From Eledone cirrhosa (Eukaryota): a stretch of DNA of 64,000 bases. The stretch spans positions 249,302,001 through 249,366,000 of the forward strand of contig OZ024742.1 of NCBI GenBank assembly GCA_964016885.1, given 5' to 3'. Below the pieces are notes generated by a model. The model ran no database searches and was not told the DNA's origin. It worked only from the letters and a program-made list of their open reading frames with translations. Both the position numbers and the translations under genes were made by a program. Positions 1 to 64,000 of the stretch are shown here, piece after piece. Position 1 is the stretch's first letter. Each line of letters begins with the position of its first letter.

Positions 1-189
1 CCTTGAAATATATATATATATATATTTTATATAAATATATTATATATATATTTATATCATATATATATATATACATAACTTTTTCTTTTTTTCTTTTCAC
101 TTCATAAACCTTGTTTGTAAATAACATTATTCTTTCTGCACCGTTTCTTTAACATGTGCAACATCACCATTCTACACCAATACACATCA

Positions 190-231
190 CTATCATTTGA
201 TAATGCATAAAAATCCTGAAACCGGTAATAG
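190..231 (+). ncRNA. Degenerate minimal type I hammerhead ribozyme motif, U3-A8 core variant, in a PLE-like remnant
   Basis: TTGATAA (197-203), short stem II, GAAA, palindromic ACCGGT stem III and a GTA cleavage triplet; stem I is imperfect. Confidence 0.45.
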
Positions 232-960
232 ACAATTATTAAATATATAAATAGATAAATAAATGCCATTGTTAATTAATAAATAAATCGACTAATACCT
301 TAACACTTTACACAAAGTAAAATATTTCGTAAAATATATATATATATATATATATATACATCCATACATACTTGTGTGTACGTATGTCTGCATCAATGTA
401 TAAATAATAGAGTTACGAACAGAAACTGTTTTCTTATAAAACAATAGAAGACAAAAACAAAAAACAAAACAAAGACGCTACTTAAAAAAACCTGTGATTG
501 CGATCTTCAGTTCTGTGTGGAATATTTTTGGAGAAAAAAGACTGAAAAACTGACAGATAGACAGACATACAAACAGACACACACATATATATATACACTC
601 ACATACACACGGATACACACACACATATACATACACACACATACACATTCATGTAAAGGGATATATATCAACTATCAATCTCTCCAACTCTATCCATCTC
701 TCTGTTTTGTCTCTGTCAATTTACTCCTTCCACTCTCCCCCTTCTCTCTCTCTCTCTCTCTCAGCCCCTTCTCTCTCTATCTATCTATCTCACCCCCCTA
801 TCTCCCTCTCTGACCTTTACACACTCAAGCATATGCATTCCTGTAAAATATCATTTCATCTAAATGTATTTTTTCACGTACGCGCACACTCATACACATG
901 GACACATATATGAAAAAATATATATACTACTGCTGTATATATGTATATATATATGAACAC

Positions 961-1882
<922 letters not shown>

Positions 1883-2097
1883 GTATAAATAGTAACATTA
1901 AGTGAAGGAAAATAACGATATATTTAAAATAATATTATCATCTTCAATATCAGCATTATAATCACTATCATGGTAATCATCATCATCATTAAGAAGAACA
2001 AAACATCGTATTCAGCAGCAACAGAAACGCGTAGTCTTGATGACCGTACTATAGTTTACTACAATATTAGATATTAAGTTGTATATAATATTTTCAT

Positions 2098-2150
<53 letters not shown>

Positions 2151-2326
2151 CTCTCTCTTCGCTTCTCATCTATCACAGGCTGTATTTTGATATCATATCA
2201 TGCTAAATTACTTTGCTTGAGCAAAACAGAAATCTAGTAGCCTTGATCGCTACATTATAGCATAGTATTATATATACATATATATATTTATATATATGTA
2301 TATATATACATATATATACATTTACA

Positions 2327-2395
<69 letters not shown>

Positions 2396-2411
2396 CTACA
2401 ATGTAGCGGTA

Positions 2412-2469
<58 letters not shown>

Positions 2470-3149
2470 TAATGCAAAAATAGCAGAAACTAAATATTCA
2501 GCTATGTTATTTATCTAGCACGTGTTTCTACGAAGAAATAAGAAGAAAAACAATCAGTAAAATCCTTGCTTAAGATTCATCGTATAATGGTTGTATTTAC
2601 GCATCAAAATTTGAACCTAACTCCATGAATTATCAATTAATATTGTTTATATTTCTTTCGCCCCGAGAAGACAGATATCATCAAGTAAGCAATGTAGATA
2701 TAATGACATATCCTGATAACTTCGACAAATTCATGTGATATGATAAACAATATATCGCTATTAATATACCTTTAATAACTACGCTGTATTTCAAATTATG
2801 AACTCACTCTTCTAACAAATAAAGGGATATTAAAAAAGAAGGTAAAAAAGAAATATAGTACATGAAATGTAGGTTCGAATGAAAACTGCTTTACAATATT
2901 TCCTGAAAAAGATATTAACAATAAAATTAAAATAAACAATTAAATGTCATATTAGCAATATTATTAAAAGTTTAATAAAATTACGAGTAAAATGTAGCAA
3001 GTGTCTAGAAAATATGATCTAATAATATTTGTAAAAAATTTATGGAATGAACTTATGGAATGAAGTTTGTGGCACATCAACATACGACGTTTCTAGGGCA
3101 TTTGTAAACCGTGCGGACCTCATTTCCTGTCCAGTAATAAAGCATATTT

Positions 3150-3227
<78 letters not shown>

Positions 3228-3229
3228 TT

Positions 3230-3287
<58 letters not shown>

Positions 3288-3618
3288 AGATAAATCTACC
3301 AAAATATACGGTAGCGTCCAATCCGTATGAAGCACTCAATGTAATCCAAATATCATGAAAAGAGAAGATGCATTCAAACATATTCGATGAAAATCACAGG
3401 AAAACAGAGTCAGGATAAATTAATAAAAACAATGAATAAAAACAAAGAACAAGTTCCTTGTATTAAAAAATTCATCATTTTACGTTCGTTTCTAGGATAT
3501 ATATGTGTGTTGGTATGTATATCATATAGATCTATGTAAAAATATTACAAACTATCAGAGGAAATATACATACCTTCACACACATATATGCTGTCTTCAG
3601 AAATAATTTATTTCTATA

Positions 3619-5272
<1,654 letters not shown>

Positions 5273-5274
5273 TA

Positions 5275-5860
<586 letters not shown>

Positions 5861-5970
5861 TCTCTCTCTCTCTCTCTCTCTGCCTCTCTCTCTCTATATA
5901 TATATATTTATATATATATATATATATTTATATATACTTTCAGACGTTCAATCATCTGGCAGGAAGGTAT

Positions 5971-6013
5971 ACGGTGCTGACGATAGTTAATAAGCTTGAA
6001 ACTAGTACATCGT
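5971..6013 (+). ncRNA. Minimal type I hammerhead ribozyme with intact core
   Basis: acggtg CTGACGA t-agt-taataa-gct-t GAAA ctag TA catcgt; 6-bp stem I; palindromic ACTAGT stem III; GUA cleavage after 6007. Confidence 0.85.
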
Positions 6014-6214
6014 TCCTTTGTCAGTGTTGAAAAAAAGGGCAACGATGGTTGCTAAACACTGTACGGCTTAATACGGGATGTTTGTTTACAAACAAACTGA
6101 GCATTATAATAAATGCTCGGTAAAACCATACGTACATATATAAATGTGTGCATGTATGTATATATATACGTACTACTGTGCGTCTGTATACATATATGTA
6201 TGTACGTATACATA

Positions 6215-6247
<33 letters not shown>

Positions 6248-6504
6248 TGCCAAAACTGGAATTGAACCATCAGCACAGTTGAGGTATATCAGACATCAAT
6301 TTATTTCATATGATAAGGACATACTGATGAAACAGCTCAGTACCTCTGAAATATATATAATAAAATATATTTGATCACATGAATGTCTATATTTATTAAT
6401 ATTTTGAAATAATATTAATAACTCCAGAAAACCAATAGTTGAGTGCTTCTAATCTATTGTAAAACTATATTCATTGATTAATCAATGAACCTTGTTAAAC
6501 TTTT

Positions 6505-6573
6505 GGTTATATAAAATAAAGTACCAGTAATGAACTGGGTAATTGCTGGCCTTGTGCCTAAAGTAGAAACAAT
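6505..6573 (+). mobile_element. 3' fragment of the tRNA-derived SINE
   Basis: aaaataaagtaccagtaat...ggccttgtgcctaaagtagaaacaa matches the full copies at 31013 and 45443. Confidence 0.8.
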
Positions 6574-6589
6574 ATATATATATATATAT

Positions 6590-6836
6590 AAAGGAGGAAA
6601 TTGTAGTTTACTTGAAGCATTGCACAGTGAGGTATAAACGTTTGGAGTTAGAAGACCAGAACAATGCAGGTATGGATATAGAATATAAATACAAATTCGA
6701 AATATATTGCTGACAATTGGTCTTTTAATTTAAATTTATTTGAATATTCTTAATTTTCGAGATAATATCTCTTCTTCGGAGGGAAGTAAAGGGGTTAATC
6801 CAGTATTCTAATTAGCTTGCCAAGTCATGCTGACAG

Positions 6837-6840
<4 letters not shown>
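6590..6840 (-). mobile_element. PLE-like pLTR remnant with an HHR-like motif (CCGAAGA core) at ~6748-6785
   Basis: Reverse complement reads ct CCGAAGA a-gagat-att-atctc GAAA at TA ag; flank is similar to the 9360-9750 element. Confidence 0.55.
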
Positions 6841-6875
<35 letters not shown>

Positions 6876-6904
6876 AATAGTATACATATATATATATAAC
6901 TAGT

Positions 6905-7098
<194 letters not shown>

Positions 7099-7111
7099 AG
7101 AAGAGAGAAAT

Positions 7112-7225
7112 AATCAACACCAGTACTAGACTGGTACTTTTATCGATCTCGAATGGATGAAAGGCATGTGTTGACTTCATTGGGAATTGAACTGAGAGAA
7201 CAAAGAACCGAAACGAATACCGCAA
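7112..7225 (-). mobile_element. Old, diverged SINE fragment
   Basis: ggtacttttatcgatctcgaatggatgaaaggc...gggaattgaactgag resembles the reverse complement of the SINE core and B box. Confidence 0.6.
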
Positions 7226-7752
7226 AGCAATTCTATCCGCCCCTAAATGACACTAAGTAACACATAATAGTTAACTGAATTATTATTATGCAATATTATC
7301 TATCCTTTAAACAAGTAATTGAATCTCACTTGTCTCATTCAAACTTAAATATGTTAAGTTTAGACATATATTTTTAATTTTAGACAGATTACTTAAAGCA
7401 AGGCATACATACACATAGAGATTAATAATATGCAATGCAAATAGTAGATTATTAATCCATAGATAATTTAATTATGCCAATCGTAACAAAACGGATATTA
7501 CAAAACTAATTTATTAATTACGGTGAAGCCGTAGCTCACTTTAATATACAAGTATTAAATTATTATTTTGCATTATGAATATAAAGAGAGAACTGCGAAA
7601 AACTGGGGAGATTCGATATCCTTTGCTGATTGTGAAATTACTTAGAGCTTGAAATATTTATTATTAGCATAACTCTCCATTTTCTAGAATATTTATCCTT
7701 TACACAAATACATATACAAACGCACACAGGCACACACACATATACACACAAA

Positions 7753-7850
<98 letters not shown>

Positions 7851-7893
7851 CACACACATATATATTTATAAATACATATATATATATTCATAA

Positions 7894-7942
<49 letters not shown>

Positions 7943-7945
<3 letters not shown>

Positions 7946-8250
7946 AACTATTGTCATCTTGCCTGACGGTTTGAACTTTACAACACCACCTACCTCTTTG
8001 AGTGCAAATACCAACCCTACTAGCACCTACAAACTGACCAATGAGAATTAAGACTACTCCTGCTGACAACATTAAATTATTCCTAACAAGCTCATATGTC
8101 CCAAGGCTCTGATACCATCAACACTATAAACACAGAGCTGGCATATCTAAGAACTCACTAACTGCCTGATGAGGTCATAGCTATCATCGAAATATATATA
8201 GCAGTAAATAAAGGATTATGAGTTCATGCAATTGACTTATGTTTTCGTCA
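7943..8250 (+). mobile_element. 3' end of a Penelope-like element inserted in (TA)n
   Basis: Starts with GT..LPDGLN, like the PLE endonuclease C-terminus, followed by an HHR and AATAAA. Confidence 0.65.
8161..8205 (+). ncRNA. Minimal type I hammerhead ribozyme with intact core
   Basis: actgc CTGATGA ggtcatagctatcatc GAAA tatata TA gcagt; perfect 5-bp stem I; palindromic stem III; AATAAA directly after. Confidence 0.85.
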
Positions 8251-8257
8251 CTATATA

Positions 8258-8392
<135 letters not shown>

Positions 8393-8529
8393 ATGTAAAA
8401 GGTAAACAGAAGGAGTGAATTCCAATGCATTTAATGCAACAATGGATGGAAGTCCCAAGCAGGTTTTAAAAGTCACTCGAGGACTCACAAACATCAATAA
8501 AGAGATATTATTTGTCAGTCATGGTAATA

Positions 8530-8649
<120 letters not shown>

Positions 8650-8699
8650 TGTATATATATAGATATAGGAGCTAGTTCCGTTATGTGCCACCTTCAGGA

Positions 8700-9170
8700 T
8701 TCGGTAACCAGAAGTACGTGTAAACGCCAAACTCGCTATCTTTAATTCGGCATTCGTGTTAACCCTACCTAGGTTTACGAATCTTGGGTAATGACCGAAA
8801 GAATACTATCCGAAGGGAACCGGCAGAAATTGGTTTACGCCGAACGGTCTATGGACGAACATTACTCGATAGAGTTCAGAGAGCAGAGAGTCACTTCAAG
8901 TAGAGCTTCTACTCCCTCGAATTGAGAGATCACAAGCTCTGGCTCTGTGGGCATGTGGTTAGAACGTTTCAGGAAAGAATCGCTGGACTAATGCTACCTA
9001 TAAAGCAAACCGGCAGGATGGTTGGATAACATCCATGAGCTTAGCTGGTTTCGCTTGGGGATCTGGCCGGATCAGTGGTAGACAGTTGCTTCTAACAGCG
9101 CCCGCTAGAAGGAGAGTTTGAGGATTCTACCTGCAACCCTGTGCAAAAAAGTGATCAAAGGAATGAGGAA
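8700..9170 (+). mobile_element. Degenerate 3' fragment of an RTE-clade LINE followed by a (GAG)n(AAG)n tail
   Basis: Fragmentary translation ..[43 protein letters not shown]; same family as 41955-42550. Confidence 0.7.
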
Positions 9171-9171
9171 A

Positions 9172-9177
9172 GAGGAA

Positions 9178-9209
<32 letters not shown>

Positions 9210-9360
9210 GGAGGAGGAGGAGGAGGAGGAGGAGGAGGAGGAGGAGGAGGAGAAGAAGAAGAAGAAGAAGAAGAAGAAGAAGAAGAAGAAGAAGAAGAAG
9301 AAGAAGAAGAAGAAGAAGAAGAAAAAGAAAAAGAAAAAGAAAAAGAAAAAGAAAAAGAAG
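9172..9360. repeat. (GAG)n-(AAG)n-(AAAAAG)n polypurine tract
   Basis: Directly visible. Confidence 0.95.
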
Positions 9361-9750
9361 AATATTTATGTATGGAATGCGAAGTTTGAAGGCCATGACA
9401 ATGCGATATGGAGGAACTAGAAAATAAGACAAAACAAGATGTTATGTGTTACCTTATTTGTTTATCTGTCTTGATATTTACAGATAAAATCTCTTCTTCG
9501 TAAGTATATAACAAGGGACAGGTCCTGAATCGGTAAACGTGCTAATATTCCGGATATGTCACTTGTTATATTCCTCCGAAGAAGAAATTTTTTCTCGAAA
9601 TATCAGGAGAGATAAATAAATAAAGTAACACATAACATCTTGTTTCATCTTATTTACTTCTTCGTCCATTTCTCATTGTAGTGCCCTTCAAACATCGCAT
9701 TTTTCTATGTCATACACAACACAATGTTTCAAGAAAACTAAAACTTTCTC
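9360..9750 (+). mobile_element. Fold-back PLE-like element with an HHR-like motif (CCGAAGA core) at 9571-9609
   Basis: Arms ~9375-9520 and ~9555-9705 are inverted; tail 9705-9750; ttcct CCGAAGA a-gaaat-ttt-ttctc GAAA ta TC aggag. Confidence 0.7.
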
Positions 9751-9872
9751 ATATATATAATTATATATATATATATATATCAAAATCTGGTCCCTTACGA
9801 TTTGAACACATATATATATCTGTGCTTATCTCTCTTTATTATATTGAATTGTATATATATACATATATATAA

Positions 9873-9959
<87 letters not shown>

Positions 9960-9962
<3 letters not shown>

Positions 9963-10091
9963 GATGGCTGCCCCCTCGTTATCGAGTATGGCCATTGCAC
10001 GAGAAAAAAAATAAAAATAAAAATAATAATAAATAAATAAATAAAAAGAAAAAAAAAAGAAATATATATATATATATATATACATATACAT

Positions 10092-10145
<54 letters not shown>

Positions 10146-12120
10146 ACACATATACACACACACATACATTAATAACAATAATAATAATAATAATAATAAC
10201 AACAATAATAATAACGACAACAACAATAATAATATAACATATACATATACATACACACACACACGCACACACATAAGCATATCTACACACACACACACAC
10301 GATAGCAACTAACAGCGTTGCGATCGAATGTGGCTTTTTAGCCCAGCCAATGATCTAAAATGACTTGCACAGAGTCGGCAACCAAAACATTCACTGGGAA
10401 TAGTCGGCTGTGGTTGGAGTTCGTGTACTTTTGCATGTCGCTTGAGCCCTCCTGCTGATTTACATTCTCTACCACATGTTTGGCAAGCATGATGAGTAGC
10501 ATCTCCAACAGCAGCCTGGTAGTCAACCACTGGTCTTACCTTATGACTGCGAAGATGACTTTCGAGTCCAGCTTTGCTTAAGCAGAGTCTCGCACATACG
10601 CTGCATGTCAGCACCATAGGAGGACCTCGCCGTCTGGAAGTGCAACAGCAATGCCCTTCCTCACATCCCGCTTTACTTTCTCGTATGCGATTCGAGATGC
10701 CTCAAAGGCAACTTTTACCTCATATACAGTCTTTCTCCATTTATACGATCAGCAGCAATAGTCTCCCATGTATCAGCAGAGATGTTAGCGTCTTTCAGAG
10801 AGGCTTTCAAGGAATCCTTATACCTCTTTTTTGGTTTATATGGCGGTCGTTTTCCTTTAACCAACTCTCCATTATAGAGATGTTTTGGTATTCTAGAATC
10901 CTTCATCCTGGCAAGGTGACCACTCCAACGGAGTCGTTGCTTAACCACAACAGCTTCTATACTGTCACACAGAGCTTTCCAAAATCTCGACATCACTGAT
11001 GTGGTCCCTCCAGTGAACGCCATGGATCCGTCTGAGACATATCTGATGGAAACGCTTCAATTGCTTAAGGTGGTGTCGATATGTGACCCAGGTCTCGCAG
11101 TCGCAGGCATAAAGAAGACAAGAGAGCAGACATGCCCTGTACACCTTTACCTTTGTCCTCCTGCATATGTCTCGCCGACCCTACAGTCGCCTTTCTAGCT
11201 TTCCGAAAGCATCACTTGCTTTCCTAATCCTAAGTGAGATTTCACTGTCAAGGTTGCCGTATCGATTGACAGTGCTTCCCAGGTAGACAAACTGATCAAC
11301 CACTCCAAGTCGTTTGCCATACACATAGATGTTTGCTTCAGTGTACTGCTTACCAGGGGCAGGTTGGTACATGACGGCGGTTTTCTTGAGACTGACAGTC
11401 AGACCTAGGGCAGTGCAAGCGTCAGAAAATGCATTCAAAATGTGCTGCTTATCACTCTCTGTGTGCGCTACAAGATCGCAATCATCTGCATACAAGAGCT
11501 ATCTTATAATTGATGTAAACACTTTTGTCTTCGCAGCAAAGCGCCTGATGTTAAATATGCTGCCTGAGGTTCGATATCGGATGTAAACACCATGCTCGCA
11601 ATTCCTGAATGCAATACAGAAAACCATTGCAAAGTATATGGCAAACAGGGTCGGTGCTGGAATATCCCCCTGATTCACTCCATTTTTTACTGAGATAGGC
11701 TCCGACATGTTACCTCCGACATTAACCCAAGCCTTCATGTCGTCATGGAAATACCTAACTAAAGCAAGGAACTTATCAGGGCAACCAAGTTTCTGGAGAA
11801 CCTTCCATAATGCATCTCTGTTAACAGTATCGAAAGCTTTTGTCAGGTCGACAAAAACCTGATACAGATCCAAGCCTTGTTCCATGCACTTCTCCTGGAG
11901 CTGTCTAGCTGAGAAGATCATATCAGTAGTGCCGCGTCCAGCACGAAAACCAGATTGACTTTCATGAAAAACACAATCTGCAATGTGTGTCAGCAGACGG
12001 TCCAGAAGCACCCTACATCAAAATTTCCCTACGACAGAAAGCAATGATATACCTCTGTAGTTCCCACAATCGTTCCTGTTACCCTTTCCCTTGTACAAGA
12101 CCACCATTACTGCATCTCTC
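9960..12120 (-). mobile_element. 5'-truncated RTE/BovB-like LINE (RT pseudogene with three C-terminal C2H2 fingers; 3' terminus at ~9960)
   Basis: NYRGISLLS, ESQSGFRAGRGTTDMIF, FVDLTKAFDTVNR, GVNQGD, YADD, FVYLGS, RLRWSGHLARM; frameshifts and stops; terminal ggccatactcgataacgagggggcagccatcat. Confidence 0.92.
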
Positions 12121-12137
12121 CATACATACATACATAC

Positions 12138-12418
<281 letters not shown>

Positions 12419-13171
12419 GTGCGTGTGTGTGCGTGTGTGTGTGGTGTGTACATTGTGTAAAGCTGGAATTTTTGAGCTTTCGAAGCGATGAAGAAATGTA
12501 TTTATATAAGAAAACATACGATGCTAAATCGCAGAAAATAACTGCAATTAGAGTCAGTAGGTATAAATCAGCTTATGAAAATCTGGTAAAGCATTAGGGA
12601 CGGAAAAAAAAGTATTTGAACGCAGCCGCCACCAATATTCGAACCGTATATCACTCTGCTACCAACTGAGATAACGTGAATGATATACATAAAAGATAGG
12701 TATTATGGAAAATAATGTGACAGTATCATCAGGAATTGAAAAACTAATCCGATACGTATCGGACAAGAGGATGGAGGAGCCTATTTAGCGTGTGTAAATG
12801 TGTCACCGGAATAAAAATGTAACCGCATTAAACATATCACATGACGAACAGCAACAGAACAGGAATAATTAGTTTACCGCCAGCCGATAAATCACACCAA
12901 CAATTTCATCAAAGTCAACTGGATAATTCATATGTCATATTTAGCTGGTAGGTAAATATATTATGTTTCAATTTTGTGCAATATATTTCATGGGCAAACA
13001 CAACGTGTTGTTGTTGAGACCGACTTGTGTTTTCCATAACACATATATTACCCAACATGTCTGATAACATCATGCCAATAATAGTATAATGGTATGAATG
13101 ATTAATAAAGACTGACGCCACAGAAATGCATATAACAGCAAATCACATAATATGGGAAATTGTGGAAATCT

Positions 13172-13346
13172 AGCCTGCGTGGCAGTATCGGTAGAGAGTC
13201 GGACACCATGCTTTGAAGCATAGAGTTACGTCCCTTTACGGTCTGAGTTCAAATCCCGCCTTTCATCCTTACGGGGTCGATAAAATAAAGTACCAGTAAT
13301 ACACTGGTTAATTGCTGTCCTTGTGCCAAAAGTAGAAACAATTATT
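13172..13346 (+). mobile_element. tRNA-derived SINE
   Basis: A box tggcagtatcgg, B box gagttcaaatcc, core gcctttcatccttacggggtcgataaaa, tail ccttgtgccaaaagtagaaacaattatt. Confidence 0.9.
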
Positions 13347-13361
13347 GTATACATACACCAT

Positions 13362-13783
<422 letters not shown>

Positions 13784-14557
13784 TACACAGAACACATCTT
13801 GCAGTCAGTATTCAGTTTCAGAAGCGAACAAAAGATAACTTTGTGTATATACCTATTGTTGAAATAGAGAATATGGTGAAATTGAGAAGTATGCGATGTT
13901 TTAGATATTCTGTAACCTATACGACCAATAAGGTTTAGAATTTAAGAAATATATAGCACCATTATTGCTTTAGATGTAATGAAAAATAGAGCATCAATGT
14001 TATAATAGACTCTATGAAAATACAGCATCAATATTATTTGGATGTTTGAAACAGTTTGCGTCAGTATTGTTTATTGCCTGAGATGATATGCAAAATATAC
14101 CAACGAAGATTTCGATGTCGTGTCAAGATTCACTGAAGAACTCGGAGACAAAATACTATAAATGCATTCTTCTAGCTCTTGTTTAGTGAAACGAATATAA
14201 TTCTATGTAAACAGAGGATTGTGTTGAGATTCTGTTTCAAACTAGAATCTGGACAATGTAAAGTAGCTTTGTCAAAATGATTTTCATATATGTCCATTAA
14301 AATGTAACTCAGAACTGATCTATCACCCTACAGCAGAATAGGAGCTTCTCTAAGAAAAGGGAGGAGCGAAATTAGGTTTTGGAACCACTCAAGTACTATA
14401 CAGTGTATAAACACAACCAATGCCAGTGAAAACATAGATGCATGCATACATGCATACATATATACAGACATACATACATGCATACACACACACACACGTA
14501 TATATATATGTATAATGCTCACACATACTCTTACACACACCCTTATATATATATATA

Positions 14558-14626
<69 letters not shown>

Positions 14627-14774
14627 ATGTGTGTATGTATGTATGTGAGTATGTGTATGTGTATGTGTGTATGTGTGTATGTATGTGTGTATGTGTGTAT
14701 GTGTGTATGTGTGTATCTATGTGTGTATGTATGTGTGTATGTATGTGTGTATGTATGTATGTGTATGTAATATA

Positions 14775-14985
14775 TGTCGTGAGTTTGATTCCTGGGCTGC
14801 GTGTTGTGTTCTTCAGCAAAATACTTCAGTCCACGTTGCTCCAGTATACTCAGCTGAAAATGAGTACCAGCAATATGTGGGGGTTTAACCCTGCGATGAA
14901 CTGGCGTCCTTTCCAGTCTTGTATTCTAAGTCTCTTCACGCTATGAAACCGGGATAAGCACCGGCCAAATGAGCCTGTTGGCTTT
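14775..14985 (+). mobile_element. Second SINE family, 5'-truncated
   Basis: B-box-like gagtttgattcc, then gttgtgttcttcagcaaa...aaaatgagtacc...cctgcgatgaactggcgtcc...gaaaccgggataagc, resembling conserved metazoan SINE domains. Confidence 0.6.
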
Positions 14986-15526
14986 AGACAGATTTTAGAG
15001 CTTAGACATATGTATATATATATATATATATATGCAAAATGTGTGTGTGTGTGTGTTTCCATAGAAACCTATGCACCATTTGTGGGTCATATATCCACGG
15101 CTCCTACAACATCGTAACCTGTAAATTATGAATATAATGTAGATATTTTGATAATGTGGGTAATTTGTACATAATTTGTTTGTAATATTCATAGTTATAT
15201 ATCTCAAAACAGAAACGCCTTTAGAAGTAGTAGATGTTAGGTTGATAACTTATGGCAAAAAAATATTGAGAATACATAGCAACTTAGAAATCTAAGTATG
15301 TAAAAACATTTGATATGCAAAAACAACACAACTTTCCTCCAAAACAACATAGCAACATAATGAAGCAATTTCCGAACAAAGTATGAACGAATAACGTACA
15401 CCTAAACTAATCTCGACATGCCAGATGCAAACATATCGAAAGACAATACAAAAACAATTATAAATCCCATATTATATATATGTATATATATATAAGTATA
15501 TGTATATATGTGTGTATGTATGTATG

Positions 15527-15598
<72 letters not shown>

Positions 15599-15606
15599 TA
15601 TATACG

Positions 15607-15776
<170 letters not shown>

Positions 15777-16225
15777 TATGTGTGTGTGCTATCGACGTGG
15801 CAAGGTAAAATATCAGATATTGTAGACGTTATTTGCAAAGATGGAGTCATTAAAATACAGATAATAAAGAAAATTTTACGGATAGACATAATAATCCCTA
15901 ATGTAAGATGAGAAGATATATTTCATTACATATTTTTAATTGAATAACGTCTGCTCATGCTGTTGTTATTAACGTTATATGCAATAAACATGACAACTAC
16001 AGAAGAACATTATACAACTACAAATATAAAAGCCAGCTATGCTAGAAATACAGATAGAATTTTAAACCCTTCAAGATCTCGTTTGTTGTCAATTTAACAA
16101 TTTCGTTACTAGATTTCTCACGATACATTATATTCTCCATACATCAATTACTGTTATTATTTTTTAAGGGAAGCTAAAAAGAGAGACAGAGAGAAAAAGA
16201 GAGAGATAGAGATAGAGATAGATAA

Positions 16226-16351
<126 letters not shown>

Positions 16352-16367
16352 TAGAAAGAGAGACAAT

Positions 16368-16537
16368 GAGGTGGATTGGCAGTATCGGTAGAGGGGTGGA
16401 CGCTATGCTTTGCAACATAGAGTTCAAATCCCGCCGAGGTTAACTTTACCTTCCATCCTTACGGGATCAATAAAAAAAAGCATCAGTAATGCATTGGGAT
16501 AATGGCTGGCCTTGTGCCAAAAGCAGAAACAATTATT
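16368..16537 (+). mobile_element. tRNA-derived SINE with a small internal deletion
   Basis: Same A/B boxes, core and tail as 31013. Confidence 0.88.
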
Positions 16538-17397
16538 TGTTAAGGGAATTAATAAAATAACTGATTCCAAAAATCATTAATCGTCTGTCTGATACATCAT
16601 TTAACAGGCAGGTTATATCGTTAGCGTTACTGATCCCGTGAACTTGAAGGTCATGCGAGCACGGACTAGTGTAGCACCTCCATCTCTACTCTATGCCAAT
16701 ATTTGGGCTCTCAGGATGACTTTACTTTCATTATTGGTAGGGAAATGCAGGGTAGAGCAACTATTTCTGCTGCGAATCAGATCTTGAGTTGGCAGGATGT
16801 TTCTACCTGTCCATTCCGAGATGCTATACACCAGTTTATATTTTGGAACGTCCTAGATTTCTTTTCCTGTAAAATATTCTTTAGCAGATGATTTTGGTCA
16901 GCCGATCAGATCTTGATATGCGACCGTGCAATCATATTCTCCTTTATTTTTTAGGCACATTTAGCAATGCTGGTCCATTAAATTTAATGTAGAATCCACC
17001 GATGAGCTTTCACTTACCTTCAGCAAGCCTAGATGTCCTCAAGGTTTTGATGGTGCAATAGTTTGATAGAAATTTAACAAAAAACGTGCTATGAAATAAA
17101 TCAAACTTCGAATACTATGATAGGGAAACAAACGTCAATGTCACCCAATAGAACGTATAATATTAAACATAGTATAAGTATTTTTAAAAAGTCTGAATAA
17201 CTCGTCGCTGTATAGTATTCATATACTCCCAGGCACACACACTCAAACACTCACACTCACACACACATATAAACGCACCCCCATACATATATATATATAT
17301 GTTTGTGTGTATAAATGTATGCATGTATGTGTGTATGTATATATGTATGTATGAATGCATGTACGCATATATATATGTATATATATATATATAAAAT

Positions 17398-20300
17398 ACC
17401 CTTCTCGAAACTTCTTCCTGCTCCCTCCTATTCTTCACCCCCCCCCCCCTCGTCATATATCGTATATGGGCCTGCAGGTTCTCCCCCCCACCTCTCTCCA
17501 AATATAAAATAAACTTGTGAGCTACGAAACTCAGAATTTGTCGATCCCTTATTCTTGGCTAGATCGCTCGCTCTTTTCTGAAATGTAATGTACTCTTTTC
17601 TCGTCTCTCCATGTTCCCTGGTCCATTCGTCTATCTGTATTATATCACCCAGAATCCAATCTTTTCTTTTCGATGCTATTCGCTCTTTTGTGAAATGTAA
17701 TGTACTCATCCTATTTTTTTCTCGTCTCTCCATGTTCCCCGGTCCATTCATCTATCTGTATTATATCGTCCAGAATCAAATCTTTTCTTTTCAATGCTAT
17801 TCGATAATTCTGTCTGATTGTTCCAAACAATCTTCTTGTATTTTAAAATTCCATAATTCTGTCAGACCCCCGAAAACGATCTTCTACTTGTATTTAAACT
17901 CTTATTACTGTTATATGCTCGTTTAATTATTGCCGAAATTCTAGGATTATAAAATAACCTTCCCGCTAACTCCCACATACCCCCCCCCCCCCACTATTAT
18001 TTGGACCAATCATAATTCAGCGGCCTATAATATCACTTCTTAACTTTAGACCTGGTTGCTTTTCGATATGTTAGATGGACTATGGAATTCTGGAGAGTCT
18101 GAAAAATCTGGACACTCAAATGACAATGCCAAAGATAGAGACAAATTCACCTCATATTGCCGGACGAGAATGCAAGGATTCCTCCTCTTTATTTCGGTCG
18201 CGGATGGCTAACATAACCCCATCTCCCTCACCCCTCCCTGCACCTCATCCTTCCCACCAACCAAACGCAATCCAAAACTTCAGAGTTGGTACCATGAATG
18301 TAGGCAGCTTAAAAGGTCGCTCTAACGAGGTTGTAGAGTTGCTTGATAGTAAGGAAATTGATGTTTGCTGTATTCAAGATACCAGGTGAAGGGGTGGGTC
18401 TTCTAGATTCATTGTGGGTAAAAAACGATGCTATAAACTTTTCTGGGTGGGAAATGACAATGGGTTGGGTGGAGTCGGAATGATGCTAGCAGAAAAATGG
18501 GTAGATAAGATAATAGACGTAAATAGAGTGAACGAAAAAATAATTAAAATAAGACTTGTCCTAAATAGAACTACTGCGACAATAATATCCGTGTATGCAC
18601 CCCAATCCGGACTGCTTGACGTTATAAAAGACAGATTCTATGAGTTGTTAATGCTCACTACCTCCCAAATAACCGACAGTGACTACATAATTATTGCTGG
18701 CGACCTAAATGGTCATGTTGGACAACATTGTGACGACTATGACGGAATCCATGGAAACTATGGTTTGGTAGTAGAAATGAGGAAGGCTCCATAATCCTGG
18801 AATTCTGTGACGCAAATAACCTAAATATCTGTAACACAAACTTCAAAAATCGAGACAATCACTTGTTCAGCTATAGATAAGGGGAACACGCCAGTCAGAT
18901 AGATTATATCCTAACCAGAAGACGTGATAGATTGTCTGTTGTAAACATTAAATCCATCCCCCATGAAGAATGCACCTCCCAACATAGCCTCATAGTTAGC
19001 GACCTCATAGTCAGGACGAGACGTACTCGACAACAGAGGAGGACTACCCCAAGGAGACGAATATGGAAGTTAAAGAACCCTTCAGCCAGTAATACATTTA
19101 AACGCATATTACTTGATGCTTTTGACAGTAAGGAAGAACAATTTGAGTCGTACAATATAGAGCAACAGTGGGCTATCCTGAGAGCTAACCTGCTGAAGGC
19201 GACATATGAAATCTGTGGCTGGAGCAGACCTATAGGCAAAAGGAGAGTAACTTGGTGGTGGAACAGTAAGGTGGTGGAGTCAATCAAGGCCAAAAAGCAG
19301 GCTTGGAAAGTATGGCAGGATGGGGGAAGTAGAGAAGACTATCAAGTGGCCAGGAGGGAAGCTAGGAGACAAGTGTACTTCGCAAGAAGGGAAGCAGAGG
19401 AAAGAAAGTTCAAGCATGTTCTACAACGCGAGGACCAAAAACGTGAGGTGTTCAGGATTGCTAGGCAATGTGCCAAAGAAAACATTGATATTGTCGGGGA
19501 GAAGTGTGTCCGTAATGATGATGGTGTACTTTCCATCACTGACGCTGATAAGAAGGTAGCTTGGAAGTGTCACTTCGAGAGGCTACTAAATGAGGAGAAT
19601 AAGTGGGACAAAGACAGTCTGCCGCACATCGATCCAATAGAGGGACCAGCAGTGCAAGTTGAAGGTAGTATAGTAAGTAAGGCAATCAAAGATATGAAAA
19701 CAGGCAAGGCGACTGGGCCTTCGGAAATAGTTGCTGAAATGCTGAAAGCATCTGGAACGGTGGGACACACTATGGTCTCCCGGATAGTAAACCAAGTCAT
19801 ATAGAATGGGGTCATACCAAAGCACTGGCGTAGCAGCATCATCATTAACTGCTACAAGGGTAAAGGAGATGCCCTAGACAGGGGAAACTATAGAGGCATT
19901 AAATTAATTGACCTGGTCATGAAGGTCACAGAAAAAGTTATAGCGCAACTAATCAGAAAGCGAATTGAGGTAGATGAAATGCAATTCGGGTTTGTGTCAG
20001 GTAAATGTACCACAGACGCTCTTTTCTTTGTACGACAACTAGAGGAGAAGTACCTAGCTAAAAGTAAACCCCTATACTTAGCTTTTGTTGACTTGGAAAA
20101 AGCCTTTGACAGAGTCCCCCGCTGCATTATCTGGTGGGCTCTTAGAAAACTAGGTGTTGGTGAATGGCTTGGGAGAGCTATACAAGCCATGTATAAAGAA
20201 ACAGTCAGCAAGGTTAGAATTAACAACGAATATAGTGAAGAGTTTAGCGTAAAAGTTGGTGTTCATTAGGGCTCTGTCCTTAGCCCCCTCCTATTTATTA

Positions 20301-21624
20301 TTGCACTTCAGGCTATAACAGAAGAGTTCAAGACCGGCTGCTCATCGGAACTTCTATACTCAGATGATCTAATGCTTATAGCTGAATCAATGACTGAACT
20401 ATTCCAAACATGGAAGCATGGCCTAGAATCAAAAGGCCTTAAAATTAACTTGTCTCAAACTAAAGTTCTAATATGTAGGAAGGAAAATCGGGCACTGGTC
20501 CCCTCTGGTAAATGGCCATGTTCCGTGTGTAGGAAAGGAGTAGGTAGAAACTCCATTTTATGTCCCAAATGCAAAGTATGGGTGCATAAAAGATGTAGTG
20601 GGATCACAGGTAAGCTAACTAAGAACATAGATTTTATATGTGGCCGGTGCTCAGGTGCAATAAGTAGTAGCAAGTTCCCACAGGATACTAGCTCCTTCTA
20701 TTACCCAGATGGTTCTATAGAAATAGTGGACACCTTCCGTTACCTCGGTGACAAAATCAGCAGTGGTGGAGAGTGTTCTGAAAATACAGTAGCTAGAGCC
20801 AGAACGGCATGGAAAAAGTTCAGAGAGCGTATACCACTATTGGCCGCTAAAAGTTTCTCTCTAAAAATGAAAGGTAGACTGTATGATGCCTGCATACGAA
20901 CGGCAATGTTACATGGCAGTGAGGCATCGGCATTGAGTGCAGAGAATCTACGCAGACTGGAGAGGAACGAAGCTTGCATGCTCCGTTTGATGTGTAATAG
21001 TAATATACGTGAACGGCAAAGCATAAATGAACTAAGTGAGAAATTAGGTATAAGAGGGATCAGATGCTGTTTACTCGAGAGAAGACTACGTTGATGGGCA
21101 TGAAAGACGACAGCTGTATAAAAAAGTGCAGGGCGATCAAAATAGACGGTAGCTACGGAGTAGGCAGAACCAGAAAAACCTGGGACGATTTGATAAATTC
21201 CGATCTTACACAGTAACACCTCTCCAAGGCAATGTCACTGGACCGAGATTTTTGGCGCTACACAGTAATACAGAAGCCCCGCCTTGGCTAAGTACAAAGG
21301 GAAACCTACAGTCAGTAGGCACACCCCCAACTACACCACCCGTTTCACTGTAACGTTATGTTGGTACCACAACACCCAGTCTTAAATAAATGAGGTGGTG
21401 TAGATGTCACGACAAAAAAAAAACATAGTCATGCTGTAATGTGGCGGTGTAGGTAACACAGAAAAAACTCCGAGTCCACACTGTAAACGTGGTTGGTGTT
21501 AGGAAGGGCATCCAGCCGTAGAAAACCTACTAGACAGTCCTACACGAGCAAGACAACCAATCTTGCCTCAAATGGGACAATTGCGGTCTAAAACTATGAT
21601 AGCGTGGAAGATAAACGTTAAACT

Positions 21625-21683
<59 letters not shown>
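17398..21683 (+). mobile_element. Near full-length RTE-clade LINE with a (GAT)n tail
   Basis: Putative 5'UTR with a ~115-bp tandem duplication, APE and RT coding remnants, 3'UTR ggtgttaggaagggcatccagccgtagaaa, (GAT)n at 21625-21683. Confidence 0.92.
18075..21290 (+). pseudogene. RTE ORF pseudogene: APE endonuclease, reverse transcriptase and PHD-type finger
   Basis: VGTMNVGSL, VYAPQ, AGDLNGHVG, IDYIL, SQHSLI, QFGF, FVDLEKAFDRV, GVH*GSVLSP, YSDD, CxxC..CxxC..HxxC..CxxC, FRYLGD; several stops and frameshifts. Confidence 0.92.
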
Positions 21684-21704
21684 ATATATATATATATATA
21701 TATT

Positions 21705-22154
<450 letters not shown>

Positions 22155-22161
22155 TATATAT

Positions 22162-22234
<73 letters not shown>

Positions 22235-22241
22235 TATGTAC

Positions 22242-22290
<49 letters not shown>

Positions 22291-22291
22291 C

Positions 22292-22401
<110 letters not shown>

Positions 22402-22419
22402 ACTCTACTAGAATTTTAC

Positions 22420-23976
22420 GGTAGATTGTGGGAGCGACAGAATAGACGAGATAGCTTCGATATCACTATGGGATCGACTGACTCCGCACAGGTTACAAAT
22501 ATAGTAGGCATATACCTCCTAAATATATTAACAGACGAGATCCCCTCCTTCTTGGGCAGTGGCTTATACCATGACGATGCCCTACTAATGACCCGTGGAT
22601 TCAATAATAACCAATTAGATAGACTACACAAACGACTTACGTACATCTTTAAGACCCAAATATTAGCGGTAGAAATTGAACATAACAGTAGAACAGTAAA
22701 CGTTTTAGATGTCACTCTAGAATTAGATTCAGGTCTCTACCGTCCATACCACAAACCTAATGAAAATCTTAAATACGTCAACAGACACTCCAAGCCCCCT
22801 AGAAGCATAATTAACGCAATAGTTAGAAACGTTTCATACAGAGTGTCCACCCTGTCGGCTAACAGTACTATCTTCAACCAGCACGCGGAATACTACAACT
22901 CCGCACTTGAAAACGCTGGTTAAATTGAGAAGATTTCTTACAATGACCCAAATAGAACCGTAACTCTGCCAAACATAATCGGACCCTTAGAAACGAACAT
23001 AGAAGAGGTCACCACACCTAGAACAAATAATAACCTAAGACCTTCTTTAGCCGGCAGGGCAGGCAGCGCTACATACAACTATCAAGGAGATAAAGCTATA
23101 CTCTCCAACCCCAATAAGGACTCCGACTATCGCACACGTTTACGTAGTAATAGAGACAAACGCCAATAGATTACTAGGAACCCCTATGACACATACGCCT
23201 GACCAAAACTCACCCACACTACCACCTAACCACAAAAACCCCACTAAACACTGTAGATCCCGAAGTAAACCTGTCACGTGGTACAACATGTATTCTATAC
23301 ACGTTGCCACCAATATACCGGGAACCTTCTTCAGGGCTCTTGAACAATATTTTCCACACACACATAAATACCACAAGCTCTTCAATAGACACACTGTAAA
23401 ATTCTCTTTCTCCACAGCACCAAATGTAGGCCACACAATAGCACACACTAACAGGACAAAAATATGAAACCACATACATAACACAACAACCCACATGCCA
23501 GCCCACACAGCATGCCACCAACCGGCAACGTGCCACCACACCGGTAACACCCAATTGCAACTGCAAAAACGGGCTGAATGCCCACTAAACGGGCAGTGCC
23601 TCGTTAAAAACATTGTTTACCGGTGTCATGTCACAGGTGGCAATAAAGAGTACTCATATATAGGTGCGACCTCCACTACGTTTAAGAGGCGCTGATATAA
23701 CCATAGAAGCTCCTTCAAACATAGGCTGAAACGATCCCAAACTAGACTGGCCGATTTGATCTGGGATCTCAAAGACAGGAACATCGAATCCCAGATCACA
23801 TGGTCAGTCAAAAGAAGTGTGGCACAACTCCCCAGTGACAGAAACCACTGCAGGTTATGCCTGGCCGAGGCGCAGAGATAATTAAATTAAAATCTGCCAT
23901 AAAATATAGGTCGGACATAATTATCAATTGCAGACACACCAGGTTGAACACATTTCCTGCACAAACATTCGGGTGA
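22420..23976 (+). pseudogene. PLE reverse transcriptase (3' part) and GIY-YIG endonuclease pseudogene
   Basis: ORFs 22396-22923, 23186-23467 and 23495-23695 plus downstream frame; stops and frameshifts. Confidence 0.88.
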
Positions 23977-24179
23977 GGGCCGCACACTAACAATTACTCA
24001 ACATAATAATAACCACATTTGCCCCGTCTCACCATTCCTCATCTCAGTGAATTTATTTTATTGCATGTAACCCTTTGTAAGCCCATATGTTGTATATCAT
24101 GCCGCATACATCACCCCCACCAAAAGTCAGATCGCCACACAGCCCTCATCTGTGTAACATTGTGTTCTATCTGTTCTCT

Positions 24180-24780
24180 CCTCAGGTTTTACCTTGTAAT
24201 CCATAGTAACATCTGATCCTGTAAATATAATGTCGATTATATCACCCCATCGCCAGCACCACCACCACCGCACACATCGCTATATGTCTACCATCCCACA
24301 CCCGCAACCTTATTCCCCCATGTTCCTTCTGTCTACCTTAACCTACAACCCCTCGTAAAATTCGATCCTGTAAATGTACTGCCGCACGCACCACCACCGC
24401 CACCACTAGATACATCTCCATACTTCAACAATCATCAACATCATTAACATCCCTCACTCCCAGAAAGACTGTGTTAGATCTGCCCTCTCTGTCAGCTTTA
24501 CCCTGTAATCCACCGTAGCATGTGATCATGTAAATATATTGTTGAACATATCACCTCATCACCACCACCACCACCACCACAATGACCACACATCGCTATA
24601 CGTCCACAAACTTTATTCCCCGTGTTCCCTATGTCACTTTTTAACCTGTAACCCATCGTATTATTCGATCCTGTATATTTTTTGTCGCTCACAACACCAC
24701 CACCACCACCACAAGGCACAACTCCATACCTCAACAATCATTAACTTCATTAATATCGCCAACACATACCTTCCCTCCCG
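24180..24780. repeat. Diverged ~300-bp tandem duplication in the PLE 3' region
   Basis: tgtaatcca..tgatc.tgtaaatata..cacatcgctata..attcgatcctgta..tcaacaatcat occurs twice. Confidence 0.7.
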
Positions 24781-25212
24781 AACCAACGCAAGTGTGTGTG
24801 TCTGTGTGTAAGTATATTTATATGTACAACGCCATCTCCATTGGCTCTCCCCCTCCCTCTATCTATGTACTACGCCACCCCCACTGACACCCCCTCTCTC
24901 TATATACACGCGCGCGCATCCATATATGTGTATATATATATGTATATATATGCATGTATGTGTGGGTGTATATGTATGTATGTGTGTGTATATGTATATA
25001 TATGTGTGTGTGTATGTATGTCAGTATATATACGCATGTGTATGTATACAACGTTTTTGTTAGACTAAGAGTATCTAGCTATGCGTCTCCCCATTGATTT
25101 GACACCACCAACACATCCACCACACCACCACAAACACCACTACCATAAACAACAACACCACCCCCACACCACACACAATAATCCGCCACAAATATACGCC
25201 AATCTGTCTACA

Positions 25213-25640
25213 GACAACCCACAACCCCCGCACCACAGCCAACCCAGTCAGTGACCGTCACCACCATCTTACAATCACATCCACCCCCACATACACTACA
25301 GGCGAAAGACAATCCACCACCCAGACACCACTGCCCCTCCCAGCCAGCGACCGTCACCACCATCTTACAATCACATCCACCCCCACATACACTACAGGCG
25401 ATAGACAATCCACCACCCTGACAGCCTGCCCCTCCCAGCCAGCGACCGTCACCACCATCTTACAATCACATCCACCCCCACATGCACTACAGGCGATAGA
25501 CAATCCACCACCCTGACAGCCTGCTCCTCCCAGCCAGCGACCGTCACCACCATCTTATCATCACATCCACCCCTACATACACTACAGGCGATAGACAATC
25601 CACCACCCTGACAGCCTGCTCCTCCCAGCCAGCGACCGTC
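25213..25640. repeat. 95-96-bp minisatellite, ~4.5 copies
   Basis: Unit gacaatccaccacc...cactacaggcgata starts at 25213, 25308, 25404, 25499 and 25594. Confidence 0.92.
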
Positions 25641-25807
25641 ACACATCCCTATGATCTATTCCCAGCCAGCGAAAACATCCCTATGATCTATTCCACCAAT
25701 CAAAACAATTCATATTGACCAACATATGAACTTCTGACTTTATCATAGCATGTATTCATTTTCTACTACCATTTTATAGGGTCTGTCGAGCTGCCGATTA
25801 TAGAGTC

Positions 25808-25869
25808 TGGTAAGATCGATACAGATTGAACCTTGAGGTGATCAGTGGCGAAACGCGCGTCACCTACCA
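25808..25869 (+). ncRNA. Degenerate hammerhead motif at the PLE 3' end
   Basis: GAAA cgcgcg TC acctacca followed by AATAAA; stem I partner tggtaagat; CUGAnGA is eroded. Confidence 0.5.
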
Positions 25870-25912
25870 ATAAATGTAATGAAGGAGTAAGCAATCGTCC
25901 TTGTTATCCTTT

Positions 25913-25969
<57 letters not shown>

Positions 25970-26763
25970 AAAGTTCTATTTAAATTTGTTGGGATACAAC
26001 AAGTAAATATTTTTATAACTGATATAAAGCACTCGACAAGTATTTGGAGTAGATATACGATATTAATAAATGGAAACTATATTTATAAAACCATATTTAT
26101 TTCATTATACATATTTCAGGGATACCAAATTAAATTATGGTATGCCTTCATCAGACAAAATACAATATATAACAGTTTTACAAATAAGCTTTGACGTACC
26201 CTATTAAAATGCAACCATTGTTTTGGGAAATCATCCGGATAGTGATTTGTTTATATTACTTTAATAAGTCATAGTGTTAAGGACAATTAGAAAAAGACGG
26301 AGAGAAAGTAAAAGACGGAGAGAAAGAAAAAACGTGGAGAAATATCGGAGAGAGATAGATGCATGAAGAAAAAAAGAAAGAGATAAGTAAAGACAGGAGG
26401 AAAGGAAGAAAGAAGAAAAAAGGAAGAAATAAGAAAAACAAAGGAAAGCAACAGAGAGATATTAAGTCAACGGACAGATAGAAAAACTCAAGAGAGAGAA
26501 ATGTTATATAGAGAGAGAGGGAGATTATGAAAACTTTACGTCGTGTCATGTTAAGTTGAGTTAACAATTCATATGAAATGAATAATAAAAATATAAATAT
26601 TAATATTCATGAATGGGACATAGATATATAATATGAGAAATTAAACATTGTTTAATAATGACTATATGTTTAGTTTAAACCTTGAGATCAATATACCAAA
26701 ATTTGGGTTTAATCTCCAAAATGTACACATTGCTCAAAAAGTCAGTATCTCAGGCAAAGACAC

Positions 26764-26817
<54 letters not shown>

Positions 26818-27549
26818 GCACGTCCTGAAAATAGAAATTATATTTACTCAAGTCAACAATATAGACATATAAAGCGCAGACGATTTCTCTTAATCATGGC
26901 TATACATTCCTTGTGTTATAAAAAGTTCACAGTATATATACACATAAATATATACGATTAACATTCATGACTTCATATATATGATTACCATTCATGCATT
27001 TAACATTTCTGCAATCCAAACTGCGTGGTTTTGCAACATAACTTTTACCCACACATATACATACACACACATATATACATATACACCTATATATGTATAA
27101 ATAAATATCTGCGTGCGTCATCAGGCATCGCTCATGTATACATACAGACATATATACAATCATAAAAAACCTATAACACTTTTATATGAATGTTAATACA
27201 CACATATACTTTTGTATAGAGATAATCAAATATCAATATATTACTAAGGATTATACTTTGGAAATATAATTATACCAATATAAATTTAAAATACCAAAGG
27301 ATTATATTTTGGAAATACAACTATATCAGTATAGTCAAAAGGAAAAACGAATTCTAGAAATGTCAAAGCATTAAATATCTTTAAAACACTATAGAGTATC
27401 TTAAGTTAAAATAATATGTTTCATATATTTAGTATAGAAAATTATCCTACTTATATTTCAATCAAGATATTGAAAGGGTAGACTTATGAGAATTATGAGA
27501 AGCTATCAGAATAAAAGCAAAACTAATAAAAAATATATAAAAATAAAAT

Positions 27550-27641
<92 letters not shown>

Positions 27642-27659
27642 ATGTATGTATATATATAA

Positions 27660-28345
27660 AAGTAAGAATGCTCATCGCTAGAACAGCCGTTAAAGCAATG
27701 AGCAAAATATCTCAGAGGAAAGAGACCAGACGCCAGTGGTCAACAGAGAGACAATCCACAATGTGGGTGACAGGCAGATAAAATATAGAAAAGCTTGAAA
27801 GAGGAGGAGGTCAAAGAAAAGTGTGTTGGAGCAAGATGACTGGAAGAAGGAAATAAAGAAAGGCGACTATTTAGACAATTTTATACATATATACTTTCAG
27901 CCTCATCAGCTTTCAAACCAGCAAAATGGTTTCGAACGATTTAATTACAAGTAACATTTTAATAGGCTGGATCGTGCAACAGAAAAATAAATCATTCTGC
28001 TGGTATGATGTGTATGTGATAATGTAAACAGGAAAGATAGAAGTACGAAACAAAACGAATAAAATAAAATAATGGGATATTGGGCCTCAAGCGTGTCTTG
28101 TACGTCGGCTTTCTTTATTTCCTTCTGCCAGTCACTTCTTTGCGTCTACACACTGCTCCTTGACCTGCCCTTCCTTCATTCTTTTCTATATTCCATCTGC
28201 CTGTCACTCACCTTGTGGATTGTCTCTCAGTTGACCACTGGCAGCTGGTGTCTGTCCTCTTAAGGATGTTTGCCCATCGCTGTATATGACAGCATTTATC
28301 TGTTTTAACTGTTTTTCTAGCGTTGAGTTTTCTCATTTTTAAAAG
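27660..28345. mobile_element. Old fold-back element with ~220-bp diverged inverted arms
   Basis: ccagtggtcaacagagagacaatccacaa... versus ...ttgtggattgtctctcagttgaccactgg; CTGATGAggctGAAA on the - strand at ~27895-27909. Confidence 0.7.
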
Positions 28346-28480
28346 CATTCAAATACACTCTCGCCTCGTCTCGATCAGAGACAACTTTTTTTTTCATTTG
28401 TATATATATTTATATATATGTAAAAGGCAAACAGAAATGATATATATTTATACACACACACACACATATATATATATATG

Positions 28481-28647
<167 letters not shown>

Positions 28648-29211
28648 TTAGATACACACATTATTCTGGAAAATTTTCAAGACGTAGTGAGCGGAAATGT
28701 TTCCAAATAATATTTTGATACACAACCGCAATTCTTCTGATTAGTATCAGGCCGTCGCTGCTGTACGTACCACATCAGATTCAGATCATCCATTGATAGC
28801 AACTGACTGACTTCCGTAGATTACCAAAGATCGCTCTCGGCTGAGCCAATATCTTCAAAGGTGCACTTTAAACTTAATGCTATTTACAGATTTACTGGAT
28901 GTAGGAGAAGAAGAATACTGATTGTAAACTTAAATGCTAGAGATTGGGAAAAAAGCTTAACACCTGTCATCGGGAAAATTCCTGGAGAATATACGTGTTT
29001 GGGTTATGAAATTGTAGTGGATAGATAGAAATATGAGATGATCGGGAACACGAGAAAGCAGGTAAGTAACCATTTCTTGCTGGACCGAAATCAAAAAACC
29101 AAAAATCATAAGGAGCATATATATATATATATAATTAGAGTTCTTACATATACATATATACTTACTTACATACATGTACACACACACACACACACACATA
29201 TATACATATAT

Positions 29212-29450
29212 ATCTATACTATAAAGTTGACGGCCATATGTAGGTAACAAAGTTTCCGCCAAACGGCTGGACCAAACAGCACCAAATTTGCACCATAGAT
29301 GTAACTTTTTCCAAGTAAAAGAGTGAGGCTAATTTGTCTACTGAATTTTGTTAAAAGATTAAAGACATTATTTAAATATTCACTTCTTTAAAATTTCAAA
29401 TGTCAACACTTCCGGTTATACGTCATTCCTCACTTTTTCTTATGACGTCG
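29212..29450 (+). mobile_element. Non-autonomous Helitron-like 5' portion
   Basis: Starts TCTATACTATAAAG; the internal cacttctttaaaatttcaaa..acttccggttata is shared in reverse complement with 43300-43345 and 43935-43975. Confidence 0.55.
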
Positions 29451-29454
29451 CATT

Positions 29455-29895
29455 AGATAACGTTTTTCGAAATATTTACTTCTGCGTTCACAGACGGATA
29501 TTTGTAATTTCCGAAGATCCCGTTAAGCAGCGATTCTTTGCTTAAACTTTAATCTGTTATTTTAATATATACTAGCAGAATGGCCCGGCGTTGCTCGGGA
29601 TTTGCTCTAGGGTTCTTATATATTTGATATATATTTATCCTTCTCGAGCCTCGTGAAGTAAATACGTTTGTTTCTATTTTGTTATTGTGTATGCAAAAAT
29701 ATATGTACACGAATATATAAATAACAGTACAGAGAAGTACGTAATACCTCGGCCTCGGGTTGGTGTCTACACTTTGTGCTTAAAAATAAAATTCGTCGTA
29801 CATTACCAGGTTTTTTTTCCCGTTCGAAGAAAATCAATACTTTATCGCGAAATAAATACTTTTGTTTATATGTGTATGCAAAAATATCTGTACAC

Positions 29896-29937
<42 letters not shown>

Positions 29938-30052
29938 TAAAATAACAGATTAAAGTTTAAGCAAAGAATCGCTGCTTTCACCCTTAACGGGATCTTCTGA
30001 AACTAAAATAATAAATCTGTGAACGCAGAACTAAATATTTCGAAAAACGTTA
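29455..30052. repeat. Inverted ~115-bp pair (29455-29570 and 29933-30052) enclosing a Helitron-like piece
   Basis: taacgtttttcgaaatattt...ctgttattttaata versus its reverse complement; HHR-like C(C/A)GAAGA t-ccc-gttaa-ggg-t GAAA. Confidence 0.7.
29571..29600 (-). mobile_element. Helitron 3' terminus (hairpin plus CTAG)
   Basis: Reverse complement reads cccgagcaacgccggg ccattctg CTAG t. Confidence 0.7.
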
Positions 30053-30715
30053 CACACTATATATATATACACACACTATATATACATACGGTGAAAGAAG
30101 CGAGAGAAGCTAACAAACTGTCTGTTGGCGATCATCAGAGCAACGTACTCCCCGCACGAGATAAACAGGTGAACTGATCGAGCGGAGGCTGCCCTTATTG
30201 AGAGCGTGTGCGAGCTCGGCCTCGACAAGAGGTCACTTTTATCCAACTCGTTCATACAGTGGATTTACAATCGTACTAGACGAAAATTCTCACGAGTCTC
30301 GGCTCGTACAGCAAATTAATTGTTCAATGGGGATTTCGTACTGCGAGGATCTACTCTCCCTCTCTCTCTGTATATATATATATGCTGAACATTTTCTGCC
30401 TCGATCCCTGCTACCGAGAGCTGGTTCGAAGCACAATTTTCCGAGTTATTTTTAAAGGGCTTAGAAAAAGGGATGGACCACTGCAATCAGAGTGTGAATC
30501 TGAGAGGGGAATCTATTGAATAAAATCATAATTAACTGATGCACCTGTATTCTCTTTTTCTCAAATCCAGGAACTTCGAGTAATCACAAATTCGTTAGAA
30601 AATGTAAGAACTCCAAAGGCAGAAAATAACTGAAACAACTGTCGATTGCTATAAAAAATATCTTAGAAAAATTGGGTAAAATACCCACTTGGAGAGAAAA
30701 AAATTCCCATAATAA

Positions 30716-30899
30716 TAATTGTTTCTACTTTTGGAAGAAGGCCAGCAATTTTCCCAGTGTATTACTGGTATTTTATTTTATCGACCCGTAAGGATGAAAG
30801 GCAAAGTTAACCTCGGCGGGATTTGAACTCAGATCATAAAGTGCCGTAACTCTTTGCTACAAAGCATTGCGTCCGATCCTCTACCGATACTGCCAATCA
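30716..30899 (-). mobile_element. tRNA-derived SINE
   Basis: Reverse complement of the 31013 consensus with a (TTA)n tail. Confidence 0.9.
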
Positions 30900-31012
30900 A
30901 CGATACAACATTACTATTATCCTCGTTATTACTCTTATCTTTATTGCTACTAGGAATAAAGGTTTTAACAGTGAGATTAGTGTGTTATTATCACTATTGT
31001 TATACACATATA

Positions 31013-31199
31013 AGGCGGTGAATTGGCAGTATCGGTAGAGGGTCGGACACCATGCTTTCCTGCATAGTTACGTCCCTCTACGGTCTGAGTTCAAATCCCG
31101 TCGAGGTTAACTTTTCCTTTCATCCTCACTGGGTCGATAAAATAAAGTACCAGTAATGTACTGGGTTATTGCTGGCCTTGTGCCAAAAGTAGAAACAAC
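31013..31199 (+). mobile_element. Full-length tRNA-derived SINE with ~15-bp target-site duplication
   Basis: ggcggtgaattggcagtatcgg..gagttcaaatcc..agtagaaacaa; ctattgttatacaca on both sides. Confidence 0.92.
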
Positions 31200-31734
31200 T
31201 ATTGTTATACACAACCAGCTTCGACTGTTTCTTGTCATCGCCATATATACAATAATTAATTGCCTTTTGCTGAATACCAACTTTACATTCTTACTTATTT
31301 GTATAGCACAATATATTATCTGATATCCACTCATTTTATTTATCACCATCTTCATCATCATCTTATACACTATCTTTACTGTTTTATTATCATCATCGTC
31401 ATAAGCATTACCACTATCAGTCATCTATTCATTAGGAAGTTTATTTAGCTGACAACCAAACTCCATTTTTCTTATTTATCTCTATTAATTTTTTCTATTA
31501 ATTGATATACACTCACTTACATACTTATATACTTTTCTTTTCTGTTCTTTTATTATATTTAATTTTGTTTATCATCTTTTGTATATTGTGTTTATTCTCA
31601 TTATTATCTTATAAGCAATCATTATCTGCTGTTTTTTTATCACCACCATAAAAACAATAAATTCACTACAAGCTTCTATTAATTGACATTTACACAAACG
31701 TCTTGCTTCCATTTATTTATCATCGTCTTATAGT

Positions 31735-31796
31735 TATTGTCATCATCCTCCTCCTCCTCCTCATCATCATCGTCGTCGTCATCATCATCATCGTCG

Positions 31797-31832
<36 letters not shown>

Positions 31833-31963
31833 ACATCGTCATTATCATTATCATCATCATCATCATCATCATCATCAACATCATCATCAACTTATACGGA
31901 ATGATTACCATCATCGTCATCATCCCCATCAACATCATCATGATCATGATCATCAACACCACC

Positions 31964-32009
<46 letters not shown>

Positions 32010-32202
32010 CCATCATCATCACCATCATCATCCTCATCATCAGCATCATCATCATCATCTTCATCATCATCATCATCATCATCATCATAATCATCATCAT
32101 CATCTTACAAGGAATGATCATCATCATCGTCTTCACCACCATCAACATCGTCATCATCATCATCATCATCATCAACACCACCACCACCATCATCATCATC
32201 AT
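31735..32202. repeat. Compound (CAT)n/(CAC)n trinucleotide repeat
   Basis: Directly visible; source of the poly-I and poly-M pseudo-ORFs. Confidence 0.95.
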
Positions 32203-32819
32203 AAAAACAATCAATGCACTAGAAACTTCTTCAGCTGATCATTGTATACATATTTTCTCTCGTACTTCTTTCACATTCCTCCGCACTCTCTTTCAAACAT
32301 TTATTCGAGATTTTTCCAATCCTTCCTCTCCTTCATCTTCCTTGCCCTCTTCTTTGTTATCTTTTTCTTTTACGCTTCTCCCTTTTCCTTTCCCTGTCTT
32401 CTTCCTCCCAATTTCTCCCAGTCTCTTTTATCCCCACCACACCCCTTGACTTTCTCTCTATTCTCTTCTTTCCTTACATCTACGCCCATTTGATTTCCTT
32501 TTTATTTTTCATTTCCGCTTCTCTTCTTCATCATATCCTCTCCATTACTCTCCACATTCCTCTAAAAACCACCATCCCTACATACTCATCCTATTAAAAA
32601 CATCTATCTACCCCACACTTTCCTAGGTCTTTCCCTATTTACATTGTCTCTCTGTCACTGAATATTCAGTCTTGTCTAATGATCCTTTGAGAACACATGT
32701 GAAACTCCAAAGTAACAAGACTCTTCCCTTAATAATGAAGCTATAATAATAAAGCTATAATAAAGAATATTATATACAAATATATGAGTATGTATGTGTA
32801 CAGAAAACGGCAGCATCAA

Positions 32820-33050
32820 CAGTTTTCCAAAAGACGGCAACGTGAAAGAACCTGTTATTTTTATCTAAAGACATTTTTTCTAATTCCAACCCACCCGTCC
32901 CTTCAATCTATCTAATTTCTCGTTCTCTCTTCTGATGATGGACTAGCGTGCGAAACATTAAAACCCTTTCAGGTTATTTCAAGCGTTAACCTAATATATT
33001 CCTTTCATATATTGTACCAATTGTGTTGTTATTTCTGTTCACCTTTTACA
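32820..33050 (+). mobile_element. PLE-like pLTR remnant with a degenerate HHR at ~32925-32965
   Basis: tt CTGATGA tggactagcgtgc GAAA cat TA aa. Confidence 0.45.
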
Positions 33051-33090
33051 TACATACATATAGATATATATATGAGTATGTATTAGCGAG

Positions 33091-33580
<490 letters not shown>

Positions 33581-33581
33581 A

Positions 33582-34018
33582 GTAGAAATAAACACAGTAA
33601 ATTGTGTGTCTAAAATTACGATGGTAGAAATGCCACATTGGTTTGAAAGATTTAACCTGAAGCATACGTAAGATGTATAATAAATATATACAGACCGTAT
33701 CAATAACTATTTCATCTCTCGGACAGATTAGAGATTTAATCTGTTGCAAACACAATTTTCAGGGCGAAACAGATTAAATCTCTAATCTGTCTGAGAGATG
33801 AAATAGTTATTGATACGGTCTGTATATATTTATTATACATCTTACGTATGCTTCAGGTTAAATCTTTCAAACCAACGTGGTATTTCTACCCTCGTAATTT
33901 TAGACACACAATTTACTGTGTTTATTTCTACATATATTATTATATAATGCTCAGTATTTATACCTTGAGCTTGTTAATTGTAGGGTATCAATATGAGTTA
34001 GTAACTCTGTATTTTATT

Positions 34019-34020
<2 letters not shown>
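33582..34020 (+). mobile_element. Young fold-back PLE-like element (~164-bp near-identical arms, ~22-nt spacer, ~90-nt tail) retaining the 3' half of an HHR
   Basis: 33582-33745 versus 33768-33931; GAA-ACAGATTA-aatctc-TAATCTGT-C forms a full stem III plus GUC. Confidence 0.85.
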
Positions 34021-34047
<27 letters not shown>

Positions 34048-34052
<5 letters not shown>

Positions 34053-34243
34053 AACGAGTAGGACCCCGACGGGTGAGCTCAAGCCGTTTCGACGGCTAAT
34101 TCTAGTCCAGAATTAGCCGTCGAAACAGCTTGAGCTCAGCTGTCGGGGTCCTACTCGGTCCTATTACCCACTCTACTACCCTAAGTATTGAGTACTTTGG
34201 TGCGTTATGGTCCACCTGGTTCCTTACCACATTTCCTTCGTTA
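34048..34243 (+). mobile_element. Fold-back PLE-like mini-element in (TA)n with an HHR 3' half
   Basis: ~55-bp arms around agtcc; cGAAACAGCT-tgagctc-AGCTGTC then gggg; ~75-nt tail shared with 12180 and 38490. Confidence 0.8.
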
Positions 34244-34938
34244 TATATATATATATATATATAATTAATATATATGTGTGTGTGTGTATATCAAAAATCC
34301 ACAGGAATTGAGAGGCAATGTATGTGACCGATTTCTTCTCAGATGAACTGATTTTGTTAACCATCTAAATTACACGAGCCAGGGATAAATCGAGCCACCT
34401 GTGAGATGGTTCTACCGCCATACTCAGTATATTTGCACTGAATGTGGCTTAATTTGCAAGTCAACTCTTTTTTATTATGATCCAATTATTTTTTACGATA
34501 ACTATGCTATTATGTATAAGGTTAAAACTAATCAAGGTTAAAACTGAAGTTGATCAAGGTGGGATTTGAACTCACAATGCAAGAAAACGTAAGGCACAAG
34601 GGCCCATATTTGAAACTGATTTGATTTATAATTCTATTGGAATGAAGAACCACATCGAAGCACTGGATTTGCTACACGTGTGAACCTACCTAAGACTAAT
34701 TAGTATAGTATCTGATGTTACTACATAGCAGAATTAACACACGATGGAGAGGTTTGAAGTTAGGAAGTGCTTTTTATTCTCGTACTAATTGATAAAAATA
34801 ATAATAATAATAAAAATAATTTTAATATACTACATAAATTGTTGGCAATTTGCAATATGTTACTGAAACACGGTAGTTATTAATTAATAATTTACATGCC
34901 AGCAACGTAAGTGGTTGGCACAGTCTTTAAAGCAGCAG

Positions 34939-35016
<78 letters not shown>

Positions 35017-35052
35017 CGCGTGTTTGTATGCATGTATATATGTGTATATATA

Positions 35053-35086
<34 letters not shown>

Positions 35087-35093
35087 CATGCAT

Positions 35094-35158
<65 letters not shown>

Positions 35159-35183
35159 TATACATACAGATATATATATCTAT

Positions 35184-35244
<61 letters not shown>

Positions 35245-35914
35245 TTTATAAATCTATGTAGCTATATATGTGTGTATATAGGTATATGCATATGTGTGTG
35301 TGGGGGGGGGGAGGTACACATGTGTGTATAGGAATGGAAAATTTAAATAAATATAAAGAGAAAATTAATCTACGATAGGAATGTATGAAATATGTTAATA
35401 TGTTAATACCAAAGAAGACAACATGAGGAGCAACGAAGTTCCGGAATAGCTCCTGATTCTCTAAACCGGATGTGTTAGTTATGAATTGAGCAATAACCAG
35501 ATAGCCAGTCTTAGCAGAATGAAGTACTTAAGGGTGGTACATAGAGAGGTAATATTTATTTATTCAATCAATTTAATCGTCCGTGTAATGCTGGTAAGCC
35601 ATGACAGTCTGAGAAAGGTATCTTTTTGATATAGACATAAGAAGGGAAAACGAGAGAGGGAGAGAAAGAGAGAGAGAGGGGGGGAGGGAGAGAGACGGAA
35701 TAGATACAAAAAGAAGAAAATAAAGAGGGAAAAGTCAGATACAGAACAATTAAATGTTAATAGAGGTTTTGCACTCCAGACAGACATGGAGCAAACGATA
35801 GAACGTGACAATATTTCATACCATAGCCGTTTTTTCTCCACCCCCTCTCTCTCTATATGTATATATATAATACACACACACACACACACTCACACACACA
35901 CACACACACACGTA

Positions 35915-35981
<67 letters not shown>

Positions 35982-36029
35982 GGGTGTGTGGTGTGTATGT
36001 ATGTTTGTCTGTCTCTCTGACTGTAAGTG

Positions 36030-37535
36030 TTGCTGCTCTCAGTAATGTCCGCCTCATAGAGATGGGCAGCCTTCATAGACATGATGCCAGCTACATTCGC
36101 TTGTTGTCTTGCAAGCCAAAAGAAGAAAGACGCCATTCTGGCGGTAGCTTTATAATAAGAAAACCCATCGCCTCAAGACACCGACATTTGCCAGTATTTC
36201 ACTTCGATCGCATCTTCTCCATGGACATTAAATATTGGTAAAAAAGAACATTACAATTTTCTGTAGGTCAAGCAAAAAAAAAAAGGAAAAATAATGAAAA
36301 TAAAATGGTTTGGTTCTAATCTCTGTAAAACTGTACGGAGTAATCTTGGAGGTGACAGAATCATAATCCTTGGCGATTTTATTGGTAGCGGAGGTTGCAA
36401 AGTGGAACTCTGAGTGAGTTTTAGGCGTTGGAAACTGCAAGGACAACTATTAGACAAGCTGGATGTATTATTGGTCAAAACACCAAGTTAAAGAAAGAAG
36501 GCACCTCTTAACAGTCTGCTAAGGTGAGTACTGATTTGCTGGCTAATCTCATCGGTTAGGTCTTGATGATCCCTTTTCCTCCATGGATTATTCTTCGGTG
36601 GTCTTATGGGAACATCTAAAACCCACTGTGCTAAATTCTACCGAAATGTCCTGGAAAGTTCCACGAGGAAGACCAGGGACTGGTTCCACGAAAACAAACT
36701 GAAGATCCAGGACATACAAGCTAAGAAAAGAATGATCCATCCACTAGACACAACTTATTCAACCATTTTGTACTGCTAAGAAAGTATCCTGCCGCCTTAT
36801 ATGCAGGAAGCTCCAGCGCAGACACCTCGCAAAAGACGTCAGTTTTGTGCAGAATTCAAGGACTACAGCAGTTACTTACGAGACGTTAACGGTGTTGTAT
36901 GACCCTTCGTACAAAATACAATCTCTCTTAGAAATTGCACATAGATAAGATTTATTCACAGTCAGAGCAATACATCCTGAATGAGTTGTCAGAATATTTC
37001 CAGACACTTATCGACACCGCTCTCGTAGTTCAAAAAGTTAGTAAATATTGATGAAATTCTGACCTTGGAAGGGACAATGAAGACCATGAGGGAGGTGGAA
37101 ATTGGAAAGGCCGCAGGTGTTAGCAGAATCAGGGCATATATTTGAAATAGAGAAGAATAAGCACGACACATCAAACGCTAAGTGTTATTTGTGGGCTGCT
37201 GGGAACAAGGCAACTTATGACAGAAACCCCATGATGAAGCCATCACCACTGTGAAGAAAGAAGGGAAATTTGATTACTGCAGCTATCTGGGATTACTGCA
37301 GCTATTGCGAGGAAAAATCCTTGCAAGAGTAGTACAGAATAGGCGAATGCCAGTCATTACAGAAAACACCTACCAGAGAGATAATGTTGTTCCAGAGCTA
37401 ACAGAGGCACCACTGTCCACAACTCAGAGAGCTCTGAAAGCAATGCAGGGAACCGTATAAAAGGACGGCACGAAATTTTGTAGACTTTACCAAAGCACTC
37501 GATATTGCAAATAGGAAGGATAATGGAACGCCTAG
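36030..37535 (+). mobile_element. Highly degenerate RTE/BovB-like LINE fragment (APE to RT N-terminus)
   Basis: AALSNVRL..GSL..AS Y..KPKEERRHSGGSFII; GKAAG; GKILARV; FVD-TKA-D..NRKG-type motifs. Confidence 0.75.
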
Positions 37536-37558
37536 GATTCTAGTTTTACTATGTCCTT

Positions 37559-37634
<76 letters not shown>

Positions 37635-37870
37635 ATATATATATATATCTTTCTCTATCCCTCTCTTTCCCTCTCTCCCACTCCCTCTGTTTTCTCCCTT
37701 AGACCCTTCTCTCTCATACTGTTAGTGTTTCTGTTAAACGATGTAATAGCCTCCATGTATTTATCTTTGGTGGCTCATTGATAGTGATTGCATCTCCAAA
37801 CATAGCTGACCAGTGTTAAATGTTCACAATTTCCCTTCTGACAAGTAATGATTCTGCCTTTGAATCTTAC

Positions 37871-38044
37871 CGTAGCCTTCATAAACTGGAATATCATATT
37901 TATGGTTGTATCGTGTTTGAAAATTTCTGTAGCCCCCACTATCAGTGGTATATATCAGACCAGTTTTAAAATGTCCCCTATTTCTCTGAAACTGGATATT
38001 TTTTGGCTTGAAAGAAATACTGCCACAGTATTCTGGATAGTCCC
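37871..38044 (-). CDS. Probable internal coding exon (174 nt, phase 1-1) of an unidentified host gene
   Basis: Polypyrimidine acceptor ctctctttacgccctttgtgtactttAG, donor G|GTAAGA, open frame (G)DYPEYCGSISFKPKNIQFQRNRGHFKTGLIYTTDSGGYRNFQTRYNHKYDIPVYEGY; unique non-repetitive sequence. Confidence 0.6.
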
Positions 38045-38380
38045 CTAAAGTACACAAAGGGCGTAAAGAGAGTAACCGGTATATACAAGATCTTATTTCA
38101 GAGTAGGAAGGCCAACAGATACAGTGCTAACTAGATGTTAGAGAGATAAAGTCGTTGCTGTTCTGGTAGATTTCAATAACCATTACAATCAACACTCTTT
38201 TGGCTCTTTAATAAGAGGGTGTGGTTCGTATTTTCTCCATTTTCTTCTCTTTTTTTTCGTTTCCTTTAACACTTGCATCCTTTTCATTTCTTTATTCTCA
38301 TACACTTCTGAACATAGATTCTTTCACTTTTTCCACTTTTTCCTCATTTAATGTTACGTGTGCATACAGAGAGAGAGCGC

Positions 38381-38469
<89 letters not shown>

Positions 38470-38489
38470 ACACACACACATATATATAT

Positions 38490-38678
38490 ATAGGAAAAGA
38501 GTCAGGACAGCGACGGCTGAGCTCCGGCCGTTTCAACAGCTATCTCTCTAACATCTAGTTCGGATCTAGCTTTCGAAACGGCCGGAGCTCAGCCGTCGGG
38601 GTCCTGACTCTTTTCCTATTACCCACTTTTCTACCCTTAGTATTGAGTACTATGGTCCACCTGGTATCTTACCATACT
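38490..38678 (+). mobile_element. Fold-back PLE-like mini-element (third copy of the family) with an HHR 3' half
   Basis: ataggaaaagagtcaggac..gtcctgactcttttcctat; cGAAACGGC-cggagctca-GCCGTC gggg. Confidence 0.8.
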
Positions 38679-38828
38679 CTCTTCCGCCTCCGTGGTATTT
38701 TCTTCGGGGTTATAAGAGGCTTAGCTCTGTTTCTCGACCGTTATATCGCGTGACTATCTCCCCCTCCGCCTTTTGGGATTCTTTCTCACGTCGTGTAGAC
38801 GCGTTCTTGAAGCTAGTAAAATGAGGTA

Positions 38829-38918
38829 TCCTCTTGATAAGTCGGCAGACCTCGCAAGGACTCTATATCTTTATGATGTATTGTTTTTGTTTATGCCACG
38901 AAACTACGTAGTCGAGGA
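38829..38918 (+). ncRNA. Type I hammerhead ribozyme with U3-A8 core and long loop II (copy 1)
   Basis: tcctc TTGATAA gt(c)ggca..~45 nt..tgccac GAAA ctacgtag TC gagga; 10-nt palindrome ACTACGTAGT; predicted cleavage after 38913. Confidence 0.8.
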
Positions 38919-39421
38919 ATCTAGGAGTAGTTTAGGTATGATACATTTTATTACTAATTATATCTAAATGTTTCTTCTCTCTTCATAATGTATTTTTAAC
39001 TCTGATACTGGTTCAGTCTAATTCAACCGGATTGGTTTGTCCCAGTCATTCATTGAGCAACATCGGTGAGGTTGGCACCATTAACTCACGGTTGGGTGTG
39101 GATGCATTCATGTATATGTGTGTGTCCGCATGTATCTGTGTGTTTCTAAATATATTGTTCATAACTCCCTCTGGTCGAGTAATCTTTGAAGTGTGGTGAC
39201 TGCTGGAAAGCTGCCATTACTCATACTTCTTGCCTCCTTCACCACCTCTTCTACGGCTTCGATATAAATACCTCCTCCGCCTCCGTGGTATTTTCTTCGG
39301 GGTTATAAGAGGCTTAGCTCTGTTTCTCGACCGTTATATCGCGTGACTATCTCGCCCTCCGCCTTTTGGGATTCTTTCTCACGTCGTGTAGACGCGTTCT
39401 TGAAACTAGTAAAATGAGGTA

Positions 39422-39511
39422 TCCTCTTGATAAGTCGGCAGACCTCGCAAGGACTCTATATCTTTATGATGTATTGTTTTTGTTTATGCCACGAAACTAC
39501 GTAGTCGAGGA
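39422..39511 (+). ncRNA. Type I hammerhead ribozyme with U3-A8 core (copy 2, identical)
   Basis: Same sequence as copy 1; predicted cleavage after 39506. Confidence 0.8.
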
Positions 39512-39580
39512 ATCTAAGAGCAGTTTAGGTATGATACATTTTATTACTAATTATATCTAAATGTTTCTTCTCTCTTCATA

Positions 39581-39649
<69 letters not shown>

Positions 39650-39652
<3 letters not shown>

Positions 39653-40246
39653 TCAACCTGTTAGTTCTTTCGTTACTTTGGTACTGTGTGTTAGATTTTG
39701 CCTACCACAATGTTCAATTTGTCAAGCTATTTAAACGTATGTTATTACTCTAAAGACCTACCTTGTCGAGTGCTTTGCTAACTCATTCATATAGTAGGTC
39801 GAATTTGCTTGCACACCACCAAAGATTCGATTGTACTAAGCATCCAATTATATTATTTTCTCCTAGATTTAATAATTAACTAATTAATTTAATTAGACAA
39901 TTCTGTTGATTGGTTAATTATTTGTGTTTGTTTAATAACATCTGGTCGAGAGCTTATTCTGTAAGTTAGCGGAAATTATAATATTTCCTTTGTCTAACAT
40001 TTTGAATGACCCGCCAAAAACCGGGGGATATTTCCCTTGCTGGAAATAACACGTGACAACTAAATATACGATTCGCTGCTGCTAGCGGCAACATTTAGGA
40101 TCTCGCCCCGTTCTTTGGTAGAACGAAAATCTGTTGATGAATTGAATCCTCTGTTCGATCATGAATACCACGAGCTTGCCAGTTACGTAAGTCTGATATT
40201 TGATTTCGGATTCATAGAAACACTTTATTGTGTGCGTGTGTGTATA

Positions 40247-40328
<82 letters not shown>

Positions 40329-40563
40329 GTGTGTATATATACATAAATATGTATAATGTAAACGGTGTGAACTGAAAATAAATCAAAGCATCCATTTTAA
40401 ACCTATACGTTTGATTTGTCCAGGTGTATTTTTTCTCAACCTGTTAGTTCTTTCGTTACTTTGGTATTGTGTGATAGATTTTGCCTACCACAATGTTCAA
40501 TTTGTCAAGCTATTTAAACGTATGTTATTACTCTAAGGATCTACCTTGTCGAGTGATTTGCTA
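39650..40563. repeat. ~130-bp direct repeat pair (39650-39780 and 40433-40563)
   Basis: ttctcaacctgttagttctttcg...ctaccttgtcgagtg.tttgcta occurs twice. Confidence 0.85.
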
Positions 40564-40960
40564 TGAATTCGCCAAGGAAGTATCTATATTCAGGCCCTCT
40601 GTTTAGTTCATAAACTTGCACCACCGACAGAGATATTTCTTTCATGCTAAGCTTCAAATTCTCCCTCCAAATGTGACCCAGTCCATAACACATTCTGACA
40701 GACGGGGACTTGTGCGTTTCGGTTGCCACACCTGAACAGAGGAGTTTCTATCCTATATCAGTTTGAGAACCATGGAATTTTATTCAGAAAACCCCAACTA
40801 AATCTAACCTGTAGCATCTGGCCTCCACCGCTAGTTCCCGTTCTTTGCCTATAAGGGTTGTAATGTTCCAGTAACCAATTGTCAAGGTTTTCTCCCTTAC
40901 GGATCGTATTGCAGCTAACCATCATATCCACCAGCTTCAACCCGTTCTCTAGCAGAACAG
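40564..40960 (-). mobile_element. 5' APE fragment of an RTE LINE
   Basis: TLTIGYWNITTLIGKERELAVEARCYRLDLVGV..KLLCSGV..LSVVQVY. Confidence 0.7.
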
Positions 40961-41827
40961 CTCTGCTCAGAAGTTATGCATTTTCAATAAATGTTAGTCT
41001 TTGAATTCGTATACTTCTAGCGAATATAATTTAGATGAATTCTTTCTATATATTTACTATTTTAATATTTAAATTTAACATATTAATAATAAGTTATTAT
41101 TACTATTGTATAATGATTTCTGATATTTATGCATTATAATTGTAATTTTATTGTTGGGTGGCTTTGATAAACTAATGATTGTTAATCCTTTTGTCCTTTA
41201 ACCACATTTAAAACGATAAAGGTTCCACCTAGAGTACTTACATTGCGAACATATGCACTTACATTTGCACGCAAAGTAGATATAATTATTAATTTTAGAA
41301 TCTCTTACACTTGATTTACCTAATTGTTTTCCATCTAATAGAATTTTCTGTACCACCATTTTCATACTGCTCATAATTAAAAATTATGTTGCGGTATTAT
41401 ATTGCAAATTATTGATAGGGGGCGGATCATTCAAGTAACGCTAAGTAACTTGTCCCTGTTAATCTATTCCCTCCATCTTTCTATCTATCTCTCCGTCTTT
41501 CTCCATCGATCTAGTCTCCATGTATTTCCTCTCCTCCTCTCCACCCTCTCTATAACACCCTCATTTCTCACCCCTCTCTCTCCTTCTCTCTCACCCTCTC
41601 CGTTCGATTTGTGGTTATATCTTATCAGACGCTGTGACCGCGGGTGGACACGCAGTACCGTTGGTAGGAGTCAAAACTACCAAAGTCCGGCTGAAGACCT
41701 TGGAGTTCGGTGCCTTTTATTTGTCTTTTTATTTAAAAAAAACCTTTCTTCAAAGTTTCCCTTTTAAGAAAAGATTTTTAGTTTTGCCTTCTTTTCGTTC
41801 CTTTTCATTTCTTTGTTAATTATTCTA

Positions 41828-41900
41828 ACTAGCAGAAAAACGGCCTCCGGGCGGTTTTCTGGTAGCTTATGTAGTGTGCATATTGGTATTATACGCAAAT
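41828..41900 (-). mobile_element. Helitron-like 3' terminus (paralogue of 43155)
   Basis: actagcagaaaaacggcc-tccg-ggcggttttctggtag followed by gtgtgcatattg.tattata.gcaa, shared with the 43155 copy. Confidence 0.55.
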
Positions 41901-41954
41901 ATATATGCATATAGATATATGTAAATTGAAAAGAAAATTGACAATATCTTCTCC

Positions 41955-42550
41955 TTCACCCACTTATTTCTGAGAACGTGGGGGGGGGGGGGGGGGCAGT
42001 CCATCTCAAACACTCCTTCCAGCGAGTCTGTCAGTAGCAAACATCTCTAACTGATCCAGCTGAATCCCAAAGCGTGACCAGCCAAGCTCATGGATGTTAT
42101 CCAACTATCTTGCTCAGGGTCTACCTCTGGGTCTCTTGCCGGTTGGTTCTGCCTGTAAAATGTGTCCAGCGATTCTTAACTGAGACACTCTAACCACATG
42201 CTCATAATATCGGAGTTGTGATCTCTCAATTCGGAGAAATAGCTGCTCTACCAGGAGTGACTTTATCGAGTAATGTTACTCGAAAGACCCTTCGGAGGAA
42301 TCCCATTTCTGCCAATATATTTGCAATTGTATTCTTTTCGTCATTACTCAAGATTCATGATCCTCGGTAAGAGTTGGCAGGAATACCAGGAAGACAATGA
42401 GTTTGGCCTTTACACGTACCCCCTTCTTCTGATTGCTGAATGCTGAGGCTGGCGAATTACTACACCAGCTTTTGCAATTTTTGCACTTAATTAAGCCTCC
42501 TGCATTCCATCACTCATGAACACGGCTCCAAGATACTTGAACTTCTCATA
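41955..42550 (-). mobile_element. 3' fragment of an RTE LINE (family of 8700-9170)
   Basis: EKFKYLG motif; ggataacatccatgagctt and gaattgagagatcacaa shared with the 8700 copy. Confidence 0.75.
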
Positions 42551-42764
42551 TACATTCACATGTATATAAATTTGAGGGACATCTGTACATCGGTCCATCA
42601 CACAATGTGTGTGTGCGTTTGTGTGAATGTATGTGTGTGTAAAAGGAAGGAAAGGGATACACACATATATGTCTCTAACTTAAAAACAGTGACACAGACA
42701 CACACGTGTCTCTAATTTAAGAACGCCGACAAACTCACGCACGCGCACATACACAGACTGTCCT

Positions 42765-43050
42765 ATTACCACTTAAGAGCTTTTGGCCGAGTAAACATCC
42801 CCTCAATTTTGGAACCGTCTGGGTTGTTCTGGATTGATGGGAAAAGACTTGACAGTCTTACTCTGTGCTCCTGGTCAAGAGGCAGGTGCCTTACCTGGGA
42901 CGTCACAGTTAGTGGCTCTTTTGCTTCTTCCCACATCCTGGATGCAGCGGTAAAGGCGAGAGGTACAGCATCCGCAGCTGAACGGAACAAAATCCTAAAA
43001 TACCGTGTTCTGTGAGCTAACTACATTATCCAGCTTGTGGTCTTAGATGT
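42765..43050 (+). pseudogene. Restriction-like endonuclease fragment of a CRE-clade non-LTR retrotransposon
   Basis: LEPSGL..DGKRLDSLTL.SW.RGRCLTWDVTV..A..AE..K..KY. Confidence 0.8.
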
Positions 43051-43154
43051 GTGTATTACGTACTTGTGTATTATTTTCTCTTTCTTTTTTCCTATCCCTT
43101 TCCTTTGTATATATTATATCTGTTCGTGTTTTCGTTTTGTAACCATTATATTAA

Positions 43155-44152
43155 ACTAGCAGAAAAACCACCCTTTCGGTGGTTTTTCTGCTAGTATGTG
43201 CAGTGTGCATATTGATATTATATGCAATATAAACGTTATGATATAACGATATAAATATATGAACATTTATATAAGTGTTATAACATAGCGCCTGTTATAT
43301 TATAACCGGAAGTATTGAGCTTTGAAAATTTTAAAAGAAGTGAATCTTAAAATATATAAGAATATTTATGTTTAATCAACAGTTACGAAAGTCAGTACAT
43401 AAATTATGTAATATTCATTCATTATTTATTCGTAATCTTATTATTATCGACTTATTTTATTAACGGGATAAAAAATATATTCAGGACACAGTCCCGCACT
43501 TCTCGCTTTTATTATGATGATTTTTATACAAATGAGTAATTTAAAAAAAGAGTTAAACTCTGTTGTTAATAAATAAATAAAACGTTATACTTGTTTTACC
43601 CTCCCATTTCCAATTCATCGAACGCTATCATAACTGTATGAGTGTGTTTGTGTAAATGTATATGTGTTAATGTATGCATGTGTTTGTGTGAAAGTATGTG
43701 TATTTGTGTGAATGTATGTCTGTGAGCGTGTATTTTTAGAAGTTTCTGTTTGCGCGATTATAGTTATATACTCATAATAGTTATATACTCATATATACAG
43801 ATGTATGTATGTGCACATACACATAGATCCACGTCAGCGTGTAGAAAATAATAATCACTCTATCTGTATCTCTCTCATCACACACTCTCTTTTTCTATAT
43901 ATATGGTAGTTGAAGTGGTGGTGGTGGCGACGATATACCGGAAGTGTAGAAATGTGAAACTTTGAAAAGAAGTCAATTTTAATAAGCAATAAAATTATTT
44001 ATATTAATATTTATATTAAATTTAATTTAGTACATACTTTATGTAATATTCATTCATTATTTATTCAAAGTAATCCAACTTATTTTACTAACTTGATTAA
44101 AAGAAATAAACCGTACGCAATCCCGTGATCCTTCCTTTATTATAGTTTAGAT
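43155..44152 (-). mobile_element. Non-autonomous Helitron-like element(s) with an internal tandem duplication
   Basis: Palindromic CTAG end at 43155-43195; TC-type 5' end (reverse complement tctaaactataataaag) at ~44151; 43305-43510 resembles 43937-44145. Confidence 0.55.
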
Positions 44153-44630
44153 TTTATTGTTATTAATCTGTGACGAACGTGTTCTTTCTCCTCCCCCAAT
44201 AATTTCAATCGATTACATTTTTAACACCATATCTTATTTTCTTTTTTTTACTTTTTTCCCATTCTTTTTCTTTTTTCTTTCTTTACCACCTTTTGTCAGT
44301 CTCACGAGTCTATCGTTGATATAAAAAGGACACTACCTTCTAGTCATCATACAAAACTCTATGGGTACCTGTTACGGCTTAATTGCTGTAAGTCATGGTT
44401 TGGTTTTGTCTTTTACTACACGGACCTTTTACTACAAGCTCTTTGGCTTGTTTGTCTGACACTGTAACCCCGGGTGGACCAACTGTACCTTTGGTATAGG
44501 TCGAAACTCACAAAGTCCATCTCAATGACTGAAGACTTTCGTGTGTCTTTCGTTTGTATTTTTATTTCCAAAAAGAAAAGATATTTGGTTCTACCTTGTT
44601 CGTTGTCTTCTTTGTTAATTACCCTAATTG

Positions 44631-44706
<76 letters not shown>

Positions 44707-44904
44707 GGATGCTTAGTAAAATCGAATCTTTGGCGGTGTGCAAGCACATTCGACCTACTATATGAATGATGTACCATATTTCCCGGTGCCGAAGATGCTT
44801 CATGCTCGAAGACGCACCTTAATCTTGACTCCAACAATTTGAAAAAAAAATAATAACCTTCGGCCTCCAAGACGCAAACCCCACCCTCACAGTGAGCTAA
44901 CTTC

Positions 44905-45410
44905 AGCACATGCGCCATGGTCAACAGGAAGAGAGACAGGAACTATTCAGCCTTTCTGTCTCTGAGTCTCACAAATGCCGATGCGGTACCACTGTGGATA
45001 CTTTCGGTTTCCAAATACTGGCTTGCTGTTACAGGGTTGGCCCCCTCCTGTGCAAGGCTGCTCCCAACGAGATCATAAAACATGACCTGGATGGTGCAGT
45101 CTTCACTTCCAATCTCGAGCCAGCAGGGATGGATCGAGAAGCCGTTAAATGGCCAGACGTCATAACAATGTTTCCATTCTGCAACGGAAAGCCCCACGTC
45201 TGGGATGCTAATTGCTGTCACACCTTCTATAGTGGCAACCGGGTGCATTCGGCTACCAGCCAAGACTTTGCTTCCCCCCAGGCCACATCGGAAGTATCGG
45301 AAGCTCTCCGATAGGCTTGTGGAAGAGACTTCCGGCGTTCTTGACCCTCAGAATACATTCCTGCTCAATGCTATCGGATCTGGCTCCGCGTATGTGCGAA
45401 CCCCTCACTT
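44905..45410 (+). pseudogene. Second CRE-clade fragment (zinc knuckle plus restriction-like endonuclease)
   Basis: HKCRCGTTVDTFG..LAC..NEII..LEPAGMDRE..KWPDVITMFPF.NGK..VWDA.C..TF. Confidence 0.75.
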
Positions 45411-45442
45411 TTAGAACCTAAAATCAGCCCCACTAATATAAC

Positions 45443-45628
45443 TGTTTCTACTTTTGGCACAAGGCGAGCAATTACCCAGTGCATTACTGGTAATTTATTT
45501 TATCGACAAAGTAAGGATGAAAGGCAAAGTTAACCTCGGCGGGATTTGAACTCAGATCATAAAGGGGTGTAACTCTATGCTACAAAGCATGGCGTCCGAC
45601 TCTCTACCGATACTGCCAATCCACCGCC
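45443..45628 (-). mobile_element. Full-length tRNA-derived SINE with ~17-bp target-site duplication
   Basis: agcccc(c)actaatataac flanks both sides. Confidence 0.92.
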
Positions 45629-45684
45629 AGCCCCACTAATATAACATTTGAGAATTTTCATTAGGAGCTGAAACACAATATATA

Positions 45685-45836
<152 letters not shown>

Positions 45837-45873
45837 TATATATATATATATATGCACATATATATATATATAA

Positions 45874-45974
<101 letters not shown>

Positions 45975-46074
45975 TATATATATATATATATATATATGCA
46001 CATATATATATATATATAATGGAATTCATGCACGTTTGATGTATGAGTAGTATATTGAATGACACAAATATATA

Positions 46075-46158
<84 letters not shown>

Positions 46159-46860
46159 GTTAGCAAATGTTCCGTCATCATAATACTTCCTGTTGTACAT
46201 AATTGATAAACCTGACAAGGAAAATAATACATGAGACGCTAAAGGTTAATAAGTCACATGTATATGGAGAATCTGTTAAAACACTTATCTTTGTAGTTTA
46301 TAATTACACACTGTCATGGCCGCATCGAAATAATATGTAACTATATCGATGCTAGAACACTACTGAAATAGTTCACCCAGCGCCGTATATCACTCATGCA
46401 TACAGCGCTTGTATATATATAGTTTCAGATGATAAGTTGACATTCTTTCCAAAAAGCGCAAATTCATTGATGAAAGAACGAAGCAAAACATTGATCTACG
46501 TAAATGATTTTCAATTACCAACTATCGATATTGGTAAGGCACCGAAATATACAGTCTGTTCGTCAGTGGAAGTGTCTTAATGTATGTCCCACACTGTAAA
46601 AAATACCATTACATGAGTCGAGAGCAGAGAGTTTGTTTAAAATCCCCATTCCACATTGTGTCAGAATATTCCAAAAATTGTACAGGGCTGAAAGCTGCAC
46701 AAACCCAGATCCAGTCAATTTAACTTCACAAATTAATAAATTGAGTAGCTATATACGATGTTAAGCTATCAATACATATTTAATATATATATTATGGTCA
46801 TGATTCTCAATAAAATAAAGCACAATGGTCTCAGTTCAGATCATCAATTACATAAATTGA

Positions 46861-46924
<64 letters not shown>

Positions 46925-47099
46925 ATCACAAAAAAAGAGAATCAGTGTTGCGACGAATGGAATTTATTGGACATATTACAATCGTTTTCCTGGCGATCAG
47001 CTCGAGGCACGATCGATGTGATGATCGAACCTGACTCTGAAACGCAAGGTCCTCAGATACGTCTTGATTCTACGAAGCAGATTTTCTTAAAAATTGATT

Positions 47100-47245
<146 letters not shown>

Positions 47246-47288
47246 CATACATTTATATATATATATATATATATAATATATATATATA

Positions 47289-47407
<119 letters not shown>

Positions 47408-48228
47408 GTTTGTGTACATGCAAAAATAAGGAAAATCTACACGCATATTCACAGAGATGCACTGACAAACACACGCACACATGTTTATTAACTTTCGTGA
47501 CAATATGTCATCTCATACCAACTCTGCATACCCCGTTCCACAAAATCCTTCCCCGAACACCCTCCTCGTCATCGTACTATTGCACACTTGGTATGTTAAT
47601 GAATCGTCTGTGTCGCTGCAGGTGGTAACTGATGACGACATGGGACTTAAAAACGATTCAGCATATCTCTGTACTGCATGTCTTTTCATATATGATATTT
47701 ACTACATATTCCGCAACGCTTCACAGATGATGCATAAACTGCTGAAAATCTGTGAGACCAGGTGGTGTTTGTGTTAATGGGGTGGATGTGTGAGAGGCGT
47801 GACGAATTATAAGGAATAAGGAAGAGAAGGAGAGACAGGTGAAATGAGCCCAAGTATATCAGACTCGTTCATATTTTTATTCGAACCGAACCCGGAAGAA
47901 ACAAAGACAGACATACAGTAAATTCATCAGCGCTTACACCTACACAGCCAATAAAGGGTCGCAACACCCCAATGCACAGAAACATATATACACACACACT
48001 CTCCCCCTCTCTGTCACTCTCTCACTCTTACATACATACACACATGCTAAGTCTCGCTGTCTCTCCCTCACACACATGCTCAGTCTCTCTCACTCTCTTT
48101 ACTTCTGTACGTATGTTGTACATAAGTTGTGATAATTCAACTGAATACTTCTTTCTTTAAGGAAGAATGTGTGTAGATAATATAAGATATATGTGCCTTA
48201 CGTCATCCAAGCGTCGAGCTTATATAAC

Positions 48229-48310
<82 letters not shown>

Positions 48311-48463
48311 TATATGTATGTATGTATGCATGTATGTATTTGAATTTCGTATTTCCAAAGAAATATGGTATGTTTATAAATAAACATTTAGAAAGCCTTA
48401 GCTATGAATAACACACTGGCAGCTAACGCCACCAGGCGGTGCCCGGCAGAGACAAGGGGGACA

Positions 48464-48507
48464 ATCGTCGATGCATTTCGAACTCAACTGGGTCTCGCCA
48501 GGACGAT
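48464..48507 (-). ncRNA. Minimal type I hammerhead ribozyme (A6G in this copy)
   Basis: atcgtc CTGGCGA gacc-cagttga-gttc GAAA tgca TC gacgat. Confidence 0.75.
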
Positions 48508-48805
48508 CTCTCCCGCACTTGCAACTGCCGAACTATGAAAACAGGCGAAAATATATAGGTTTTTCGTCTGTGTAAATAAGGTGATTAATCTCATTTGCAT
48601 ATGAAGCTTTATAAGTTGGCTCAACTTAATATAGAATAGAATTAGAATTTAGCTACGAACAGAGCTGTATACAAATGTGTATTTGAATTTCGTATTTCCC
48701 CCAAATACGGTATGATTATAAATAAACATTAAAAAAGCCATAGTTATGATTAACACACTGGCAGCTAACGCCACCAGGCGGTGCTCGGCAGAAGCAAGGG
48801 AGACA

Positions 48806-48849
48806 ATGGTCGATGTATTTCGAACTCAACTGGTTCTCGTCAGGACGAT
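48806..48849 (-). ncRNA. Minimal type I hammerhead ribozyme with intact core
   Basis: atcgtc CTGACGA gaac-cagttga-gttc GAAA taca TC gaccat. Confidence 0.8.
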
Positions 48850-50134
48850 CTCTCCCGCTCTTGAGACTGCTGGACTTAGAAAACAGGCAAAAATACAAAC
48901 TTTTTTCGTCTGTGTAAATGAGGTGATTAATTTCATTTGCGTATGAAGCTGTTTAATTTGGCTCAACTTATAAGGGTGTTATTCATGGCTATGGTTTTCT
49001 AAATATTTATTTATAAACATACCGTAATTTGGGGAAATACGAAATTCAAATACATATTTGTATACATCTATGTTGGATGCTAAATCCTAATTATATTCTA
49101 TTATAAGTTGATCCAACTTATAGAGTGTGTGTTTTTATTTGTTTATGTGTTTATTTATTTGTCACTAGCTGGTTGTTTTTTCGTTAGTTTGGTTTTTGTC
49201 TGTGTCTCTATGTCTTCATTTTGTCCTTAATTATTAGTTCTGATGTTGCTATTCCACTCATGTTTCCTGTTTAATTTTGGTTGGAGTTCGTATATGTTTC
49301 TCACGTCTGTAATTTGTCTGAGCATTGCGTCTTTTCTGTGTGTGAATGTAATGTTTATCTCTATGTTCTCTTGTGTGCCCCTATGTTCAATGTTGGCATG
49401 TTTGTGGAGTTCTGATGAGTTTCTCCCATCCTGGACTCCTCGCCAGTGTTCACTTATCCTTTCTCCTATGCTACGGGATGTTTCACCTATGTATATTATG
49501 TTCGTATTCCTAAACTGTACCTCAGTTTAGGAATACGTTTCTAGTTTTTCAGTTAGTTTGCGGGCTTAGCTTGAAAACTCTGCATTTCCTATCAGTGCAG
49601 AGTGTTCTTTGAAATGGGTATGTTTTACTAATTAGGGTTTTTATGCGAATACCTGGTCTTCCAACTATCTTAATATTCATTTTGAGCTTGTCTAGGGTCC
49701 TTCACAATCTGTAAGCTAGTTCGACTCTAGGGGTTATATTGACGAACATTACATTCTGGTATTTATTGCTATCATATCACGAGTTGATTTTATTTGCCTT
49801 ATTCCTAATCGTTTCTATTCTCTTGCAAAATTTGCTCCTGTACATGGGTCGAGTCCCATTTGCATCATTTTCTACAATATTTGCCCATTTGGTTCTGGCT
49901 CCTTTATATACACTGATCTTGTCTCTCTGATTGTAGCGAGAGAACTACATGAGGTGGATAAAGTGTTGTATGTGTCTCTCTAATTCTTTACAGTTGCACA
50001 TGCGGGACACGTTCCTCATCACTCTTACTAAGTCCACAATCAGTATATTCTTTTTATTGGCAGCATGTCTCTCCCAAAGTATAACAATATCTGTTTCAAC
50101 GCAGTTTTCAGATAAGAAATCTTGCAAACAAATT

Positions 50135-50167
<33 letters not shown>

Positions 50168-50170
<3 letters not shown>

Positions 50171-50310
50171 TTTATCCCGGGTTCAATCGGGGATAACTAC
50201 AGTAAGTAAGGTACTCAATACAAAGCAGAGTATAAATATTTAATATAGAAAAGGCTTCTACAAGACTAGAACTGTTTCATTCTAGTCCCGTAGAAGCCTT
50301 TTAACGTTCA
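50168..50310 (-). mobile_element. Short fold-back PLE-like remnant
   Basis: aaaaggcttctacaagactagaa / ttctagtcccgtagaagcctttt hairpin plus tail; reverse complement reads GAAAc..gTC. Confidence 0.5.
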
Positions 50311-50327
50311 ATACACACACACATATA

Positions 50328-50378
<51 letters not shown>

Positions 50379-50627
50379 TTTTCGTTTTCTTTATTAACCA
50401 CAAGGGTTTAAATAAAGTAGACATTAAGGACAGTACAGGATAATACGGGACGGTACAAATGGGCATTTCTGCGTGTAAAAAAACAGAGGATGTAATAAAA
50501 TAACAAAGAAAAATATCCCCAATAGGGGGGAGACTTCCGAGGGACGTTTGTAGAGAAAGCCCATTAGAAGACCACAGTGACCCTGACCACCAGGGCAAGT
50601 GCCCTCTCCCAGTTTTCCACCTTTAAT

Positions 50628-53600
50628 TTACAGACACATACTCAGAGAAGGCCCATTCATTCGGGCCATACTTGCTTCTCTCACCCATCTTTCAACAAAA
50701 TGCTGGGAAGACAGCACTTCCCTCTCTACCCTGATTTTCCTTTTCAAATGAAATTTGAAAAAGTTAATCAGGGCATCACCGAAGAGGTAAGTGCTCGTCT
50801 TCAGCCTTTCAAACGTGTCCACCATACTATCTCTTTCGCCATGGCCACCAGACAGATAAAAACTGCCTGCCCTTCCCGGCTAAAGGAAGAGGGCGGGGCA
50901 ATCCTCACGATGGACTCAGCTGATAGCCGGATCCGTCCTACACGTGACAGCAGGTGTTCGACATAAACCCACAAGTCAGCAATGCTCGGACACTGGATGA
51001 GGGCGTGCAGGACGGTTTCGTCGCCCTGTGCGCATCTCGGACATGCCCGGCTGACGGCACCTCCATGCCTGTAGAGTTTATCCCGAACTGGCAAAGCTCC
51101 CCGGTAGCACTGCCAGGCCAGGGATTTCTGGAAGTTGTCCATAGGCCCCGGCCCGAAAGTCCTTCCGAAGAGATTGGCTAGTTGATTTTCGTCGATGCCT
51201 AGAGTTTCTCCAAGTACGTCGTCGCTCTTCCACTCCACTAATCCCCTATAGAACGCCAAGGTGGAGTTTCCACCGATCACATTGCCCGATTAGTCGAGGG
51301 CTCTGAGCGCCTGAAGACATTCCAGTCTCCAAGCGCTCCCTCTCGGTCTTCGCTTGACCCAGGACTGCAGCTCCGTCAAGGAGACGAGCTGGGGAAAAAC
51401 GTGTCTAGCAAACGGCGACCACACCTGATCACCGTCGAGGAAGAGGTGGAGATGTCGTAGCCTGAGCGCATGTCTGCGCATCATCAGCCACGTAGCGGGT
51501 GTTGACAGCAGATGGACCGCCTGACCATCGGAGCGCGTCCCTTCCACAAGAAGCGAAAGAGCAAACGCTCCAGCGCAGTCAGGCGGGGCTTAGGACAAGG
51601 TATGACGATCAGGCGGTAGTAGATGACGGACGCGATGTACGCGTTAGCCACCTCCGCTCGACCTTTCAGGGATAGCTTCCTCTCGGCCCATTTCTGGGTG
51701 AGGGAAGCCACCCTGCTCGTCACCTCGTCCCAGTTTTTGTCCGTCTGGAGGTCTGGACCGAACCAGACCCCTAACAATTTAACCGGTCCGTCCGTCCAGC
51801 GCCCGACGACGCTGTTGGACGGCATGGACCTGCCTCTCCAGGTGCCGAGCTGCAGGCCCACTGACTTTTCCTGGTTGATCATTGCTCCTGTCACCGCTTC
51901 GTATTCTCTTAGTGTAGTGCCGATCGCCTCAATGTGTTTGGCGTTCGACACCACTACGGTGACATCGTCCGCATATGCTGACACGGATCTTCCGCATCCT
52001 AGCTCGCGCGGGACCCCCCTCAACGTCTCCAGTTTGTGCAGTAATGGCTCGAGAGTCAATACGTACAATAGGGACGAGAGGGGACATCCTTGGTGGACCG
52101 AGCGCATGATGTTGAACGGTTCCGAAAGGTGACCGTTCACTCTCACTACAGAGCAGATGTCGCTGTGCATGGCAGCGATCCAGCCTCTGAAGACGGGCCC
52201 AAAGCCAGCCGCCCTCAGGACTGCCGCTAGGTAACGATGGTCGACCCTATCGAAGGCTTTCGACTGATCTAAATTGATCAAAGACCCACCCGTGCCAGGT
52301 TCCCTAGCTACCCTCTCTACGATGTATCGCATGAGGTGGAGGTTGTCGTGGATGGATCTGTCGGGAATGGTGCATGTCTATGCCTCTCCCACCAGACCAC
52401 CAACGACAAGCGCCAACCTCTTTGCTAGCACCTTGGCCAAAATCTTGAATTCTGTGTTTAGCAAAGTTATGGGCCTAAAATTATCTATGTTATCCCCCTT
52501 GTTCGGATCCTTTCTCAGCAGCGTCACCGCTCCTCGGCTCACAGAGCTGGGAATTCTCCCGTTCTGTTGCCAGTTGCAGTAGAGGTCCGCCAAGAGGCCT
52601 CCAAACAAGTCTGGCATTTGTACGTAAAGTTCATAGGGCAGACCATCCAAACCAGGCGATTTTCCCCTTGTGCAGCCAGTCATTGCCTCCCGTACTTCAG
52701 CGGTTGTTATCGGCTTTTCGCAAAACTCCGCCTCAGTGGCCGAGAGCTGCGGCAGTCCGTCGAGGTAGACACTAAAGTCCATCCCTCGATCCGGCCCGCC
52801 ACTGCCCCCGAACATTTGAGCGAAGTGTCGCTGAAAAGCTTCACACATTTGCCCGGGATCGAGTAGCATGCGCCCGTCGTGGTCCACCAAAGACCTGATC
52901 GTGGCTTTGTTGCCACGACGCGCCTCCGCCACTCGGGCCCATTTAACGGCTTTCGTCCCCTCGTGTCTGAGAGCACGCACCCTAGCTCTGACAACGCAGC
53001 CTTCGTGTTTTGCATTGAAGAATTGGTCAAGGGCCAATTTCGCCGCAAGTACGTCGGTCGCGATGCCTTTGCTAAGCGCCTCGTCTAATTTTCTAACTAA
53101 TTCTCCCTCTGCTCTATTTTTCTCTATTGCTAAAGCCTTACTAAACCTAATGGACTCTATTCTAATTGCTCTTTTCAGAGCAAACCACCACTTGTTATTG
53201 ACGATGGCCCCCGTCAACGCCCGCTTAACTAGTTCGCTAATCCGGTCTCTGTAGACCTTATTCGCTGGTAAGGACGCGTTTAGCTTCCAGTAGCCGGGTC
53301 CTCGTCTATGAAGCCTATCTAAGTCAAGCACACAGATCACGAATTTGTGGTCCGTGTAGCTGACTATCTCGAATTGTGGACAGCCTATGCTAGACCTATC
53401 TATTTCCCTACAAAATACTCTATCCAGATATGATCTGGATGACCCTATGCGATTTGTCCAAGTCCACATTGGTACATTCGAAAAATCCATTCGGTACCTG
53501 TCAGACAGTTCAAAACGCCTGAGCAGGTTGGTGAGACTCTTGCACCCTCCTTCCCTATCCACTAATCCCACACAATCCCAGCGTGCATCTAAGATCCCGT

Positions 53601-54026
53601 TCCAGTCGCCCACTAACACTAAAGGGCGGGACGTTCCAAGAAAGGTCTCCAGACGCCTGAAGAAATCAGGCCGCCCTGCTCCTGTCGGGGCATAGACGGC
53701 CACTAACCTGAAAGCTTGCCCGTCTCCGCTGGTCACGTCCAGCACCACCAACTTACCTTCTGGGTTTAGGAAGATGGCCCGTATGGCAAGATCCAAACCT
53801 CTCCGAAAAAGCACAGCAAATCCTCCCCCAGATCCCGGACGGCTGGGAGATGCGTACACATCGTAGTCGCCGAAGATCGGTGCGAAGGCCCGTGCTCGGA
53901 GATTCTGGTCTCGCTGATGGCCACTACATCTATGTTTCGTGACCTGAGGTCGTTGAGCAGGTGGCCCTGCTTCCATGACGATCCCAAGCCACGCGCATTT
54001 ATGCTGCCTATTCTGAGTGAGGTCAT
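50628..54026 (-). pseudogene. Tx1 ORF2 (APE, RT, C-terminal CxxC..H..C), disrupted
   Basis: MTSLRIGSINARGL, VGDWN, SYLDRV, TDHK, WKLN, KSPGLDGL, FRPITLLN, LDQSKAFDRV, HQGCPLS, YADD, CPRC..ET..H...C; frameshifts and stops. Confidence 0.95.
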
Positions 54027-54060
54027 GTTGAAAAGGAGTGGAAAAGATGGGAAAGACCAC

Positions 54061-56076
54061 TTACCTTACTTCTCGTAGGGGAAGAACGGTTTTTCCATCC
54101 TTTTCACTGCTTGTGGCCTCTTCAGGAAGGATGTCCTTATAAATCCTCCTGGAGAGTGCTTGTCGGAAGTCTCCGATGTCTTTGGGGAATTTTTGTTTTA
54201 GTGTCATGTACGTTTTCTGTGTGATGCGAGTGATTTGTATGTGTGGAGGTGGTGTGAATTTTTGGGTTGTTGTGTAGTCTTTTTCTGTGATGCTGGTGTT
54301 GTGTTGGATGTAGTGTAATAATTGCTTGTTGTTCAAATTTAATGCTGTGTAGTGTGTATCGTTTTGGTTGTTTTGTTTTGTTTTATTCAAATTTGTGGGT
54401 TTGTTTCTGTTTCGCATATTGGTGACTTTTGTGGTGTAGGTGATGGTTGTGTTGGGGTTAATGATGGTGATGGGATTGGTGTTTGGGTTGATGGGTTTGG
54501 TGATGCTGGTGTGGATGGTGGCATATCTGTCCTAACTTTTTTGTTTGTTAATTTATTTGTTTCCCTCTGTATTTTGTTTTTGGAAGGAAGAGAATTTTTT
54601 CTTTTTTGGTTTTATTTTTTTTCCTGATAACGTTTCCCACTCCTCGTCGTCACAATCTGTCTCCAGTTGTGATAGGCCGGGAGTGGAAAATCCTCCACAG
54701 GGGTTAGTTTTGGTTGTGGCGTGGTGGATGGTGTAGGCGCTGGTGCTAGTTCTGAAGCGTTGGGTGGTGGTGGTGTTGGTTTTGCTGGTGGTGGTGGTGT
54801 TGATTTTGCTGGTGGTGGTGGTGTTGGTTTTGCTACTGTTGCTGGGGTTGTTGCTGTTATAGTTGCTTCTGTTGTTGCTGCTACAGTTGTTGCTGCCATC
54901 TCTGCTACTGGTGGTGTTGATGGTTGAGTCACTGGGGTGAGTAGGAGAGGTGGCCTCAACCTTTTAGCCTGAGGGCAGAAAGCCCTTAGGTGGGTTCCGT
55001 CCCCACAAACGACACACCTAGGCCTTCTGCCCTCGACAATTACGGTGAGGTGGCTGCCGTCAGTGAGGTCTATTACCTCTGGGATCTCCTCAATGCATTT
55101 TTGGTCCGCTTGGATCAGGTACTCCATCCCAGATCCGGACCAGTTCTCCTGCTTTTCTTTTGCTATTGCTATTATCTTTGTGTTGGCTTCGATGCCGGCG
55201 TGGACGGCCGCTATTAGCCAGGGAATTTCGATGACCGGTGGAACGTGGGTCACCCTGATCTTTACGAGTCTCTGGCCACAATAGCTTGGGACGAGTGTGA
55301 AGTCGTCACTTCTTAATGCGGCCATGGAGTGTTCTCTAGCCTCCTCTGGTGTTTCAAAGAACACGTCCACGGTTGCATACTTCTGCCCATGTCTGATGTG
55401 GGTTTTTCTTGCCCACACATGTCCCAAAGCTTTTTTGATTTGGGACTCGGATGCTCGTTCCACTCGGCGCGATTTTACATTTATTGTTCGATACGACACG
55501 GTGCATAGGCGCCGATGCTCCATTTTATTAGGTGGGAGGGTGAGGGGGTGCTGACCCTGTACCCATCTTTCTTTACCATTTTTTTGGCATATTCTAATTC
55601 CTCCTGAGTTACCGTAAATGCTTCGCACTGTTTTGCTACTCTGGCAAAACTCAAGGTGGTTTTTTTAATGTCATTGTTGCTGTTGTTGCTATCGTTATTT
55701 TTGTTATTATTAATTTTAGTTTCAATTGTGGTGGTGGTAACGTCAGTGGAGTTCGGTTTGGAAGAGTCCATTTTGGTTGAAAATATTTCGACATCACGAG
55801 TTGATTTATTTTTTCCTTTTGTTTCTATTGTCTCGGTGGTGGTGTGGGGGGGGGGGGGGGGTTGTCGCGCTGGTGGTAGTAGGTCGCGGCTTTAACACCT
55901 GCAGTCATTGGTAATGGCGGGAAATGAATGTCTGCCTGAGACAAATTTAAAATAATGCTAGTGCTTAAATTGTTTGTGTTGGCAAACGTAGTATCATTTA
56001 CAATGGTGGTGTCGGTGTGAGGTGTTAATTTGTGAGGAAGGCTTTCAGTTGCTTGGTGCAGAGGTGAATTAGCCAT
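54061..56076 (-). pseudogene. Tx1 ORF1 (gag-like, CCHC knuckle, Pro/Thr-rich), frameshifted
   Basis: VEGRRPRCVVCGDGTHLRAFCP; pieces 55825-56076, 55481-55771, 54612-55628 and 54061-54417. Confidence 0.88.
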
Positions 56077-56285
56077 TTTTCTTTCAAAGAAATGTTTGAT
56101 AATCATAAAAGTTTAAATTTTGGGCACAAGGCCCCAATCTTTTTGGGTGTCCTTTTCGGAAAACAATGTATGTGCGCTTATATATAGTTAACAATAAAAA
56201 GTTTCCATAAATGGCAATTTTTAACAAACGGAAATAACAAACCTTTGCGGAGCTCACGATGATACGATTTACTACGTAGGTCGCC

Positions 56286-56326
<41 letters not shown>

Positions 56327-56328
<2 letters not shown>

Positions 56329-58508
56329 GTATAAAATTTTAACATCAGTCCTAACTGAATATACATATGACCACCTGATAACAAATGACCTATTTCCCAT
56401 TAAGCAGAAAGGGTGTAAACGAGGCTCATATGGTTGTAAGGATCAGCTTTTGGTTAACAAAATGATACTGGAAGATTGTCATAATAGACACAAAAATCTA
56501 TCAATTGCTTGGATAGATTATAAAAAAGCATTCGATGGTTTGCCACACAGTTGGATTGAAAAATGTTTAGAGATTTTCAAAATATCCCCCGTTGTCAGGA
56601 GGTTTTTGTCATTCAGTATGAAGACATGGAAAACGACACTCCTTTTGAATAGTGAAACAAAATCACTGGAAGCGGGAGAAGTTAATATTAATTGTGGAAT
56701 GTTTCAGGGTGACTCTTTATCACCGCTTTTATTCTGCATCACACTTATATAATTAAGTAAAATGCTCAATGAATCAAAACATGGATATAAAGTCTATGAC
56801 AAAACCATTAATCACTTGTTCTACATGGATGACCTGAACCTATTTGCAAAAAATGATGAACAATTGCAAGGGCTATTATCCACTGTGGAGCAGTTCAGTG
56901 ATGACATTAAAATGGAGTTTGGACTAGATAAATGCGCCAAAGCAACGTTCACCAGATGAAAGCTGCTGAAAAGTTCAGACATTGATCTTGATCGATGGAA
57001 TGTGATAAGAGAACTTGATCAAGAGGAAACTTACATATCTAGGTGTTTGTGAAGGAGACGGAATCAAGCTCTCGACAATGAGGGAAAGGATAAGGAAGGA
57101 ATGTTACCGCAGAGTAAAAGCAATCTTCAGAACGGAATTGAATGCAAGGAATAGGATCGATGCCATAAACACGCTTGCCATACCAGTAGTAACCTACAGT
57201 TACAATGTCATCAACTGGTCAAGCACCTAGATCCGTAGGCTGGATACAATAATTCGAAAATTCTTAACCATGCACAGAATGCATCAGCCTAAGGCAGATA
57301 CAGATAGAATATATCTCCCTAGGAAAGAAGGAGGACGTGGGTTAATCCAGTTAGACATTGCGTTGAAAACTGCAACAATTGGATTATCTACATATCTAAG
57401 GGAATCACATGATTGGATGATCAAACTCGTTTTGAAACACGAAAGCATCAAAAGATCATACTCCATTACAAAAGATGCACAAAGATACAGTAATGGACTA
57501 CACATTTCAGAAGTCCCATTTACTGCTGAAATGGAAAACACAGAAAAAGCAAACCAGGTAAAAGTAACTGCAAAGAAAGAACTGCTACAGAAACTGGCTA
57601 AGAAATGGCAAGAAAATCCTCTGTATGGAAAATACCCAGACGAGCTAACAATCCTGATGTTGACAAAACTTTAACCCATCAGTGGTTGGCATCCTCTGGA
57701 CTGAAATCGGAGACTGAAGGACTGATTATATCAGCACAAGATCAGTGTCTGCCAACAAAAAATTACCAAGCCAACATAATAAAAAATGCAGCCCATTATG
57801 CCGTGTATGTACAAAACAACCAGAGACCATTGACCATATAATTTCAATGTGCAGTCCTATAGCTCCAACCGAATACCTAAACAGGCATGACAGAGCTGCA
57901 CAATACATACATTGGATAATGTGTAAGCATTTTGATCTGCCCCATCAAAAGAATTGGTGGGAGCATCAACCCCCTCCCGTATTTGAAAAAGATCACATCT
58001 CAATCTTGTGGAACTTTAGCATCCAAACAGACCGAAACATAGATGCAAATAGACCTGATATAATACTGAAGGACTTTAAAAAGAGGGTATGCCTGCTAAT
58101 TGATATGTCTGTTCCAATAGACAAGAATGTATCTATAAAAACATTTGAAAAATTGAGCAAGTATAAGGACCTAGAGATAGAAATTGGAAAAATGTGGAAA
58201 TTGAGAACTAAAACAATACCAGTGGTTGTAGGCGCTCTAGGAATGATACCTAAGGGGTCTATGATTACTTATCGCAAATCCCAGGAAACTCGCATATAGG
58301 AGAAATACAAAAGATAGTACTAATGGGAACTGCCCATATACTAAGGAAGATTCTGTCAATATAAGTACATCACAAGTCTAAACACCTAAAGATGCATGTG
58401 TGTGTATGTATGTTCTTTCTTGAACATGGCGGACCTTGTTGTCTCTTGAGGTCACTGGTTGTGACTTGGTGATAACTCGTATGAACATAAAGCAAGATAA
58501 ATGCAACT
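56327..58508 (+). mobile_element. 5'-truncated R4/Dong-clade non-LTR retrotransposon (RT, CCHC, restriction-like endonuclease) with a (TAA)n tail
   Basis: QKGC..GSYGCKDQL, WIDYKKAFD, GMFQGDSLSPL, YMDD, GLDKC, CRVC..ETIDHI..C, RHD, NRPDII..IDMSVP..KY.DL; stops and frameshifts. Confidence 0.93.
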
Positions 58509-58523
58509 ATAATTATAATAATA

Positions 58524-58710
58524 ATTGTTTCTACTTTAGGCACAAGGCCAGCAAATACCCAGTGCATTACTGGTACTTTATTTTATCGACCCCGTAAGGA
58601 TGAAAGGCAAAGTCAACCTCGGCGGGATTTGAACTCAGATCGTAAAGAGACGTAACTATGCTGGAAAGCATGGCGTCCGACCCTCCACCGATACTGCCAA
58701 TCCACTAGGC
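58524..58710 (-). mobile_element. Full-length tRNA-derived SINE whose tail sits in the Dong (TAA)n tail
   Basis: Reverse complement of the SINE consensus. Confidence 0.92.
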
Positions 58711-58711
58711 G

Positions 58712-59125
58712 ATACGAGACCAGAGTCAGTCAGTATAGACAGAGCCGCATGTTTGACAACAACCAGAAGATGTTGTTTGGACAGCTTGAAGGGAAAGAAA
58801 TAGGCAACGACTTGATCCCTGAGGCGGAACAGATTAATACATTCTGGAGAGGAATAGGGAAGCAGGATGTTCAACATAATGATCAGGCAGTGTGGATTGA
58901 GACAGTACAAAAGGAGATTAGTGAACAGGCACACCAACAAACTGATTTGAGTATCGCAGTTGAAACTCTTAAGGGGCAGGGCAGAAAACTAACCAACTGG
59001 AAATCACCAGGTCCAGATGGCGTGCAGGGTATTGGATGAAAAATATAACATCCCTCCACCCGAAACTGACAACCATCTTCAATGACTGCTTGATGTCATG
59101 TGAGGTACCAGAGTGGTTGACAAAA
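58712..59125 (+). mobile_element. Second R4/Dong fragment (region N-terminal to RT)
   Basis: QYRQSRMFDNNQK..FWRGI..HN..A.WI..NWKSPGPDGVQG..SLH..VPEWLT. Confidence 0.85.
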
Positions 59126-59127
59126 TT

Positions 59128-59243
59128 TTGTGACTTTATAAATAGTTAACAACAAAAGTATTCCATAAATGGCAATTTTAAACAAACGAAAACAACAAAC
59201 TTTTGCGGAGCTCACGATGATACGATTTCCTACGTAGGTCGCC
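59128..59243 (-). mobile_element. Isolated 5' end (~115 bp) of a third Tx1 copy
   Basis: Near identical to 56178-56285. Confidence 0.9.
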
Positions 59244-59261
59244 AATAATAATAATAATAAT

Positions 59262-62200
59262 GTTTTCTTTATTAACCACAAGGGTTCACATAAAGTAGAC
59301 ATTAAGGACAGTACAGGACGATACAGGACAGTACAAATGGGCATTTCTGCGTGTAAAAAAACAGAGGTTGAAATAAAATAACAAAGAAAAATTCCCCAAT
59401 AGGGGGGAGACTTCCAAGGGACATTTGTGGAGAAAGCCCATTAAAAGACCACAGTGGCCCTGACCACCAGGGCAAGCGCCCTCTCCCAGTTTTCCACCTT
59501 TAATTTACAGACACATACTCAGAGAAGGCCCATTCATTCGGGCCATACTTGCTTCTCTCACCCATCTTTCAACAAAATGCTGGGAAGAGAGCACTTCCCT
59601 CTCTACCCTGATTTTCCTTTTCAAATGAAATTTGAAAAAGTTAATCAGGGCATCACCGAAGAGGTAAGTGCTCGTCTTCAGCCCTTTCAAACGTGTCCAC
59701 CATACTATCTCTTTCGCCATGGCCACCAGACAGATAAAAACTGCCTGCCCTTCCAGGCTAAAGGAAGGGGGCGGGGCAATCCTGACGATGGACTCAGCTG
59801 ATAGCTGGATCCGTCCTACACGTGACAGCAGGTGTTCGACATAAACCCACAAGTCAGCAATGCTCGGACACTGGACGAGTGCGTGCAGGACGGTTTCGTC
59901 GCCCTGCGCGCATCTCGGACATGCCCGGCTGACGGCACCTCCATGCCTGTAGAGTTTATCCCGAACTGGCAAAGCTCCTCGGTAGCACTGCCAGGCCAGG
60001 GATTTCTGGAAGTTGTCCATAGGCCCCGGCCCGAAAGTCCTTCCGAAGAGATTGGCTAGTTGATTTTCGTCGACGCCTAGAGTTTCTCCAAGTACGTCGT
60101 CGCTCTTCCCCTCCACTAATCCCCTATAGAACGCCAAGGTGGAGTTTCCACCGATCACATTGCCCGATTGGTAGAGGGCTCTGAGCGCCTGAAGACATTC
60201 CAGTCACCAAGCGCTCCCTCTCGGTCTTCGCTTGACCCAGGACTGCAGCTCCGTCAAGGAGACGAGCTGGGGAAAAACGTGTCTTGCAAACGGCGACCAC
60301 ACCTGATCACCGTCGAGGAAGAGGTGGAGCTGTCGTAGCCTGAGCGCGTGTCTGCGCATCATCAGCCACGGCATGCCCAGCCCTCCACGTAGCGGGTGTT
60401 GACAGCAGATGGACCGCCTGACCATCGGAGCGCGTCCCTTCCATAAGAAGCGAAAGAGCAAACGCTCCAGCGCAGTCAGGCGGGGCTTAGGACAAGGTAC
60501 GACGGTCAGGCGGTAGTAGATGACGGATGCGATGTACGCATTCGCCACCTCCGCTCGACCTTTCATGGATAGCTTCCTCTCGGCCCATTTCTGGGTGAGA
60601 GAAGCCACCCTGCTCGTCACCTCGTCCCAGTTTTTGTCCGTCTGGAGGTCTGGACCGAACCAGACCCCTAGCAATTTAACCGGTCCGTCCGTCCAGCGCC
60701 CGACGACGCTGTTGGACGGCATGGACCTGCCTCTCCAGGTGCCGAGCTGCAGGCCCACTGACTTTTCCTGGTTGATCATTGCTCCTGTCACCGCTTCGTA
60801 TTCTCTTAGTGTAGTGCCGATCGCCTCGATGTGTTTGGCGTTCGACACCACTACGGTGACATCGTCGGCATATGCTGACACGGATCTTCCCCATCCTAGT
60901 TCGCGCGGGACCCCCCTCAACGTCTCCAGTTTGTGCAGTAATGGCTCGAGAGTCAATACGTACAATAGGGACGAGAGGGGACATCCTTGGTGGACCGAGC
61001 GCATGATGTTGAACGGTTCCGAAAGGTGACCGTTCACTCTCACTACAGAGCAGATGTCGCTGTGCATGGCAGCGATCCAGCCTCTGAAGACGGGCCCAAA
61101 GCCAGCCGCCCTCAGGACTGCCGCTAGGTAACGATGGTCGACCCTATCGAAGGCTTTCGACTGATCTAAATTGATCAAAGACCCACCCGTGCCAGGTTCC
61201 TTAGCTACCCTCTCTACGATGTATCGCATGAGGTGGAGGTTGTCGTGGATGGATCTGTCGGGAATGGCGCATGTCTGTGCCTCTCCCACCAGACCACCAA
61301 CGACAAGCGCCAACCTCTTTGCTAGCACCTTGGCCAAAATCTTGAACTCTGTGTTTAGCAGAGTTATGGGCCTAAAATTATCTATGTTATCCCCCTTGTT
61401 CGGATCCTTTCTCAGCAGCGCCACCGCTCCTCGGCTCACAGAGCTGGGAATTCTCCCGTTCTGTTGCCAGTTGCAGTAGACGTCCGCCAAGAGGCCTCCG
61501 AACAAGTTTGGCATTTGTACGTAAAGTTCATAGGGCAGACCATCCAAACCAGGCGATTTACCCCTTGTGCAACTAGTCATTGCATCCCGTACTTCAGCGG
61601 TTGTTATCGGCTTTTCGCAACACTCCGCCTCAGTGGCCGAAAGCCGCGGCAGTCCTTCGAGGTAGACACTAAAGTCCATCCCTCGATCCGGCCCGCCACT
61701 GCCCCCGAACAGTTGAGCGATGTGTCGCTGAAAAGCTTCACACATTTGCCGGGATCGAGTAGCATGCGCCCGTCGTGGTCCACCAAAGACCGGATCGTGG
61801 CTTTGTTGCCACGACGCGCCTCCGCCACTCGGGCTCATTGAACGGCTTTTGTCCCCTCGTGTCTGAGATCACGCACCCTAGCTCTGACAACGCAGCCTTC
61901 GTGCTTTGCATTGAAGAATTGGTCAAGGGCCAATTTCGCCGCAAGTACGTCGGTCGCGATGCCTTTGCTAAGCGCTTCATCTAATTTTCTAACTAATTCT
62001 CCCTCTGCTCTATTTTTCTCTATTGCTAAAGTCTTACTAAACCTAATGGACTCTATTCTAATTGCTCTTTTCAGCGCAAACCACCACTTGTTGTTGACGA
62101 TGGCCCCCGTCAACGCCCGCTTAACTAGTTCGCTAATCCGGTCTCTGTAGGCCTTGCGCGCTGGTAAGGACGCGTTTAGCTTCCAGTAGCCGGGTCCTTG

Positions 62201-64000
62201 TCTATGAAGCCTATCTAAGTCAAGCACACAGATCACGAATTTGTGGTCCGTGTAGCTGATTATCTTGAATTGTGGACAGCCTATGCTAGACCTATCTATT
62301 TCCCTACAAAATACTCTATCTAGATATGATCTGGATGACCCTATGCGATTTGTCCAAGTCCACATTGGTACATTCGGGAAATCCATTCGGTACCTGTCAG
62401 ACAGTTCAAAACGTCTGAGCAGGTTGGTGAGACTCTTGCACCCTCCTCCCTATCCACTAATCCCACACAATCCCAGCGTGCATCTAAGATCCCGTTCCAG
62501 TCGCCCACTAACACTAAAGAGCGGGACGTTCCAAGAAAGGTCTCCAGACGCCGGAAGAAATCAGGCCGCCCTGCTCCTGTCGGGGCATAGACGGCCACTA
62601 ACCTGAAAGCTTGCCCGTCTCCGCTGGTCACGTCCAGCACCACCAACTTACCTTCTGGGTCCAGGAAGATGGCCCGTATGGCAAGATCCAAACCTCTCCG
62701 AAAAAGCACAGCAACTCCTCCCCCCGATCCCGGACGGCTGGGAGATGCGTACACATCGTAGTCGCCGAAGATCGGTGCGAAAGCCTGTGCTTCGGAGATT
62801 CTGGTCTCGCTGATGGCCACTACATCTATGTTTAGTGACCTGAGGTCGTTGAGCAGGTGGCCCTGCTTCCATGACGACCCCAAGCCACGCGCATTTATGC
62901 TGCCTATTCTGAGTGAGGTCATGTTGAAAAGGAGTGGAAAAGATGGGAAAGACCACTTTCCTTACTTCTCGTAGGGGAAGGACGGTTTTTCCATCCTTTT
63001 CACTTCTTGTGGCCTCCTCAGGAAGGATGTCCTTATAAATCCTCCTGGAGAGTGCTTGTCGGAAGTCTCCGATGTCTTTGGGGAATTTTTGTTTTAGTGT
63101 CATGTACGTTTTCTGTGTGATGCGAGTGATTCGTATGTGTGGAGGTGGTGTGAATTTTGGGGTTGTTGTGTAGTCTATTTCTGTGATGCTGGTGTTGTGT
63201 TGGATGTAGTGCAATAATTGCTTGTTGTTCAAATTTAATGCTGTGTAGTGTGTATCGTTTTGGTTGTTTTGTTTTGTTTGCGTTTGTTGTGTGTTTGTTT
63301 CTGTTTCGCATTTTGGTGACTTTTGTGGTGTAGGTGATGGTGGTGTTGGAGTTAATGATGGTGATGGTGTTGGTGTTTGGGTTGATGGGGTTGGTGATGC
63401 TGGTGTGGATGGTGGCATATCTGTCCTAACTTTTTTGTTTCTTAGTTTATTTGTTTCCCTCTGTATTTTGTTTTTGGAGGGGGAAGGAAGAGAATTTTTT
63501 TTTTTTTGGTTTCTTTTTTTTTTTCCGGATATCGTTTCCCACTCCTCGTCGTCACAATCTGTCTCCAGTTGTGATAGGCCGAGGAGTGGAAAATCCTCCA
63601 CAGCCGTTAGTTTTGGTTGTGGTGTGGTGGATGGTGTAGGCGCTGGTGCTAGTTCTGAAGCGTTGGGTGGTGGTGGTGTTGGTTTTGCTGGTGGTGGTAG
63701 TGGTGTTGGTTTTGCTACTGTTGCTGGGGTTGTTGCTGTTATAGTTGCTTCTGTTGTTGCTGCTACAGTTGTTGCTGCCATCTCTGCTACTGGTGGTGTT
63801 GCTGGTTGTGTCACTGGAGTGGGTAGGAGAGGTGGCCTCAACCTTTTAGCCTGAGGGCAGAAAGCCCTTAGGTGGGTTCCTTCACCACAAACGACACACC
63901 TAGGTCTTCTGCCCTCGACAATTACCGTGAGGTGGCTGCCGTCAGTGAGGTTTATTACCTCTGGGATCTCCTCAATGCTTTTTTGGTCCGCTTGGATCAG
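59262..64000 (-). mobile_element. Second Tx1 LINE copy (continues beyond the window), 3' end in (TAA)n
   Basis: Highly similar to 50378-55120; ORF1 C-terminal half plus ORF2. Confidence 0.95.
59505..62922 (-). pseudogene. Tx1 ORF2 of copy 2, disrupted
   Basis: Pieces 62341-62922, 61835-62386, 60204-61838 and 59505-60158 carry APE, RT and zinc-finger motifs. Confidence 0.95.

Follow-up and report, generated by a model that had tools for sequence, protein, structure and literature searches.

Introduction

Penelope-like retroelements (PLEs) carry hammerhead ribozymes with U3-A8 cores, a bulged helix II and a palindromic helix III; their cleavage is weak and dimer-dependent, and a circle has been proposed as the template (PMC4209133). 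PLE insertions form partial tandems and use (TA)n targets, and some families with pseudo-LTRs are non-autonomous; Hydra-1_Obim, from octopus, is a PLE that bears a hammerhead and targets (TA)n (PMC8557442). For O. vulgaris, 190 Penelope-like families and 30 recently active Penelope families have been reported (PMC13282606), and the accompanying supplement contains no mention of hammerheads.

Non-LTR retrozymes were defined by Cervera and de la Pena (2020; PMC7229834) as units of 150-450 bp. Their circles are found in coral, mussel and axolotl, RtcB ligates them in vitro, and most metazoan circles are predicted to leave the ribozyme free. A later study (Li, Clavereau and Pollet 2026; 10.64898/2026.07.22.740005) extends the size range to 51-972 bp and describes homology to pseudo-LTRs; one of the nine retrozyme dimers assayed there cleaved in vitro, and the remaining eight showed no cleavage. 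Our literature search found no cephalopod retrozyme, and repeat libraries or supplements may hold such a family under the headings Penelope-like, SINE or unknown repeat.

Here we describe a locus in a 64,000-nt stretch of Eledone cirrhosa DNA (hereafter the window; coordinates count from its first letter), following a preliminary description made from the sequence alone. The locus carries a head-to-tail insertion of about one and a half copies of a many-copy, protein-free 593-nt unit, with a hammerhead in each of its two repeats and a (TA)n run on its 3′ flank, and the junctions that would make the unit cyclic recur across its family. This is probably a non-autonomous Penelope-like retroelement, that is, a non-LTR retrozyme, which would be released by cutting as unit-length RNA, would probably be circularised, and would be copied into (TA)n by a borrowed Penelope-type enzyme. 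The element class and its link to PLEs are already in print, and no new class is opened; the family would extend retrozymes to cephalopods, and its ribozyme architecture, as modelled, is possibly unusual.

Results and Discussion

A partial tandem of a 593-nt unit

The two direct repeats, described beforehand as about 315 bp long and 593 nt apart, measure exactly 315 nt at that spacing and lie on the + strand at 38679..38993 and 39272..39586. They differ at five positions, numbered on copy 1 as 38682, 38761, 38812, 38924 and 38928. Sequence comparison and the joint found in other family members (below) identify copy 1 as a pseudo-LTR-like, 5′-truncated copy of the unit's 3′ part; its true start, according to that family junction, is near 38683, with a few bases common to the hairpin element that abuts it. 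The separator, put at about 280 nt, spans 278 (38994..39271, + strand) and is joined to the repeat in three of the runs examined, so that it belongs to the family unit. The insertion at 38683-39586 therefore comprises 904 nt, or 1.52 units arranged head-to-tail, and includes two complete hammerheads. Its 3′ end, which is also that of copy 2, lies 80 nt beyond the second predicted cleavage site and runs into (TA)33 (39584..39650). This run, located by repeat detection, is the likely insertion target, given that several PLE clades favour (TA)n (PMC8557442). On the left, the insertion borders on a second element that is itself flanked by (TA)n, as expected of insertions that target microsatellites.

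The unit was proposed to lack open reading frames, and a Pfam search of 18 reading frames across 37690-40231 agrees, with no family above cut-off in any of them. A PLE reading-frame fragment considered at 37700-38340 was likewise unsupported by the Pfam search. A 47-codon open stretch within the repeat was considered as a coding remnant and set aside, with third positions accounting for just two of nine variants and no Pfam match. An autonomous PLE was not found among the 57 complex ORFs (of 160) scanned in the window.

The octamer TATAAATA does precede the second repeat (39263..39270, + strand), where it may serve as a TATA-like promoter, in contrast to the Penelope promoter, which is described as TATA-less. 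It occurs 38 times in the window (21 + 17) and is thus weak evidence taken alone. Copy 1 has no such box in front of it, so if the box is the promoter, transcription of a full unit would need read-through. An 81-nt GT..AG stretch just past the hammerhead (38936-39016) resembles a short intron, comparable to the Penelope intron located in a pseudo-LTR; a matching skip is absent from the joints in all four runs compared, which says little since the run types are unrecorded.

The ends of the insertion bear on which enzyme might mobilise it. The window is rich in LINE ORFs, and PMC7229834 leaves LINEs possible as partners of retrozymes, so a LINE of RTE, L1-Tx1, CR1 or R4 type might be imagined to move the element, which would then be a ribozyme-bearing, SINE-like repeat. 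We regard this as highly improbable: the element sequence has no visible tRNA-like head, poly(A) tail or target-site duplication, its two flanks are unlike each other, and self-BLAST of 37600-41000 detects no similarity to the LINEs of the window, whereas PLEs share with it the partial tandem, the type of hammerhead and the (TA)n target. A PLE-type tail of 30-40 bp was not recognised at either end in the locus sequence.

Two identical type I hammerheads

Each repeat contains a type I hammerhead (38829..38918 and 39422..39511, both + strand), and the two are, as claimed, letter-for-letter the same. Stem I of the first pairs 38829-33 with 38914-18, and the core UUGAUAA begins at 38834 and 39427, with U3-A8 replacing C3-G8. 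The G10.1-C11.1 and A15.1-U16.1 pairs, C17, the GAAA segment and the opening at stem I all accord with the type I definition. The 10-nt palindrome described as stem III is present (38903-12 in the first copy), as is the GUC site, which places the predicted cuts after 38913 and 39506 and delimits a predicted 593-nt monomer or circle at 38914..39506 (+ strand; 41.7% GC, 62% paired).

The stem II loop of about 45 nt is the one structural element of the preliminary description that we would replace. The segment is predicted to fold as an extended stem II, consisting of a 6-nt bulge (38848-53), 8 bp, a 2x2 internal loop, 6 bp and a 5-nt terminal loop. Immediately upstream of each ribozyme is a leader, UGAGGU (38822..38827, second copy 39415-39420, + strand), that may either form a pseudoknot with the stem II bulge or contribute to a hairpin blocking stem I.

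When the two strands of the 64 kb were scanned for the structural pattern, four matches were returned: both hammerheads, plus 8166 (+) and 26154 (-), whose stems III are made of A and T only. Rfam assigned no hammerhead family to the motif at E<=10 and returned just sub-threshold miRNA-type matches; the long stem II is the likely cause, and the locus thus displays a form of hammerhead that Rfam misses. Scans of sequence collections gave no match in prokaryote genomes or in metagenomes, where 38 matches to a looser pattern included none with BLAST similarity to the unit, and a single match in a viral collection, judged to be chance (none for the hairpin element). Six motifs were looked for in the Naiad/Hydra/Chlamys sequences of the PMC8557442 supplement (Craig et al.); five do not occur there and the sixth has two matches that lack a hammerhead context.

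Family copies in public sequencing runs

Parts of the stretch occur in 20 of 23 public runs listed, covering 16 studies and 17 organism codes, with none of them listed as RNA. Positions 38536-39271 were compared with the contigs of four of these 20 runs: X1 and X4 (which share organism code A), X5 (organism B) and X15 (organism L); the shares of the stretch in the other 16 (0.10-0.51) do not enter the argument. In X1, 12,129 contigs fall on this interval, which includes part of the hairpin element, and all 30 bins are covered. The joint leading from the spacer back into the repeat (39271 to 38683) is present in seven contigs of X1 (depth 1041.6), two of X4 and one of X5, and is absent from those of X15, which contain 170 nt of spacer with one difference. 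The opposite step, from repeat to spacer, is bridged by record 15 of X4 and record 21 of X5, while the junction between the hairpin element and the unit is spanned by no listed contig piece.

At least three versions of the unit are represented in X4: a major one, a minor one with a single difference from the window over 39130-39271, and a subfamily of about 85% identity in which the middle of the spacer is replaced and the spacer-to-repeat joint is kept. The unit is therefore a multi-copy, multi-subfamily family, and a single-copy local duplication, named in advance as the finding that would speak against a mobile unit, does not accord with joints in three of the four runs and several subfamilies. 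We give hardly any credence to the related view that the locus is a DNA-level satellite or local duplication with an incidental dead hammerhead; the presence of just 1.5 units here is in keeping with it, but the junctions recur under two organism labels, the ribozyme core has no listed variants, and the predicted structure is strand-specific.

Record 21 of X5 (621 nt) covers 38874-39271 and then 38683-38899, and its ends overlap by 30 nt. It is apparently a closed 591-nt cycle, matching 593 nt plus the listed indels. An end overlap of 30 nt at a word length of 31 is the typical appearance of a closed cycle in such assemblies. The cycle can derive from a circular molecule or, equally, from partial tandems in the genome that lost their flanks to pruning; the type of the run is unrecorded, and its contigs do not tell RNA from DNA.

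Summed depth over the repeat exceeds that over the spacer by about 3.1-fold in X1, 1.5-fold in X4 and 1.0-fold in X5 (microsatellite-like spacer bins excluded); since summed depth is not copy number, an excess over the repeat only hints at solo repeats or at other elements sharing it. Depth in X1 rises at 38686-38740, which on copy 2 would begin 16 nt beyond the first T of the TATA-like box. The X1 excess is what might be seen if the unit had arisen from an autonomous PLE, through internal deletion or as a terminal derivative, and were moved as linear, uncut read-through RNA, with the hammerheads as poorly cutting pseudo-LTR baggage and the circle irrelevant. Weak cleavage of PLE hammerheads in vitro (PMC4209133) sits comfortably with this scenario, and an uncut multimer explains where the insertion ends no less well than a circle. 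We nevertheless consider it unlikely: the excess all but vanishes in X5 and is modest in X4, the 47-codon stretch discussed above leaves no coding trace, and strand-specific folding (below) extends over the whole unit, spacer included.

The high identity of the repeats had been taken to indicate a recent insertion. Both repeats share letters at 38811, 38878 and 38921 that are unlike the majority in organism A, which shows a single copying event from one template but gives it no date.

Variation within the family

The variants considered comprise 40 of 50 substitution entries, and 33 of these 40 lie inside the unit. Among those listed, none falls in 38822-63 or 38881-918, against 33 across the unit; together these segments form an 80-nt variant-free window that covers the core, stems I and III, the leader and the base of stem II. 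Under uniform placement such a window has P ~0.008, a value that applies to a window picked after seeing the data. Variation within the hammerhead is confined to the tip of stem II, where the loop has lost 2 nt in one case and U.G has become U-A in another; the latter change is one-sided, consistent with pairing and the sole one listed inside stem II.

Across the 32 variant sites, 12 changes keep a predicted pair, seven break one and 13 are unpaired, with no two-sided compensatory change among them. A bias of the variants towards preserving structure was considered, but random placement gives no significant difference (P 0.07-0.24 for these sites, and P 0.06 when the 22 major sites are taken).

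Predicted folding of precursor and circle

The monomer folds better than its shuffles on the + strand (z -5.9 linear, -5.6 circular), versus -0.2 on the - strand. Six control stretches gave z of 0.5, -0.2, -2.4, -0.6, -2.8 and -5.4; the last, one control of the six, is a LINE coding region that folds as well as the unit.

The dependence of cutting on a dimer, proposed beforehand, gains support from the folding predictions, which favour a double hammerhead in a precursor with two copies. The palindrome is predicted to form no hairpin alone and to form a 10-bp duplex with its second copy (-12.9 kcal/mol). In all six precursor lengths modelled, stem III is predicted to pair across copies (P 0.83-1.0), and the double hammerhead is calculated to be 7-14 kcal/mol better than two single ones. 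It is also predicted to lie 2-5 kcal/mol above the minimum-energy fold, with one of its two stems I mostly unformed (P ~0.04).

Stem I has two predicted competitors: a leader hairpin covers its 5′ strand, and its 3′ strand is captured by a strand further downstream. For the circle these are predicted with P 0.85 and 0.94, respectively, and the catalytic fold would cost 5.9 kcal/mol; the modelled circle is thus predicted to rest in an inactive 'off' fold. When the leader is cut away in the prediction, P for the outer stem I rises to 0.99. The leader is complementary to the stem II bulge over 6 bp (-8.0 kcal/mol), a match equalled by 3.7% of random 12-mers from the unit, and the resulting pseudoknot, which lies outside what the folding program handles, would do away with the leader-hairpin competitor.

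These predictions could be combined, in a proposal that we consider rather unlikely, into a two-lock switch ribozyme in an octopod circular-RNA retroelement. It would cut only when stem III pairs across copies and the bulge and leader form their pseudoknot, and once the circle is complete, the strands of stem I would be kept apart by the leader hairpin and the downstream strand. If so, the family would yield an abundant, self-protecting circle of 590 nt common to several species of octopod, on which reverse transcription of the rolling-circle kind by Penelope enzymes could be tested directly.

Pseudoknot-stabilised hammerheads (Perreault et al. 2011, PMC3088659) similarly pair a stem II element with sequence on the stem I side, as the 6-bp pairing predicted here would. 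In the present case the partners would instead be the 5′ leader and a bulge within a long stem II, and the argument for it draws on complementarity and a lack of variants rather than on covariation.

Relation to known retroelements and a possible route of mobilisation

The family shows most of the testable features of non-LTR retrozymes. Like those of other metazoans, it has no ORF, one type I hammerhead per repeat, a head-to-tail arrangement (1.52 units at this locus), many copies, a self-paired predicted RNA and a proposed dependence on PLEs, and it has the size of a few hundred nt and the GC content below 50% that the retrozyme definition requires. The 593-nt unit exceeds the 150-450 bp of PMC7229834 and falls within the 51-972 bp of 10.64898/2026.07.22.740005. 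Metazoan non-LTR retrozymes form arrays, whereas here 1.5 units lie in a (TA)n run and no longer array was seen; their hammerheads have the canonical loop 1-loop 2 form, in contrast to the PLE-type U3-A8 core and long stem II found here; and their circles are mostly predicted to leave the ribozyme free (PMC7229834), unlike the circle here, which is predicted to be self-blocked.

The resemblance to PLEs (PMC4209133; PMC8557442; PMC2377424) lies in the partial tandem with a 5′-truncated upstream copy, a hammerhead near the 3′ end, a palindromic stem III, a (TA)n target and no target-site duplication. The U3-A8 core is as in Schistosoma and the bulged helix II as in D. virilis, and a partial tandem that forms pseudo-LTRs with a hammerhead, the mark of non-autonomous PLE families, is present at this locus. 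Autonomous PLEs have an ORF with RT and GIY-YIG domains, neither of which was detected here by Pfam, and the hammerhead of Hydra-1_Obim, as described in PMC8557442, is unlike the present one. Plant LTR retrozymes (PMC4918200) also have two direct repeats of about 300 nt, each with a hammerhead, around a non-coding middle, but their ribozymes are of type III and they are flanked by a 4-bp target-site duplication, whereas the element described here is of type I, has no such duplication and resides in an animal.

In a two-copy transcript the palindromes are predicted to find each other over a distance of 593 nt and the resulting double hammerhead to cut after 38913 and 39506. A host RtcB-type ligase, as in other retrozymes, may then close the monomer. 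Reverse transcription would begin 80 nt beyond the cleavage site and cross the cleavage junction twice, and a Penelope-type enzyme, following the mobilisation proposed for PLEs in the literature, would copy the unit into (TA)n runs. An insertion with its end 80 nt beyond the site of cleavage, and with two occurrences of the cleavage junction inside it, points to a circle or an uncut multimer as template; a simple linear monomer produced by cutting would serve only if the enzyme jumped between templates.

The family offers a compact test of two questions, the role of hammerheads in Penelope-like elements and the use of circles as templates for transposition. Its value for such a test lies in insertion ends that are away from the cleavage sites and in a ribozyme for which no variants are listed, in contrast to the remainder of the unit. 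The family also comes with precise predictions: dimer-only cutting, a 6-bp pseudoknot and a locked circle.

Neighbouring elements in the window

The left flank of the unit is a separate, high-copy, (TA)n-flanked hairpin element (38490..38686, + strand), with further copies near 34047-34236 (+) and 12182-12295 (-). It folds at z -16, and its summed depth in X1 reaches 1.07 million. Its 3′ arm resembles the 3′ half of a hammerhead, with GAAAC, a near-palindromic stem III that shows matched letter differences between two copies, and GUC; ahead of this arm is an inverted copy of it, with no CUGANGA half. The element is probably a second non-autonomous PLE derivative. Its centre contains, at 38541-38560, an exact 20-nt inverted copy of 38129-38148, 400 nt upstream; integration may have involved copying this piece of the flank. 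Relative to the unit, the depth of the hairpin element differs strongly between X1 (ratio about 3) and X4 (about 40), runs that share an organism code and whose types are unrecorded.

A third repeat family begins right after (TA)33 (39644-39849, 40427-40563 and, on the - strand, 44699-44769). It provides a second partial tandem, with copies 783 nt apart and 95% identical, and a 3′ fragment elsewhere ends in (TA)n; no hammerhead core was found in it, and the region folds at z -2.4.

Profile domains identify LINE remnants at 50804-54060 (-), 59508-62961 (-), 19805-21091 (+), 11184-12017 (-) and 56327-56749 (+). Two have endonuclease, RT and zf-RVT domains, one has an RT followed by a PHD finger, and the others are RT fragments. 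Among the best 120 of 301 matches to the RT at 60207-61868, the closest named relative is an Argonauta hians protein at 72% identity, and most others are at 42-52%, in keeping with an octopod host. The intervals 3837-4550 (-) and 10312-10701 (-) contain mariner-type HTH fragments as well as a C2H2 zinc-finger ORF, and minisatellites lie at 25243-25642 (period 95 nt, 4.2 copies) and 17568-17854 (period 121 nt, about 2 copies).
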